NCBI GenBank assembly: GCA_949283535.1
Contig: CASDTC010000003.1
Location: 2,052-66,051 of the forward strand
DNA: 64,000 bases
Source of the DNA: an uncultured Pseudomonadota bacterium
GTDB taxonomy: Bacteria > Pseudomonadota > Alphaproteobacteria > Rs-D84
Direction of reading: 5' to 3'
Part shown: one piece after another, positions 1 to 64,000 of the stretch
Numbering within the stretch: the stretch's first letter is position 1
Layout: the number at the start of each line of letters is the position of its first letter
Made by a program: the position numbers and the translations under genes
The notes under the pieces: generated by a model
What the model saw: the letters and a program-made list of their open reading frames with translations, nothing else
Told to the model about the DNA's origin: nothing
Databases searched by the model: none

Positions 1-1388
1 ATCAAACACGCGGTTGGTTCTATTCTTTGATGGTTTTGGCAACAGCGTTATTCGACAGCCCGGCATTTAAAACAGTGTCTGTTAATGGGATGGTGGTTGA
101 TGAAAATAAAAAGAAATTTTCTAAATCACTGAAAAATTTTGTTAATCCCGAAGAACAAATTGAACAATTCGGCGCAGATGCAATTCGTCTGTTTATACTG
201 GGGTCAAATTTTATGAAGGCAGAGCCTGTCCCCGTTGACAAGGAAGGCAAGGTATTTGCAGAATCGACAAAAACTATATTAACCCCACTGTGGAACGCGT
301 ATCATTTCTTTACGCTGTATGCCAATGCAGGCAACATAACGGCGCACGAAAACGCAACCCCAGATGGCGCGTTAGATAAATATATCATCGCCGAATTAAA
401 CGCATTGATTTCGGTTGTTGGGGCGGCACTGGATGAATACAAGCCTGATGTCGCGGTCAAAGAATTTGTGCGATTTTTGGATGTGCTGAATAACTGGTAC
501 ATTCGCCGCAGTCGCGAAAGATTTTGGGATGAAGACCAGGGGGCATTTGATACATTGTATACGGTGTTGACCACACTGTGTCGTGCAATGGCACCATTTG
601 CACCGTTTATTTCTGATTATATCTATCGCAACTTAACAGGCGCGGAAAGCGTGCATTTACAATCTTTCCCAGATGCCACAGATTACGATAAAAAAATTGT
701 CGATAATATGCGGCGGGTGCAAATGGTTGTGTCGGTTGGCAAGCAATTACGCGAACAATATAAACTGCGTAACCGGCTGCCATTAAATAAACTGACCATG
801 GCTGGGGCAGATTTATCAGAATACGGCGATATTATTCGTGATGAATTAAATGTTAAATCTGTTGAATTTACCGATGATATCAATGGCGTGGCCGATGCAT
901 TTGTATATTTAATTACACCAAAAATCGGTGCGCGTTTGGGTGGCGCATTAAAGCAGATTATTCCCGCGGTAAAGCAGGGTAATTACGAAATTCGCGATGA
1001 CAAGTTATATGTTGGCGAATATGAATTAAATTCTGATGAATTTGAAAATCGCCTGACTGTGCGCGATGGGGTGACGGGCGCGGCATTGCCAGATAATACG
1101 GCAGTGGTCGTTCTGGACACAGAGATAAATTCAGAACTGGTCGCCGAAGGGTTGGCAAATGATGCATTGCGCTTTATCCAGGATTCGCGCAAGGCAGCCG
1201 GTCTGGATGTGTCTGACAGAATTAACCTGGAATACAGCGCAGACCCGGCACTGGCCAATGCAATCGAACAACATCGTGCGCGCATCATGCGTGATGCATT
1301 AATAAAAAATATGTCGCAAAATGGCGCGGGTGTGTATAATACAGAAATAGAAGGGTATAATTTATCAATAAAAATTGATAAAGCATAA
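1..1388 (+). CDS. ileS: isoleucyl-tRNA synthetase, C-terminal part (5' end outside window)
   Basis: The frame is open to the window edge (..GWFYSLMVLATALF..). It has a class I KMSKS-type loop (KFSKS), GADAIRLF and an IleRS-like anticodon-binding C-terminal region. Confidence 0.85.
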   Translation, partial: QTRGWFYSLMVLATALFDSPAFKTVSVNGMVVDENKKKFSKSLKNFVNPEEQIEQFGADAIRLFILGSNFMKAEPVPVDKEGKVFAESTKTILTPLWNAYHFFTLYANAGNITAHENATPDGALDKYIIAELNALISVVGAALDEYKPDVAVKEFVRFLDVLNNWYIRRSRERFWDEDQGAFDTLYTVLTTLCRAMAPFAPFISDYIYRNLTGAESVHLQSFPDATDYDKKIVDNMRRVQMVVSVGKQLREQYKLRNRLPLNKLTMAGADLSEYGDIIRDELNVKSVEFTDDINGVADAFVYLITPKIGARLGGALKQIIPAVKQGNYEIRDDKLYVGEYELNSDEFENRLTVRDGVTGAALPDNTAVVVLDTEINSELVAEGLANDALRFIQDSRKAAGLDVSDRINLEYSADPALANAIEQHRARIMRDALIKNMSQNGAGVYNTEIEGYNLSIKIDKA

Positions 1389-1405
1389 ATAAAAAGGGGG
1401 AAATT

Positions 1406-1789
1406 ATGCATATACATAAATCTTTGCGTTGGTTGTTTTATATTATTGGTGTGGTTGTTATATTTTTTGCCGGATTCTATATCGGTACATTGGATGCCGA
1501 TGCACATGAAATAAAAATTACATCGCAATGCACGGGAATTGGTGTGGAAAAAAGTTTTTCATCAAACTATGAAAGTGTAAATGGCACCGTTATTCGTGAT
1601 GACAGTGAAAAATCAGAAAAATACACAACGCGTTGTTTATGCTTTGCATCAGATGCCACACATAAAAATATATGGGTTGATACCGTTGAATTTTCTGGTG
1701 AATCATCTGAATCAGTACAAAATCTGTGCAACAGTGATTGCCAAAAATTATGTGAAGGCAGATTGGCAAACTTTACATTTGCGGAATAA
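1406..1789 (+). CDS. hypothetical membrane-anchored cysteine-rich protein (127 aa)
   Basis: The ATG follows an AAAGGGGG RBS. An N-terminal hydrophobic helix is followed by a Cys-rich soluble part. No family was recognised. Confidence 0.5.
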   Translation: MHIHKSLRWLFYIIGVVVIFFAGFYIGTLDADAHEIKITSQCTGIGVEKSFSSNYESVNGTVIRDDSEKSEKYTTRCLCFASDATHKNIWVDTVEFSGESSESVQNLCNSDCQKLCEGRLANFTFAE

Positions 1790-1790
1790 A

Positions 1791-2453
1791 ATGACATTAA
1801 CACCAGAAATTTATTTTACGCATGTTCCGACTGTAATAGATATGAATATTCGGTCGGAACTGTATTCAACAAATGAATTTACTTTTGCGGTTGCTGTTAT
1901 TTTATCCGCCCAGGCAACTGATAAAAAAGTGAACGAGGTTACACCAAAATTATTCCGTGTTGCACCATCGCCGGCAAAAATGCTGGCACTGGGGATAGAT
2001 GGATTAAAATCGCATATTCGTGTTTTATCGTTCTTTAATAACAAGGCTAAAAGTATTATGGGACTGGCGGCGGCACTGATGGATGATGCAGGTGGCGGGG
2101 ATGATAATTATAAATTTCCAAAAAAATATCATAATCGTGATGCATTAATGAAATTGCCAGGCATTGGACAAAAAACAGCAAATGTTATTATGAATGTTTT
2201 GTGGGGCGCACCAAATATTGGTGTTGACACGCATGTTTTCCGCAATGCACATCGTTATGGTTGGGTTGGAGCGGATGCAAATACACCAGAAAAGGTCGAA
2301 GAAAAACTGGTAAAACTTATTCCAAAAAAATATCATCCAATTGTAAATCATGTTATGGTTTTGCATGGTCGATATATTTGTCGTGCAATTCGTCCGAAAT
2401 GTGGGGAATGCCCGGTGGCACGATGGTGTAATGCCCCAGATAAAATAATATAA
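1791..2453 (+). CDS. nth: endonuclease III (DNA glycosylase/AP lyase)
   Basis: Track ORF 1581..2453 was trimmed to the ATG at 1791, just after the upstream stop. It has an HhH motif (LPGIGQKTANVI) and a C-terminal 4Fe-4S loop C-x6-C-x2-C-x5-C (CRAIRPKCGECPVARWC). Confidence 0.85.
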   Translation: MTLTPEIYFTHVPTVIDMNIRSELYSTNEFTFAVAVILSAQATDKKVNEVTPKLFRVAPSPAKMLALGIDGLKSHIRVLSFFNNKAKSIMGLAAALMDDAGGGDDNYKFPKKYHNRDALMKLPGIGQKTANVIMNVLWGAPNIGVDTHVFRNAHRYGWVGADANTPEKVEEKLVKLIPKKYHPIVNHVMVLHGRYICRAIRPKCGECPVARWCNAPDKII

Positions 2454-2461
2454 AAAACAAT

Positions 2462-2491
2462 AAAAAAAGCCGGCAAATGCCGGCGTTTTTT
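2462..2491. terminator. bidirectional intrinsic terminator
   Basis: The stem is GCCGGC-AAAT-GCCGGC (2469-2484), flanked by an A-run and a T-run. Confidence 0.8.
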
Positions 2492-2493
2492 AT

Positions 2494-2577
2494 TCATAAT
2501 GCAATCATGTATCCACATGTCAGTATTGCAATAACCATTATTACAAACACAAATCTTTGTTTTGTTTTAAATGTCAT
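2494..2577 (-). CDS. possible 27-aa hydrophobic small protein (MTFKTKQRFVFVIMVIAILTCGYMIAL)
   Basis: A GGGGGGAT RBS lies 4 nt upstream of the ATG. The peptide has one predicted TM helix and ends directly at the 2462-2491 terminator. It is not in the ORF track because it is under 60 aa. Confidence 0.25.
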   Translation of the reverse strand: MTFKTKQRFVFVIMVIAILTCGYMIAL

Positions 2578-2808
2578 TTTATCCCCCCGTTTTTTACCAA
2601 CCCGTTGTTAAATTCGGACAACCGAAATTGTCGCCATTACTTAAATACCCCCTGTAATTGCGTGATTAATGCACATAACCCCTGGGTATTACTGCCAGCG
2701 ATTGATGCCGCATTGGCAGAATTTATAACAAACAATGACACAACAAAACCGCCGTTTAGATTCGGCAAAATAAAGGTATAAAAATATGCAGATTTCTGCT
2801 TTTTTATC

Positions 2809-2834
2809 AAAAATAAAACCCCGTAATACGGGGC
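2809..2834 (-). terminator. intrinsic terminator downstream of pheT
   Basis: In minus sense a CCCCG-TATTA-CGGGG hairpin is followed by TTTTATTTTT. Confidence 0.7.
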
Positions 2835-2845
2835 TTTATTCATAA

Positions 2846-5149
2846 TTATTTATCGCGGATTTTTGCACCACATTTTTGTTCAACATTTTTAATAACCGCA
2901 TTTTGCAATTTTAATAAATCATCATCGGTCATATTTTCTGTTGGTATGATTGTTATTGTAAATGCAATTGATTTTTTGCCATCTGGTAATGTAAACGCAT
3001 CAAATACAACCGCGTCTGTTATACGCGCATCTGTTGCAATCGCAGTGTTTATTAACTTTTCCGATGGAAAATCATTATCAACAATAAATGCGAAATCACG
3101 CGTTATTGGTTGAAATTCTGATAGTTCTGGTTCATGTACACGGCGCGTATGTGGCAGATTTTCAACATTATCAATAATTGCAATATTCACACGCGTTTTT
3201 ATTTTTAATGCGCGCGCAACAACTGGTGATAATTCACCAAATTCTGCAATTTTCTTTTTACCCTGGTATATGGCACCATATCTGAACGGATGCACCCAAT
3301 ATGGCGGATTTTCTGTACATACCGTGAATTTTTGACCATGCATCAATGCAATTATATCTGCCTTGACATCGTATATATCACGCGGTCTGTTTCGGTGTGA
3401 CCAATGGCGTGGCGATGTGTTGCCTGTACGAATGATACATATTTGTGTATGCTGTTGGTTTGGTATATCACCATCAAATACGGTTCCTAATTCAAACAGA
3501 TTTAAATCTGGATATCCACGTTTTTCATTTTCAGCAACAAATTCCAGCATATTACCCAATAACCCGTTACGCGCCGTATCCATGTTCGCAACAATCGGAT
3601 TTGCAATCTTTGTTATCGGTGCATCTGATAATACAGATTCTGTTTTTGAATTGCCGAATCCGAATGATTTTACTTCGTTCAATCCACGCGCCGCCATTTC
3701 GCGTTTTATTTCAATATAATAATCACGGTGTGGCGCCGAATCAGACGCTTTGTGTACCGCCGAATTTGCGATATTATCGTATCCATATATACGGATTAAT
3801 TCAGATACTATATTTTCTGGTATTTCAATATCAACCCGTGCAGGGCGCGGTGTAATTATCCATTCTTTATCTGTTTCTAAAACTGTAAAACCCAAATTAT
3901 TTAAAATTTCGCGTTGGGTTTCGGCATTCATTTCAATGCCCGTTTTTTTCATAAATAAATCAGGACTGTATTTAATCTGACGATTTTCAACAGGTAATTT
4001 ACCACCAATTCCAGTACCGACAATTTTGCCACCACATGCGTCTGTTATCATTTTTGATGCCGCAGATAATGCAATGCCCGTTATTGTTGGATCAATGCCG
4101 CGTTCATATCTGTATGATGAATCTGTTGATATTCCTAGTCTTTTGGATGTCTTGCGAACAGATACAGGGTTAAAATATGCGCTTTCCAAAATTATATTTT
4201 TTGTTTTATCGGTTGTCATGCCACGCGCACCACCAATAACCCCCGCCAATGCCAATGCGCCCATATCATCAGCGATAACCATGTCTGTATCGCATAATGT
4301 ATGTTCATTACCAAACAAGTCTGTAAATTTTTCACCGTTTTGTGCCATGCGTACGGTAATATCACCATGAATTTCATCGGCATCAAAGCAATGCATTGGT
4401 TGTCCCATGTCATAGCAAATATAGTTTGTTGTGTCCACAGGGGCATTTTTTGGATTAATGCCGATTGCCGCCAGACGCGATTTTACAACATCATTACTGG
4501 GCGCAATTTTAATACCATGAATTTCACAAAATTGGTATACAGGGCATTTATCTGTTTTTATATTAACACCGCGCGTTGATTTAACTGGTATTAAATCCAT
4601 ATCTGTTGGCGCAATATATTGTCCCGCACCACATGCCGCCAAATCACGCGCAATGCCGCGTACAGATAAATAGTCTGGACGGTTTGGTGTAATACCGGCG
4701 TCAAATATAATTTCTGTATTTAATACCGGCGCACCAATTTTTGTATTTTCATCCAGTTCAATAATGCCACTGTGGTCATCGCCAATGCCCAATTCACGCG
4801 CACTGCACATCATTCCATTTGATATAACACCGCGCAATTTACCAGATTTTATTTCATGACCATCAATCACACACCCAGGCAACGCCAATGCAGACACCAA
4901 CCCAACGCGTGCATTTGGCGCACCGCATACAACCTGGCGCAGTTTTTTTGTACCGTCATCAACCATTAATATATGCAGGTGATCACTGCCATCCATTGGT
5001 GTGCATTCAACAATACGCGCCGCAATTGGTGAAATTGGTGCAACAACATCATCAACTTCCAGTCCGGTGCGTGTCAATTTATCCGCGATTTCATCGGGCG
5101 ATAAATCTGTTTTTAAATAATCTGTTAGCCAATTATATGTCCATTTCAT
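2846..5149 (-). CDS. pheT: phenylalanyl-tRNA synthetase beta subunit
   Basis: This 767-aa protein has a tRNA-binding OB N-terminus (MKWTYNWLTDYL), a B3/4-B5 core and a C-terminal FDX-ACB-like region. It lies directly downstream of pheS. Confidence 0.9.
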   Translation of the reverse strand: MKWTYNWLTDYLKTDLSPDEIADKLTRTGLEVDDVVAPISPIAARIVECTPMDGSDHLHILMVDDGTKKLRQVVCGAPNARVGLVSALALPGCVIDGHEIKSGKLRGVISNGMMCSARELGIGDDHSGIIELDENTKIGAPVLNTEIIFDAGITPNRPDYLSVRGIARDLAACGAGQYIAPTDMDLIPVKSTRGVNIKTDKCPVYQFCEIHGIKIAPSNDVVKSRLAAIGINPKNAPVDTTNYICYDMGQPMHCFDADEIHGDITVRMAQNGEKFTDLFGNEHTLCDTDMVIADDMGALALAGVIGGARGMTTDKTKNIILESAYFNPVSVRKTSKRLGISTDSSYRYERGIDPTITGIALSAASKMITDACGGKIVGTGIGGKLPVENRQIKYSPDLFMKKTGIEMNAETQREILNNLGFTVLETDKEWIITPRPARVDIEIPENIVSELIRIYGYDNIANSAVHKASDSAPHRDYYIEIKREMAARGLNEVKSFGFGNSKTESVLSDAPITKIANPIVANMDTARNGLLGNMLEFVAENEKRGYPDLNLFELGTVFDGDIPNQQHTQICIIRTGNTSPRHWSHRNRPRDIYDVKADIIALMHGQKFTVCTENPPYWVHPFRYGAIYQGKKKIAEFGELSPVVARALKIKTRVNIAIIDNVENLPHTRRVHEPELSEFQPITRDFAFIVDNDFPSEKLINTAIATDARITDAVVFDAFTLPDGKKSIAFTITIIPTENMTDDDLLKLQNAVIKNVEQKCGAKIRDK

Positions 5150-5167
5150 TTTTTATCCCCCGTTTTA

Positions 5168-6115
5168 TTAAAATCCTGTTTTTTGCAACCAGCGCACATC
5201 ACCATCATAAAATTTACGAATATCATTTAATCCGTATTTTAACATTGCCAATCTGTCCCAGCCAAAACCAAATGCAAAGCCCTGGTATTCATCGGAATTT
5301 ATATTACAATTACGCAATACATTTGGATGCACCATCCCAGCACCCATTATTTCCAGCCATTTATCACCATGCCATTTCATATCTATTTCAATACTGGGTT
5401 CTGTAAATGGAAAGTATGATGGGCGAATGCGCAAATCAACATTGTCCATATTAAAAAACCGTTTTAAAAATTCACGAACATCTGCGATTAAATCAGACAT
5501 CGTTATATTTTTATCAATATATAATCCTTCGATTTGGTGGAACATTGGACTGTGTGTTGCATCCATTTCTTTGCGGTATGTTGCGCCAATTCCAAACATT
5601 TTTATTGGTGCGCCAACCGTTTCCATGCTGCGAATCTGGATTGCAGATGTCTGGGTACGCATAACATTGCCATTTTCCAGAAAAAATGTATCTTGCATAT
5701 CACGCGCAGGATGATATTCCGGTGTATTTAATGCGGTAAAATTATGCCAATCATCTTCGACCTCTGGTCCGGTCCACATTTCATAACCGAACGATTCCAA
5801 AATATATGATATATCAGATAAAGTTTGCGTCAATGGATGCAGTGTCCCGCGATTTTCGGGCATTGGATTTAATGATGCGTCCAAACTTTGCGATTTTAAC
5901 GCGGACATTAATGCGGCATTTTCCAAGTCTGATTGACGCTTTTTAAATAATTCGCGCAATTCAGAATTTTCCTGATTTAATGCCGCACGCGCATCATTAT
6001 CCAGATTTTTCATATTTTTCAATTTTGCCGTCATTGTACCATTCTTGCCAAATGTTGCCGTATACAATGCCTGTAATTCTTCCAGCGTTTTTATATTCTT
6101 TATCTGTTCTTGCAT
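5168..6115 (-). CDS. pheS: phenylalanyl-tRNA synthetase alpha subunit
   Basis: Class II motifs are present (FRPSYFPFTEPS, GFAFGFGWDRLAML). The start was trimmed to the ATG at 6115 (MQEQIKN..), which follows a GGGGTGA RBS. The track start at 6181 adds an implausible extension. Confidence 0.9.
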   Translation of the reverse strand: MQEQIKNIKTLEELQALYTATFGKNGTMTAKLKNMKNLDNDARAALNQENSELRELFKKRQSDLENAALMSALKSQSLDASLNPMPENRGTLHPLTQTLSDISYILESFGYEMWTGPEVEDDWHNFTALNTPEYHPARDMQDTFFLENGNVMRTQTSAIQIRSMETVGAPIKMFGIGATYRKEMDATHSPMFHQIEGLYIDKNITMSDLIADVREFLKRFFNMDNVDLRIRPSYFPFTEPSIEIDMKWHGDKWLEIMGAGMVHPNVLRNCNINSDEYQGFAFGFGWDRLAMLKYGLNDIRKFYDGDVRWLQKTGF

Positions 6116-6192
6116 AATTTTCACCCCAGAAACAAAAAGACCGTCATATGACGGTCTGTATAATACAAAATAATACACCACACCGCCATGGT

Positions 6193-6561
6193 TTATTTAG
6201 CATTGGTGGATGTAAATCGTTTTGCTGTTTCAACCAGTTTTGCAAAGTTTGCGTCCCCGGCGTATGCCATTTGTGCCAAAACCTTGCGGTCCAGGGCAAC
6301 ACCCGCCTTTTTCAAACCATTCATAAACTGGCTGTATGTCATACCATTATTACGCGCAGCGGCATTAATACGAACAATCCACAAACCACGAAATTCGCGT
6401 TTTTTCACACGACGATCACGGTATGCATACTGTCCCGCCTTTTCTGTCTTTTCACGCGCAGCGCGATATGTTGAATGATGACGTCCCAAATAACCCTTGG
6501 CACGCGCCAATATCTTGTTATGTTTTTGTTTTACGGTTGTTCCGCGTTTAACTCTTGCCAT
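6193..6561 (-). CDS. rplT: 50S ribosomal protein L20
   Basis: It begins [18 protein letters not shown].. and contains ..YAYRDRR.KKR.FR.LWI.RINAA, the canonical L20 sequence. Confidence 0.95.
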
Positions 6562-6582
6562 AATTCAGCCCCCTATAATTTA

Positions 6583-6786
6583 TTATTTCAATCCGTATGG
6601 GGCCAAGATTTTCGCTTGTCCGACCATATTGTCATTTAAATATTGTGCCTTGGACCCAGCGTTATTCGCACGCTTTGATTTATGGCGCAATAATTTTTTG
6701 TGGGCATTTCTGGCAACACGGATTTTACCGGTCGCTGTCATCGATGCGCGCTTTTTCAAGTACGACTTTGTTTTTAATTTTGGCAT
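6583..6786 (-). CDS. rpmI: 50S ribosomal protein L35
   Basis: It begins MPKLKTKS...KRF-type basic and is 67 aa. It lies upstream of rplT in the classical order. Confidence 0.9.
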   Translation of the reverse strand: MPKLKTKSYLKKRASMTATGKIRVARNAHKKLLRHKSKRANNAGSKAQYLNDNMVGQAKILAPYGLK

Positions 6787-6925
6787 TTTTTGTCCTTTTG
6801 TTTAACACCTGATGGCAAAGCCACAGCCATTTTGGTTTCGTTATACGCGTGATATTTTGGCATATTTAAATGAAAAATCAAGTTTTTATTGAATATCCGC
6901 TTTTTAGTGTTTAAACTTATGCCCG

Positions 6926-7750
6926 ATGGTCCAGAACAAGTTATCTTCCAAATTGCGTACAATTATAAAATCCGCGGTTGCGGCGGCGGTTCTGCCATTG
7001 CTGTTTATATATATAATGATTGCTAAACCAGATTATACACTAATGAATGGATTGGCACATATTGTTTTGCCGGTGGCGAACTGGGTCGGCGATGTTATAA
7101 CATGGCCGGTACGCGCGGTTGGCGCAGCGGTGGAAAATATTCGTGAATTATCTGACTTGCGTGATGAAAACGCACGGTTGCGCAGCGCACTGGACGATGC
7201 ATTAAAAAACAAAAATGCATGTGATATCGCAATGGTGGAAAACCAAAAATTATCCCGCGAATTGGATATAATTCAAAATATGCCACATGACGCCATTGTT
7301 GCAGATGTAATATATGATAACACAGCATTTCATCACAGTAATTTTTTAATAAACAAGGGTGTAAAACACGGTTTAGAAAACGGCATGGTTGTTGTTGCGC
7401 CGGATGGAATGCTGGTGGGGGTCATAATGGATACAGCACCAAGTTTTTCACGCGTACGCGCATTAACAGATTCTGATACAAATATACCAGTCAGAATTGC
7501 TGGGGCCGAAGTATATGGATTTTTGCATGGTAATGGTTCCAGTACACCAACATTAGGATTTTTCAGCGATCCGGAATTTCAACCATCTGCGGGGGTGAAA
7601 CTGATAACCAGTAATATCAGTGGTGTCATGCCAAATAATATATATGTTGGCGAAACAATAAATGAAACAGATGTTGATATACGCCAACCTGGGACATTAT
7701 CGCGTGTTGTAATTTTACAATTCGACAATGCGGATAATAAATATGAATAA
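6926..7750 (+). CDS. mreC: rod shape-determining protein MreC
   Basis: It has an N-terminal TM, a coiled coil (ENARLRSALDDAL) and beta-rich C-terminal domains. It is the first gene of an mreCD-mrdA-rodA block. Confidence 0.8.
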   Translation: MVQNKLSSKLRTIIKSAVAAAVLPLLFIYIMIAKPDYTLMNGLAHIVLPVANWVGDVITWPVRAVGAAVENIRELSDLRDENARLRSALDDALKNKNACDIAMVENQKLSRELDIIQNMPHDAIVADVIYDNTAFHHSNFLINKGVKHGLENGMVVVAPDGMLVGVIMDTAPSFSRVRALTDSDTNIPVRIAGAEVYGFLHGNGSSTPTLGFFSDPEFQPSAGVKLITSNISGVMPNNIYVGETINETDVDIRQPGTLSRVVILQFDNADNKYE

Positions 7751-8208
7751 TGAAAAAAAATATTGTTAATTTTTTACGCGCAGCATTCCCATTTATCACA
7801 GTTATAATACTGTGGCGGTTGGCTGTACCGTTTTGGAATCCTGCTGGAATATTGGCAATCATTCCGATTTTTTATTGTTCATTTGTACGACCGGTGCCAT
7901 GGTTTGCACCATTTGCCGTATTATTTTGTTTCTTGATAGATTATCGTTTTGATACATTGGCATACTGGACAGCGGCATATTGTTTATTTTATGCAATTAA
8001 TGGTTTTCAAAGTTTTATTGATTTAACCCGCACAGACAAAAATGCATTAAATATATTTATGGTATTTTTCGGTGTGGCAACATTAATATTAACACTGACC
8101 GGATTCAGCGTTTCAAATTTAATGCGGGCAGTATGGCTGTTTGCATGGGTCGCGACATTATATATCCCAATTACTGCATTAATAAAAAGGGTGTGCGATG
8201 ATAGATAA
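7750..8208 (+). CDS. mreD: rod shape-determining protein MreD-like polytopic membrane protein
   Basis: This 152-aa protein has about 5 TM helices. Its position between mreC and mrdA, with start/stop overlaps, supports the call. Confidence 0.6.
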   Translation: MKKNIVNFLRAAFPFITVIILWRLAVPFWNPAGILAIIPIFYCSFVRPVPWFAPFAVLFCFLIDYRFDTLAYWTAAYCLFYAINGFQSFIDLTRTDKNALNIFMVFFGVATLILTLTGFSVSNLMRAVWLFAWVATLYIPITALIKRVCDDR

Positions 8209-9976
8209 AGAAGTTGCACGCACTTTTGACCGGCGCAGCGCATTATTTTTAACCGCAGGTGCAATATTAACATCTGCGCTGGTTTTGCGCATGTTGCAAA
8301 TGCAATTATTTAATTATCATGAATATACTGAAAAAAGCGAAAACAATTCTTTTCGTATTCAAATAAATATGCCAGAACGCGGTAAAATATTGGCGGCAAA
8401 TGGAACAACAATTTCACGCGATGCACCAACATACAGAATTTATATTATCCCCGAAGAAATCAAAGATATTGATTCTGTTATATCAACGGTTGCGACAGAA
8501 TTAAAATTAAATAAAAAGCGCGTTGATAAAATTTATGCAAATATAAAAAAACAGCGCGCATTTCAACCTGTATTAATCAGTGAAAATTCTGATTGGAATC
8601 AATTGGCAAAATTACAGGCAAAAAATATTCCTGGATTACATGTCCGGGATGGATTTGCACGCGTTTATGAAATGGGACCGGCGGGCGCACAAATATTTGG
8701 ATATGTTGGCGCACCAAATGAACCAGTCGCAAATGCACCATTCTTTACAACCGGAATTACCGGATTGGAAAAAAGATTTAATGATGAATTGGCGGGGGTG
8801 CCGGGTCAAACGGTCATGATAACAAATGCGGTCGGTCGCGTTACTGGTGAAGATAAATCGCAATTTCGTCCGGCAATTGTTGGGAACAATTTGCGTACAA
8901 CAATCAATCCAGATGCCCAGCGTACAATGTATGATGCATTAATGCAACACCGGGCTGGCTGTGGCGTTGCACTGGAAATTGAAACAGGTAATATACTTGC
9001 AATGGTTTCAACCCCCAGTTTTGACCCAGCAATGTTTGGTGCCGATGATGGCGAAGAATACATTAATTCACTGCGTAATGATTTTATGAAACCATTTATG
9101 AACAAAACAATCGAAGGATTATATCCGCCGGGTTCAACATTTAAAATCGTTGTCGCGTTGGCGGCACTGGAATCTGGGGCAATTACCCCAAACGAGAAAG
9201 TTTATTGCCCCGGTCATTGGGATTATGGCGACAGACGATATCACTGCTGGAAACCCGAAGGACACGGTCATGTTAACTTGGCAGATGCATTGAAATGTTC
9301 ATGCGATATATATTTTTATCAACTGGCACTGAAAATTGGTATTGATTCCATCAAAGAAATGGCAATAAAACTGGGGCTGGCACAAAAATATATGGATGGT
9401 GTATTGTCGCGTGAAATGGCGGGAATTATCCCAGACAGATATTGGAAAGAACGCGAAATTGGATATCATTGGGTTCATGGTGATACAATTATTTCTGGCA
9501 TTGGTCAGGGTTTTATACTAACAAACTGTATGCAATTGGCGATAATGATGGCGCGTACTGCATCGAACAAGGTTGTTATGCCGCGATTAATCATGACAGA
9601 TGATATACCAAAATTTGCAAATCTGAATTTACAGAAAAAAAATATTCGCGCAGTATTAAATGGATTGGAACAAGTTACACGCCCCGGTGGAACCGCCGCA
9701 TACAGTGCAATAAATGTTGGCGGCGTGCGTATGGGTGGAAAAACTGGTACCGCACAGGTACGCAGTATTTCACGCGCTGAACGCGAAAGCGGTGTTTTAA
9801 CAAATGAACAATTAAAATGGAATATGCGAAATCATGGTTTGTTTGTTGGATATGCACCAACGAATAATCCAAAATATGCCGTATGTGCAATAACAGAACA
9901 TTCCGGGGGCAGTGGTCTGGCGGCGCGTACTGTGGCGGCAACAATGCGTACACTGTTAGGGGATAAAAAGAAATAA
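8198..9976 (+). CDS. mrdA: penicillin-binding protein 2 (elongasome transpeptidase)
   Basis: It has an N-terminal TM, a dimerisation domain, the SxxK motif (STFK) and the KTG motif (GGKTGTAQV). Confidence 0.9.
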   Translation: MIDKEVARTFDRRSALFLTAGAILTSALVLRMLQMQLFNYHEYTEKSENNSFRIQINMPERGKILAANGTTISRDAPTYRIYIIPEEIKDIDSVISTVATELKLNKKRVDKIYANIKKQRAFQPVLISENSDWNQLAKLQAKNIPGLHVRDGFARVYEMGPAGAQIFGYVGAPNEPVANAPFFTTGITGLEKRFNDELAGVPGQTVMITNAVGRVTGEDKSQFRPAIVGNNLRTTINPDAQRTMYDALMQHRAGCGVALEIETGNILAMVSTPSFDPAMFGADDGEEYINSLRNDFMKPFMNKTIEGLYPPGSTFKIVVALAALESGAITPNEKVYCPGHWDYGDRRYHCWKPEGHGHVNLADALKCSCDIYFYQLALKIGIDSIKEMAIKLGLAQKYMDGVLSREMAGIIPDRYWKEREIGYHWVHGDTIISGIGQGFILTNCMQLAIMMARTASNKVVMPRLIMTDDIPKFANLNLQKKNIRAVLNGLEQVTRPGGTAAYSAINVGGVRMGGKTGTAQVRSISRAERESGVLTNEQLKWNMRNHGLFVGYAPTNNPKYAVCAITEHSGGSGLAARTVAATMRTLLGDKKK

Positions 9977-11121
9977 TGGCACGGCAAACACGCGTTTCAA
10001 ATGCAAGTATGATGAGTTTTCCAGAAAAACTTAGCCGTTTTTCATGGGCAATGTTTATTCCAATGTGCTTGATTCTGGCAATATCAATTGTTGTCTTGTA
10101 TTCGGCGGGTGGCGGTGCATGGCGACCATTTGCACTGTCCCAACTGGTAAAAATTGGATTGGGGTTTGCGGTATTCTTTTTTGCGGCATTTACAAATATA
10201 AAAACATGGGTAAAGTCTGCGTATATAATATATGCAATTGCATTGATGATGATTATTCTGGTTACATTTGTTGGGCATACCGGAATGGGTGCGCAAAGAT
10301 GGCTGAATCTGGGATTTTTCCATGTACAACCATCAGAACTGATAAAAATTGCATTGGTTTTGGCACTGGCACGATATTTTGCATGGATGAATTCTGTCGA
10401 ATTATCACAAATTAAAAATTATGCCGTACCTGTGGCAATGTTATTGGTTCCTTTTTTATTAATAGTCGCGCAACCTGATTTAGGTACTGCATTATCCCTG
10501 GGGATGATTACAGTTGGTATGTTCTATATCGTTGGCGCACAAAAAAAATGGTTTATTATTGCAGCAATATTGGGGTTGATGGCGGCACCACTGGTATGGT
10601 TTGGTGGGTTACACGATTATCAACGCGACAGAATTATTACTTTTATTAATCCTGACCATGATGCCCAGGGTGCCGGATATCAAATTAACCAGGCAAAAAT
10701 TGCATTTGGTTCTGGTGGAATGCTGGGCAAAGGGTATATGGCAGGTACACAATCACAACAATCGTTCTTGCCAGAAAAACAAACTGATTTTATATTTACT
10801 ATGTTGGGTGAAGAATTTGGTTTTATTGGCGCATTTGCACTGGTTATATTATATACATTTATTGTTATTGTATTATTCAGGTGTGCAAAAACATGCCGTA
10901 ATCGTTTTGGACAACTGGTGTGTTTTGGTTTTATGTTGAACTTTTTCATTTATTATTTTATAAATATTTCTATGGTTCTGGGACTGATGCCAACAGTTGG
11001 GGTACCATTGCCGCTGATGTCATTTGGTGGCAGCAGTTTATTATCATTGATGTTCGGTTTCGGTCTGTGCCAGAACGCACATATTCATAAAGATCAGCAA
11101 TTGTCATCCAAAGGAAGTTAA
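9976..11121 (+). CDS. rodA: SEDS peptidoglycan polymerase RodA
   Basis: It is a polytopic FtsW/RodA/SpoVE-family protein (..PSELIKIALVLALA.., ..LPEKQTDFIF..), located next to mrdA. Confidence 0.9.
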   Translation: MARQTRVSNASMMSFPEKLSRFSWAMFIPMCLILAISIVVLYSAGGGAWRPFALSQLVKIGLGFAVFFFAAFTNIKTWVKSAYIIYAIALMMIILVTFVGHTGMGAQRWLNLGFFHVQPSELIKIALVLALARYFAWMNSVELSQIKNYAVPVAMLLVPFLLIVAQPDLGTALSLGMITVGMFYIVGAQKKWFIIAAILGLMAAPLVWFGGLHDYQRDRIITFINPDHDAQGAGYQINQAKIAFGSGGMLGKGYMAGTQSQQSFLPEKQTDFIFTMLGEEFGFIGAFALVILYTFIVIVLFRCAKTCRNRFGQLVCFGFMLNFFIYYFINISMVLGLMPTVGVPLPLMSFGGSSLLSLMFGFGLCQNAHIHKDQQLSSKGS

Positions 11122-11125
11122 GATT

Positions 11126-13384
11126 ATGAACCTGCTTATCGTAGAATCACCATCAAAGGCAAAAACAATTGAAAAATACCTGGGGGCGGGGTGGCGTGTT
11201 ATCGCATCTGTTGGTCATGTACGGGATTTAGTTCCAGAAAATGGCAGTGTTGATACAGAACATGATTTTAAAATGCGCTGGCAAATTATGCCAGGTAAAG
11301 AAAAACAAATAAAATTAATCACAGATGAATTAAAAAAAGCAGATGCAGTGTATCTGGCATCGGACCCGGATCGCGAAGGTGAAGCAATTGCATGGCATAT
11401 TCTGGATATATTAAATGCCAAAAAAGCATTAAATGGTAAAAAAGTTTATCGTGTCGCATTTCATGAAATTACGAAAAAGGCTGTATTAGACGCCATCGCA
11501 CATCCGCGCGAAATTGATAAAAACCTGGTTGATGCATATTTAGTACGCCGCGCGTTGGATTATTTGATTGGATTTGGAATTTCACCATTGCTGTGGCGCC
11601 GTAATCTGGGGCGCAGTGCGGGTCGCGTACAATCTGTTGCAGTTAAATTGGTTGTTGATCGTGAACGCGAAATAGGGGCGTTTAAACCCGTTGAATATTG
11701 GTCGTTGGGTGCAAAATGCAATGTTAGTGCGGGCGAATTTAATGCAATGCTGGCAAAATTCGATGGTGAAAAAATTGAAAAAATGACAATTGAAAATCGC
11801 GCGCGCATGGATGAAATCCTGGGGAAAATTGGTGAACCAATTATTGATGCGCGTGTTATTGCAATTGATAAAAAGAAAACATCACGGCGCGCGGCGGCAC
11901 CATTTACAACCAGTACATTACAACAAGAAGCCGCACGGAAATTATACTTTTCATCGCGGCGCACAATGTCAACCGCGCAAAAGTTATATGAAGCAGGTTT
12001 AATAACATATATGCGTACAGATGCAACAAATCTGTCTGCCGATGCGGTTAATGAAATCCGCGGATTTATTGCACATACATACGGAAATCAATTTGTTCCA
12101 AAATCACCAAATGTATATGTTACAAAATCTAAAAATGCACAAGAAGCACATGAAGCAATTCGCCCAACACATTTCGATGTTGAAAAACCAAAATTATCTG
12201 GTGATGAAGAAAAACTGTATGATTTAATATGGAAACGCACAATTGCATGTCAAATGACAAATGCGGAATTTGACAGTGTTACCGCCGATATTGAAACACA
12301 AAATCATATTGCGGTATTTCATGCGGTTGGAACAACACGCACATTTGACGGTTTTATGCGTGTTTATACCGAAGATAAAGATGACGCATCCGATGATACG
12401 GAATCTAAATTACCACAATTAAATGTTGGTGATGATGTAAATATTTCTGAATTGATACCAGAACAACATTTTACACAACCACCTGCGCGCTATACAGAAG
12501 CATCACTGGTAAAAAAACTGGAAGAATTGGGTATCGGGCGACCATCAACATATGCAACAATTATGTCAACAATTGTTGACAGAAAATATGTTGAACAAGA
12601 TAAACAACGCCGCTTTCATCCAACCCCCGGTGGATGGGTGATTTCTGCATATTTATCAAAATATTTTGATGATTTGGTCGATGTTAATTTTACCGCAAAA
12701 ACAGAAGATACCCTGGACGATGTTTCAAATGGAAAGCGTGACAAATTGGACGCGCTGCGTAATTTCTGGACACCAACATCTGAAATGATTGATGGCGCAC
12801 GCGGTGTAAAAACCACAGAAATTATTGATGCAATTAATAATGTTATGCATAATCACTTGTTTCCGGACGGAAATGATAAATGCCCAAAGTGTGGTGGAAA
12901 ATTGGGAATAAAATTATCAAAATATGGTGCATTTATTGGTTGTGAAAATTATCCAAAATGTGATTATACACAAAAATTGGCGGATTTCGGCAATCCACAG
13001 CCGACAGATGAAAATACAAAATCAAAAAATATGCCAATTGATTTGGGTGATGGTATATCATTTCGTGTTGGACGGTTTGGTCCATATGTAACCGATGGCA
13101 AAAAAAATGTGGCGGCAAAACAATATACAGCAGATACAATAACACTGGACGCGGCGCGTGAATTGTTGGCGGGTGGCGGTAAAAAATCAGAGCCAATTGT
13201 AATTGGTGAAAATCCAGAAACAGGGAAAACAATATATTATTATCCAACTGGACGATATGGCGCATATATATCATCAAATCGTGTTAATGTTTCTGTATCT
13301 GCGCAACCTGATTTAGAAACAGCTATAAATTTAATAAATAATAAAAAGCCAACAAAAAGATTTAAAAGGACAACCAAGAAATAA
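11126..13384 (+). CDS. topA: DNA topoisomerase I
   Basis: It has a Toprim N-terminus (LIVESPSKAKTIEKYLG), an active-site Tyr region (GLITYMRTD) and one C4 zinc ribbon (CPKCGG..C..C). Confidence 0.92.
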   Translation: MNLLIVESPSKAKTIEKYLGAGWRVIASVGHVRDLVPENGSVDTEHDFKMRWQIMPGKEKQIKLITDELKKADAVYLASDPDREGEAIAWHILDILNAKKALNGKKVYRVAFHEITKKAVLDAIAHPREIDKNLVDAYLVRRALDYLIGFGISPLLWRRNLGRSAGRVQSVAVKLVVDREREIGAFKPVEYWSLGAKCNVSAGEFNAMLAKFDGEKIEKMTIENRARMDEILGKIGEPIIDARVIAIDKKKTSRRAAAPFTTSTLQQEAARKLYFSSRRTMSTAQKLYEAGLITYMRTDATNLSADAVNEIRGFIAHTYGNQFVPKSPNVYVTKSKNAQEAHEAIRPTHFDVEKPKLSGDEEKLYDLIWKRTIACQMTNAEFDSVTADIETQNHIAVFHAVGTTRTFDGFMRVYTEDKDDASDDTESKLPQLNVGDDVNISELIPEQHFTQPPARYTEASLVKKLEELGIGRPSTYATIMSTIVDRKYVEQDKQRRFHPTPGGWVISAYLSKYFDDLVDVNFTAKTEDTLDDVSNGKRDKLDALRNFWTPTSEMIDGARGVKTTEIIDAINNVMHNHLFPDGNDKCPKCGGKLGIKLSKYGAFIGCENYPKCDYTQKLADFGNPQPTDENTKSKNMPIDLGDGISFRVGRFGPYVTDGKKNVAAKQYTADTITLDAARELLAGGGKKSEPIVIGENPETGKTIYYYPTGRYGAYISSNRVNVSVSAQPDLETAINLINNKKPTKRFKRTTKK

Positions 13385-15000
13385 TGGCGGGGTTTGATAA
13401 AAATTTTACCGATGAATTACGGACGCGGTTGTCGATTGTTGATGTTGTATCGCGGCGGGTGCCACTGGTAAAAAAGGGTCAAAACTATTGGGGATGTTGT
13501 CCATTTCATAATGAAAAGACACCCAGTTTTTCTGTTAATGAAGACAAGGGATTTTATCACTGTTTTGGATGTGGTGCGCATGGTGATATTATATCTTTTA
13601 CAATGAAATCAAATAATGTTGATTTCCGCACTGCGATAACAGAACTGGCGGCGGCGGCGGGATTAAAATTACCAGATTATAAACCCAAATCAGCAGAACA
13701 GGTCGCACGCGAAGAATCATATTTTCAATTGGTAAATGATGCCGCACAAATATATCAAAAACATTTGTATATGCCCGATGGTGCGCATGCATTAGAATAT
13801 ATAAAAAATCGTGGTTTTACAGATGATATGATAAAAAAATATGGTATTGGTTATGCGCCGAAAAATAATATCATCGCAAATAAGTTTATAAATGTAAAAC
13901 AAGATTCTTTAATCGCGACGGGATTATGTCGCCGTGGTGATTTTGGAATGTATGATTTCTTTCGCGATAAATTAATGTTTCCAATATTTAATGCACATGG
14001 AAAAATTGTCGCATTTTCTGGACGCAGCTTGGACGGCAGTGAACCAAAATATATAAACACCACAGATACAGATCAATTTCATAAACGCCGCACTATATTT
14101 GGTTTTAACTTTGCACGCGATGCAATATATCGCGCAAATCGCAGCATTGTTGTCGAAGGGCAAATTGATGCAATTCAAATGCAATGTAATGGTTTTCCAG
14201 AAACAGTTGCGCCATTGGGTACCGCCCTGACCGAAGATCATATATCAATGCTGTGCAAGGCAAACAGAAATATAATATTTTGCTTTGATGGTGATAATGC
14301 CGGTCAAAAAGCTGCCGCGCGCGCATGTGATATTGTAATGCCATTTTTGCGTGATGCATCAGATGTGCGTTTTGCGTTTGTCAGTGGTGGCAAAGACCCG
14401 GATGAAGTATTAAAAACCGGTGGTACAGCCGCAATGCATAAAATTATTGACAGTGCAACACCACTGGTTGATTTTTTATGGAATCTGGTAAATACACAAT
14501 TTCTGGTATCCACGCCGAATGGACGCACGCAGGCAGAAAAATTTTTAAAACAAAAAACAGATAAAATTTCTGATGTAACTTTGCGCGGTGAATATGAACA
14601 TGAATACAATTCACGCATGTTTAATAATTGGCATAAATGGAAAAAAGATAAAAAATCGGCACAAAAAATCGAATTGCCAGAAATAGATGCAATTACACAA
14701 AATACATTAATATATATAACAAACCAATATCCAGAAATTGCCGAACAATATGCTGAATTTTTGGCAACACTGAACATAAATCTGGATGGTAATGTGGCAG
14801 ATATGAATTTGGATAAAACAGCCGCAGAAAAGTATATCGTATCATTAAAGTTGCAAAAATATTTGGAAAAGTTGCATATACAAAAGAAAGATTTAACCGC
14901 AAAATTATTGGCAGGTGATGATGTACGCGAAGAAATAGAAAAAATAGACGCAGATATAAATGATGCAAATGAACGATTGGAAAAGTTAATTTCCATGTAA
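13384..15000 (+). CDS. dnaG: DNA primase
   Basis: It has a CHC2 zinc finger (CCPFHNEKTPSF...YHCFGCGAHGD) and Toprim motifs (VVEGQIDA, FDGDNAG). Confidence 0.92.
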   Translation: MAGFDKNFTDELRTRLSIVDVVSRRVPLVKKGQNYWGCCPFHNEKTPSFSVNEDKGFYHCFGCGAHGDIISFTMKSNNVDFRTAITELAAAAGLKLPDYKPKSAEQVAREESYFQLVNDAAQIYQKHLYMPDGAHALEYIKNRGFTDDMIKKYGIGYAPKNNIIANKFINVKQDSLIATGLCRRGDFGMYDFFRDKLMFPIFNAHGKIVAFSGRSLDGSEPKYINTTDTDQFHKRRTIFGFNFARDAIYRANRSIVVEGQIDAIQMQCNGFPETVAPLGTALTEDHISMLCKANRNIIFCFDGDNAGQKAAARACDIVMPFLRDASDVRFAFVSGGKDPDEVLKTGGTAAMHKIIDSATPLVDFLWNLVNTQFLVSTPNGRTQAEKFLKQKTDKISDVTLRGEYEHEYNSRMFNNWHKWKKDKKSAQKIELPEIDAITQNTLIYITNQYPEIAEQYAEFLATLNINLDGNVADMNLDKTAAEKYIVSLKLQKYLEKLHIQKKDLTAKLLAGDDVREEIEKIDADINDANERLEKLISM

Positions 15001-15010
15001 AAAAAAACAT

Positions 15011-15041
15011 AAAAAAAGCCGGTAAATGCCGGCTTTTTTTT
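15011..15041. terminator. bidirectional intrinsic terminator between dnaG and ychF
   Basis: The sequence is A7-GCCGG-TAAATG-CCGGC-T8. Confidence 0.8.
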
Positions 15042-15043
15042 AA

Positions 15044-16123
15044 TTAATTGTTAAACAAGAAATGACATATATCACCATCTTGCATAATATATTCTTTGCC
15101 AACCAGGCGCATTTTGCCGGCGTCGCGAACAGCGACTTCGCCACCATATTGTATAAAATCTGCTGGTGATATTATTTCGGCGCGAATAAAACCCTTTTCA
15201 AAATCAGTATGAATTTTGCCAGCTGCCTGGGGCGCGGTCATACCACGCGTAATGGTCCATGCGTGTGCTTCCTTGGGTCCAACGGTATAAAATGTTTGCA
15301 AACCCAATGTATTATATCCTGTGCGAATTATTTTATCCAATCCGGATTCTGATAATCCCAAATCATCCAGAAACATTTTTCGTTCACTGGGGTCAACAAT
15401 TTGCGCAATTTCCATTTCAATCTTGGACGATATAACCAATACGGGCGCAACAGATGAATATTTATCACGCACTGCATCAGAAAACTTATTTCCGGTTGCA
15501 GCGGATGATTCATCAACATTACATACATAAATAACTGATTTTGCCGTTAATAAATTAAATGGATGCGCATCAATCCCAGATGTACGCGCCGGTACGCCCC
15601 GCGCCAGACCATCACGAATTGCGTTGGCATCCGCCAATAATTTTATTGCATTTTTATCCAGACCATGTGCCTTTTTTTCCAGATTTTTTATCTGTTTGTC
15701 CAGGCTTTCAATATCTGCCAACATTAATTCTGTTTCAATTGTATCAATATCAGACAGTGGGTCTATTTTGCCATTTACATGAACAATATCATCATTTTCA
15801 AAACATCGAACAACATGAATTATGGCATCAACATTTAATATATTGCCCAAGAATTTATTGCCCAATCCTTCGCCCGCAGAAGCACCGCGGACCAGCCCAG
15901 CAATATCAACAATTTCCAACTGGGTCGGTATAATTTTTTGTGATTTTGCAACATCTGCTAATTTATGTAATGTTGCGTCTGGTACAACAACGCGCCCAGT
16001 ATTTGGTTCGATTGTACAAAACGGATAATTTTGTGCATCCGCCGCCGCACTTTGTGTCAATGCATTAAATAATGTTGATTTACCGACATTTGGCAATCCA
16101 ACAATTCCACAATTGAATCCCAT
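15044..16123 (-). CDS. ychF: ribosome-binding ATPase YchF
   Basis: It has the G1 motif GLPNVGKSTLFNALT and a C-terminal YchF/TGS-like region (..AWTI..G..AP.AAG.IH.DF..GFIRAE). Confidence 0.92.
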   Translation of the reverse strand: MGFNCGIVGLPNVGKSTLFNALTQSAAADAQNYPFCTIEPNTGRVVVPDATLHKLADVAKSQKIIPTQLEIVDIAGLVRGASAGEGLGNKFLGNILNVDAIIHVVRCFENDDIVHVNGKIDPLSDIDTIETELMLADIESLDKQIKNLEKKAHGLDKNAIKLLADANAIRDGLARGVPARTSGIDAHPFNLLTAKSVIYVCNVDESSAATGNKFSDAVRDKYSSVAPVLVISSKIEMEIAQIVDPSERKMFLDDLGLSESGLDKIIRTGYNTLGLQTFYTVGPKEAHAWTITRGMTAPQAAGKIHTDFEKGFIRAEIISPADFIQYGGEVAVRDAGKMRLVGKEYIMQDGDICHFLFNN

Positions 16124-16150
16124 GTTTATTTCCTTTATAATGCAAATAAT

Positions 16151-16831
16151 ATGTCATACATGTGGAACGAATTCAATATAAAAACCATGCCCGCGGAAAC
16201 GGTTGTTTTCCGCGATGGTAAATTTTGTCCGGATTTATCAACACTGAATGGGACAGATATTAATGAAAATTATGAAAAACCGGTACATATTATATATGTT
16301 GGCGAAATTGCCGGTGATTGCCGGTTAAATATCAATATAAATGTTCCAAACCAAATTGTTTATATCAGCGTTCGAATAAAAAATAAAAAGCCGGCTTTTT
16401 TTAACATTTTTATCAAAAATGCCGGGAAAAATTCAGAATGTCGTGGTCAAATAATGATGGAAAATTATTCCGAATTAAAATATGAATGTACGGCACAACA
16501 TGTACAGTCTGATACAACAATTTTATTAAAAAATAAATTAATCGCAAACAAAGAAAGTATATCAAATTTATCGGGTACAGCAATTATTGAAAAAAATTGT
16601 GAAAATACAATATCAGATATCGGTTTTTCTGCAATGGCCGATAAAACCGCACGAATTAAATTTATGCCAACACAACGAATTTCGTCTGTTCCAAATTCTG
16701 CGGATCACAGTGCATCAATTTATGCGCCACAAAATGTTCAAATTGAATATTTACGCAGTGCCGGATTATCCGGGGCAGAAGTTAATGATGCCCTGCGCGA
16801 GGCATTTATGAATGATTTTAATTTATTTTAA
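16151..16831 (+). CDS. short SufD/SufB-family beta-helix protein (226 aa)
   Basis: The C-terminal region DHSASIYAPQNVQIEYLRSAGLSGAEVNDALREAFMND resembles the SufB/SufD tail (H..A..G.lde..lFYL.sRGi...A..ll..gF). No sufB or sufC lies adjacent. Confidence 0.5.
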   Translation: MSYMWNEFNIKTMPAETVVFRDGKFCPDLSTLNGTDINENYEKPVHIIYVGEIAGDCRLNININVPNQIVYISVRIKNKKPAFFNIFIKNAGKNSECRGQIMMENYSELKYECTAQHVQSDTTILLKNKLIANKESISNLSGTAIIEKNCENTISDIGFSAMADKTARIKFMPTQRISSVPNSADHSASIYAPQNVQIEYLRSAGLSGAEVNDALREAFMNDFNLF

Positions 16832-16888
16832 TTAATAAAAAATGCCCGCAAAATGCGCGGACATAAAAAATAGAATTATTATCCAAGA

Positions 16889-17023
16889 TTATTTTTTCTT
16901 GAATCCTTGCTTCGCCTTTAATTTTGGATTATTTGGATCAATCAAAATAATCTGTTTACCACGGCGAATTTGTTTTACATTACCGCGCTTTTTCCACGCC
17001 TTTAATGAACTTAAAAACTTCAT
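16889..17023 (-). CDS. rpmJ: 50S ribosomal protein L36 (44 aa; absent from ORF track)
   Basis: Hand translation gives MKFLSSLKAWKKRGNVKQIRRGKQIILIDPNNPKLKAKQGFKKK. This matches the non-zinc L36 type (MKV.SSLKSLK.R......RR.G...VI.K.NPRFKA.QG). Confidence 0.85.
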   Translation of the reverse strand: MKFLSSLKAWKKRGNVKQIRRGKQIILIDPNNPKLKAKQGFKKK

Positions 17024-17117
17024 ATCAAATCCTTTTTACGGACGTGATTATAAACAGTTTTTAAAAAAAATCAAATAATTATTAAATATTTGTTGTTTTT
17101 GTTGGTGCTGTTAGTTT

Positions 17118-17303
17118 TGTTGAAAATGTTTTTTAGTTTTTTATTAACAAGTTTTCAACAATTTTTTGTTAGTTTTCCCGGGTGTTTATAGATTCTGTTG
17201 AAAAAGTATCGCGTATAATTAACTGTTGAAAAAAATGGTGGTTTTCAACATTTTTAACAAAATTTTGTAAATGCTTTTTATGCTTGTTGAAAACTGTTGA
17301 AAT
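17118..17303. promoter_or_regulatory. array of seven TGTTGAAAA / TTTTCAACA motifs plus TATAAT boxes upstream of virB3
   Basis: Forward copies lie at 17118, 17196, 17224, 17285 and 17295 (the last reads TGTTGAAAT). Inverted copies lie at 17152 and 17242. TATAAT boxes lie at 17214-17219 and 17307-17312. Confidence 0.6.
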
Positions 17304-17340
17304 TGTTATAATTCAAGCATCAGGGGGGATTTTATTCAAA

Positions 17341-17637
17341 ATGAAGCAACAAATACTGAAAGCATTGGCAAACCCACCGCGCATTTTTTATGTGCCGTAT
17401 TCGTTGGCAGTCATTAATTTTGCAGTGCAATTCATTGTTTTTATTATAGTTTTTGTTGTTGGGTTATCTGTTAGTGGTGGTGATATCGCAGTAAACCCGC
17501 TGTATTTTTTATTGTCTGTTATTGTGGTTCATATGATTTTGGCGTTCTTTGCAAAGCGTGAACCACAGTTGGGGCAAATTGTGGCGGCAAAAATACAATT
17601 GTTAAAAAAGAAAATACCAGGAAGATTGGCGGCGTAA
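17341..17637 (+). CDS. virB3: type IV secretion system protein VirB3/TrbD-like
   Basis: The start was trimmed to the ATG at 17341, after an AGGGGGGA RBS. This 98-aa protein has two TM helices and an ..AKREPQLGQIV.. region like the VirB3 'DP.f..v' segment. It lies directly upstream of virB4. Confidence 0.75.
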   Translation: MKQQILKALANPPRIFYVPYSLAVINFAVQFIVFIIVFVVGLSVSGGDIAVNPLYFLLSVIVVHMILAFFAKREPQLGQIVAAKIQLLKKKIPGRLAA

Positions 17638-17638
17638 A

Positions 17639-20047
17639 ATGAATGGATTTTTTGAATATTTTGCAGGTGGCGGATTCCCATTAACAGCGATAATTCTGGT
17701 TATGGCGGTTGTTTTTGTGTTTATTGTATTGCTGATGTATATTCCTGTACTGACACGGCGAATTTTCCCAAAATTTGGATATACCAGGTATTCACAATAT
17801 TTGCCTTTTCAGACGGTATATAATGATAATTCAATGACGCTGACCGATGGCAGTATAATTCGTGTATATCATGTTGATGGGGTGCAAACCAGTATGCAGG
17901 ATGATGCAACGCGCGAAAAATTCTTGGATTTGCGGGCACAATTATTTAATCAAATCCGTGACCCAAATGTTGTTTTGCGATTTTATATGATACGCGATGC
18001 GGTTGATGAAAATACAAATTATGAATTTGATCAACCGGTTTTACAGCAAATTTATAATAAATGGAAATCCCAGGGTTTGCGTATATTTACAAATAATTAC
18101 TATATCGTTTTATCGGTTGGTGGCGCAAATGCGCGTGAAAAATTAAATCAATATGGTAATTATATTGAAACAATATTGGCGGCGTACAGACCAACGGTCT
18201 TGCGTAATGACGCGCCGAATAATATGGCAAAGTTCTTTGGACGAATTTTATCGCCAATTACCAAGCCGTCACCAATTGTGTGCGACCAGCGTATCGGGGA
18301 AGTAGCCACAGTCGATGATGTTGAATTTTTGAAAAATGGTATTGTTCGGTATATTGGGGCGGGGCGACAATCTTTTGCGGCAATGATTTCTTTTAAAATG
18401 TCGCCGGATTATTTAGATGAAGATTTCTTTAATTCTGTATCAACAATACAAACAGAAATGATTTGTATGAATGGATTTAATATTTTGGGAACCGCAGATG
18501 TTGAAAAGGTTATTCAACAACGACGCGCAACAACAAAAGAAAATGAAACAACCGCCGAAGAACAAATTTCAGCTGCGCAAAGTGCAATGGATGAAAATAT
18601 TTCCGGAAATCAAAGTTTGGTTAATTATTATCCATTGTTTGTTATATTTGGCGCAACAATTGATGATTTGCAGAAATATGTTGATGAATTTAATAAAATT
18701 GCGGCGTCGTTCGGGGTTTCGCCAATTGTTGAAACATTTGCATCAAAGGTTTCATGGTTTGCACAAATTCCAGGATTTAATACTTTCCCGCGCAGCTTTA
18801 AAATGTTATCACGGACGGCGGCAATCAGTATCCCAATGTCCAGTACACCGCGTGGTGTTGCAAACAGTGATTGGGGACCGGGACCGTTGGTTATTTTCCC
18901 AACAGCACAGGGTACGCCATATCAGTTTCAATTTCATGTGTCTGATAAACCCGCTGCGGTTGCACATACATTAACAATTGGTCCAACAGGTGGTGGTAAA
19001 ACGACTTTATTCAGTTTCTTGATATCACAATCATTGCGGCATCCGCGCTTAAAAGCATTTTTCTTTGACAGAAATAAAGGTGCAGAAATATTTACATTGG
19101 CGGTTGGTGGTAAATATATAACCATGCACGGTAAAGAAAAAGATCAAGATGTATTCCAAACACATTTAAATCCATTGAAAATGCCAGATACAGCGGAAAA
19201 TCGTGCGTTTTTACGCCGGTGGTTTGCAATGATTACGGGACAATCGGATGCAATTTCAGCCGATGAAATTGCGCGCGCTGTATCGGTGAATTTTGACTAC
19301 TTACAAGAAAAAGACAGATTGTTAAAAAATTTGTGGCAGAGCTGTTTTTCATCTGCAGGAAAAATGCGTCCGGAATTAAAAAAGTGGATTGACCCATTAC
19401 AATATGGGGATATATTTAATGAAGATTCTGATACATTGGATTTGAATTCCAGATTAACAACATTTGATTTTACAGAAATACTGCAAGACGAAGTTTTGGC
19501 ACCTGCGGTTATATCTTATATATTACACAGAATTAATAATATTACCGTATCTGGTGGAAATCCGTCATTAATCATGATTGATGAAACGGCGCCAATGCTG
19601 GAAAATAAAATGTTCCGTGATAATTTTATAACAGGTTTACAAGAAGGGCGCAAAAATCGCCAGGCATATATGGTCGCGTTCCAGCGCGCAAATGTGCTGG
19701 ATAAACTGGGAATCGGTGATGTTGTTCGTGGTCAAGCGCAAACAGTTTTGTTTTTCCGTAATCCTGCCGCAGATATTAATGATTATGCGCATTGGAATTT
19801 AAATCCGCTGGAAATGGCATTTATCCAGGGCAAGGCATATCCAAACCTGAAACGCGCGGTACTATTATCACGACCCGTTAATGGGGAATCTGTTATTTTA
19901 AATACTGAATTGGGCGGATTGGGGAATATGTTAAAATTGTTTGAATCAGGGCGGTCATCTGTATTACTGGCCGAAGAATTATACAAGCAATATGGTAATA
20001 ATTTTGTTGCAGAATATTTGAAAAAGCAGGGGGCAGGTAATTTATAA
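17639..20047 (+). CDS. virB4: type IV secretion ATPase VirB4/TrbE/CagE family
   Basis: This 802-aa protein has Walker A (GPTGGGKTT), Walker B-like (LIMIDETAPML) and an N-terminal membrane-associated region. Confidence 0.9.
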   Translation: MNGFFEYFAGGGFPLTAIILVMAVVFVFIVLLMYIPVLTRRIFPKFGYTRYSQYLPFQTVYNDNSMTLTDGSIIRVYHVDGVQTSMQDDATREKFLDLRAQLFNQIRDPNVVLRFYMIRDAVDENTNYEFDQPVLQQIYNKWKSQGLRIFTNNYYIVLSVGGANAREKLNQYGNYIETILAAYRPTVLRNDAPNNMAKFFGRILSPITKPSPIVCDQRIGEVATVDDVEFLKNGIVRYIGAGRQSFAAMISFKMSPDYLDEDFFNSVSTIQTEMICMNGFNILGTADVEKVIQQRRATTKENETTAEEQISAAQSAMDENISGNQSLVNYYPLFVIFGATIDDLQKYVDEFNKIAASFGVSPIVETFASKVSWFAQIPGFNTFPRSFKMLSRTAAISIPMSSTPRGVANSDWGPGPLVIFPTAQGTPYQFQFHVSDKPAAVAHTLTIGPTGGGKTTLFSFLISQSLRHPRLKAFFFDRNKGAEIFTLAVGGKYITMHGKEKDQDVFQTHLNPLKMPDTAENRAFLRRWFAMITGQSDAISADEIARAVSVNFDYLQEKDRLLKNLWQSCFSSAGKMRPELKKWIDPLQYGDIFNEDSDTLDLNSRLTTFDFTEILQDEVLAPAVISYILHRINNITVSGGNPSLIMIDETAPMLENKMFRDNFITGLQEGRKNRQAYMVAFQRANVLDKLGIGDVVRGQAQTVLFFRNPAADINDYAHWNLNPLEMAFIQGKAYPNLKRAVLLSRPVNGESVILNTELGGLGNMLKLFESGRSSVLLAEELYKQYGNNFVAEYLKKQGAGNL

Positions 20048-20050
20048 AAA

Positions 20051-20671
20051 ATGCATGTGAGGTGGTTGTTTAATCTTGCCGTAATTTTTGTGTCTGTTTC
20101 TGCATTTGCAGATGATGATTGTGTATCGTATAAATTAACCCCGCGTGTCGATTTAGAATTTCCAACATGGTCAAAGGAAGTTGTTCAACCATTGCGCCAT
20201 ATGGATTTATTGCATGGCAATGTTGTTGCAACAATGGTTGATAATTATGATATTGTTGCGGATATCACAAATATCGAAGATGGTTATTGTGTCGCGTTAA
20301 AGTCTGTTTATGCAACAGTTGGATATTCTGATTTTTTGGTTCAAATTGATATCAGGCATAAACCGAATACTTGTTCATATAACGCGATTTTATCACACGA
20401 AGATGAACATATTCGGGCATATTTGTCGGTAATGGATGATAACAGAAAAGATTTACAAGATTCTATATATCGTGCGGCAAATTCAATTCCGCCAATATTT
20501 GTACGAAGTGTTAATGATATTGATGCCGCAATTAATGAATTAAACGCAGAATTACAGGCACATCCAGATTTAATTTTGGCAAAACAAAAAATCAAAGCAG
20601 CCGAAGAAATTCGTAATAAACGCGTGGACCAGCATGATACTGGGCAAACATTGCGTAAATGTTTTGAATAA
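20051..20671 (+). CDS. secreted putative zinc metallopeptidase (HExxH; DUF922-like)
   Basis: It has a signal peptide (..VSVSAFA/DD), an HEDEH motif and a downstream ..DQHDTGQ.. region. The layout recalls DUF922 predicted peptidases. Confidence 0.45.
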   Translation: MHVRWLFNLAVIFVSVSAFADDDCVSYKLTPRVDLEFPTWSKEVVQPLRHMDLLHGNVVATMVDNYDIVADITNIEDGYCVALKSVYATVGYSDFLVQIDIRHKPNTCSYNAILSHEDEHIRAYLSVMDDNRKDLQDSIYRAANSIPPIFVRSVNDIDAAINELNAELQAHPDLILAKQKIKAAEEIRNKRVDQHDTGQTLRKCFE

Positions 20672-20696
20672 AAAACGCCCGTATGGGCGTTTTTTA
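20671..20696. terminator. bidirectional intrinsic terminator
   Basis: The sequence is A5-CGCCC-GTAT-GGGCG-T5, lying between convergent genes. Confidence 0.8.
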
Positions 20697-21026
20697 TTGG
20701 CGGGTGTATGTCATTGTCATATTACCATTTCGTAAAACCAATGTATCTGGGGTTAGTTTTTCTATTGTATATATTTCACTGAATTCAATTGTTTGACCAT
20801 TGCCAATACTGCGTCCAGTCATTTTTAATTCATTGCCATTTAATGTCCATGTGTCGTATTGCAATGTTGCCATGTTGACTGATTCTGCCGTGCCGTCTGG
20901 ATTTAATATAAATCCTTGGGTCATGGTTGGCATATTTGGGATGGGTTGAATCCATGTGCCGGATATGTCTGGGTTGGCGCATGCAATTAAAAATAAAGCA
21001 AATAAAACAGATAGTAATTTTTTCAT
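20694..21026 (-). CDS. small lipoprotein (110 aa)
   Basis: A signal peptide with lipobox LIAC is followed by a beta-rich, lipocalin-like-sized domain. Confidence 0.6.
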   Translation of the reverse strand: MKKLLSVLFALFLIACANPDISGTWIQPIPNMPTMTQGFILNPDGTAESVNMATLQYDTWTLNGNELKMTGRSIGNGQTIEFSEIYTIEKLTPDTLVLRNGNMTMTYTRQ

Positions 21027-21100
21027 AATTCTTTTTCTCCTGTGTGTTAATTATAGCAATAAATGCTTGCTATAAAAATATATTTTCATAAAATTTTGGC

Positions 21101-22717
21101 ATGCGTGCAGAAAATCTGACTTTATCGTTTGGAACAAATGTTGTGTATGATGGTGCCGGGTTTAATATGCCAGCACGGGCAAAGGTTGGTATTGTTGGTG
21201 TTAATGGTGCAGGAAAAACAACATTGTTTAAAATTATGTTGGGTCAAATTGTGCCAGATGCCGGGTTTATTGATACAGGGCGTGCAAATATTGGGTATTT
21301 ACCGCAACAGGTGGAAATAAAAAATCCAGATGAAACAGTTTGGGATTTTATTATATCGGCGCGTCCAATTGCACAATTGGAATCAGAGTTAAATGATTTA
21401 TATGTCGCATTGGCAAATTCGCCAGATGATGAAAATATCCAAAATAAAATATCACAAATTCAAGAAAGACTGGATTATTACGATATATATAATGCCGAGT
21501 CTGCAATGCTGGATATAATTGAAAATATGCAACTGGATAATTTGGTTGATATGCGCATATCTGATTTGTCTGGTGGGCAAAAGTCCAAGGTTGCATTTGC
21601 GCGTATGTTATATTCTGTGTCAGATATTTTATTGCTGGATGAACCGACAAATCATCTGGATGCGGCCAGTCGTGAATTCGTTTGTGATTATTTAAAGCAC
21701 TATAAAGGCAGTGTTCTGATTATCAGCCATGATACAGATTTTTTAAATAAAATTGTTTCAAAAATTTTATTTGTTGATAAAACAACGCATAAAATAACGC
21801 TGATTGATGGAAATTATGATGATTATAAAAATAAATTAGTACAAATGCGCGCACGCCAAAACGCAAAAATAGAATCAGAAAACAGGCAAATAAAGCATTT
21901 ATCTGAATTCGTTGCACGCGCAAATGCCGCCAGTCCAACAAATCACAGTATTAAAAAGGCTGGACATACACGCGCGGCGCAACTGAAAAAATTAATGGAA
22001 CACAGAACAATTCGTGATGTGGAATATAAAAAAGTAAAAATGAATTTGGCGCCATTGCATGATGGGGCGCGCTTTCCAATTATGGTGGATAATCTGTGGT
22101 TTAGGTATCCGGGCAAAAAACTGTTATATCGTAATTTGTCGTTTCATATTACTGGTGGTGAACGGTTTTTAATTGTTGGTGAAAATGGGGCGGGAAAGTC
22201 AACACTGTTGAAATTGATAATGGGATTTTTGACGCCTGAACGCGGTGTAATAGATATAAATCCTAAAACCGATATTGCATATTATGCCCAAGAATTAGAA
22301 CAGTTGGATTTAAGTAAATCGGTGTTGGAAAGTGTTGCCAGTCCGGAATATTCTGATTTGCAATTACGCGCGGCATTGGCAAATTTTTTGTTCTTTGGTA
22401 CGGATGTGTTCAAGCTTGTCGGGGTGTTATCGCCCGGGGAACGGGCGCGTGTGGCATTATGTAAATTATTATTGCGGCGGGCAAATTTATTAATATTGGA
22501 CGAGCCAACAAATCACCTGGATCCAGAAACGCAAATGATAATCGGGGATAATTTTAGGGATTTCCCAGGTACAATAATTGTGGTCAGCCATAACCCGGAA
22601 TTTGTTGAACAAATTGGTATTACGCGTATGCTGGTATTGCCGGCGGGGCGCATAGAAGACTATGACCATGAAAAATTGGAATATTATTATTCGGTGAACA
22701 GTGAAAATGATAAATAA
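21101..22717 (+). CDS. ABC-F family ATPase (no membrane domain)
   Basis: It has two ABC cassettes joined by a charged linker. Walker A motifs are GVNGAGKTT and GENGAGKST. Signature motifs are LSGGQ and LSPGE. Confidence 0.88.
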   Translation: MRAENLTLSFGTNVVYDGAGFNMPARAKVGIVGVNGAGKTTLFKIMLGQIVPDAGFIDTGRANIGYLPQQVEIKNPDETVWDFIISARPIAQLESELNDLYVALANSPDDENIQNKISQIQERLDYYDIYNAESAMLDIIENMQLDNLVDMRISDLSGGQKSKVAFARMLYSVSDILLLDEPTNHLDAASREFVCDYLKHYKGSVLIISHDTDFLNKIVSKILFVDKTTHKITLIDGNYDDYKNKLVQMRARQNAKIESENRQIKHLSEFVARANAASPTNHSIKKAGHTRAAQLKKLMEHRTIRDVEYKKVKMNLAPLHDGARFPIMVDNLWFRYPGKKLLYRNLSFHITGGERFLIVGENGAGKSTLLKLIMGFLTPERGVIDINPKTDIAYYAQELEQLDLSKSVLESVASPEYSDLQLRAALANFLFFGTDVFKLVGVLSPGERARVALCKLLLRRANLLILDEPTNHLDPETQMIIGDNFRDFPGTIIVVSHNPEFVEQIGITRMLVLPAGRIEDYDHEKLEYYYSVNSENDK

Positions 22718-23035
22718 AGTTCAATCAGTAATTGAATTTTTATAATTATTCTTATTTTTGTATTGCGGGATTTTTATGCAGAATTCAACTATAACGGGAA
22801 TTGATTGCTTGTTTTATTGATGTTTGTTGTGATGTAGTGTTTTATTTGCTGTAATAAATAGAATTTTTATAAATGTTCAATCATAACAAGAAATTATGTT
22901 TAGTTTTGTTTGCGATTGGTCTTTTGGTTGTTTTTTGTCTGGTTTCTTTTGCTGGTTGATTGGCGGTGGATTTACGGCGTCACCCGGAAATTTTTGCCGG
23001 GGGCAAACCGGCGTACTGCCGTCCGCCTGGTTTCT

Positions 23036-23075
23036 GCGGTTGAACCACATTGCTTCTGTGGTTCAAATCCAACAC
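23036..23075. repeat. inverted repeat derived from the T-arm of the adjacent tRNA-fMet
   Basis: A 9-bp perfect hairpin pairs TTGAACCAC (23040-48) with GTGGTTCAA (23058-66). Segment 23055-23075, TCTGTGGTTCAAATCCAACAC, equals the tRNA sense sequence TCTGTGGTTCAAATCCACAC plus one inserted A. Confidence 0.7.
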
Positions 23076-23089
23076 AACACATGTAAAAC

Positions 23090-23118
23090 AAAAAATACAC
23101 CACAAGGGTGTATTTTTT
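23090..23118. terminator. bidirectional intrinsic terminator just 3' of tRNA-fMet
   Basis: The sequence is A6-TACACC-ACAAG-GGTGTA-T6. Confidence 0.75.
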
Positions 23119-23126
23119 ATTTTAAC

Positions 23127-23203
<77 letters not shown>

Positions 23204-23349
23204 ATAAACGGGTCAAATTATAGTATATTTTTATTTTGTTGTCAAATAAAAATCATTTCTATGATTTTACACGCTTTTTTCTTCATACCTTGAAATATGA
23301 TTTTTTTACTGCTAAAATCCAAATCGCATTTATATAAAGAGCATAGATC

Positions 23350-24141
23350 ATGTATCAAACTTTTAGAAAATTGTGGAAAGGCTTTTGGGAGCCTGTATTG
23401 CGAATGGATTGGGTTCAATGGATTGTTGCTGGATTAATGGCAATCGCAATCTGGTTCGTTTATTTTACATGTCGCAAACGTATTACAAATTGGGAAACTT
23501 TTAAAAAATATCGGAAAAAGCCCGCAATCTTTATTTTCTGGCATGGGCGCAGTATGATGTTGTCGCCAATTGTTTGTTTGGGGGGGATGCGGGCGTATGC
23601 GGTTGCATCCCGTCATAAAGACGGTCGCATGATGGCAAAATTACAGCGATTGTTCGGTTTAAAATCTATTTATGGCAGTACATCTGATGGTGGAATTTCT
23701 GTTTTGCGCCAAGGGGTGCGGGTATTGCGTCGTGGGAACTATTCAATGTGTATGTCGCCCGATGGTCCGGGTGGTCCATCGCTGCGTGTGCAAGATGGCG
23801 CGTTATATTTTGCAAAAATGACGGGTGCGCCAATTATTCCGGTTTGTTATTCGGCATCGCATGCATGGTTTCAAAAACGGTGGGACAGGTATTTGGTCGT
23901 ATTGCCTTTTTCACTGATTACATGTAAGGTTGGAAAGCCGATATTTATTGATTCTAAAATCAATGCCACGGAATTTGAGGCTTTGCGTAAAAAGGTAGAA
24001 GATATTATGGTGCGCCAGGTTCGTGAAATGGATGGCGAATTTAATTTGTTCCGTGTTGAACAAGATTTAACATCGACAGAATTTAAACAGAAACTGCGCG
24101 AAGAACGCGCCCATAAAAAAGCAGAAAAAAAGAAAAAATAA
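23350..24141 (+). CDS. DUF374-type lysophospholipid acyltransferase-like protein
   Basis: It contains ..IFWHGRSMM...ASRHKDGRMMA...GSTSDGG...SPDGPGGP.., the DUF374 pattern. Its position upstream of lpxK is as seen in many proteobacteria. Confidence 0.7.
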   Translation: MYQTFRKLWKGFWEPVLRMDWVQWIVAGLMAIAIWFVYFTCRKRITNWETFKKYRKKPAIFIFWHGRSMMLSPIVCLGGMRAYAVASRHKDGRMMAKLQRLFGLKSIYGSTSDGGISVLRQGVRVLRRGNYSMCMSPDGPGGPSLRVQDGALYFAKMTGAPIIPVCYSASHAWFQKRWDRYLVVLPFSLITCKVGKPIFIDSKINATEFEALRKKVEDIMVRQVREMDGEFNLFRVEQDLTSTEFKQKLREERAHKKAEKKKK

Positions 24142-25043
24142 TGAAAACACCGTGGTGGTTTTTACATAAAACGCCGCTGGCATTTTTATTGGTGCCAGTG
24201 TCATGGATTTATTATTTAATTGGGCGGTTTGTTTATTTATTTCGTAAAATTGGTGCATATAAATCATCGCGTCCGGTTATTTGTATTGGAAATATATTGG
24301 CGGGCGGGGTTGGAAAAACACCAATTGTGCGCGCGGTTGCAAAATATTTTGATGCACCGGTTGTTATGCGTGGATATAAAAAAAGCGCAAAAACAGGCGA
24401 TGTTGGTGATGAAGCAACCATGTTGGCACGCGATGGTATCCAGGTGCATGTTGGCGACAGAAAAAGTAATATAATGTTATTAGATAAGCAAACAGATAAT
24501 CATTGCCCAATAATTATGGATGATGGGTTTCAAAATCCAACAGTAAAAAAGAATATTTCTGTTCTGGTATTTAATCAGGCAATTGGATATGGAAATGGTT
24601 TTATGTTGCCGGCGGGACCATTGCGTGAACCACGGCGTGCTGTGCGGCGGGCGGATGCAATAATTGTTGTGCGTAATTCAAAACCACGGCGGAAATTTGT
24701 TTTACCAACAGATAAACCGGTGTTTTATGCCACAACCACAACAATATCACCGTATGATGAAGATGAAAAATTATATGCATTTGCAGGTATTGGGTATCCG
24801 AAAAAATTCTTTGCCGCGTTAAAAAATGTTGTTGGAAAAAAATCTTTTTCTGATCATTATCAATATACAGATGAAGATTTAAAAAAATTAATTGCCGCGG
24901 CATCACGACGCAGTGCAAAACTGATTACAACAGAAAAAGACTGGGTGCGTTTGCCAGATTGGGCGCGCAGTGAAATAAAATATGCGCGTTTAGATATGCT
25001 GATTGATAATGCATTTTATGAATGGATAAAAGAGAAAATCTGA
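24141..25043 (+). CDS. lpxK: tetraacyldisaccharide 4'-kinase
   Basis: It has an N-terminal membrane helix and the P-loop GNILAGGVGKTP characteristic of LpxK. Confidence 0.85.
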   Translation: MKTPWWFLHKTPLAFLLVPVSWIYYLIGRFVYLFRKIGAYKSSRPVICIGNILAGGVGKTPIVRAVAKYFDAPVVMRGYKKSAKTGDVGDEATMLARDGIQVHVGDRKSNIMLLDKQTDNHCPIIMDDGFQNPTVKKNISVLVFNQAIGYGNGFMLPAGPLREPRRAVRRADAIIVVRNSKPRRKFVLPTDKPVFYATTTTISPYDEDEKLYAFAGIGYPKKFFAALKNVVGKKSFSDHYQYTDEDLKKLIAAASRRSAKLITTEKDWVRLPDWARSEIKYARLDMLIDNAFYEWIKEKI

Positions 25044-25987
25044 TGGTTGCAACATTAAAAAAACAAGTAAATATTACAGGTAAGGGGATTCATTCTGGAT
25101 TGCCGGTGAATATGATTGTTCATCCGTCTGACCGACACGGAATTTTTTTTCATCGCAGTGATATTCCAGAATCTGGTTTAATACCGGCAACATATGATAA
25201 TGTTGGTGATACATCAATGCGCAATACCACAATTGGTAATATAAATGGCGCGCATGTTCAGACAATTGAACATTTAATGGCGGCGCTGTTTATGGCGGGG
25301 ATTGACAGTGCAATAATTGATATTGATGGTCCAGAAACACCAATTTTAGATGGCAGTGCAGAGCAATTTTATAATGCGTTTATTGATGCCGGAATAACGG
25401 GAAATGGACGCCGCAAAGTTATTGTTAAGCAGCCTGTAATTGCATACGCGCGCGAGGTTCGTCGTACTTTAAAATTATGGGTGCGGATAAAGTTATGGTT
25501 CTTTGAAAAATTGGCGGGGCGTAAAAATGATGGTTTTGTAAAATTGATGCCGTCTGATAATAATTCGTTGGAAATTGTGGCAACATTGGTTTATCCAGAA
25601 AAAATAATTGGGCGCCAGACATATTCGTATGTGTTTCGTGATGATAAGAAATCTGTGTCTGATTTTGTTAAAAATGTTGCACGTGCGCGTACATTTGGCA
25701 AATATTCTGAATGGGGATATTTAAAGGCGCATGGTATGGGACGCGGGGCAGATGAAACAAATGTCATTGCATTAAATGATGCGGGGGATGGGACACTGAA
25801 TAATACAATATGGCCGGATGAATTTGTGCGGCACAAAATAATTGATGCAATTGGTGATATGTATACATCTGGTGGTTTTGTTATCGGAAAACTGGAATCA
25901 TACAAGGGCAGTCATGCGCTAAATAATATGGTGTTAAAAAAATTGTTCAGCAATCCAGCAAATTATGATATAATTGAATCAAAGTAA
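25043..25987 (+). CDS. lpxC: UDP-3-O-acyl-GlcNAc deacetylase
   Basis: The start was set at ATG 25043, in a TGATG overlap with the lpxK stop. LpxC motifs are present (..TGKGIHSGL.., ..TIEHLMAAL.., ..HKIIDAIGD..). Confidence 0.88.
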   Translation: MVATLKKQVNITGKGIHSGLPVNMIVHPSDRHGIFFHRSDIPESGLIPATYDNVGDTSMRNTTIGNINGAHVQTIEHLMAALFMAGIDSAIIDIDGPETPILDGSAEQFYNAFIDAGITGNGRRKVIVKQPVIAYAREVRRTLKLWVRIKLWFFEKLAGRKNDGFVKLMPSDNNSLEIVATLVYPEKIIGRQTYSYVFRDDKKSVSDFVKNVARARTFGKYSEWGYLKAHGMGRGADETNVIALNDAGDGTLNNTIWPDEFVRHKIIDAIGDMYTSGGFVIGKLESYKGSHALNNMVLKKLFSNPANYDIIESK

Positions 25988-26005
25988 AAATATAGGGTTT
26001 TAATT

Positions 26006-26449
26006 ATGAAAAAAGCATTGGCATTTTGTTCACTGGTGTTGGCATTGGCGGCATGTGGTGGAATGATAAAACCAGAAAATGGCAGTCAATATCTAACACA
26101 ATTGGATGCGGAACCGATTGGTTGTACATTCTTGTATAAAATTGAGTCAGAGGTTTCAGTATATGATGCAGATGATGCGCGTACATATTTGGAAAACAGA
26201 ATTGTTGACCAGGCGCGTCCAGGAAATGCATATTGGATTACCAGCCAGCGTACGCGTCCAAATGAATGGGTGATTTTTGGACCGGAACGCGCGTTTATAC
26301 TGGTCGCAAATGTTTATGATTGTCCACATCCAAATTCTGTTCGTACCGCCGCTGATGGTGGCAGCAGTATAACAGCAACACCGATTTTGGTTGAACATCA
26401 AATAAATTGCAGTGGTGCAATGTATGGTGGACAAACAGGTGGATGCTGA
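26006..26449 (+). CDS. lipoprotein (147 aa)
   Basis: It has a signal peptide with lipobox LAAC. No confident family assignment was made. Confidence 0.6.
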   Translation: MKKALAFCSLVLALAACGGMIKPENGSQYLTQLDAEPIGCTFLYKIESEVSVYDADDARTYLENRIVDQARPGNAYWITSQRTRPNEWVIFGPERAFILVANVYDCPHPNSVRTAADGGSSITATPILVEHQINCSGAMYGGQTGGC

Positions 26450-26478
26450 TATTAAAAAAATTAAAATATTAAAAATTA

Positions 26479-26506
26479 ACCGCCGTTATGAAATGCGGCG
26501 GTTTTT
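26479..26506 (+). terminator. intrinsic terminator
   Basis: An ACCGCCG...CGGCGGT stem is followed by TTTTT. Confidence 0.7.
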
Positions 26507-26576
26507 ACTGTATTCTGTGTTTGCCAAAACAGATGTTTTTATGTTATAATTATTTAAAATATTATAGAGAGAGAAA

Positions 26577-27839
26577 TTGTCAGGTCAGGTTATAACCATT
26601 AACAGAAAAAAATATGCCGTTGGATTGTTTTGGCAACCAACGGGGGCGGGGTATGTTGCGCGAACATATGCCAGAACACTGGCACGCAGTATTGATAAAA
26701 AATTGAATTTGTATACGGAATACCGCGCAATGGTTGGTTTGGGGTCTAAACGCGCCGGACATCGCGTTGGTATGGACAGTGCGGCGGCGGCGGTTACAGA
26801 TGCGCTGGGGGAATATTCATCTTTCTTGGCGGTTTTTCAAATTGATAAATTATTTTATTTGGTTGCGGTTCGTAATGGCGTAATACTGGAAGATAAAATT
26901 TTTGATAAAGAAGAAGATGCGCGTGCAGAATATTTTAAGCTGTCTGAAATACCGGATTGGGGTGCGTTATTTGCACCATCATCGTGGGGTATGCCGCGTG
27001 CTGTTGAACGAAATATATCTGATTTAATTATGCGTGCAGTGCGCGCGCCATTGCGTCCAATCAGTCGTATTGGTGCAGGTATAATTTCTGGGGTGTTATT
27101 ATTGGTATTTGTGTTGGGGGCAATGTGGTTCTTTCGTGAGCCATTAGAACAAATTGCAACAACATCTGAAATTTCAGAAATTAGTAATCCTGAATTAGCC
27201 GCAGAATTAGAAAAACGGGTTGAAGAAAAAAACAAAGAATTAGATGCAGCGTTTGATATTGATAAACCAACGCCACCCCAGCCAATTGTTTTGCCGTATG
27301 AATATCTGCCAGATCCGATTATTCGCGCCCAGGTTTGTTATCAGGCAATGGGATTTTTAATGCAGCCGATAACCGGGTGGGTACAAACATCGGTGGAATG
27401 TGGTGAAGAATATGCAACAGTTCAATTTGTGCGTGATTATGGTACATTGGATGATTTTTATTTAATGGCAACAGAATTAATGCCGGCATCATTTGTTCAA
27501 CAAGAATCTGAAAATTCATTGACTGTTCGGGCAAAATTGCCGAATGTGCCAACAATTGCATCAATTGATGAACGCGATGTTGAAACAGTACTGCGTGCGG
27601 TTATGACGGCGTTTCAGGGTATTGATACACCGGCAGATGCCCAGATGGTTGTGGATACATTAACAAATGGCGTTGATACGGTATATCTGAATGTGGTAGA
27701 AGTTGCGGCGGAATCAAAGTTGATACCAACGCAATTTATGCGCATCTTTGACGATTTTGGCGGTGTGTATATGACGCGTTGTGCATGGAATGCGTCATCG
27801 CGCACATGGAACTATGAGGTGATTATCTATGCAAAATAA
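26577..27839 (+). CDS. type IVb pilus accessory protein, PilO (R64) / PilO2-like
   Basis: It uses a TTG start after an AGAGAGAGAA RBS. The N-terminal 'KKYAVGLFWQP' segment and a single mid-protein TM resemble the PilO/PilO2 family as recalled. It sits first in a pilO-P-Q-R-like order. Confidence 0.5.
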   Translation: MSGQVITINRKKYAVGLFWQPTGAGYVARTYARTLARSIDKKLNLYTEYRAMVGLGSKRAGHRVGMDSAAAAVTDALGEYSSFLAVFQIDKLFYLVAVRNGVILEDKIFDKEEDARAEYFKLSEIPDWGALFAPSSWGMPRAVERNISDLIMRAVRAPLRPISRIGAGIISGVLLLVFVLGAMWFFREPLEQIATTSEISEISNPELAAELEKRVEEKNKELDAAFDIDKPTPPQPIVLPYEYLPDPIIRAQVCYQAMGFLMQPITGWVQTSVECGEEYATVQFVRDYGTLDDFYLMATELMPASFVQQESENSLTVRAKLPNVPTIASIDERDVETVLRAVMTAFQGIDTPADAQMVVDTLTNGVDTVYLNVVEVAAESKLIPTQFMRIFDDFGGVYMTRCAWNASSRTWNYEVIIYAK

Positions 27840-28563
27840 ATTAAAATTATTCATGATATTTTTTATGGTGGGAATGATTTCTGGACCGGTTCCATTGTAC
27901 GCAGCAGACGCAACCGCAAATGATGTTGAAAATGCAATTGCCACTGATGCAGAAATTACCGAAGATGATGTTGCTGCGGAATTAGAGGCAGCAAATGCCG
28001 ATGCGGTTGCTGCATATGATATGGACGGGTCGTTGTTTCAGCAAATAACAACATTGGAACAAGAAAAAGTTTTAATGGAACTGGAAAAAGAACGCGCACA
28101 ATTGGATTTAGAACTGGACAGATTGGCAGCGGAAAAAATAAAACTGCATATGGAAATAGATACTTTATCAGGACGCGCAGAACAGCAACAGCAGGAATTA
28201 GAAAATGCCCAGGCTGAACTGGAAGCCGAAGCCGCACGGTTGGAACGCGAAAAAGAACAGTTAGCCGCACAAACAGAAGAATTAAAATCTGGGGCGGAAA
28301 ATAAAACAAAATCCAGTTCGTCAAGCACAGATGAAACAGAATCAAAAATTAATTTTGGTGAAAAATATCGCTTGATAAATGTTGTTGGTGCGGGATCGCA
28401 ATTACAGGCAACGATTGAAGACCTGGATACAGGGCAGAATAAAACAATCAGTGTTGGCAAAGTTGTTGATGGATATACTGTGAAATCTATATCACTGGAT
28501 GAAGGAATTGTGTTTGCAGATGGTACAGATACCCAGACATTAAATATTACAAAATCTAAATAA
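27829..28563 (+). CDS. PilP-like periplasmic protein with long acidic coiled coil
   Basis: It has a signal peptide and a coiled coil of about 110 aa. The C-terminal beta domain (KYRLINVVGAGSQLQATIEDLDTGQNKTISVGKVVDGYTVKSISLDEGIVF) is typical of PilP/GspC-HR-like domains. Confidence 0.5.
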   Translation: MQNKLKLFMIFFMVGMISGPVPLYAADATANDVENAIATDAEITEDDVAAELEAANADAVAAYDMDGSLFQQITTLEQEKVLMELEKERAQLDLELDRLAAEKIKLHMEIDTLSGRAEQQQQELENAQAELEAEAARLEREKEQLAAQTEELKSGAENKTKSSSSSTDETESKINFGEKYRLINVVGAGSQLQATIEDLDTGQNKTISVGKVVDGYTVKSISLDEGIVFADGTDTQTLNITKSK

Positions 28564-28580
28564 ATTGTGGGCATGTACAC

Positions 28581-30218
28581 ATGAATGAAACAGAAAACAA
28601 TATTTTAAATAATGTACCAGTTGCGTTAAAACCGTCAATTCCGGCGGGATTGGAAAACGCAGATAACAAGGATATTGTTGATTATTTGTTTTCAAATGGT
28701 AATAGATTGCTGACTGCAACAGGGGCGGAACAAGAATTACCAAAAGATACCCAGGGTTTGGTTGCATATTTTTCGGGTGGTGAAATTATCATATCGCGTA
28801 CGCATCGATATGACGGGCGGGTGTTGGCTTTTCTGGATTTATTAAAAAAACGCGCGCGTCCAATGCGTATACCGTTTTATTCGGATTTGGGTCTGGTTTC
28901 CAGTATTTACAAGGCGTATGAAAGCAGACTGGGTGGCGCAACCCGTTCCCGCCAGGATTATGACAACCAAATGCAGAAAGATTTTGTCGATATTATCGCC
29001 AAGGCTGCTGCACAAAAGGTGTCAGATATTCATATAGAGGTTGCCGATCAAACAACAATTTATTTTCGTATCGATGGCAGTATGCAACCAGTATTGGAAT
29101 ATAATGCGGGGTGGGGGGAATCTTTTGTTCGTGCGGCGTTTGCATCATCGGATATTTCAAATGCAAACTATGCCCAGAATGAATATCAATCGGCGCAGAA
29201 AGATGGGCGAACCCCACTGCGCGGGACCAAGGATTTATATCTGCCGCGTGGAATTTTAAGTATTCGTATGCAATTTAATCCAATCGCATTCGGCAGTCGG
29301 TATGTTGTTATGCGATTGCTGTATGATAACCCGTCTGAGGGGATTAAAACCGAACAAGAATTCGGTGAATATGAACAGAAACTGTTGATGCGTTTGCGTT
29401 CGTTTCCAACGGGATTGGTTATTGTTGCTGGTCCAACCAGTTCGGGTAAGTCAACCACATTGGTGCGTAATATGTCATTGATGTTAAAAGAACATCACTA
29501 TGAAATAAATATGATAACGGTCGAAGATCCGGTTGAACAAAAAATATTTGGCGCGCACCAGATGCCTGTGGTTAATACAATGAACGAAGAACAGCGCGAA
29601 GAAAAATATACCGAAGCATTGGCGGCGGCATTGCGCAGCGACCCAGATACTTTAATGGTTGGTGAAATTCGTACGCTGGCGGCGGCGCAGTTAACGGTGC
29701 GTGGGGCATTGTCGGGGCATAATGTTTGGACAACACTGCACGCGAATTCGGCAATGGCGGCATTGACCAGATTGTTGGATTTGGGAATAGAGGCATTTAA
29801 ACTGAAAGAAGAAACATTGATGCGTGGATTGATATCTATGCGTCTGTTTAAAAAGTTATGTCCGTATTGTCGTGAACGATTAATTGACCACCCAGAAAAT
29901 CCGGCGTATCGCCGTGTGATGGATGCGTTTGGTGAATTGGGTTTGCGCCAGGTGTATATTCGTGGCGCAGGTTGTGAAGAATGCAAAGGCACGGGAACAC
30001 TGGGACGAATAAAAGCCGGTGAAATTATTATTACAAACAGTGAATTTTTGCGTTTGGCATTGTCTGGTAATACCGATGGGGCGGTTAAGTATTGGTTGGA
30101 AGAAATGGATGGACGCACATTGAAAGAGGCTGCCACATCACTGATGTTACAGGGTGTTATCGGGGTCGATGAACTGGAACGTTGGGTTGGGTTGCTGGAC
30201 AGACCGGGGGTGTATTGA
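28581..30218 (+). CDS. GspE/PilB-family secretion ATPase (R64 PilQ-like)
   Basis: It has Walker A (GPTSSGKST), a Walker B/Asp box (..DPDTLMVGEIR..), a His box (..GHNVWTTLHAN..) and a tetracysteine motif (CPYC...C..C). Confidence 0.88.
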   Translation: MNETENNILNNVPVALKPSIPAGLENADNKDIVDYLFSNGNRLLTATGAEQELPKDTQGLVAYFSGGEIIISRTHRYDGRVLAFLDLLKKRARPMRIPFYSDLGLVSSIYKAYESRLGGATRSRQDYDNQMQKDFVDIIAKAAAQKVSDIHIEVADQTTIYFRIDGSMQPVLEYNAGWGESFVRAAFASSDISNANYAQNEYQSAQKDGRTPLRGTKDLYLPRGILSIRMQFNPIAFGSRYVVMRLLYDNPSEGIKTEQEFGEYEQKLLMRLRSFPTGLVIVAGPTSSGKSTTLVRNMSLMLKEHHYEINMITVEDPVEQKIFGAHQMPVVNTMNEEQREEKYTEALAAALRSDPDTLMVGEIRTLAAAQLTVRGALSGHNVWTTLHANSAMAALTRLLDLGIEAFKLKEETLMRGLISMRLFKKLCPYCRERLIDHPENPAYRRVMDAFGELGLRQVYIRGAGCEECKGTGTLGRIKAGEIIITNSEFLRLALSGNTDGAVKYWLEEMDGRTLKEAATSLMLQGVIGVDELERWVGLLDRPGVY

Positions 30219-30219
30219 T

Positions 30220-31293
30220 ATGACATCAAGAATGGATCTGTGGTATGCGCGTATTGTTTTTCGTATGAATACGGAAAAAAGAATGGCCACCGCGCGCAAG
30301 CTGGCATCGCTGTTGCGTAATGATTTTACATTGATGGATGCGCTGGGGCGGATGGAGTCCATTGAATCCCACGGTGGTAAAAAGCCAAACGAACCATTTG
30401 CAATCGTTATGCGTGAATGGCAAAAAAACCTGGAACGCGGGATGAGTTTTTCTGATGCCACACGCGGTTGGGTGCCACCAGATGAAACACTGTTGGTGAC
30501 ATCGGGAAATTTGTCTGACTTGGTTGTTGCGCTGGAAAATGTCAGCCGGGTTGTTACCGGTACCCAGCGTATACGCCGCGCAATGGTAAATGCAATTGCG
30601 TATCCGTTATTCTTGCTGTTGTTGACATTTGGTATAATTATGTTGGTGGGGATTTATCTGGTCCCGCCATTGGCAGAAATTGCCGGTGATAGTATGGTGT
30701 GGCGTGGTATGGCGCGTTCGCTGATATGGCTGTCTGAATTTTCAATACAGTATTGGTATATTATTTTGGGTATGTTTGTTGCACTGTGTGCTATTATCGG
30801 TATCAGTTTACCAAATTGGTCGGGACGGTTGCGTGCAAAATTTGATAAGTTGCCACCATGGAATGTTTATAAAATTCAAATGTCTGTGGGCTGGTTGATG
30901 AGTTTGTCGTCAATGGTTGCCGCCGGTATTACAATACCAGATGCAATGCGTATGCTGGCGGATAATTCAAATAAATACCTGCGTGATATACTGGAAGAAA
31001 CATTGCACTATATCGCAAATGGCGCAAATCTGGGGGCGGCATTAAACAATACAGGGCGCGATTTTCCAAATTCAGAAATAATTGGCGATTTGGCAATATA
31101 TGCTGATATGAATGGTTTTGATGAAAATTTGGGGCGTGTGGCAAATGATTATCTGGAAGAATCTGTGCGCAAAATGGAATCTGTATCAAATGCATTAAAT
31201 AGTATTGGAATTTTACTGGTATCGGCGATTATTGCATGGGTCGTGCTGGGTACTTTCCAGATGCAAGATCAAATTACCAGCGCACTGACATAA
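30220..31293 (+). CDS. GspF/PilC-family inner-membrane platform protein (R64 PilR-like)
   Basis: The start was trimmed to ATG 30220 (TGATATG junction with the ATPase stop). It has three TM segments and a duplicated cytoplasmic-helical architecture. Confidence 0.75.
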   Translation: MTSRMDLWYARIVFRMNTEKRMATARKLASLLRNDFTLMDALGRMESIESHGGKKPNEPFAIVMREWQKNLERGMSFSDATRGWVPPDETLLVTSGNLSDLVVALENVSRVVTGTQRIRRAMVNAIAYPLFLLLLTFGIIMLVGIYLVPPLAEIAGDSMVWRGMARSLIWLSEFSIQYWYIILGMFVALCAIIGISLPNWSGRLRAKFDKLPPWNVYKIQMSVGWLMSLSSMVAAGITIPDAMRMLADNSNKYLRDILEETLHYIANGANLGAALNNTGRDFPNSEIIGDLAIYADMNGFDENLGRVANDYLEESVRKMESVSNALNSIGILLVSAIIAWVVLGTFQMQDQITSALT

Positions 31294-31350
31294 AACAGGG
31301 CGCATTTGCACTTTGAACTTTGTAATCTGGTATAAAACGCCAATGGCATT

Positions 31351-34394
<3,044 letters not shown>

Positions 34395-34413
34395 TTAAAT
34401 ATGGGGTGTTATT

Positions 34414-34710
34414 ATGGCAGAAAATGATTTTACAGTTGATGAATATGGCGAAATTCACCGTAATTCTGAACCACAGCGGATTGAAAATGATGCGCTGTGG
34501 CGTGAATATCAACAGTTGGAATATGAAATTTTTTCACACAATGATAAAAGTCCGGAAAAGTTGGCGCGTTTTCAAGAACTGGAAAAGCAATTGGGCATAA
34601 CACAGCAGAAAAAGAATGCGTTTATTAATGCAAAAAATAAATTGCGTGAAAATGCGCAACAGACAATGTCAATAACGCAAATTTTGTCAAAAGAAAATCA
34701 AAACGATTAA
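34414..34710 (+). CDS. hypothetical protein (98 aa)
   Basis: It is a compact, charged, helical ORF between gyrB and a repair-gene pair. No family was recognised. Confidence 0.4.
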   Translation: MAENDFTVDEYGEIHRNSEPQRIENDALWREYQQLEYEIFSHNDKSPEKLARFQELEKQLGITQQKKNAFINAKNKLRENAQQTMSITQILSKENQND

Positions 34711-34713
34711 CTT

Positions 34714-35385
34714 ATGATATTCTCTGCGGATTGGTTTTTTGATCTGGATCAGCAATTGCGCAAAATGGGACTAGATTCCGATGCGCAATCGTTTGATGAA
34801 ATACGCGAAAATTTGTCACACCGGCATGTCTTGGATGCGGACGCGTTCGCAGAAAATTGTGTCTATGTAATATTGGCGGGCGGTTTTTCGCAAAAGACGG
34901 CAAAAAGAATTCATGGGCAAATTATGAATTATATTCATGCAAATGGTGCAGATTTTGATGGGCTGTTTGCAATGTTTCATAATAAAAATAAAATCAATGC
35001 CGTGTGTAAAATATGGAATAATCGTGCAGAATTTTGTCGCAAATATTATGATTTAGATAATACAGATGCGCGAATAAAATATTTATCAAAACTGCCGCAT
35101 ATTGGAAAAATTACAGCAAATCATCTGGCGCGTAATCTGGGCGAAGATGTTGTTAAATATGATATTTGGATACAGCGATTGGGTGTTATTTATGCGCATA
35201 ATCCGGCATTGGCGGAAAAAATAGACAACGGAAATTTATGCAATGAAATAAAATGTGCATGTGATGATATGTTCACAGATTTATGTCGCCAGACAGGGTT
35301 GCCACGTGGCTATATTGATGTTGTATTGTGGAAAAGCGCACAGGTTGGATTAATAAAGGAATTAAAGCATGAATGTAAAAATTGA
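34714..35385 (+). CDS. helix-hairpin-helix (HhH-GPD-like) putative DNA glycosylase
   Basis: It carries the HhH-type segment LPHIGKITANHLARNLG and overlaps the ung start, which suggests co-translation with a repair gene. Confidence 0.4.
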   Translation: MIFSADWFFDLDQQLRKMGLDSDAQSFDEIRENLSHRHVLDADAFAENCVYVILAGGFSQKTAKRIHGQIMNYIHANGADFDGLFAMFHNKNKINAVCKIWNNRAEFCRKYYDLDNTDARIKYLSKLPHIGKITANHLARNLGEDVVKYDIWIQRLGVIYAHNPALAEKIDNGNLCNEIKCACDDMFTDLCRQTGLPRGYIDVVLWKSAQVGLIKELKHECKN

Positions 35386-36031
35386 ACAATCATGGAAAAA
35401 TGCGTTAAGTGCCGAATTTGATAAAGATTATTTTATTAAACTGACCGATTTTGTACGGGGTGAATATCTGGCGGGGCATGCGGTATATCCGGCACCTGCA
35501 AATATTTTTAATGCGTTTAATTTATGTCCATTGGAAAATGTAAAGGTTGTTATTATTGGTCAAGACCCATATCATGAACCAGGGCAGGCGCACGGACTGT
35601 GTTTTTCTGTACTGCCGCCGACACCGATTCCGCCATCGCTGGTAAATATTTATAAAGAAATTCAAAATGACATGGGGCGCCCGTCAAAAACGCATGGCGA
35701 TTTAACAGATTGGGCGCGCCAGGGTGTTTTATTGCTGAATGCGACATTGACTGTTGCTGCGCATCGGGCGGCATCACATGTTGGACGCGGTTGGGAACAA
35801 TTTACAGATGCGGTTATACGCGTTGTTTCTGGGCGGTCAAATATCGTTTATATGCTGTGGGGCAGTTATGCCCAGCGCAAGGCAGAATTTGTTAACCCAG
35901 AAAATAATTTAATTTTAAAAAGTGTTCATCCATCACCGTTATCTGCCAGTCGTGGATTTTTTGGTAATCATCATTTTTCACGCGCAAATCAATATTTGAT
36001 TGAACATGGCAAAACACCGATTGATTGGTAA
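35369..36031 (+). CDS. ung: uracil-DNA glycosylase
   Basis: It has the GQDPYH water-activating loop, the HPSPLS DNA-intercalation loop and LLLN. Confidence 0.92.
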   Translation: MNVKIEQSWKNALSAEFDKDYFIKLTDFVRGEYLAGHAVYPAPANIFNAFNLCPLENVKVVIIGQDPYHEPGQAHGLCFSVLPPTPIPPSLVNIYKEIQNDMGRPSKTHGDLTDWARQGVLLLNATLTVAAHRAASHVGRGWEQFTDAVIRVVSGRSNIVYMLWGSYAQRKAEFVNPENNLILKSVHPSPLSASRGFFGNHHFSRANQYLIEHGKTPIDW

Positions 36032-36061
36032 AATAAAAAAAACTGGCATTGCCAGTTTTTT
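36032..36061. terminator. bidirectional intrinsic terminator
   Basis: The sequence is an A-run, ACTGGC-ATT-GCCAGT, then a T-run. Confidence 0.75.
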
Positions 36062-36620
36062 AAAAACTGTATGTAAATCCGGCGCCATAGAATGCGTATG
36101 AATAATTTTCAGTGGCGGTATTTGCATTTGAAAAATGTTGAACGAATATTTCAATACCCCAATTATCATTTATTCTGTATCCGCCAATTAATTTAAATTG
36201 AAACAGTAATTTTGCCCCCAGTCGTTCATTTTCTTTTACCTGTAAACCGGCACCAATACTGGTTGCAAAATACCAATTGTCGCCGTGTGCCAGGGCGATA
36301 TCTTCACTTAAAAATATCATTGGTATAGTATATCTATCCCAATCCCATCCATATTTACTGCCCAGTCCAATTGTTTGACCAATGTTTATTGATTGGCGTG
36401 CCGGTAATTTAAAGAATGTTGTCGGCTGGGAATACTGTAAATGCAGAAAATAAAATGGTACCAACTGTGATGGTGGTGGAACCAAAAAGCCACTGTTAAC
36501 ACCCTGGCCAATGTTCAGGGCAATTTGATTTTCGTTTTCACCCATGAATGGGTTTGCGTCTGCATATGCGGCGGATACCGCAAAAATTATGGTAAATAAA
36601 GATATCGCGAATTTTTTCAT
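36060..36620 (-). CDS. pagL: outer-membrane lipid A 3-O-deacylase (PagL-like acyloxyacyl hydrolase)
   Basis: It has a signal peptide, an 8-strand beta-barrel size, a terminal F, and an HFSNA motif like the PagL catalytic His/Ser segment. Confidence 0.55.
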   Translation of the reverse strand: MKKFAISLFTIIFAVSAAYADANPFMGENENQIALNIGQGVNSGFLVPPPSQLVPFYFLHLQYSQPTTFFKLPARQSINIGQTIGLGSKYGWDWDRYTIPMIFLSEDIALAHGDNWYFATSIGAGLQVKENERLGAKLLFQFKLIGGYRINDNWGIEIFVQHFSNANTATENYSYAFYGAGFTYSF

Positions 36621-36709
36621 ACGCGCAATATATAATATATAAAAAATCTTTGCAACAACAATTTATTAAATTTTATAATGATTTTATGTATGAATAAAAT
36701 CATTTATAT

Positions 36710-37618
36710 TTAATACAGCCCTGTTTCATGTGCAACGGTCCACCATATATCTGAAAATATTGGGCGTGTGTTTTCTGGTCCCCATGGTTTCATCCAATTA
36801 GAATAATGTATTACAACCAGGTTATGATATAAATCATTGATTTCATATTGTGAATGCGTTTTAAATATCCATGCACCCAGCATAGTTTGAAAATTATACT
36901 TTAATGGTAAAAACAGTATTCGACCGCGCAGTGTATAATTTATTAAATCTTGGTCGGGATTATTGTATTTTTTTCTGTTTGCAACAGATATCCATTTTTC
37001 ATATATTTTTTCAGCACGAATTTGTTTTAAATTCATAACCAGAAATCCAGAATTTATATATCCATTTGTATAATCTGGGATGCCGGCTAAAACTTTATCA
37101 CCCATATCCAGGCGCGATAATTCAATTAAATCATCGCGGAATATTATGTCGATATCTGCATATATTATTTGGTCAATATTTGGTAATAATTTTGGCAATT
37201 GCAGGCGCCAAAATACGGCGGCGGGCCAACCACTGCGATATGCATTGTCAAAGTCATTATTTGCAGATAAAAATATTATGCGTGATTTTGTACCGTGGGT
37301 CATACTTGATACAATTTTGCGATGTTCTGGGGAAACGCCACTGTCAACAACACAATATATATCATAATCGCATCTGTTTTTTGATGCCAGAATCAGTGAT
37401 TTTATTGATACGCATGCCAGTTTATATCCATTGTCATTAAAGCAAAATGCAATGGGAATTCTTTTATTATATTTATGTAATGGTATATGTTGTCGTGGTG
37501 CGCCAATAATATGTTTAAATCTGATTTTATCACGGATTTGTCGACGCGCAGTGCGTGTTCGACCAATGATTGACAAGATTTTTGCAATAAATTCGCGTGT
37601 TTTCCAATTATTTCGCAT
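36710..37618 (-). CDS. glycosyltransferase family 8 (LPS-type retaining GT)
   Basis: It has the GT8 layout: ..IPIAFCFNDNGY.., DxD (YADIDIIF) and ..NSGFLVMNL.. ..DQDLINY... Confidence 0.75.
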   Translation of the reverse strand: MRNNWKTREFIAKILSIIGRTRTARRQIRDKIRFKHIIGAPRQHIPLHKYNKRIPIAFCFNDNGYKLACVSIKSLILASKNRCDYDIYCVVDSGVSPEHRKIVSSMTHGTKSRIIFLSANNDFDNAYRSGWPAAVFWRLQLPKLLPNIDQIIYADIDIIFRDDLIELSRLDMGDKVLAGIPDYTNGYINSGFLVMNLKQIRAEKIYEKWISVANRKKYNNPDQDLINYTLRGRILFLPLKYNFQTMLGAWIFKTHSQYEINDLYHNLVVIHYSNWMKPWGPENTRPIFSDIWWTVAHETGLY

Positions 37619-37840
37619 ACTTTAAACCCCTGGGTTGAATAAAACTAAAAAGCCGTCATTTTTATCAGACGGCAGGAGTTTCAACACTATTGTATGCGTA
37701 ATAGCGTGATGCTTTCGATATATGACATCACACTCCTGCCGATGTATAGCAGGAGGCATTTAACGTCTGCACAGACGCGCATACAATGGGTGTTGAATCC
37801 CAGTATCGGAACCCCCGATACAATTAACATGATAAAATTG
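37619..37840 (-). promoter_or_regulatory. structured 5' leader of the GT8 gene: four-way junction plus terminator/antiterminator (riboswitch-like)
   Basis: Given in plus coordinates. P1 pairs 37680-98 with 37778-97 (18 bp). Three internal hairpins lie at 37706-31, 37733-55 and 37764-77. The terminator pairs 37652-57 with 37668-73 and has a U5 run only in minus sense. The 10-nt segment 37670-79 is perfectly complementary to 37732-41. Confidence 0.55.
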
Positions 37841-37869
37841 TCGAAAATAAAAAGCAAATTATTTGTTGC

Positions 37870-37897
37870 TTGCAATTAGAATTTTCTTTGTTATAAT
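37870..37897 (+). promoter_or_regulatory. sigma70-type promoter of tRNA-Met(CAT)
   Basis: TTGCAA - 16 nt - TATAAT lies 10 nt upstream of the tRNA 5' end. Confidence 0.6.
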
Positions 37898-37907
37898 TCG
37901 GGGCATT

Positions 37908-37984
37908 GGCGGGATAGCTCAGCTGGTTAGAGCAGTGGAATCATAATCCACGTGTCGGGGGTTCAAGTCCCTCTCCCGCTACCA
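37908..37984 (+). tRNA. tRNA with CAT anticodon (elongator Met or lysidine-modified Ile2), CCA encoded
   Basis: The cloverleaf GGCGGGA/TCCCGCT.ACCA has anticodon arm GTGGA-ATCATAA-TCCAC and T-arm GGGGG-TTCAAGT-CCCTC. Confidence 0.88.
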
Positions 37985-38011
37985 AAATCAAACCGGGCGA
38001 ATGCCCGATTT
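37968..38011 (+). repeat. direct repeat copy 1 (tRNA 3' end plus its terminator)
   Basis: TCCCTCTCCCGCTACCAAAATCAAACCGGGCGAATGCCCGATTT matches 38141-38184 at 43 of 44 positions. Confidence 0.9.
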
Positions 38012-38140
38012 TATTTTGGTATTTGTGTATGTGGACTTGAACCCCCGGGAAAGGGGGTTCAATCAAACAAATAGGCGCGTGGGAACGCGCCGGTTGCGGA
38101 CAGCAAATTTGTGCAGATGCGTCCACGCCAGTGGACGAAT

Positions 38141-38184
38141 TCCCTCTCCCGCTACCAAAATTAAACCGGGCGAATGCCCGATTT
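38141..38184 (+). repeat. direct repeat copy 2 (orphan tRNA 3' end plus terminator)
   Basis: TCCCTCTCCCGCTACCAAAATTAAACCGGGCGAATGCCCGATTT has no complete tRNA body in front of it. Confidence 0.9.
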
Positions 38185-38194
38185 GATTTTTTTA

Positions 38195-38863
38195 TTAAAA
38201 CTTGTTTCCGGTTTTTTCAAATCGTTTGTGTATGCATCCGATTGTAGTTTTATGTACACCGGCGGTTATGTCATAGTATATAAATCGTCCATCGCGGCGC
38301 GATTTCACAAAATCATCATCCAATAATTTTTTTAAATACTGGGATACTTTTATTTGTGGTATGCCGGTACCAGATACGATTTCTGATACGCATGATTCAC
38401 CATTATATATCAAGTATTCCAGTATGCGCATCTTGTCATAATTTGCAAACAGTTTTATCCGGTTTGCCGCCATTGTTGTATAATCTGTTGGCAAGATTTC
38501 TTTGTGTCCCGTGCGCAGAAATTTTAATTGGTCCGTCATATGACCAAACAGTTTGCGCAGGCAAACAAATATACTGGCGGGGTATTCGCGACATATTTCA
38601 TAATAAATAAATATCCCGCGGCGGTGTGTTTGTACCAAATCTGCATCGCGCATTTTACGCAGTGATTGCGATACTATCATTTGTTCGGCACCAACGGCGC
38701 GTGCAATTGCCGATACAGATGATGCGCCATATACATCCAGATATTCTAGTATACGCAAACGCAGTGGGTGCGCAATATATGTCAACCCGCGGACCGCGCG
38801 TTCCATAATGGCATCTGGTAACATGCATTTTATTTTTACATCTGGCAGAATTTGGTTCGACAT
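38195..38863 (-). CDS. transcriptional regulator with two tandem ArsR/SmtB-type winged-HTH domains
   Basis: It contains two copies of the pattern ..RLRILEYL...G..SV..IA...G......VSQ.L.K.....V...R.G.FIYY.I. Confidence 0.7.
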   Translation of the reverse strand: MSNQILPDVKIKCMLPDAIMERAVRGLTYIAHPLRLRILEYLDVYGASSVSAIARAVGAEQMIVSQSLRKMRDADLVQTHRRGIFIYYEICREYPASIFVCLRKLFGHMTDQLKFLRTGHKEILPTDYTTMAANRIKLFANYDKMRILEYLIYNGESCVSEIVSGTGIPQIKVSQYLKKLLDDDFVKSRRDGRFIYYDITAGVHKTTIGCIHKRFEKTGNKF

Positions 38864-38912
38864 ATCATTAATATAACATTATTTTTTTAAATCGTAAATA
38901 AATTATTTGACT

Positions 38913-38960
38913 TTTTGATATGTATTAATTATTATATATATAAATTTTGATATATATTAA
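38913..38960. promoter_or_regulatory. two 16-bp direct repeats in the divergent promoter region (candidate operator)
   Basis: TTTTGATATGTATTAA (38913-28) and TTTTGATATATATTAA (38945-60) start 32 bp apart, about 3 helical turns. Confidence 0.4.
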
Positions 38961-38988
38961 AAATACAATGTTTTGAAAGGGGAAATGT

Positions 38989-39495
38989 ATGAAATGTTTA
39001 TCAAAAATGCTTGCGGGGTTGGCGTGTGTGTTTCCGGCGGTGGCGGCGGCAAATCCGGCGTGTCCAATATGTACAATTGCAATTGGGGCGGGTGTTGGTG
39101 TTGCAGAATCGTTGGGGGTGCCGATTGGAATTGTTGGTCTGTGGGCGGGTGCGCTGTTGACATTGTTGGGATATTGGATGATTAAATTCTGTGATAAAAA
39201 GGGGTGGAATTTCTGGGGACGCAATGCATTGCTGATTGGTCTGTCGGTCGCAATGATTGGGTTTGCCTATGTGGGTGATATTGATTACAGTCCTGTTTGG
39301 ATTTGGAATGTTTTTTATGTGGATCCAATATTGTTTGGTGCAATCGTTGGGATGATTGTGTTTATACTGGTTGAAAAACTGTATGAATGGATGAAAGCGA
39401 AAAATGGCGGGCATGCACATTTTCCGTTTGAACGCGTTGTGTTGCCGGTGGTGGCACTGGCGTTGGTCAGTTGGCTGTTTTGCATATGCATGTAA
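38989..39495 (+). CDS. hypothetical polytopic membrane protein (168 aa)
   Basis: It has a signal-like N-terminus, a CPIC motif and 4-5 TM helices. It is divergent from the ArsR-like regulator. Confidence 0.55.
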   Translation: MKCLSKMLAGLACVFPAVAAANPACPICTIAIGAGVGVAESLGVPIGIVGLWAGALLTLLGYWMIKFCDKKGWNFWGRNALLIGLSVAMIGFAYVGDIDYSPVWIWNVFYVDPILFGAIVGMIVFILVEKLYEWMKAKNGGHAHFPFERVVLPVVALALVSWLFCICM

Positions 39496-39516
39496 TTTCT
39501 GTAACAGGGGGATAAA

Positions 39517-40095
39517 ATGGAAAAAATAAAAAATGTACGCGAATTTGTTGAAAAACTGGATGCAGCAAAAAAAGTTAATCCAAAGGATTTATCTTCGGAC
39601 CAAGATTTAACAATTGGTATTATGAATCTGATTTCAATCGAAGAGCATCTGATGTTTTCGGGTGCCAAAACAGGCAAGCATGAATTCTATGACTTGATTG
39701 ACGAAGTGCGCGAACAGCGCAAGCAGATGATGCAGAAAATCATCCCATCGTATGAAGGGGAAGTATGGTGTATTTCAAAGCATTTATTGGCGGCGTCTAT
39801 GCGTTTGTTTGAGGTTGGTACCAAAGCATTGGCGGCGGGGGATAAAGACGGGGCGTATGATTTGTTTGATCGGTCGTATGGACTGTATTGCATATTTTGG
39901 GGGTTAAATATGGGAATGCTGAATGGCGGGACGGATGTAAAATGGGTCAAGACAAAACATACATCTAAATCTGTGACATCGCACGCGCCACGCGCATCCC
40001 AGGCGGCAGATATAACCCCAGATGCAGCGCCGGCGGGTCGCATGTCAAAGTTAAAAAACTGGGTCAAAAATGCGGTTAATTGCTGTATAGAATAA
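39517..40095 (+). CDS. hypothetical protein (192 aa)
   Basis: A GGGGGATAAA RBS precedes the ATG. The protein is helical and soluble and ends in NCCIE. No family was recognised. Confidence 0.5.
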   Translation: MEKIKNVREFVEKLDAAKKVNPKDLSSDQDLTIGIMNLISIEEHLMFSGAKTGKHEFYDLIDEVREQRKQMMQKIIPSYEGEVWCISKHLLAASMRLFEVGTKALAAGDKDGAYDLFDRSYGLYCIFWGLNMGMLNGGTDVKWVKTKHTSKSVTSHAPRASQAADITPDAAPAGRMSKLKNWVKNAVNCCIE

Positions 40096-40114
40096 GTGTG
40101 TGCGTCTGTTGAAT

Positions 40115-40141
40115 CGCCCCGCAACAGGCGGGGTGTTTTTT
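40115..40141 (+). terminator. intrinsic terminator
   Basis: The sequence is CGCCCCGC-AACAG-GCGGGGTG followed by T6. Confidence 0.8.
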
Positions 40142-40145
40142 ATCC

Positions 40146-40173
40146 TTGATTTTTGGCGTGTGGCATTTATAAT
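40146..40173 (+). promoter_or_regulatory. sigma70-type promoter of tRNA-Thr
   Basis: TTGATT - 16 nt - TATAAT lies about 15 nt upstream of the tRNA. Confidence 0.5.
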
Positions 40174-40188
40174 TACCAGGCAATGATC

Positions 40189-40262
40189 GCCCTAATAGTC
40201 TAGTGGTAAAACACGTCCTTGGTAAGGACGAGTCGCAAGTCCGATTCTTGCTTAGGGCACCA
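40189..40262 (+). tRNA. tRNA-Thr (anticodon GGT), CCA encoded
   Basis: The acceptor is GCCCTAA/TTAGGGC-A-CCA and the anticodon arm is CGTCC-TTGGTAA-GGACG. The T-loop is atypical (TCCGATT) and the D-stem has one mismatch. Confidence 0.8.
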
Positions 40263-41778
40263 CTAAAGAATTCTCCCCCGAAAAACTGTTAAATAGCCCG
40301 AAAATCGGGGATAAATTTATAGTCCCAAATTTTTGTTCTTTGTTGTAGGAAATTTTGTCCCTAAAGCACAAATTTAGGACTACTTGTTTGATGTTGTAAT
40401 CTCCATTTTTCCATGCTTCAATGGGGCGTGAAATAAAATCAGATACATATCCGAACGCTTCATCAAATGGTATTAATTCAGGGGTAAAGTTATCAACTTC
40501 TGATTGTAGTGATAATTTCTCTGATTCCAGCGCATTAATTTTTGCGTTAAGTGCCTTTTTCATAACATCGTTTGCGCTGATATATGCGTCAGTGATTAAT
40601 GATTGTTCTTGTTCTATTGCAGATATGCGTTTCTTTTTTTCTTCGTTATTCGCACATGCTGCTTTATTGCGGTTTGAATATTCCCTTGTTGCTAATGCTC
40701 GTGCCAGCGCAATCAGATTCTCTTTCGGGGCAATTTTATTCAAAACCTCTGTTTCAAATTCTTCGTGCAAAATTTGCGGTGATACGTTGGCAAGTTTCTT
40801 TTTAGGGCAGTTCTTGTTTTGACATTGATAGTATGGATATTTGCCGCTTTTCGTCATACTAGCAGTTAACGGGCGACCACACTCGGGACAGGTTATAAAT
40901 CCCTTAAGAGGGAAGCGTTCATCATGTTTGTTGTATTTCTTGTGTCTAAGGCGATTTCGTCCATGTAGGCGGTCTTGGATTAAATCAAATGTCGCAGTAT
41001 CTATTAATGGTTCTATGTGCCATTTTTGTACTGGAATATCATATTTAGGATATGCGAATATACCCGTATATTTGCGGTCGGTTAAGATGCGTTTCACGAA
41101 ATCAAATATGTTTTTTGGGGTAGGGACGCCGGCTAAGTGCATTCTTTCTGTTAAAAAGTTTGCTACATCGGTCTGAGATACTAATTTTGCGCTGGCGAAT
41201 TGTTCTAGGGCTTCTTGTATTATCCCTGCCAATGGTTCTTGTCGTTTTAATTCTTTGCGTGCGCCAATTTTTACGAATTGGTATCCCTTTGGGGGTTGCG
41301 TAATCCAATACCCATTTCTGGCGGCTTCACGCATACCGGCAATAGTTCTTTCTCTGTTCTGGTCTGCGAATAACTCTGCCTGTGCCGCTTCTATTGTTGC
41401 CATGAATTTCCCGACAGGGCTTGTTTCTAAAATCCCTTTGCATGTTGCCAATCTGTGCCCGCATCGTTCCATAGATTTGCGTAATTTAATGAAATCTCCT
41501 GCGTTGCGTGCTAATCGGCTTATGTCATAAAATAATACCAGACGAGGTTCTTTTATTTTTGATAGATAATCTATCATTTCTGCAAGTTGATCACGTCCTT
41601 CGGTTTTAGTTCCTGTTTTTGCCGCATCTATATAAAATTTTTCGATTGTGCAGTTATTCCGTTGTGCCCAAGATTCGCATGCCCATTGTTGTGTATCCAG
41701 ACCGTTACCTTGGCTTACTTGCTTGTCGCTTGAAACCCTGTAATATGCAACTGCTGTATTAATTTTTATTTGTTCCAT
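40252..41778 (-). CDS. large serine recombinase (integrase)
   Basis: This 508-aa protein has a resolvase catalytic domain (AVAYYRVSSDKQ ... ISRLARN), a recombinase domain, a zinc ribbon (CPECG..(16)..YYQC....C) and a C-terminal coiled coil. The stop codon at 40252-54 lies inside tRNA-Thr. Confidence 0.88.
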   Translation of the reverse strand: MEQIKINTAVAYYRVSSDKQVSQGNGLDTQQWACESWAQRNNCTIEKFYIDAAKTGTKTEGRDQLAEMIDYLSKIKEPRLVLFYDISRLARNAGDFIKLRKSMERCGHRLATCKGILETSPVGKFMATIEAAQAELFADQNRERTIAGMREAARNGYWITQPPKGYQFVKIGARKELKRQEPLAGIIQEALEQFASAKLVSQTDVANFLTERMHLAGVPTPKNIFDFVKRILTDRKYTGIFAYPKYDIPVQKWHIEPLIDTATFDLIQDRLHGRNRLRHKKYNKHDERFPLKGFITCPECGRPLTASMTKSGKYPYYQCQNKNCPKKKLANVSPQILHEEFETEVLNKIAPKENLIALARALATREYSNRNKAACANNEEKKKRISAIEQEQSLITDAYISANDVMKKALNAKINALESEKLSLQSEVDNFTPELIPFDEAFGYVSDFISRPIEAWKNGDYNIKQVVLNLCFRDKISYNKEQKFGTINLSPIFGLFNSFSGENSLVVP

Positions 41779-41908
41779 TTTGTAAAACCTTATTAAAAAT
41801 AGTGTTAATTATGATTGTCAGATTATCTCTGCAACACTCTATTTCTTTATCGGTTAAACTAATGTTTTTGAGGTATTTGCGGCATTCTGCCACCGACATC
41901 GTCGCCAT
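41759..41908 (-). CDS. possible 49-aa ORF overlapping the recombinase start (MATMSVAECRKYLKNISLTDKEIECCRDNLTIIINTIFNKVLQNGTNKN)
   Basis: Hand translation shows the ORF ends 20 nt inside the recombinase gene in another frame. No RBS was recognised. Confidence 0.2.
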   Translation of the reverse strand: MATMSVAECRKYLKNISLTDKEIECCRDNLTIIINTIFNKVLQNGTNKN

Positions 41909-41981
41909 AGTGCCCACCAAAAGGTTTGCGTTTTGGCTCCGGTGCTTCCGATAATCAAAACATTGTTTCCTTTCAACATGT

Positions 41982-42806
41982 CTAGTCTGTTATTGCTTTG
42001 TTCTTTTTTTGTGTTTTTCCTTGTAAGTAGCTAACTTTACCGTCTTTTATGGTTAGATTAATTTGCCCGTATCCGATTTTGTTTATAAGATTATGTAAAC
42101 TTTCTGTATCTTTTGGTTTGCTTGCAAAGCTTTTTTCTACCAGGTTTATTCGATTTTTATTTGTTTTTACGGTTATTTCTCTTTTATCGTCTGCGAGACG
42201 GATGTTTTTTATAAGGTTCCATTCACTGTTATATAGCCAAAAAGTATCTTCATCCCATATTTGCATTGTTTTGTCTTTTAGAATTTCTTTTTCTACTTTA
42301 TTAAAGTTAATATAAATATAAGAAGCGGGAATGTTATTGGTTGTTCTATTTAGTGCGATATCTCGTTCTGTAATCACGCCTGTGTTTCCATTGCTATCTA
42401 TCAGAAGATATGTATTACCGTCTTCTATGCTGGTTTTTGAACGCAATAAAGCAAATTCAAGTCTGGTTATTGCGTTTGGGTTATTAGATTCTTGTGCAGG
42501 TAGATAAAGAGAGTTTTTTACTTGTTTAAGTTTTTCAATCGATAGACCAAATTTTCTTAGTTCTATAAGTATTGTCATTAATATTATGTCCATTGTAGAA
42601 AACTTGCGCCAACCTTGTGGTTTTTTGCGTTCGTCATCTAGAATTCCAGAACTTGTCCAACTGTTTATTATTCTAAAAGATAGTGGAGTTTGATTAGCGG
42701 ATTTGTTTCTTTCTCGAAGAGATTGTAAAATTTTGCAGTTGTTTAATTCTACGGCTTGTTGAATTAAATCCAGGTCTTTTTGTGTCCCATCTGTATAGTT
42801 GAACAT
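41982..42806 (-). CDS. MerR/excisionase-like HTH protein with uncharacterised C-terminal domain
   Basis: The start was trimmed to MFNYTDG. The segment FRIINSWTSSGILDDERKKPQGWRKFSTMDIILMTILIELRKFGLSIEKLK follows the MerR-type HTH pattern (yr.l..We..Gll.p.r...g.R.ys..dl..l..i..L...G.sl..ik). Confidence 0.5.
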   Translation of the reverse strand: MFNYTDGTQKDLDLIQQAVELNNCKILQSLRERNKSANQTPLSFRIINSWTSSGILDDERKKPQGWRKFSTMDIILMTILIELRKFGLSIEKLKQVKNSLYLPAQESNNPNAITRLEFALLRSKTSIEDGNTYLLIDSNGNTGVITERDIALNRTTNNIPASYIYINFNKVEKEILKDKTMQIWDEDTFWLYNSEWNLIKNIRLADDKREITVKTNKNRINLVEKSFASKPKDTESLHNLINKIGYGQINLTIKDGKVSYLQGKTQKKNKAITD

Positions 42807-42976
42807 TTTTGTATAACCTTTGTCCTTTACAAAAATATACAACAATGTATAATATTATCAAGTATTTTATACATATTTGTATATTTTTTATAAAAACAAA
42901 ATAAATACATTTTTACAGCCAATTTTTTTGAGAATTCTGCCGTTTTTTGTAATTATTTTATAATAGATTTTCTGTT

Positions 42977-44215
42977 TTAAAATTTATAATCAATCTTGAT
43001 AAGTCCTGTGTGGCTATGAAAATTTTGTCGTGCGCTTAATGAATATTCTATAGACAAACTTATTCCGTTATTGAAAGTTGTTTGTGCTGAAAGACCTGTT
43101 TCTATACCAAATGGATCCCATGATTTAAATGATGCGTTTGCAAAAATATCATGTGCATTATAATAAATTGTTATTTCATCGTTATCATATAAAATATCGT
43201 ATAAAATATTAAATTTCATCTTTATGGAAATGGGGGTTAGATTTATGGTGTGTTTGAGCCCGGTTGTCCATGTTAAAAAATGATTAGAGTCGAAAGATAT
43301 TTCATTACCAATAGAATCGTTATAAGAAACAGGTAAGAGATTCAGATAGCGCAAACCTGTTTCAGCTATAATATTTTGTGGCGTTTTATAGCCCATATTT
43401 ATAACAGTTCCGAAATTTGATGCACTGAAATTATCGATGTTTTTATACTGTGAAAATCCATAATTAAATAATAAACTTAGATACACATTATTAAAATTAT
43501 ACATTGAATATAAATGGATATTATGTATTGAATCATCTTGCGTGAGATTATTTTTATATGTTGTTTCTCCATCACTAAAAGAGTAACTAAAACCCAATAA
43601 CAGGTTGTTTTTAATGTGTTTGTCCATACCTATATGTAAACCGAAAGCAGAACTTGTGAAGTCAGAATAACTATTTTGCTTAAACCAATTATAAGATTCT
43701 GTTGCCCATAATGTTAAGTTGGAATGATAGGGCTCTTGGAATCTGTTATCTATTTGGTTTATATTTGAATAAAATATATTTCTTGTTTTGGCAGAAGTAG
43801 TAAAAACATAGTTTTCTTTGAGTTTTTCAGAAAAATACTCTTTTGCTTGTTTTCGAAGAGATTCTAATATGTAGTCTGCTTCCCAATAGAAGTAGTTTAT
43901 ACTAGGGTTTGTTGCGATGTCTTTCAACGTAACGTTTTTATATTTAAAGGTCGTTGGAGAGTATGGTGCTATATATTCTCCTCCTGAACCATCTGCAATC
44001 CATTCGGTCAATGTTATATCTAAATCCAAGGTTTCTAAATTATAGAAAAAATATGTATCAGATTGCATTGTTGCTGTTCCTGCAGGAACATGTCCAGGAT
44101 CTGCCAAAGAGTATACGGTATCATTGTATGCAGATATTATTGGGTTAATTGCATATGCTGAATTATAAAAATACAATGTAATAAATGTGAACAAGATAAT
44201 ATTTGTGTTTTTCAT
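42977..44215 (-). CDS. autotransporter-like outer-membrane beta-barrel protein
   Basis: The start was trimmed to MKNTNIILF.. (signal peptide ..NSAYA). The C-terminal 250 aa show alternating beta-strand patterns and end in ..IDYKF. A short N-terminal passenger of about 150 aa precedes the barrel. Confidence 0.55.
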   Translation of the reverse strand: MKNTNIILFTFITLYFYNSAYAINPIISAYNDTVYSLADPGHVPAGTATMQSDTYFFYNLETLDLDITLTEWIADGSGGEYIAPYSPTTFKYKNVTLKDIATNPSINYFYWEADYILESLRKQAKEYFSEKLKENYVFTTSAKTRNIFYSNINQIDNRFQEPYHSNLTLWATESYNWFKQNSYSDFTSSAFGLHIGMDKHIKNNLLLGFSYSFSDGETTYKNNLTQDDSIHNIHLYSMYNFNNVYLSLLFNYGFSQYKNIDNFSASNFGTVINMGYKTPQNIIAETGLRYLNLLPVSYNDSIGNEISFDSNHFLTWTTGLKHTINLTPISIKMKFNILYDILYDNDEITIYYNAHDIFANASFKSWDPFGIETGLSAQTTFNNGISLSIEYSLSARQNFHSHTGLIKIDYKF

Positions 44216-44487
44216 TTTTTTCCTTTTATGCAAAAAGACCGCCACGGGAATGACGGTCGGGCATTTTCAAAATCATAACGTGAATGATCCCATGGATTTC
44301 GGCGAACCTGTTGTATAGCCACAGATACCCGACCACAAGGTCAGGCAATAAAAGTGTGAAACACCATTTTTGCCGTAAAATCGGATAACGATGTTTTCAC
44401 ACCGCACGTTATGGGTTTTGAAAGCCCCCGAACCCATATCCCTATGGATTCGGAGTTATTTTAATATATGTGTGTAATCATTGCAAA
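44216..44487 (-). promoter_or_regulatory. structured leader/attenuator upstream of the OMP gene
   Basis: In minus sense the terminator is GACCGTCA-TTCCCG-TGGCGGTC plus U5 (plus 44232-58), 17 nt before the ATG. Mutually exclusive pairings link 44328-34 with 44339-45, or 44328-34 with 44255-61. G-U pairs form only in minus sense. Confidence 0.5.
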
Positions 44488-45090
44488 TTAAAATAATTTC
44501 GTTATTTCAGATATGATTGGCGCAAAAAATGTCATATGTGCTGCTGCGGACTGTATAAAGTTATTATATTTATCCATAAACCTTGAGCGGTTATTTGCAG
44601 AAATCGCTATTTTCATTTCTTCAATGCTGTTCAGGATGTTTTGTACAACTTCTTTGCTATCCGGCACTTGGGCGGCGATTGCTTTCATTTTATCAAAAAT
44701 TTCCAATTGGTCGTGATTTATGATATTTGTGACCGAATTATCCACTGAGCCAAAATTTACACGCGACCCATCCCCAGAAACTGAAATATTTACCCCACTT
44801 GCGTTTATTGTATCTTTCGTACGAGTGCGGTTTAACCCATTCACTTCGTCGTATCCACTTTCCGTAAGAATGTTAGGGGCAGTGATAAATCCTTTGCTTA
44901 CCATATCGTTCCAAATTTCATCAAAGTTATCTTTAATGTGTTGGCATTGTTCAAGTATCAAAGCACGTCGGATTGGTCGAGTTGGGATATACATGGTACC
45001 GTCTTGTCCGCGTGACGCAAACTTCCGCAACAAGTCATATAAAAAGGCTCTCGTATCGTCAAGTGCATTTTGTTTTGCTATATCGGTCAT
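44488..45090 (-). CDS. hypothetical protein (200 aa), partner of the AbiTii-like gene
   Basis: It starts 4 nt after the upstream gene. The central Asn/Ser-rich segment GVNISVSGDGSRVNFGSVDNSVTNI echoes the C-terminal tail of the upstream protein (GSTVNIASTDNSII). Confidence 0.55.
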   Translation of the reverse strand: MTDIAKQNALDDTRAFLYDLLRKFASRGQDGTMYIPTRPIRRALILEQCQHIKDNFDEIWNDMVSKGFITAPNILTESGYDEVNGLNRTRTKDTINASGVNISVSGDGSRVNFGSVDNSVTNIINHDQLEIFDKMKAIAAQVPDSKEVVQNILNSIEEMKIAISANNRSRFMDKYNNFIQSAAAHMTFFAPIISEITKLF

Positions 45091-45094
45091 TGTA

Positions 45095-45727
45095 TTATCC
45101 TTTGTTTATTATTGAATTGTCGGTTGAAGCTATATTTACAGTTGAGCCAGCACTGGCAATTATACTTATGCTGGAAATTTCAGGGTTCTTTTGTGCTTTT
45201 GATATTTCCTCGTTGGTAAAAGATAAGTTTTCCCCTAAAATTCCATTTTCTTCTAGTTTTAATGCCCATTCTAAAAGATTGTGCCGCACCGTTCCAAGAA
45301 TTGCCGAAATTGCATATCTTGTATAGAATACTGCCATTTGCATGGGTATTGTAAGCATATTATTGGCGACTGACGACAAAGGGGACATTAAGGTATTGTT
45401 TTCCTTACCAGCAGATAAAGACGCCTCTAATTCCGCAATTGAACTTGTCAAGTGTACAGTACTTAGAGTTTTTTCTGTTTCAAAGTCGGGGCATTGAATA
45501 TAAATCCACCCACGCATAGGGTTAAACGCTTTTAATACACCATGTATTTCTCGGTATTCAGGTAGATTATTTGCGTCGGGATATCCCTTAATTTCATTTT
45601 CTATGAATTCCCTTGATTCTGATATTTTTAATTTTCGTGCAATAAAGTAGGCTTTATTTAACGCGCTTAACAGACTAGCATTTGGGTCCATTAATTCTTT
45701 TTGCAAATCTATAACGATACTTGCCAT
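45095..45727 (-). CDS. AbiTii-like abortive-infection family protein
   Basis: N-terminal LLSALNKAYFIARKLKISESREFIENEIKGYPDANNLPEYREIHG and later VRHNLLEWALKLEENGILGENLSF fit the AbiTii domain pattern as recalled (L.KA..lA.kL.......W...EL.GY......P.YR). Confidence 0.55.
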   Translation of the reverse strand: MASIVIDLQKELMDPNASLLSALNKAYFIARKLKISESREFIENEIKGYPDANNLPEYREIHGVLKAFNPMRGWIYIQCPDFETEKTLSTVHLTSSIAELEASLSAGKENNTLMSPLSSVANNMLTIPMQMAVFYTRYAISAILGTVRHNLLEWALKLEENGILGENLSFTNEEISKAQKNPEISSISIIASAGSTVNIASTDNSIINKG

Positions 45728-46026
45728 AAGTTATACCTTCTCTTTTTGGTAGAGGTTATATCACAAAACCTGTCAAATCAAGTTTATATCTTTAAATATT
45801 CCTGTTCTTTCATGTGGTTAGTATAGGAACTATCTGCGCTGGGAGACAAATCCGCCGTTTGCGACGCGCAATATTAGCGATTTTGGGCGGCTTTTTTAAC
45901 CGTATTTTGACGATGTTAAAATGGTGGTTTATGGCCTTGCTAACCGCCTTGCTACTTTTTTGATTTATTGATTAATAAATCAGTGTGCCAGATACGAAAT
46001 AATAACGTCGTTTTTTACGTGGTTAT

Positions 46027-46956
46027 TTATTCTATTGGCAATATTTCCATTAAAGTATATGAGGTTTTTTCACTTGTATTATTTATAGTTATTTTCTTAG
46101 CTAATTTAAAATTATAGGCTTTGCCAGTGGTTTGTTCGTGGGCTAGATTTGCGTCTATTGTACCAGTTATTACTTCATCTTCGTTATCTTCGTCTAATTT
46201 TATATTAAAAGACGAAGTTGCATAATTAAACCCTTGCAATATGCCGTCTATCAGAATTTCTTCTTCAAATATTTGTGGTTCTGTCGGTTCTAGGGCTTTT
46301 TTGACTCTGTTTAATCTAGACAACTCAACATGTTTTGATACTTCATTGTCCGTGGATTTGTCCCATTTTATTTCTGCTGATATATTATTTTCTATGTGAC
46401 TATTGACCCATTCTTTCAATGCTTTAAAAGTCCCTAATCCGTATTTAGAAATCAACTCTTTTATTGACTCAGGGCTCTCTGTATTAATCATTTTTAAAGT
46501 TTCTTTCATAGCAAAATCAATATCAGAGCCAAATAAATTGTCTTTTTGAGCTTTTAGCGTCAATGCGATTCCAATAGAACCAGAATAAGTATAGGCGAAA
46601 CCTAATAGTGTCTCTTCTTTTGCCTTTTTTGTGATTCTGACATTATTCTTTGGTTTCTTTAATGTAATGGAATCATACACCAAAGAAAACAGATTTTGAA
46701 AACTATCTATAATGTCAGTTATCTGGGAAAATCCAACCCGTTCATTTACACAAAGCCTATAATCTAAAACAGATTCTTCCATTTTCGCTGCTTCCTCTGC
46801 AAAAGCAGCCTTTAATTCCTCACCAAACTTTTCTACGGACTTCAGAGAAATAGCCAATCCAAAATCGTTCGGATTTTTTGCCAATTCTGATTGCAGTCTT
46901 GTGATTTCCGCATTGTTATCAAATAATCTGGATTGGATTTCCAGTAAAGTAGACAT
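46027..46956 (-). CDS. hypothetical protein (309 aa), downstream partner of the nucleotidyltransferase
   Basis: It shares one nucleotide with the stop of the upstream gene (ATG at 46954-56). The N-terminus is coiled-coil-like and no known domain was recognised. Confidence 0.55.
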   Translation of the reverse strand: MSTLLEIQSRLFDNNAEITRLQSELAKNPNDFGLAISLKSVEKFGEELKAAFAEEAAKMEESVLDYRLCVNERVGFSQITDIIDSFQNLFSLVYDSITLKKPKNNVRITKKAKEETLLGFAYTYSGSIGIALTLKAQKDNLFGSDIDFAMKETLKMINTESPESIKELISKYGLGTFKALKEWVNSHIENNISAEIKWDKSTDNEVSKHVELSRLNRVKKALEPTEPQIFEEEILIDGILQGFNYATSSFNIKLDEDNEDEVITGTIDANLAHEQTTGKAYNFKLAKKITINNTSEKTSYTLMEILPIE

Positions 46957-47438
46957 TACTTGCCTCCATTTATTTGAATTACAGCTAAGCCTTTTAAGGT
47001 TTTGTCTCTATTAAAACAAAATAACCCTCTCCAATAAGCCATACCATCTATATCGGTTGTTGGTCGTGCATACACATCACAATGGCATCTGCATTTTAAA
47101 TCATCGTGGTTAGATACACACATATATAAAAAATTATTTATACAACTAACTTTTTCAGCAGAATATGGTTTGTTTGGGTCAAATTCTACCAAGACGTCTA
47201 TGTCTTCAGGATTTTCTTTTTCTGTGATAAAACTGCCGTCCACCCACACATCACACATCAGACCCGTGTTGGTCAACGGTATGATAAAATTTTCCACAAA
47301 ACTATCAAAAATGGTAGAACGTGTTGCCGAATTTGGAAAATTTTCCACGCACAAGGTCTTAACTTCCTCCAAAGTTTTGTTATGAAACCCTGCGGGCAAT
47401 AATCCCGGAAACGACAACTTATCAGGCATTTCTTTCAA
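46956..47438 (-). CDS. minimal pol-beta-fold nucleotidyltransferase (DUF6932-like)
   Basis: LLPAGFHNKTLEEV ... DVWVDGSFITEKENPEDIDVLV ... KGLAVIQI matches the remembered DUF6932 pattern (LPPG.H..t..Ef ... y.DGSFvT.K..P.D.D ... kGii.i.l), including the GS...D.D NTase catalytic motif. Confidence 0.6.
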   Translation of the reverse strand: MKEMPDKLSFPGLLPAGFHNKTLEEVKTLCVENFPNSATRSTIFDSFVENFIIPLTNTGLMCDVWVDGSFITEKENPEDIDVLVEFDPNKPYSAEKVSCINNFLYMCVSNHDDLKCRCHCDVYARPTTDIDGMAYWRGLFCFNRDKTLKGLAVIQINGGK

Positions 47439-47452
47439 TCTCTCTTTGCTAT

Positions 47453-47481
47453 ATTATACCACAAAATTGGTTAAATTACAA
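47453..47481 (-). promoter_or_regulatory. strong sigma70-type promoter of the NTase operon
   Basis: In minus sense it reads TTGTAA - 17 nt - TATAAT, with an extended -10 TG. Confidence 0.5.
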
Positions 47482-47564
47482 TTTGTTTACACAGAATAGA
47501 GGAAAAAAACGATAAGTCAAATTATTTCAAGATGTTATTGATAAGTATATTCCTATATACATTC

Positions 47565-47828
47565 TTATTCTTGTCCGGTGTTTAGTGGGTTGAAAGCCCG
47601 CTTATCTGTAAAACCGCCATTCACAACGTGCAGGATTTCACAAATCCCGCTTTCCTTAATAATCCTTGCATTTCGCATTATTTCATTATAAAATCTGTTC
47701 CAGTTGTCCCAACTTTTATGCAGTAGGGGCACCAGAAAATTTTTTGGGCATGCGTGTGATGATATGACTGACAACCATGGAATGCGCAAAACCCAGTAAA
47801 AGTTATAAGACAGGGTGGCACCGCGCAA
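47565..47828 (-). CDS. 87-aa ORF of doubtful status (possible gene remnant at the island edge)
   Basis: No RBS or family was recognised. The composition is closer to core sequence, and the ORF spans the tRNA-3'-like 11-mer at 47724-34. Confidence 0.2.
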   Translation of the reverse strand: MRGATLSYNFYWVLRIPWLSVISSHACPKNFLVPLLHKSWDNWNRFYNEIMRNARIIKESGICEILHVVNGGFTDKRAFNPLNTGQE

Positions 47829-47924
47829 TGCTATATTTGCGCCCCTGGAATTTAAATTGTGGGTGCCGTTTCAGATATTTGTATGAATTTGGTACCCAAC
47901 AGTAACAAAAAGGGTCCAAAAAAA

Positions 47925-49694
47925 ATGTTGTCTTTGAAATCAAAATACAGAACGCATACTTGTGGTGAATTGAATAAAGATAATGTCGGTGAAACGGTTG
48001 CCTTGTCTGGGTGGGTTCACCGTAAACGCGATCATGGGGCGTTATTATTTATTGATCTGCGCGATAATTATGGTATTACGCAATGCGTGTTTGATGGCGG
48101 CGATGAAGCGTTGGAAAAAGTTCGTCCAGAATCAGTGATTCAAATTACAGGTACTGTTGTTGCGCGTGATGCGGCGGCGGTTAATGAAAAAATTCCAACC
48201 GGTGCCATAGAAGTTAAGGCAGAAAAATGGCAGGTCTTGACAAATGCAGATGTTTTACCGTTCCAAGTCTTTGGTGATGATGACAGTGTTTCCGAAGATT
48301 TGCGTTTGAAATATCGTTATTTGGATTTACGGCGTGATTCTTTGCATAACAATATTTTAATGCGCAATCGCATGATTAAATTCATTCGTGATAAAATGTG
48401 GGAAATGGGATTTTCGGAATTTCAGACACCGATTTTAACAGCATCCAGCCCAGAAGGTGCACGCGATTTTATCGTGCCGTCCAGAATGCATCATGGAATG
48501 TTCTATGCATTGCCACAGGCGCCGCAGCAATTTAAGCAGTTATTACAAATTTCTGGGTTTGACAGATATTTTCAAATTGCGCCATGTTTTCGTGATGAAG
48601 ATTTGCGTGCAGATAGGTTATTGGAATTCTATCAATTGGATTTGGAAATGTCGTTTGTTGATTTGCCGGATATTCAAGCAGTTGGCGATACATTGATGCC
48701 GCAAATTATTCGTGAATTTGTCCCAGATGCAAAAATCTGTGAAGATATTCCACATATACCATTTGACGAGGCAATGTTGAAATACGGTTCTGATAAACCG
48801 GATTTACGCAATCCAATTATAATATCTGATGTAACAGATATATTCCGTGGATCTGATTTTGGTATATTTGCAAATGCAATTGAAAATGGCAGTATAGTTC
48901 GTGCAATTCCGGCACCAAACAGTTCAGATAAACCGCGTTCATGGTTTGACAAGTTGGGCGACTGGGCGGTCAAAGAATTGGGACTGGGCGGATTGGGATA
49001 TATAATCTTTGCCGATGAAGCCAAGGGACCAGTTGCAAAAAAACTGGATGCCGCGCGCGTTGCAAAATTGCGTGAAATTGCCGGTGATAATTCGTCATTA
49101 TTCTTTATCTGTGATGCGCCAGATGTTGCCGCCAAGGCGGCAGGCAAGTTGCGCAATAAACTGGGTGAAGATTTGGGATTGATTGATGAAAAAGAATTTC
49201 GTCTGTGCTGGATCGAAGAATTCCCATTCTTTGAAGCAGACCCGGAATCACCAACTGGTATTGCGTTTACCCACAATCCGTTTTCATTCCCGATGGCGAC
49301 ATTGGATGAATTGAAAACAAAAGATCCGCTATCTATCAAGGCGGCACAATTTGATATGGTTTTAAATGGCGCAGAAATTTGCAGTGGTGGATTACGCAAT
49401 TATAATCCAGATGTTATGTTGCGCTGTTTTGAAATAACTGGATATGGTGAAGAAACCGTTAAACAAAAGTTTGGTGGAATGTACACTGCATTCCAATATG
49501 GTGCGCCACCGCACGGTGGGTGTGCGTTTGGTTTGGACAGATTGGTTCAAATTATGTTGAATGAACCAAATTTACGTTCTGTTGTTGCATTCCCAACAAA
49601 TCAGCGTGGTCAAGATTTGATGATGGGATCACCAAGTCCGGTTACGGAACAACAACTGCGCGAAGTTCATATTCAAGTTCGCAAAAAAGGATAA
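47925..49694 (+). CDS. aspS: aspartyl-tRNA synthetase
   Basis: The start was trimmed to MLSLKSKYRTHTCGEL. It has an OB-fold N-domain, class II motif 2 (FRDEDLRADR) and motif 3 (GGCAFGLDRL). Confidence 0.93.
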   Translation: MLSLKSKYRTHTCGELNKDNVGETVALSGWVHRKRDHGALLFIDLRDNYGITQCVFDGGDEALEKVRPESVIQITGTVVARDAAAVNEKIPTGAIEVKAEKWQVLTNADVLPFQVFGDDDSVSEDLRLKYRYLDLRRDSLHNNILMRNRMIKFIRDKMWEMGFSEFQTPILTASSPEGARDFIVPSRMHHGMFYALPQAPQQFKQLLQISGFDRYFQIAPCFRDEDLRADRLLEFYQLDLEMSFVDLPDIQAVGDTLMPQIIREFVPDAKICEDIPHIPFDEAMLKYGSDKPDLRNPIIISDVTDIFRGSDFGIFANAIENGSIVRAIPAPNSSDKPRSWFDKLGDWAVKELGLGGLGYIIFADEAKGPVAKKLDAARVAKLREIAGDNSSLFFICDAPDVAAKAAGKLRNKLGEDLGLIDEKEFRLCWIEEFPFFEADPESPTGIAFTHNPFSFPMATLDELKTKDPLSIKAAQFDMVLNGAEICSGGLRNYNPDVMLRCFEITGYGEETVKQKFGGMYTAFQYGAPPHGGCAFGLDRLVQIMLNEPNLRSVVAFPTNQRGQDLMMGSPSPVTEQQLREVHIQVRKKG

Positions 49695-49715
49695 TTAATT
49701 TATTCTGTATTTATG

Positions 49716-49748
49716 CAGGTTCGCAATTTTGCGAACCTGTTTGTTTTT
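49716..49748 (+). terminator. intrinsic terminator after aspS
   Basis: The sequence is CAGGTTCGC-AATTTT-GCGAACCTG followed by TTTGTTTTT. Confidence 0.8.
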
Positions 49749-49816
49749 GTTGTGAAATCAAACCTATTAAAAATATTTTGTGTATAAATATAATTTTATT
49801 TCATAGGTGGATTATT

Positions 49817-50173
49817 ATGGTAAATGCGGATATTGATAAATTGGCAACAGTAATGGGATTAAGTGCGTATCAGAAAAATGTATTAAAATCTAATCAAGAT
49901 GCGTACAAATTAAATCGTTTAATAAAACACGGATGTGTTTTATATGCACCGCGTACAACACATTCAATGTCGTGTTTTATACGCAGAATTTTATTTGGAC
50001 GCCCCGCTGATTTAATTGGGACAAATAAAATGCTGGTTCGTAATCAGCGTGGAATTCATTTATTTTCACATGGGTTTTACAGTGTGCCTGTTGGACCATT
50101 TAAGTATTACGCCGATGAAAATGGTGATATTGTTGCACGGCGTAATGCATTACAAAAAATACATGAAAATTAA
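49817..50173 (+). CDS. hypothetical protein (118 aa)
   Basis: The start was trimmed to the ATG after a TAGGTGG RBS. No family was recognised. Confidence 0.4.
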   Translation: MVNADIDKLATVMGLSAYQKNVLKSNQDAYKLNRLIKHGCVLYAPRTTHSMSCFIRRILFGRPADLIGTNKMLVRNQRGIHLFSHGFYSVPVGPFKYYADENGDIVARRNALQKIHEN

Positions 50174-50179
50174 TCTGTT

Positions 50180-52654
50180 TTAAAACTGTTTATGTGTTTG
50201 TATAAAATCACGCATATATGTCGCATCAAAATTCGTCATGATTTCTGATAATGAATATTGATGTGTTCCGTTTGGCATAATCTGTAATTCTATGGGTTGG
50301 GGTGATGGTGATGTGCCGCGTAATATCATATTTATTTTGGCATACATTGCACCATCTGATATTTCAATGTTGCCCGTTGCATCGGTGTGGCGCAATTGCA
50401 ACATGATTGGTTCTGTTGTTTTAAAATCACCATTTTTATATTTGCCAATAATGCGCATTCGTTTGATTCTGGATTCGCCGCCGTCCAGTGCATATGATAA
50501 TGCGTATTCTGCATTAAAAGAATTTATTTGATTTGCCGCGGCAAACAAATCATCAATACCGATTCCAATTAAATATCCACTGTCAAAAGATAAATCAATA
50601 TCGCCAATTAAGTTATATTCTAAATCATGGGCAATATTACCAAATGTTTGCATATTTATTTCAGCGGTAATTGTTGTGTCGCGTACATTTAATGGCATAT
50701 GTGTGGATAATAATGTGCCATCTATTTTGAATTTATTTAATTGTACAAATACATTGTATTTGTTGCCATCACGCGATATCGTTGCCAATAAATTTCCGCG
50801 ATTTTTGTCAGTTATTGAAAATGTCTGTGACGATTTTTTTGACGAATAAACAAAATTTCTGAATGTTATTCCATTGTATATCAATTCATCCGCAGATAAT
50901 GATATGTTTATTGGTAATTCAAATGGAATTGTTATTGGCGGCATCATCAAGAATGATAATTCTTCGTAATTATCCAGGTAATATTGACTGATAAAAGAAT
51001 CCAGGTTTAATATATCTGTGCGTAATGTTATTGTGTCATCATTCAAACTGCCATAGAATTTATGGTCTGCAATTATTATTTCCAGGTTTGCAATATTTTT
51101 TCCGTTATATGTTCCGGATATTGTATATTCCAGATTTTTAAATGCACGGGTGTCAATATTTGGAAACCAATCTTTGGCATTTTTGCCATTTATCATGAAA
51201 TATTTATCGGTTAAATATAATTCCCACCTGCCAGATTTTGGAACAAAGTGCATCATATCATTGTCCCATTTGAAATCACCGATTGATGAACGCATAAATT
51301 GTGGTATTTGTTCAATGCTGGGGTCCAGCCATTGCAATGTTTTGTTGTTCGCAAATCTGTATGTTGGAATTATGTGATTGCCATCAATATTGTATGTGCC
51401 GCTGATGTCTGAAAATTCAAAATCAATTTTTCCGCGTGGTGTGAATTTTTGCATTTGATTTATAATATCACTGCGCGTTGGCATTGGTTGTTGCGAATAT
51501 ACCAATAAATTAAATTTATCGGGCGTAATTGTAATGGCACCAGTATAATCACCATATGTAAACTGTGTGCATTGCCAATTTGTTGGCGTGCCAGAAAATA
51601 TGCACATTGCGTGTTCGCCATGATATGGCATTTTTATAGTTATATTATGGGCGCCAAATTCATCAATTTCGCCACCAGTCATTGAAATATTGTCTGCGAT
51701 AACGGTGTCTATTTCCAATGCATCGCGCGTACCAGTTGCGCGTACAATTAAATGATTGAATTCATATTCACCAAATTTTAATTTGCCGGTAAAATCAAGA
51801 TCAAATTTTGTTTGATAAAATATACGCGATGGTTCCATTAAAAAAGATAAATCGTATGCTATATCATGCCCACGCAGTTGTACAATTTTTTCACCATTTG
51901 GTTTGATTTCTATATTGCCAGAAATTTTGTCCATTTTTATATCTGTAAATTTCCATCCACGACCGCCGTCCCATTCGAAATTCATGCTAAGTTTTACTGT
52001 TTTATCAATGCGTGGCTGGGAAAAACCAAACCAGCGATTTAAATCGTCTGTTTCCATTGATATATGACCGTTGGCGGCACCATCTGCAAATAGTTGTCCA
52101 GATATTTCCAGTTTGTCATTTTGATTGTGTACATAGAATGTATCATTATCAAAATCAATATCATATTTATGTTTTTCTGTTCGCACAACACCAACCAGAT
52201 GACTGCCGTCTATGGTGGCGTCTATGATTTCAATTTCGTGATTTCGAAAATTTATTTTTGAATTATATATATCAATAACATGATGAAAGTCTGTTGGTAT
52301 TAAACTGGATATACTGATATTGGCATCGTATATTGTTATGTCGCCTGTCAGTGGTGCAGATTCCAGATTAAATATACTGGACAATGGTACCGAAAACATT
52401 GCCGCCCCAATATGACCATGTGCAATTTCTATATCATTTACAACAATTGTTGTGCGTCCCAGCAAGCTGAAATGAATGTCGCCATTTATTTTTGCGGCAA
52501 CGCCTGTTTGTTCGGCAATTGCCTGGGTAATTTTAGGCTTTAAATTATTCAGGGTTATCATTGGCGGCACAATTACAATTGCCAGTATAAACAGACCGAT
52601 AATTGCAATTATCGACCAGAATATTCTGCGCTTATATCTGGGTTTTAATGCCAT
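50180..52654 (-). CDS. AsmA-family outer-membrane assembly/lipid transport protein
   Basis: This 824-aa protein has a single N-terminal TM (IFWSIIAIIGLFILAIVIV) followed by a long beta-rich periplasmic region. The N-terminal AsmA-like segment is LNNLKPKITQAIAEQTG..A.I.GDI.FSL. Confidence 0.7.
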   Translation of the reverse strand: MALKPRYKRRIFWSIIAIIGLFILAIVIVPPMITLNNLKPKITQAIAEQTGVAAKINGDIHFSLLGRTTIVVNDIEIAHGHIGAAMFSVPLSSIFNLESAPLTGDITIYDANISISSLIPTDFHHVIDIYNSKINFRNHEIEIIDATIDGSHLVGVVRTEKHKYDIDFDNDTFYVHNQNDKLEISGQLFADGAANGHISMETDDLNRWFGFSQPRIDKTVKLSMNFEWDGGRGWKFTDIKMDKISGNIEIKPNGEKIVQLRGHDIAYDLSFLMEPSRIFYQTKFDLDFTGKLKFGEYEFNHLIVRATGTRDALEIDTVIADNISMTGGEIDEFGAHNITIKMPYHGEHAMCIFSGTPTNWQCTQFTYGDYTGAITITPDKFNLLVYSQQPMPTRSDIINQMQKFTPRGKIDFEFSDISGTYNIDGNHIIPTYRFANNKTLQWLDPSIEQIPQFMRSSIGDFKWDNDMMHFVPKSGRWELYLTDKYFMINGKNAKDWFPNIDTRAFKNLEYTISGTYNGKNIANLEIIIADHKFYGSLNDDTITLRTDILNLDSFISQYYLDNYEELSFLMMPPITIPFELPINISLSADELIYNGITFRNFVYSSKKSSQTFSITDKNRGNLLATISRDGNKYNVFVQLNKFKIDGTLLSTHMPLNVRDTTITAEINMQTFGNIAHDLEYNLIGDIDLSFDSGYLIGIGIDDLFAAANQINSFNAEYALSYALDGGESRIKRMRIIGKYKNGDFKTTEPIMLQLRHTDATGNIEISDGAMYAKINMILRGTSPSPQPIELQIMPNGTHQYSLSEIMTNFDATYMRDFIQTHKQF

Positions 52655-52701
52655 TCCTCTATTCCCTTGTATTTTAATTATAATGAATTATATTAAGGCT
52701 T

Positions 52702-54690
52702 GTGAATAAAAAAATATTTGATCTTCAAAGTAATTATAAACCCATGGGTGATCAGCCCCAGGCAATTTCTGAATTGGTTGCCGGGGTTCGTGATGGTCGC
52801 CGCAGCCAGGTTTTATTGGGGGTGACTGGGTCTGGCAAGACATTTACCATGGCAAATGTTATTGCTGAATTGGGACGACCGGCACTGATTATGGCGCCAA
52901 ATAAAATATTAGCGGCACAGTTATATACCGAAATGAAATCGTTTTTTCCAAATAATCATGTTGAATACTTTGTGTCGTATTATGATTATTATCAGCCAGA
53001 GGCATATTTACCAACCACGGATACATATATTGATAAAGACGCATCGATAAATGAACAGTTGGATCGTATGCGGCACAGTGCAACGCGTGCAATGCTGGAA
53101 GAACGCGATGTCGTTGTTGTGTCGTCTGTATCATCAATTTATGGTATGGGGTCGCCAGAACAATATGCCGGTATGAAATTGGTTTTGCATGCGGGCGATA
53201 AAATCAGCATATCAGATGTTATGCATTCGTTGGTTGATATTCAATATAAACGAAATGATATGGCATTTGAACGCGGTGATTTTCGCGTACGCGGTGATAG
53301 CTTGGATATATTTCCATCACATTCCCAGGACAGGGCGTGGAAATTGTCTTTCTGGGGTGATGAAATCGAAGAAATTTGGGAATTTGATACTTTAACGGGT
53401 GCGAAATTACAAAAATTGGACAGAATTGCTGTATATCCAAATACTCACTATGCAACGCCAATGCCATCAATTTTACAGGCAATTGGGCAAATTCGTGATG
53501 ATTTAAAAGACAGGCTGGAATACTTTCATGAAAATATGAAGTATATCGAAGAACAGCGTTTGCGTGAACGCGTGAACTTTGATATTGAAATGATGGAATC
53601 AACCGGGATATGTCGCGGAATTGAAAATTATTCCAGATATTTATCAGGACGCGCGCCCGGGCAACCACCGCCAACATTGTTTGAATATTTACCGCGTGAT
53701 GCAATTTTATTTGTTGATGAAAGCCATGTAACGATACCGCAAATTGCCGCAATGTCACGCGGTGACCGGGCGCGTAAAGAAACACTGGCACAATATGGGT
53801 TTCGTTTGCCAGCGTGCATTGATAACAGACCGTTGACATTTGAAGAATGGGATGCATTACGCCCACAGAGTATTTTTGTATCTGCAACACCTGCACAATG
53901 GGAATTGGAACAATCGGGTGGAATTGTATCAGAACAGGTTATCAGACCAACTGGATTGTTGGATCCAGAATGTCAGGTTCGTCCCACAACGCACCAGGTT
54001 GATGATTTATTGGGCGAAGTTAAAAAGGTTCAGGGACGCGTTCTGGTTACAACATTAACAAAAAAAATGGCAGAACAATTAACCGACTATTTCGTTGAAA
54101 ATGGGGTGCGGGCAAAATATCTGCACAGTGATATTGAAACGCTGGAACGAATTGAATTATTGCGCGATTTGCGTTTGGGAAGATTCGATGTATTGGTTGG
54201 AATTAACCTGTTGCGCGAAGGTTTGGATGTGCCAGAATGTGAACTGGTTGCGATTATGGATGCGGATAAAGAAGGGTTCTTGCGTTCAACGCGCAGTTTA
54301 ATTCAGACAATTGGGCGCGCGGCGCGTAATGCAAATGGACGGGTGATTTTATATGCAGATAAAATTACAGATTCTATGCAGGCAGCGTTATCAGAAACCG
54401 CGCGGCGTCGTGAAAAGCAAATGGCGTATAATCGCGAACACAATATAACACCAAAAACTGTATCCAAGGCAGTATTTGCAGAGGTTGGCGATAAAGCCGA
54501 AAAAACAGATAAAAAGCGTCGTTTTGTTTATACGCGTGATGGTGTTATGGATGCAGATACTTTACGCAAAGAAATCAAGAAATTAAATAAGCAAATGCGT
54601 GATGCCGCAGAAAATCTGGAATTTGAACGGGCGGCAGAACTGCGCGATGCAATCCATAAAATGGAAGATGATTTATTGTTGTTGGAGTAG
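52702..54690 (+). CDS. uvrB: excinuclease ABC subunit B
   Basis: It uses a GTG start. It has Walker A (GVTGSGKT), helicase motifs and a C-terminal UVR domain ([13 protein letters not shown]). Confidence 0.95.
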
Positions 54691-54694
54691 GGGT

Positions 54695-55096
54695 ATGAAA
54701 TCAGAATACGATTTAAAAAATATTGATGAAACGCGTGCGTTTGCGCGTGAATTTGCACACAGGCTGCATGCGCCGTGCGTGGTTGCGTTGCATGGCGATT
54801 TGGGTATGGGTAAATCAGAAATTGCGCGAACAATAATCCAAGAATTGCGCGGGGCAGATACGGTTGTGCCCAGTCCGACATTTACAATTGTTCAAAATTA
54901 TGATGGAATTTCGCATTTTGATTTATATCGGGTCGAAGATAAATCAGAACTGACCGAAATTGGATTGCCGTATGCAATGCAAAATGATATAACATTAATT
55001 GAATGGCCAGAAATTGCCGCAGATATATTACCCAACAATACAATTCATATTTTTATAACTGGCAATGGTGATGGACGTAATATTGTTATTAATTAG
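54695..55096 (+). CDS. tsaE: tRNA t6A37 biosynthesis ATPase TsaE
   Basis: The start was trimmed to MKSEYDL. It has the P-loop GDLGMGKSEIAR plus SPTFTIVQ.Y and HFDLYR motifs. Confidence 0.85.
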   Translation: MKSEYDLKNIDETRAFAREFAHRLHAPCVVALHGDLGMGKSEIARTIIQELRGADTVVPSPTFTIVQNYDGISHFDLYRVEDKSELTEIGLPYAMQNDITLIEWPEIAADILPNNTIHIFITGNGDGRNIVIN

Positions 55097-55157
55097 GCAT
55101 AGGAAATTGTACTTGTTGCGATTAACATGTTTGTTATGTAATGCTTATAATGGTTGC

Positions 55158-55296
55158 AGAAAACAACCGTGCAAGTATCTGCATATAATTACTGCATCCC
55201 AGGGCTTTGCTAAGTCCCGAACCCACATCCCTATGGATTCAGCAGAATTCATATCATGCAGTGATTGAAATAAAAAACCGCATTTTGCGGTTTTTT
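55158..55296 (+). ncRNA. candidate small RNA with its own promoter and terminator
   Basis: TTAACA (55122-27) - 18 nt - TATAAT (55146-51) lies upstream. Hairpins include GGTTG-CAGAAAA-CAACC and CTGCAT...ATGCAG. It carries the 27-nt motif at 55216-42, shared with 44427-53, and ends at terminator 55272-96. Confidence 0.35.
55272..55296. terminator. bidirectional intrinsic terminator
   Basis: The sequence is A6-ACCGC-ATTTT-GCGGT-T6, and it overlaps the stop of the ftsA-like gene. Confidence 0.75.
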
Positions 55297-57073
55297 ATTG
55301 TTCAGAATGTTTTAATAAACTTTGTACCGCCAATGGAAAATCATTACTGCGTGCCAGGTATGAACCACTGACCAATAAATCGGCGCCAGCAGTCCAACAT
55401 TTTTGTGCGGTTTCAGCATTTATTCCGCCATCAACAGATATTAAGTATTTTAGCCCATATTTTTTGCGTGTCGCCGCCAATACTGATATTTTATGCAGGC
55501 ATGTGTCGTCAAATTCTTGACCCGCCGCCCCAGGTGGTACAGTCATTATCATTATTTCGTCAATTTCACGCAAAATCGGCTTTAATATTTCTACAGATGA
55601 TTCTGGGTTTAATGCAACGCCCGCGCGTTTTGATGCTGCGCGTACCGAACGAATTGCTGCACGCAGTCCAGATGTATTTGTTGACATTATAACCGTGTCT
55701 GCACCCGCAGAAATTGCGTCATTCGCCCAGACGGTTGGACTTTCCGTCATTAAATGTACATGCAGATGCGCGTTTGTATGTGCGCGTATGTATTTTAATT
55801 CCGCAATACTGCCGGCAATGCGGTCAACATAAAATCCATCCATTATATCGACATGTATCATTGATATGCCGCCCGCCCGGAATAATGAATATGTTTCCGG
55901 ACTTTTCATATTAAAGCATAATGTGCTGGGCATTATGGGTATAAATTTTTTTTGTGGGTGCCGACGCCGGCGGAATATAGACATTATGCGATTACTGAAC
56001 TGTTCAACGCGGGCGTGGCGCATTGCATATTTGTTGCGATGTTCTGATTCTAGATTCCATATGTATGTTGATAATGCACGAACAGATGCGTCAGAATGAT
56101 TGTTCTTTACAGGTATTGAAAAAACATTTTCAACAAATTCATCAATTCCATCAATTTCAGCACCACCGCCAGATATCATTATTGATGATGGTTTATATTT
56201 TGAAAATGCCGCATTTGATGCGTCCTTGATACGGGCGCATATATCGACCATATGTGGTAATATAATGTCATTTACATCGGCGCGTGAAAAATCGTATGCC
56301 GTGTCTGCCGGGGTAAATCTGTCCATTTCGCGTGGCATTAATCCGGCGACATTGCGTTTTATTCGGTCGGCATCATCAAAATCAATATTTAATTTTTTTG
56401 ATATATCATTTGTTATATCTGTCCCACCAACAGATATTTTTGCATGCCATACGGGACCACGATCCATCCAAATAGATGCGCTGGTAAATTTTGCGCCAAA
56501 ATCAATAAACATTGTTGTTTGTTTTTTGGGGCGAAATACCGAATTTTGCAAAAATTGTGGGTCGTAAAATGCGTCTGGTTGAATATGGGCATGGCGCAGA
56601 TTGGACCCCAGTTCATCGATTTGTGCATATGAATAAAATATTACACCAAATGCAGATATTAATTGTCGGTCTGTATGACCAATTGGTGAAAACATATTTC
56701 GTGCGGTTGGTGTATCGTATCGCAGTGGAAATATATGCATTGGGAAATATCCGTCTGGTGGGGTAATTTGTGAAATTTGCGTTCGAACATCTGATACAGT
56801 TATTTTATGTTCACCATGCCAAATCGTATTTTTCGCAATCATTTCAAATTTTGATTGCCCAAAATCACCCGTAATATATGCAGAATCAAAATGCGATCCG
56901 ATTTGTTGTTCCAGTTCGTCAATTACAGACTTTAATGCAAATACTGTATCAAAACTGTCAACGGCATGCATTGCAGATTGAACAATTCGACCGCCCAGTA
57001 CATGATGTGCAATGCCGCGTACGCAGTGCGTGCCAACATCCAGACATAAAAAAGTTGAATCCCCCAGGTTCAT
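55295..57073 (-). CDS. ftsA: FtsA-like actin-fold protein fused in frame to a ribulose-phosphate 3-epimerase-like TIM barrel
   Basis: The N-terminal ~375 aa are FtsA-like (LCLDVGTHCVRG, IDFGAKFTS, ISGGGAEIDGIDEFVENVFSIPV). The C-terminal ~215 aa are Rpe-like (IMPSTLCFNM, HVDIMDGFYV, HLMTE, ISVDGGIN). There is no stop between the two parts. Confidence 0.7.
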   Translation of the reverse strand: MNLGDSTFLCLDVGTHCVRGIAHHVLGGRIVQSAMHAVDSFDTVFALKSVIDELEQQIGSHFDSAYITGDFGQSKFEMIAKNTIWHGEHKITVSDVRTQISQITPPDGYFPMHIFPLRYDTPTARNMFSPIGHTDRQLISAFGVIFYSYAQIDELGSNLRHAHIQPDAFYDPQFLQNSVFRPKKQTTMFIDFGAKFTSASIWMDRGPVWHAKISVGGTDITNDISKKLNIDFDDADRIKRNVAGLMPREMDRFTPADTAYDFSRADVNDIILPHMVDICARIKDASNAAFSKYKPSSIMISGGGAEIDGIDEFVENVFSIPVKNNHSDASVRALSTYIWNLESEHRNKYAMRHARVEQFSNRIMSIFRRRRHPQKKFIPIMPSTLCFNMKSPETYSLFRAGGISMIHVDIMDGFYVDRIAGSIAELKYIRAHTNAHLHVHLMTESPTVWANDAISAGADTVIMSTNTSGLRAAIRSVRAASKRAGVALNPESSVEILKPILREIDEIMIMTVPPGAAGQEFDDTCLHKISVLAATRKKYGLKYLISVDGGINAETAQKCWTAGADLLVSGSYLARSNDFPLAVQSLLKHSEQ

Positions 57074-57081
57074 TATAATTT

Positions 57082-57762
57082 TTATTTTACTAATATTCGC
57101 GCGTCATCGCGCATGTCAATTATTTCCAATTTTTTTGATAAAATTCCATGGTTTTTATCCAATACCAATAAACTTGCCACGGCATCAGATGGATTTTTTT
57201 CTGGCAACATGACCGTTATACCACCCGTTGTGTGAATGTTCCAACGGCGTTCTTCGACCCATTCGATATAATCCAGGTTATTAATCATGCTGTGTGCAGT
57301 TGATGTTATTGCCGATAAATCATTTGGCAATTCGCCACGAAATACAACAGTGCCGGGTGTGCGTACATCTGATGGGCGATTTATAATTGTGCCGTCTGAT
57401 GATAATGGATAATACTGCAATCCATCTGTCCATTGGGCAATTGCCTGGTATAATTCAACGCGTACAGATAAATTGCCATTTGGTGTGCGGCGAACCGCAG
57501 ATGCGCGTACACCAGGTACGGCACCGATGCGTGCGTTTATTGTATTCAGATCTGTGCGGAATGCATTTGTACCCGGTGCCACAGCCGCCGCCGCCGCAAC
57601 CGATGTCAGATCTTTGTTTGGCATGTCCGCAGATATTGATATGCGGCGTACATGTGCAATTTCGCCGCGGCCCATATATGTCATAACAATTCGGGTCGCA
57701 AAATATACCGACAATATTATCGCAATAACAAAATACAGCCAAAACCAAATGCTTCGTTTCAT
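57082..57762 (-). CDS. ftsQ: cell division protein FtsQ
   Basis: The start was trimmed to MKRSIWFWLYF. It has a single TM followed by POTRA and FtsQ beta domains, and lies immediately upstream of the ftsA-like gene. Confidence 0.7.
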   Translation of the reverse strand: MKRSIWFWLYFVIAIILSVYFATRIVMTYMGRGEIAHVRRISISADMPNKDLTSVAAAAAVAPGTNAFRTDLNTINARIGAVPGVRASAVRRTPNGNLSVRVELYQAIAQWTDGLQYYPLSSDGTIINRPSDVRTPGTVVFRGELPNDLSAITSTAHSMINNLDYIEWVEERRWNIHTTGGITVMLPEKNPSDAVASLLVLDKNHGILSKKLEIIDMRDDARILVK

Positions 57763-57811
57763 GTGTGCAATTATACCATAAATTGTTTTGATTGGAAAGC
57801 AGACAAAATTT

Positions 57812-58192
57812 TTAACTGGCGCGTAATAAATATCCGCGTCGGAACATGCATTTACGATATGAACCAACTGATTTTGATGTTGTATTACGCGGTACAGATA
57901 ATAATGCGCGTTGACCAACATCCCTGTATTCGTTCGACTGGAATGTTACCCACAGTCCGTCCCAATCTGGCATAATGCTGCTTTGGTTCGGGGACAACAG
58001 TTTTGAAATACGCGAACGCGGCATATATGATGGCTTGTCAATACCCAGGCATGCCTTGTGATCACGGACAAACTGTTCCATTGTTACGGATTCGTTTTCC
58101 CAGTTTAATATTGTCGCGTCATCAATACTGCCCCGATTTACGGACGCGCATGCAGTTAGTGCTAGTATTAGAGGCAGGTATTTAATTCTCAT
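57812..58192 (-). CDS. lipoprotein (126 aa)
   Basis: It has a signal peptide with lipobox LTAC. Confidence 0.55.
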   Translation of the reverse strand: MRIKYLPLILALTACASVNRGSIDDATILNWENESVTMEQFVRDHKACLGIDKPSYMPRSRISKLLSPNQSSIMPDWDGLWVTFQSNEYRDVGQRALLSVPRNTTSKSVGSYRKCMFRRGYLLRAS

Positions 58193-58256
58193 ACTTTATA
58201 TTATAATTTAATTGCCTTATGGGGGCAATAGTTTTTATAATAGGTAAAAAGGGGCA

Positions 58257-58595
58257 ATGGACAGAGACATGGCATTAACAGTTCAAAACTTTATAAAGTT
58301 GGCAAACTTTTATAACCAAATGGTTATGATGATGTCGGCAATTTGTGTGCAAAAGGGCGGTATCGCAACAGAAAATTATGCTGGGCGTTTCTTTGTGGCT
58401 GATACATTGGAATTTGTTTATGAATATGGGCGCAGGTTGTTGGAAAAAAACAAGGCGGCGGTGCCATCTGATGTTGCCGCGGTAATTGAAAAATTTCGCG
58501 AACAATATGAACGGGTCAAGGATTTAACAACGCCGACACAAAAACCAATATACGAAATGACACTGGAAGAATTTGAACGCGTTATGAATATTTGA
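58257..58595 (+). CDS. hypothetical protein (112 aa) upstream of the secretin-like gene
   Basis: An AAAAGGGG RBS precedes the ATG. No family was recognised. Confidence 0.4.
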   Translation: MDRDMALTVQNFIKLANFYNQMVMMMSAICVQKGGIATENYAGRFFVADTLEFVYEYGRRLLEKNKAAVPSDVAAVIEKFREQYERVKDLTTPTQKPIYEMTLEEFERVMNI

Positions 58596-58618
58596 TAAAA
58601 TCATGGTAAGGGGAAAAT

Positions 58619-59959
58619 ATGAATAAATTTAAAATATTTTTTGTATTAATGTTGGCAATCGTGGTCGCAGGTTGCGCCGCACGTCAACAAGAAGAACAGG
58701 TTCCCCAATACGATACGATAAATGTTGTTGAAAATTTTGTGATTGATGAAAATTCTGTGCCAATTTTTCCAAAGAAAGCCGCGCTGACAACAGATACTGC
58801 CCAGCGTTTTTCAATTGATTTACCAAAACGATGCACGGTTGATTGGGATAATCAAAATGTTGTGTCGGTTGTTCCCCAGGAAAAAATAGAAATGGTGCGT
58901 TTGGGGGTTGGTGATGAATTGCCAAATGATTTAAAGGTTTCTGATTATGAATTCAAGGAATTAAGTGTTAAAGAGGCATTGGATAAATTACTGGATGGTA
59001 CGGATATATCGGTGGTCGAAGATGAAGATTTAACAGAAACTATTTCTGGGACAATTACATCGGGGACGCTGTCGGATACGGTTGAACTGATTTCAAAAAT
59101 TGGACGCGCGTATTATTCGTATGATGCAATAAATGCAGAAATTCATTTGAAAAATCGTGCAAAGTGGATGATAAAAATGCCGTATGATGAAAATATTATA
59201 ATGGCATTGTTGGACGCGTTGCATGGTGCGGATATGCGAAATTTAATTGTTGATTGGCAAGACAAGACAATCGTTTTCGAAGGTAATTACCAAACAGAAC
59301 GCGAAGTCGCAAAAATTATTTCTGAATTTGCATCAAAGAAATATTTGTTGGCATGGGATATCGATGTATATCGTGTGTATCCGCGTACTGACAATCCAAT
59401 TATTTGGATGAATTTATTACCGGCGTTCGGGGACAAGAATGTGAAAATGTCTGTGCCGGGTGTTGTTGGTCGTGCGTTGGTGGTCAGTCCAGAAATAAAT
59501 ACAAAAACACTGCAAGAATTTTTATCACAACAGGCAAATGTTGTTCTGATTTCCCAGGGACGCTTTGTTATCCCAAACGGTTGGCAATCACGATTTGATA
59601 TTGGTCAATGCAGTAAAGAAGATAGATTAGAGACAGACTTAATAATCGGTGCAACGGGTACATATGGTGATTATGGTGGTACAAACAAGATTGATTCAAA
59701 AATTGTATTACGAACCAGCAATGGTGAATTGTCGTCATTTAACATCCCATCCAGTGTTGGGGATAACTATGTAATTATTGGTATTCCGACACATTCATTT
59801 GTTACAACCCCAGAAACATTAATCAGCCCGTTTGCGGAATTGGTTGTATTTATGTCGCCGCGTTTAATATCGATTATTGATACGCCTGATGCAAAAAATG
59901 TTACACCAGAACAACTGGTTGGTGATGCATTGCGTGCGTATTTAAGTGAAGAACAGTAA
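58619..59959 (+). CDS. lipoprotein secretin-like outer-membrane protein (type IVb PilN/BfpB-like)
   Basis: It has lipobox VAGC and an N-terminal secretin/STN-like segment (LSVKEALDKLLDGTDISVV). The C-terminal region has secretin-like strands and ends in ..FAELVVFMSPRLI (compare e.lifitP.i.). Confidence 0.45.
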   Translation: MNKFKIFFVLMLAIVVAGCAARQQEEQVPQYDTINVVENFVIDENSVPIFPKKAALTTDTAQRFSIDLPKRCTVDWDNQNVVSVVPQEKIEMVRLGVGDELPNDLKVSDYEFKELSVKEALDKLLDGTDISVVEDEDLTETISGTITSGTLSDTVELISKIGRAYYSYDAINAEIHLKNRAKWMIKMPYDENIIMALLDALHGADMRNLIVDWQDKTIVFEGNYQTEREVAKIISEFASKKYLLAWDIDVYRVYPRTDNPIIWMNLLPAFGDKNVKMSVPGVVGRALVVSPEINTKTLQEFLSQQANVVLISQGRFVIPNGWQSRFDIGQCSKEDRLETDLIIGATGTYGDYGGTNKIDSKIVLRTSNGELSSFNIPSSVGDNYVIIGIPTHSFVTTPETLISPFAELVVFMSPRLISIIDTPDAKNVTPEQLVGDALRAYLSEEQ

Positions 59960-59971
59960 AGGTATAAAATA

Positions 59972-61228
59972 ATGTTGTTTTCAAGACTGGAACGCAAAAT
60001 CGCATTTAGATATCTGGGCGCGAAAAAACGCGGATTTGGTTCCGTTATATCATGGGTGTCACTGATTGGTATTACACTGGGGGTGGCAACATTGATTGTT
60101 GTTATGTCTGTTATGGGTGGCTTTCATGATACATTATTGTCGCGTATTGTTGGCATGAATGGGCATGTTGTTGTATATCACCAAGATGGTGCAATCAAAG
60201 ATTATGATTTCTTGATTGATAAAATGAAACAAAACAAAATTGTTGCTGCAAACGCAACAGGAATCGTTCCAATTGCCGAAGGGCAGGTTATGGCAATGGC
60301 AAATGGAAACAATACTGGCGCAATGATACGCGGAATTCGTATGTCTGATTTGGCAGCCAAGGTTGAAAATGGAACGCGTATTTATGGCAAACCATTGGAT
60401 CAAATTCGTGATGGGGAATTGGTTGCAGGGGCATCGTTGACGCGTGCATTGCGTGTTGGAATGGGTGATAATATTTCATTGGCATCGGCAAATACATCAA
60501 CACCAACGCCGTTTGGTTCAATGCCGCGTATAATGGCGTATCCGGTTATGTCATCTTTCTTTATGGGAATGTATGAATATGATTCTGGGTATATATTTAT
60601 GCCGCTGGAAACCGCACAAAAATATTTAAATATTCCAGATGCCGTAACCCATATCGATTTGTTCTTGCGCAATCCCGAAGATACAATTGCGGTGCGTGAT
60701 GCGTTGGCAAATCTGTTGCCAGACGGGTTCGTTGTGCGTGATTGGCGCGATTTAAATCGTGGGTTTGTTGGCGCATTACAGGTTGAATCCAATGTTATGT
60801 TTTTAATATTATTATTAATCGTTATTGTTGCGGCGTTTAATATTGTGTCCAGTTTGGTTATGTTGGTCAAAGATAAATCCAAGGATATTGCTGTATTACG
60901 AACATTTGGTGTATCGCGCCGGTCAATGATGAAAATATTTATTTTGTCGGGAACCAGTATTGGTGTATTGGGGGCGTTTTTTGGAACTGTATTCGGTGTG
61001 CTGATTGCAATATATATCGAACCAATACGGCAATTCTTTCAATGGGCAACAGGACGCGATTTATTCCCGGCGGAATTATATTATTTGTCGGAATTGCCGT
61101 CTAAATTGGTTTTCAGTGATGTTGTTGGAATTGCGTTGATTGCGATTGTTTTGGCATTTTTGGCAACGCTGTATCCCGCATGGAAGGCGGCAAGTACAGA
61201 CCCAGTTGAAGTTTTAAGAAATGAATAA
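59972..61228 (+). CDS. lolC: lipoprotein-releasing system permease LolC/LolE
   Basis: It begins FRYL..KKRGF.S.ISWVSLIGITLGVA and has the MacB-type periplasmic domain and a C-terminal FtsX 3-TM bundle. Confidence 0.85.
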   Translation: MLFSRLERKIAFRYLGAKKRGFGSVISWVSLIGITLGVATLIVVMSVMGGFHDTLLSRIVGMNGHVVVYHQDGAIKDYDFLIDKMKQNKIVAANATGIVPIAEGQVMAMANGNNTGAMIRGIRMSDLAAKVENGTRIYGKPLDQIRDGELVAGASLTRALRVGMGDNISLASANTSTPTPFGSMPRIMAYPVMSSFFMGMYEYDSGYIFMPLETAQKYLNIPDAVTHIDLFLRNPEDTIAVRDALANLLPDGFVVRDWRDLNRGFVGALQVESNVMFLILLLIVIVAAFNIVSSLVMLVKDKSKDIAVLRTFGVSRRSMMKIFILSGTSIGVLGAFFGTVFGVLIAIYIEPIRQFFQWATGRDLFPAELYYLSELPSKLVFSDVVGIALIAIVLAFLATLYPAWKAASTDPVEVLRNE

Positions 61229-61240
61229 AGGAATCGCGTA

Positions 61241-61951
61241 ATGGCAAATATTTTAAATTCGTTGTCTAAGATTCAAAAAGGTGATGTCGTCCTGTCTGTG
61301 CGCGATATCAAAAAAACTTTTATGGAAGGGGGACAGCCATTACATATTTTGCGTGGCGGTGGTTTTGATTTACATCGCGGTGAAATTATTGCGCTGGTTG
61401 GACCATCGGGCAGTGGTAAATCAACGCTGTTGCAATGTGTTGGATTGTTGGATAAACCAACCAGTGGCAGTATTTTATTAACAGGTGTCCCAGTGCAAAA
61501 AATGGATGATGAAATGCGCACGATGATGCGGCGGCGTAAAATTGGATTTGTGTATCAGCGGCATAACTTATTATCTGATTTTACTGCGGTGGAAAATGTT
61601 GCATTGCCAATGATGGCAAATGGTGTTGATGAACGAACCGCAATGGCGCGCGCAATGAAATTATTACGCGCGGCAAATGTTGCACATCGTGCATCACATC
61701 TGCCGGGGGAAATGTCGGGGGGTGAACAACAGCGTACCGCAGTTGCACGTGCGTTGGCAAATAATCCAGAAATTTTGCTGGCAGATGAACCAACCGGCAG
61801 TCTGGATCCCGCGCATGCGGCATCTGTGTTTGAATTGTTATTGGATTTAGCGCGAAAAAATAAAATGGCAATGCTGTTTGTAACACATGATATGAATTTA
61901 GCATCACGGGCAGATAAAAAGATTTCAATTTGTGATGGAATTGTGGAATAA
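61241..61951 (+). CDS. lolD: lipoprotein-releasing system ATP-binding protein LolD
   Basis: It has Walker A (GPSGSGKST), the signature MSGGEQQR and Walker B (LLADEPT). Confidence 0.88.
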   Translation: MANILNSLSKIQKGDVVLSVRDIKKTFMEGGQPLHILRGGGFDLHRGEIIALVGPSGSGKSTLLQCVGLLDKPTSGSILLTGVPVQKMDDEMRTMMRRRKIGFVYQRHNLLSDFTAVENVALPMMANGVDERTAMARAMKLLRAANVAHRASHLPGEMSGGEQQRTAVARALANNPEILLADEPTGSLDPAHAASVFELLLDLARKNKMAMLFVTHDMNLASRADKKISICDGIVE

Positions 61952-61973
61952 TATGAAAAAATGGGGAGGGATC

Positions 61974-62708
61974 ATGAAAAAAACAACGGCAAAAACAAGT
62001 AAAGTAAATAATAAAAATGCATCTGGTAAAAATTCTGCGGCGGTAAATTGTCCGATTAATTGTTGCAGCACATCACATAAGATATGGAGTGCCATTGCAT
62101 TAGCAGGGTTGTTCGCATGTGGTTTAATATTGGGATTGTCATACAGCGCACGTGATGTTAATCCGGCAGCAATCAGTGCAGAGCAGTGTGATGCAATTGC
62201 AAATGAAATTGTAAAAATTACCACAGATGGTGCAACGGCTGAAAATATAGATTCTTTGAATGAATTAAATATGGTGTATTCAAATGGTTGTGCCGGGCGA
62301 TTGGTTATAATTGAACGACCGGTGGCGTCTGCGCCCAGTGAAAAACATCCGGAAATTATGTCGACATGTATGCGTATAGAAAAATTGTTGATACAGCGAC
62401 TGTATCCAGAAGACAGTCCAGAATACTGGAAACATTTGCAGAATGCCGATACATACAGTTCTTTGGCAGATCGTGGGTGTGCAGAAAATGCAGATATGTA
62501 TAAAACATTGGCGTTGCGTGAACTGGAAATTTCATCGGCATTGCAACCCGAAGAAAATATGGGTGAAAATGACGCAGAAATTGTTATTGATACTTTTAAA
62601 AAATTAGATATGCAACAGGAAGCAAAAGAATTTTTAGATAAAATGGAACGGCTGATTGACCCAGCAACAGATTTTATCTTGCAAATGGAACAAATAATAA
62701 ATGAATAA
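61974..62708 (+). CDS. membrane-anchored protein built from two-cysteine repeat modules (paralog 1)
   Basis: The start was set at the ATG after a GGGGAGGG RBS. It has one TM (IALAGLFACGLILGL) and carries the segment YSSLADRGCAENADMYKTLALRE, shared with paralog 3. Confidence 0.5.
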   Translation: MKKTTAKTSKVNNKNASGKNSAAVNCPINCCSTSHKIWSAIALAGLFACGLILGLSYSARDVNPAAISAEQCDAIANEIVKITTDGATAENIDSLNELNMVYSNGCAGRLVIIERPVASAPSEKHPEIMSTCMRIEKLLIQRLYPEDSPEYWKHLQNADTYSSLADRGCAENADMYKTLALRELEISSALQPEENMGENDAEIVIDTFKKLDMQQEAKEFLDKMERLIDPATDFILQMEQIINE

Positions 62709-63381
62709 AAATATAAAAAATATCTTTGTTGGTATAATGTGCGCGATGTTTATTGTACCAGTGTTTGGTGCAGATGTATCGGTTGCAGAACGCATGGATT
62801 GCAGCGCATTGAGTACGCGTATCGGTGAATTGGTGGCAATTGAAAATCCAGATGACGCCACCGCAACAGAATTGGCGCAATTACAGGCGCAATATCGCAG
62901 TAATTGCGCGCGGTCATCTGGGGGACGACCGGCATCGGGGCGGGTGTCAACAATGTCGGTTGTTGCAACATCTGCTGATACAACACCAATTGCAGTGCCG
63001 GTTGCAACAGTAATAACGGCGTACAGTGCGTTGACAGATTATTTAACCGCGCGGCGCAGTTTATGTGATGATTTGTCCGCGGATATTACAACACTGAAAA
63101 ACAGTGGTACATCAGACGATGAATTAAAGCCACTGCAAAATCAATATGATGCAGATTGTACGGATATTGATAAATCAGCCGTTGTTATTGATGAACAAAC
63201 GGCGGCGGAAAATATGGCGGCGGGTTTATGCCCAGACGGCAGTAAACCGAATAAATTTGGTTGCTGTGATGGGGAAACATTTAAAGATATGGGGAATTTA
63301 GTTTTTCAATGCTGCCCAGATGATGGGGATGGTGAATGTCATGAACCAATAACAGATGGAAATGCATTGTTGTATAAATAA
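62701..63381 (+). CDS. secreted cysteine-rich protein (paralog 2)
   Basis: It has a signal peptide (..VPVFG/ADV) and repeated C-x(33-37)-C modules (CSALSTRIGEL...YRSNC; CDDLSADITTL...YDADC). The C-terminus has a Cys cluster. Confidence 0.5.
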   Translation: MNKNIKNIFVGIMCAMFIVPVFGADVSVAERMDCSALSTRIGELVAIENPDDATATELAQLQAQYRSNCARSSGGRPASGRVSTMSVVATSADTTPIAVPVATVITAYSALTDYLTARRSLCDDLSADITTLKNSGTSDDELKPLQNQYDADCTDIDKSAVVIDEQTAAENMAAGLCPDGSKPNKFGCCDGETFKDMGNLVFQCCPDDGDGECHEPITDGNALLYK

Positions 63382-63401
63382 TAAAAATGGAGGGCAAAAT
63401 A

Positions 63402-64000
63402 ATGAAAGAAAAAACAAACGGTGCTTTGCATACGGAAAAAGTAAAGCATACTCGTAGGATTCGACTGTGGTTTGTGTTGGTTGTGTTGGTTCTGTGTGGG
63501 GCAGTGGCATGGGTGCTGTATGATGGTGGAATAATTGGTGGAAAAAACGCACCAGTTGCGGTGGAATCTGTGTCAGAACAGATTAATGAAAATGTCGTAT
63601 CAGAAACAAATGATGTACAGTCAGAAAATGTCGCCCAGAAATCGGAAAGTGCAGATTCTGAAATTCGTCCGGCATGTGCAGTTGTTGAAGATATTTTATT
63701 GGAGAGTATTGTAAGTGATAAAAATACAGACTGGACTGATCAAGAACAAAGTGCGGAAATATATACCGTTTTGTCACAACGCGGTTGTCCAGAAAATGCA
63801 CAATTGTTTAAAGATTTGGCGGCACGCAAACAGGTGATTGCAGATGGTTTGCGTGCAGCATATGGGAATGATTACAGAGAAATGACATCGATTGAATATC
63901 TGTATTCAGATGAAAAAATATGTGAAACGATTGAAAATCGTGTTATGAAAAATATTAATACAAACGCGTATACATATTCTGAATTTTTGAAGAATGCAAA
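63402..64000 (+). CDS. membrane-anchored two-cysteine-repeat protein (paralog 3), 3' end outside window
   Basis: The ATG follows an ATGGAGGG RBS and the frame is open to the window end, so it is absent from the track. It has one TM (LWFVLVVLVLCGAVAWVL) and the segment YTVLSQRGCPENAQLFKDLAARK. Confidence 0.55.
   Translation, partial: MKEKTNGALHTEKVKHTRRIRLWFVLVVLVLCGAVAWVLYDGGIIGGKNAPVAVESVSEQINENVVSETNDVQSENVAQKSESADSEIRPACAVVEDILLESIVSDKNTDWTDQEQSAEIYTVLSQRGCPENAQLFKDLAARKQVIADGLRAAYGNDYREMTSIEYLYSDEKICETIENRVMKNINTNAYTYSEFLKNA

Follow-up and report, generated by a model that had tools for sequence, protein, structure and literature searches.

The window, by which we mean the whole 64,000-nt stretch of DNA analysed, comes from an uncultured alphaproteobacterium of the order Rs-D84 and carries ftsQ followed directly by a gene that encodes an FtsA-like and a ribulose-phosphate 3-epimerase (Rpe)-like domain in a single frame (Table 1). 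An initial annotation had described this gene as a single 592-aa ORF with motifs of both protein families, and the ORF list of the window together with the Pfam matches bears this out: exactly one ORF of 592 aa is present, it is separated from the end of the ftsQ ORF by 8 nt, and every motif quoted for either half is found in its translation. The longest ftsQ ORF has 279 aa, and its true start is likely Met54 at 57762, because alignments to the shorter FtsQ ORFs of relatives begin there; with the 229-aa FtsQ ORF of the related locus L112, for instance, the blastp alignment begins at query residue 54. The boundary between ftsQ and the fusion gene is bridged by a metatranscriptome contig (X14 record 4, 56731-57249), and in two relatives (L111, L112), as in the window, the fusion gene follows ftsQ directly. 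A hairpin resembling an intrinsic terminator begins 5 nt past the fusion stop codon. It was read directly from the sequence and is not listed by the consensus terminator scan; we take the ftsQ-ftsA::rpe unit to end there. Beyond the hairpin lies a gene convergent to the fusion gene, a 165-aa ORF (54599-55096).

Table 1. Genes, domains and other features at the ftsQ-ftsA::rpe locus, in positions of the window.
Feature	Position	Strand	Basis
ftsQ	57082..57921	-	Pfam FtsQ_DivIB_C E 1e-9; POTRA_1 weak
ftsA::rpe fusion gene	55295..57073	-	592 codons + TAA stop (55295-55297)
FtsA actin-fold core, residues 1-340, subdomains 1A/1C/2A/2B	56054..57073	-	AF2 model, Foldseek, profiles, motifs
Predicted long helix, residues 343-367	55973..56047	-	DSSP of AF2 model
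Amphipathic basic end of the helix, FSNRIMSIFRR, residues 356-366	55976-56008	-	Hydrophobic moment
Disordered Arg/Lys/Pro-rich tether, residues 368-375 (RHPQKK...)	55949..55972	-	pLDDT <50
Complete Rpe (beta/alpha)8 barrel, residues 377-592	55298..55945	-	Pfam, NCBIfam, profile, Foldseek
Intrinsic-terminator-like hairpin	55272..55290	-	CCGCA-AAA-TGCGG then T6

The N-terminal half was assigned to FtsA by profiles and by structure prediction. Pfam FtsA (PF14450) matches residues 189-327 with 51.1 bits (cut-off 31.8), FtsA profiles from the PDB match with E values of 9e-14 to 1e-8, and NCBIfam ftsA (TIGR01174) matches residues 43-325 with E 7e-19, at 68.1 bits under its equivalog cut-off of 175.85. 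The AF2 model of the 592-aa protein has a mean pLDDT of 90.9, and the FtsA core lies mostly above 90. When the PDB was searched with Foldseek, the top 19 matches were all FtsA, with TM(target) of 0.65-0.73 over 352-390 alignment columns; the best were 3WT0, 1E4G, 7Q6F and 4A2A (0.69-0.73), and PilM scored below the FtsA structures (0.53-0.55). As modelled, the FtsA half has an actin/Hsp70-type ATPase fold with the 1C topology specific to FtsA. It carries the nucleotide-binding motifs LDVG (D12, G14), IDFGA (D191, G193) and SGGGA (G302-G303), and 58 Enterousia sequences show no variation at these residues (D12, G14, D191, G193, G302, G303) of the phosphate-1, phosphate-2 and adenosine motifs. 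A search of the genome for a second FtsA found none, the fusion being the single FtsA match.

The Rpe domain starts with barrel strand 1, FIPIMPSTLCFNM. Pfam Ribul_P_3_epim (PF00834) matches residues 395-573 with 143.8 bits (cut-off 21.1) and the NCBIfam Rpe subfamily NF004076 residues 380-587 with 172.1 bits (cut-off 165); the scores for TIGR01163 (146 vs 212.6) and for AlsE NF007266 (140 vs 271) are under the respective cut-offs. The profile alignment to Rpe of S. pyogenes (2FLI) runs end to end, over positions 6-214 of 220 (E 1e-45), and Foldseek matched the model to the same structure with TM(target) 0.90, rmsd 1.8-2.1 A and 34% identity. The Pfam models of the two families thus both score above their cut-offs, in agreement with the homologies proposed initially, the low TIGR01174 score counting against the FtsA assignment, and in the structure prediction FtsA-type and Rpe-type folds were the top structural matches of the two halves. 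The catalytic and metal-binding tetrad H407, D409 (HVDIMDG), H440 (HVHLM) and D548 (VDGG) aligns with the motif positions of 2FLI and is invariant in 58 aligned homologues. Stretches of the PGxxGQ, DGG and SGS type, which bind phosphate in Rpe, sit at the expected positions. The initial annotation had noted a departure of this half from the Rpe consensus and had considered a degenerate enzyme. The departure is real in the sequence DGFYVDR, but it leaves the catalytic residues untouched, and degeneracy is not supported, given the invariant tetrad and the close fit of the model to 2FLI. A search for a separate rpe elsewhere in the genome found none, and the fusion is the sole Rpe match. Transketolase (C7 62521-64311, TIGR00232, 559 bits, under the cut-off of 682) and RpiB (C7 51334-51828, NF004051, 136 bits, cut-off 135) are both encoded, and the same combination of transketolase and RpiB with no second Rpe has been reported for Rs-D84 (PMC12306168). 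The full barrel and the His-Asp-His-Asp tetrad are common to known Rpe enzymes (S. pyogenes 2FLI; potato 1RPX; human 3OVP). The differences are that the fused Rpe is joined at its N-terminus to FtsA through a basic tether, that a family-specific DGFYVDR replaces DGxFVPN after strand 2, and that the enzyme is presumably held at the membrane.

The absence of a stop codon between the two domains, as first described, was confirmed, and an internal ATG (Met381) lies at 55931-55933. A sequencing or assembly error masking a stop or a frameshift between two ordinary genes might be suspected, since the source is a metagenome-assembled draft with a run of eight A residues (A8, 55946-55953) in the tether region at the junction. 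However, when read support for the junction was checked on assembled contigs, three independent public runs had no indel: DNA contigs of two runs (X2, 55352-58000; X5, 55100-58000) showed substitutions only and no gaps, and a contig of the third (X4) spans 55663-56083 without a gap. Metatranscriptome contigs cover both halves, with the junction itself outside their span. The same open frame recurs in hundreds of gut genomes that were assembled independently, from chickens, ruminants, horses and humans, closed long-read genomes among them, and most homologues have no homopolymer at the junction. An error was therefore rejected, and its probability is practically nil; the contigs that span the junction and the full-length homologues throughout a family establish a genuine in-frame fusion of FtsA and Rpe.

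The intact frame could still be expressed as two separate proteins if translation also started at Met381, if the basic tether were cleaved by a protease, or if slippage occurred on A8. In the window the ATG lies exactly at barrel strand 1, with the A8 run 13 nt before it; past this run each alternative frame meets a stop within 3-10 codons, and slippage would end FtsA shortly past its membrane helix; the tether, moreover, is a Lys- and Arg-rich segment with predicted disorder. However, the codon at Met381 varies among 80 homologues (ATG in 34, TTA in 23, TTG in 19 and CTG in 4), so that Met381 is no conserved second start, and no Shine-Dalgarno-like or purine-rich ribosome-binding sequence was found upstream of it. 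Across 80 homologues the longest A run of the linker varies between 1 and 8, with just 2 in the closest relative, which is 91% identical, and the contigs, some of them from RNA-derived libraries, are free of indels at the A8 run. A conserved internal start at Met381 and programmed slippage as a conserved mechanism were both rejected on these grounds, and we consider the production of two proteins by any of the three routes very unlikely.

The initial annotation held that the C-terminal amphipathic helix of FtsA is missing, its place being taken by Rpe. The helix is in fact present, between the two domains. Its basic end has a hydrophobic moment of 0.77, which is the 99th percentile within the protein, and the same segment in 80 homologues has a median of 0.67 (97th percentile). 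Comparable values are reached by the FtsA tails of sister families of the same order (0.64-0.83) and by the tail of E. coli FtsA (0.78). In position the helix corresponds to the tails at the C-terminus of the separate FtsA proteins in sister families, which end in KVKKWIDDNF or LKNWIKEKL. Judged by sequence, helix 343-367 is the retained membrane-targeting segment of FtsA, now internal, and it is predicted to bind the membrane. The length of the linker is near constant, the alignment of 80 sequences needing no gap longer than one residue, and the pTM of the AF2 model is 0.62 despite the high pLDDT, which suggests that there is no fixed packing between the domains. The dN/dS ratio is 0.06 for the FtsA half (within Enterousia), 0.05 for the Rpe half and 0.20 for the linker; both halves are under strong purifying selection (dN/dS about 0.05-0.06).

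The FtsA half thus has the fold and topology of canonical FtsA (E. coli; T. maritima 1E4G/4A2A; S. aureus 3WQT/3WT0; Vibrio maritimus 7Q6F) in common, together with the phosphate-1, phosphate-2 and adenosine motifs, an amphipathic basic helix after the core, and a gene located right after ftsQ. In contrast to canonical FtsA, it scores below the TIGR01174 cut-off, its identity to the solved structures is only 14-17%, its membrane helix is internal instead of C-terminal, and an enzyme of 216 residues is attached.

The same architecture, sought in related genomes, was found across one family of Rs-D84, which consists of Ca. Enterousia and 16 other GTDB genera; all genomes compared are MAGs of uncultured organisms. 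A match to the fusion was present in 267 of 272 sampled genomes of this family. Every listed match is full-length and colinear, and so are all 18 loci inspected in the other 16 genera, with identity down to 30%. About 800 protein clusters (90% identity) match the fusion protein. When 1.84 billion representatives were searched exhaustively with phmmer, the architecture was found only in about 30 clusters, all colinear with the fusion or its fragments, and no independent FtsA-Rpe fusion was seen among the best matches. A literature search found no paper describing an FtsA-Rpe fusion.

In the sister families of Rs-D84 the genes are separate and in the order ftsQ-ftsA-rpe, as judged from ten loci (L100-L109); ftsQ precedes ftsA in the five loci of sister family f3 where blastp detected ftsQ, and an ABC-transporter gene sits between ftsA and rpe in f3. 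In four of the ten loci ftsA and rpe abut or overlap: L101 and L102 show a 1-nt overlap between the ftsA stop and the rpe start, and L100 and L109 one of 17-22 nt between the longest ORFs. These families share the gene order of the fusion locus but make two proteins, an FtsA with a free, classical amphipathic C-terminal tail and an Rpe with its own Met, and they keep FtsZ; we read this arrangement as the ancestral state. Given the abutting or overlapping genes, the fusion probably arose when a stop codon was lost, and the initial suggestion that two genes merged in this way fits their separate but neighbouring position in the sister families. In a tree of Rpe the fused domains group together, on one side of a branch with strong support (100/99). 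The tree does not tell whether the fused Rpe is sister to the Rpe of the sister families, and the argument for an origin in situ is one of synteny. By that argument the Rs-D84 ancestor would have carried ftsQ, ftsA and rpe as one operon, with the ftsA stop abutting or overlapping the rpe start, and the ancestor of Ca. Enterousia and the 16 other genera would have lost the ftsA stop, turning two reading frames into one.

That no ftsZ follows the fusion gene had been noted initially; the statement is true and understates the case. FtsZ was undetected anywhere in the 830-kb genome by TIGR00065, by an order-specific HMM run with --max, and by tblastn, and the degenerate FtsZ-like protein of a sister genome (G027), used as a bridge query, gave no match there. 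FtsZ was found in 0 of 272 genomes of the fusion family, the single-contig genomes G075 and G202 included, and in 26 of 29 genomes of the sister families. A 17-bit match to FtsZ in one genome (G173) was rejected, as it is a secreted Ala/Gly-rich protein. Without a detectable FtsZ in the family, the fused FtsA cannot act as a Z-ring tether, and the role that defines canonical FtsA is inapplicable to it. The rest of the machinery is largely in place: FtsQ, an FtsL-like protein, FtsW, an FtsI-like PBP, FtsK, FtsE and ZapA are kept, as are the elongasome (MreB/MreCD/PBP2/RodA) and the genes of peptidoglycan synthesis. FtsE scores near the FtsE cut-off, and its FtsX-like neighbour is weak. The retention of these two and of ZapA, normally a Z-ring partner, in genomes without FtsZ could be explained either by FtsZ-independent roles or by a tubulin-fold protein beyond sequence detection. 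The co-loss of FtsZ partners gives mixed support for the loss of FtsZ: ZapA and FtsE are kept, the whole order lacks a true MinD, and MipZ, which some sister-family genomes keep, is missing from the fusion family but likewise from some sister families that have FtsZ.

Taken as a whole, we consider it likely that the gene encodes a bifunctional FtsA-helix-tether-Rpe polypeptide, which arose by loss of a stop codon and in which an MreB-like FtsA carries an Rpe held at the membrane. Because the motifs are intact, purifying selection is strong and each half is present in single copy, the Rpe half would be the only ribulose-5-phosphate 3-epimerase of the cell, catalytically competent and acting alongside transketolase and RpiB, and the FtsA half would still be a nucleotide-binding, membrane-associated, actin-like division protein. 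It would most likely act in the manner of MreB, with membrane-bound filaments that place and orient the FtsQL-FtsWI septal synthase. FtsA double filaments resemble MreB (PMC7613929), and division is directed by MreB in Chlamydia, which has no FtsZ (PMC7029139). The Rpe barrel held at the membrane would be either a tolerated passenger or an added module for self-association.

The barrel could alternatively have been co-opted into the division scaffold, as an oligomerisation hub that gathers FtsA at the membrane or as a sensor of pentose phosphates linking division with metabolism. Across 301 genomes of the order, presence of the fusion goes together with absence of FtsZ at the family level, the near-fixed linker length suggests a constrained geometry, and solved Rpe entries hold several identical chains, 2FLI containing 12 chains of one sequence; Rpe enzymes are dimers or hexamers. 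In one genome of genus g16 (G101), moreover, the barrel has lost three of its four catalytic residues while the ORF stays intact. However, the FtsA motifs are gone from this genome too and the gene may simply be decaying. The tetrad is kept in almost all genera, including 17 of 18 loci inspected in the family's other 16 genera, and together with the status of the fusion as sole Rpe beside transketolase and RpiB this means that enzyme function alone explains the conservation of the barrel. The sister families co-express adjacent or overlapping ftsA and rpe while keeping FtsZ, so the linkage is older than the loss of FtsZ, and the pTM of the model speaks against fixed inter-domain packing. We therefore regard co-option as unlikely. 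A wider picture can be drawn, in which a walled family of gut Alphaproteobacteria divides without FtsZ, filaments of FtsA anchored by the helix and clustered by Rpe replace the Z ring, ZapA and FtsE/FtsX are rewired onto FtsA, and the barrel might tie division to the pentose-phosphate supply of a partner organism; as a whole it is rather unlikely.

The FtsA half could also be a vestige left after the loss of FtsZ, serving only as a membrane anchor or folding partner of the essential Rpe, or slowly decaying. The divergent genera g15 and g13 have lost phosphate-binding Asp residues of FtsA with the ORF intact, and in G101 the motifs of both halves are lost, again in an intact ORF; Asp or Gly residues of phosphate-1 or phosphate-2 are missing in all of these, and ATP binding or epimerase activity is thus not universally required. 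Subdomain 2B is the part of T. maritima FtsA that binds FtsZ, entry 4A2A being a complex of this FtsA with an FtsZ peptide; the fusion family has a 2B about 10 residues shorter than that of the sister families. It is also relatively less conserved, with a crude conservation of 0.27 against 0.28-0.36 for the other subdomains in the fusion family, compared with 0.33 against 0.28-0.34 in the sister families. Nevertheless, dN/dS of the FtsA half in Enterousia is as low as that of the enzyme half and the nucleotide motifs there are invariant, the gene has stayed directly after ftsQ, and the remaining late divisome is kept. A vestigial FtsA is, in our opinion, quite improbable, and the bifunctional polypeptide is the reading retained below.

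FtsZ is near universal in walled bacteria; it is known to be missing from Chlamydiae, most Planctomycetes, some Mollicutes and a small number of extremely reduced insect symbionts (PMC4164004). Chlamydia (PMC7029139, PMC4643143; reviewed in PMC4164004) resembles the fusion family in being walled and FtsZ-less with a small genome. Both keep FtsQ, FtsL, FtsK, synthases of the FtsW/FtsI type, MreB, RodA and PBP2. The fusion family differs in keeping FtsA (as the fusion), ZapA and FtsE; Chlamydia is not known to keep an FtsA. Since the fusion family belongs to another phylum, its loss of FtsZ would be independent, and it would form a further exception, within the Alphaproteobacteria and widespread in animal and human guts, that keeps peptidoglycan synthesis, the late divisome and FtsA in an architecture found in no searchable paper. 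If the bifunctional reading holds, the family would offer a natural setting in which to study the capabilities of FtsA in the absence of FtsZ, a question that bears on the proposed equivalence of FtsA with MreB and of divisome with elongasome (PMC7613929), and the locus would be a clean case of two translationally coupled genes fusing at their junction in the course of genome reduction. In the public (NCBI) annotation the fusion proteins are called only 'ribulose-phosphate 3-epimerase', and automated surveys would therefore score these genomes as being without FtsA.

The initial annotation had proposed that one ORF directly downstream of ftsQ joins an FtsA-like protein in frame to a ribulose-phosphate 3-epimerase (Rpe), and all the motifs it cited were found in the 592-aa product. 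Pfam placed PF14450 (FtsA), which scored 51 bits and so passed its cut-off, at residues 189-327 and PF00834 (Ribul_P_3_epim) at residues 395-573 (144 bits). Among NCBIfam models, the Rpe subfamily NF004076 matched residues 380-587 with 172 bits, over its cut-off of 165, and TIGR01174 (ftsA) matched residues 43-325 (E 7e-19), under its equivalog cut-off. The ORF ends in TAA, with a hairpin CCGCA-AAA-TGCGG and a T run 5 nt downstream, and the ORF beyond this end is convergent. In the longest ftsQ ORF, the first 53 codons (57762-57921) are probably untranslated, because the alignments of relatives' FtsQ and the transmembrane segment begin at Met54 (MKRSIWFWLYF...). These codons also run into the 3' end of an upstream 126-aa lipoprotein ORF (57812-58192).

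Coordinates of the fusion ORF and related features (no prefix, window; C, contig of the 830-kb genome that contains the window; G, other sampled genome of order Rs-D84; L, retrieved locus)
Feature	Location	Strand	Remarks
ftsA::rpe fusion ORF, 592 aa	55295-57073	-	one ORF spans both domains
ftsQ, longest ORF	57082-57921	-	Pfam FtsQ_DivIB_C E 1e-9, weak POTRA; fusion starts 8 nt after
Transketolase	C7:62521-64311		present
RpiB	C7:51334-51828		present
FtsE	C13:22105-22968		261 bits
FtsX-like	C13:21265-22101		weak; neighbour of FtsE
ZapA	C4:55514-55699		
ORF adjoining zapA	C4: about 55963-57000 (L134:1464-2501)	+	at least 346 aa
MipZ, examples	G040:C2:152680-153459; G039:C11:15442-16221; G026:C22:38624-39403		
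Degenerate FtsZ-like protein	L132:1022-2287	-	G027, family f4
Divergent fusion homologue	L126:1498-3270	-	G101, genus labelled g16
ABC-type protein between ftsA and rpe	L103:6630-8411; L105:3788-5557; L106:6493-8295		family f3, 590-600 aa

The proposed fusion proved to be genuine: it is real, old and under selection. An assembly or sequencing artefact was ruled out by gap-free contigs from independent public runs and by full-length copies in relatives. The contigs, from bird, chicken and manure metagenomes, spanned 55352-58000 (run X2), 55100-58000 (X5) and 55663-56083 (X4) with substitutions only and zero gaps. Indel variants in the run contigs occurred only at 55278 and 55289, both outside the fusion ORF; these were single-base insertions in X4, inside the terminator-like hairpin just 3' of the stop. 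A chicken-gut metatranscriptome (X14) gave contigs on each half and one crossing the ftsQ/fusion boundary. A scan of GTDB species genomes yielded 301 relatives, and the match was full-length in all 80 retrieved. By their record titles these were gut MAGs from chickens, ruminants, horses and humans, named as "Candidatus Enterousia" or as Alphaproteobacteria, and the circular long-read genome OZ007020.1 is among the relatives with a match. In a collection of 5.8 billion proteins, 803 clusters (90% identity) matched the fusion; all of the 120 listed had the FtsA-Rpe architecture or were truncated copies, and where the source annotation named these proteins it gave "ribulose-phosphate 3-epimerase" only. 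Median dN/dS over 42 sequence pairs (dS 0.1-1.2) was 0.06 for the FtsA core, 0.20 for the linker and 0.05 for the Rpe barrel, so that neither half is decaying in Enterousia.

An AlphaFold2 model built on a 58-sequence alignment had a mean pLDDT of 90.9. Residues 1-340 formed an actin fold whose best PDB matches were all FtsA (3WT0, 1E4G, 7Q6F and 4A2A, TM(target) 0.69-0.73), with lower values for PilM structures (0.53-0.55). Residues 377-592 superposed on Streptococcus pyogenes Rpe (2FLI) with TM 0.90 and an rmsd of about 2 A, and the profile alignment to 2FLI ran from the first strand (IAPSIL opposite ILPSTL) through to the end. The motifs of both halves are intact. The phosphate-1, phosphate-2 and adenosine residues of FtsA (D12, G14, D191, G193, G302, G303) were invariant in the 58 sequences, as were Rpe H407, D409, H440 and D548, which match the active-site motif positions of 2FLI. 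The earlier suggestion of a degenerate Rpe was therefore not upheld: the deviation it noted, DGFYV instead of DGHFVPN, exists and is family-specific, but it adjoins active-site residues, none of which is lost. Departures were seen in divergent members of the family. A homologue in one g16 genome (G101) is an intact 591-aa ORF of only 30% identity, lacking H407, D409 and D548 of Rpe and all three FtsA motifs with the frame open; the remaining g16 genomes carry normal copies of about 60% identity. In genera g15 and g13 the FtsA phosphate-binding residues are lost.

Between the domains the model placed a long helix (343-367) followed by a disordered tether (368-375). It had been supposed that the Rpe domain occupies the place of the membrane-targeting helix of FtsA. 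Instead, the predicted helix has been kept and is internal now, because its end is amphipathic, stand-alone FtsA proteins of the sister families terminate at the same position, and the linker is continuous. For the helix end, FSNRIMSIFRR, the hydrophobic moment was 0.77, which ranks at the 99th percentile among all 11-mers of the fusion (median 0.67, 97th percentile, across 80 homologues). The sister proteins end in amphipathic tails (...KVKKWIDDNF*, ...LKNWIKEKL*, ...LHRWIKEYL*), and the Enterousia consensus ...NWI.KIFHRKPKK runs directly into Rpe strand 1, FIPILPSTLCFDM. Linker length was near-constant in 80 sequences, with gaps of one residue at most.

No conserved device for making separate FtsA and Rpe proteins was apparent in the sequences, because Met381 is unconserved and has no ribosome-binding sequence, and the A run is variable. 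Met381, at barrel strand 1 in the window, was ATG in 34, TTA in 23, TTG in 19 and CTG in 4 of 80 homologues, and no purine-rich ribosome-binding sequence was found upstream of it. The A8 run at 55946-55953 encodes Gln-Lys-Lys and was judged incidental; the longest A run in the linker varied from 1 to 8 among relatives and was 2 in a 91%-identical one. Proteolysis of the tether could possibly still yield two proteins.

The origin of the fusion was surveyed in 301 sampled genomes of the order, 272 of the fusion family and 29 of sister families. A fusion match was present in 267 of the 272 (Enterousia and 16 further GTDB genera); the five others were 70-93% complete. All the matches listed were full-length and colinear, even where identity fell to 30%, and so were the 18 loci checked in the 16 other genera. 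The remaining five families gave matches to ftsA and rpe as separate genes. Among ten retrieved sister loci carrying ftsA, rpe lay downstream of it in nine, and ftsQ was found upstream in the five f3 loci. In two loci (L101 and L102) the stop of ftsA overlapped the start of rpe by 1 nt, and the longest ORFs overlapped by 17-22 nt in two more (L100 and L109). This synteny fits the earlier proposal of two genes merged through a lost stop codon, and the simplest history would be that the ftsA stop was lost where the two genes were translationally coupled. The fused domains clustered in an Rpe tree, all of them to one side of a branch supported at 100/99, which is consistent with their having arisen once; because the deeper nodes were unresolved, the case for an origin in situ comes from synteny. 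When 1.84 billion representative proteins were searched exhaustively with phmmer, the architecture was confined to about 30 clusters, colinear with the fusion or fragments of it; ordinary Rpe enzymes of about 220 aa came next. In three f3 loci the otherwise adjacent pair is split by an ABC-type protein that has a membrane domain at its N-terminus and an ATPase that is degenerate.

The absence of a downstream ftsZ was confirmed and extended. FtsZ (TIGR00065) was not found in the window's own genome, in 24 congeners or in any of the 272 fusion-family genomes, which include the single-contig G075 and G202 and many that are 97-100% complete. A 17-bit match in G173, the sole one in this family, was rejected as a secreted Ala/Gly-rich protein. 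A sister-family FtsZ HMM run with --max, and tblastn, gave nothing in the own genome. FtsZ was present in 26 of 29 sister-family genomes; of the three without a match, one was 73% complete and one has an FtsZ-bearing congener. Fusion and FtsZ absence coincide at the family level in this sample. Compared with the sister families, the fusion family has an FtsA subdomain 2B that is shorter by about 10 residues and, in relative terms, less conserved, a weak signal consistent with a lost FtsZ-binding constraint. The sole FtsZ-like protein of G027, in f4, is degenerate (422 aa, 31 bits to TIGR00065) and lacks GGGTGSG; this genome had no match to FtsA or Rpe, and in it the FtsZ system may have eroded independently, for a second time in the order. 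As a bridge query this protein retrieved nothing from the own genome.

No description of an FtsA-Rpe fusion, and no report on FtsZ in Rs-D84, was found in the literature searched. The Rs-D84 genome paper names RodA, MreB and MrdA, neither FtsZ nor FtsA, and a review of FtsZ-less prokaryotes gives Mollicutes, Chlamydiae, Planctomycetes and extreme endosymbionts, with no such Alphaproteobacteria (PMC4164004). The family-wide absence of FtsZ beside a retained, fused FtsA is more surprising than the fusion itself. We infer that the protein is bifunctional and that its FtsA half cannot serve as a Z-ring tether. Most plausibly this half would act like MreB, as a membrane-bound filament placing the septal synthase, because FtsA double filaments are antiparallel and MreB-like, and Chlamydia divides via MreB without FtsZ (PMC7613929, PMC7029139). 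The barrel would most simply be a housekeeping epimerase, since the fusion is the sole Rpe match in the own genome and transketolase and RpiB are present as partners, a context with which a published Rs-D84 reconstruction agrees (PMC12306168). Within the fusion the barrel may be only a tolerated passenger or may aid FtsA assembly.

The own genome keeps FtsQ, FtsK, MreB, RodA and PBP2, a second SEDS protein, which has its best score with FtsW and adjoins mraY and murG, and a second class-B PBP, which is of the FtsI/SpoVD type and has a weak FtsL-like ORF before it. True MinD was absent from all sampled genomes of the order. MipZ was absent from the fusion family, from f5 and f6, and thus also from some families that bear FtsZ; in f3 and f2 it is full-length (260-308 bits), and in most carriers its distance to ftsZ is about 5 kb. 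FtsE scored far over other ABC ATPases, and of 25 Enterousia genomes 24 have a ZapA that passes the Pfam cut-off. ZapA, FtsE and the FtsX-like protein, normally Z-ring partners, are kept in a family where FtsZ was not detected. The product of the ORF adjoining zapA starts with a short N-terminus that is structured (MKTKIIYISGNELFK...); a very long low-complexity region, acidic in character, follows, and the C-terminus carries a basic patch.
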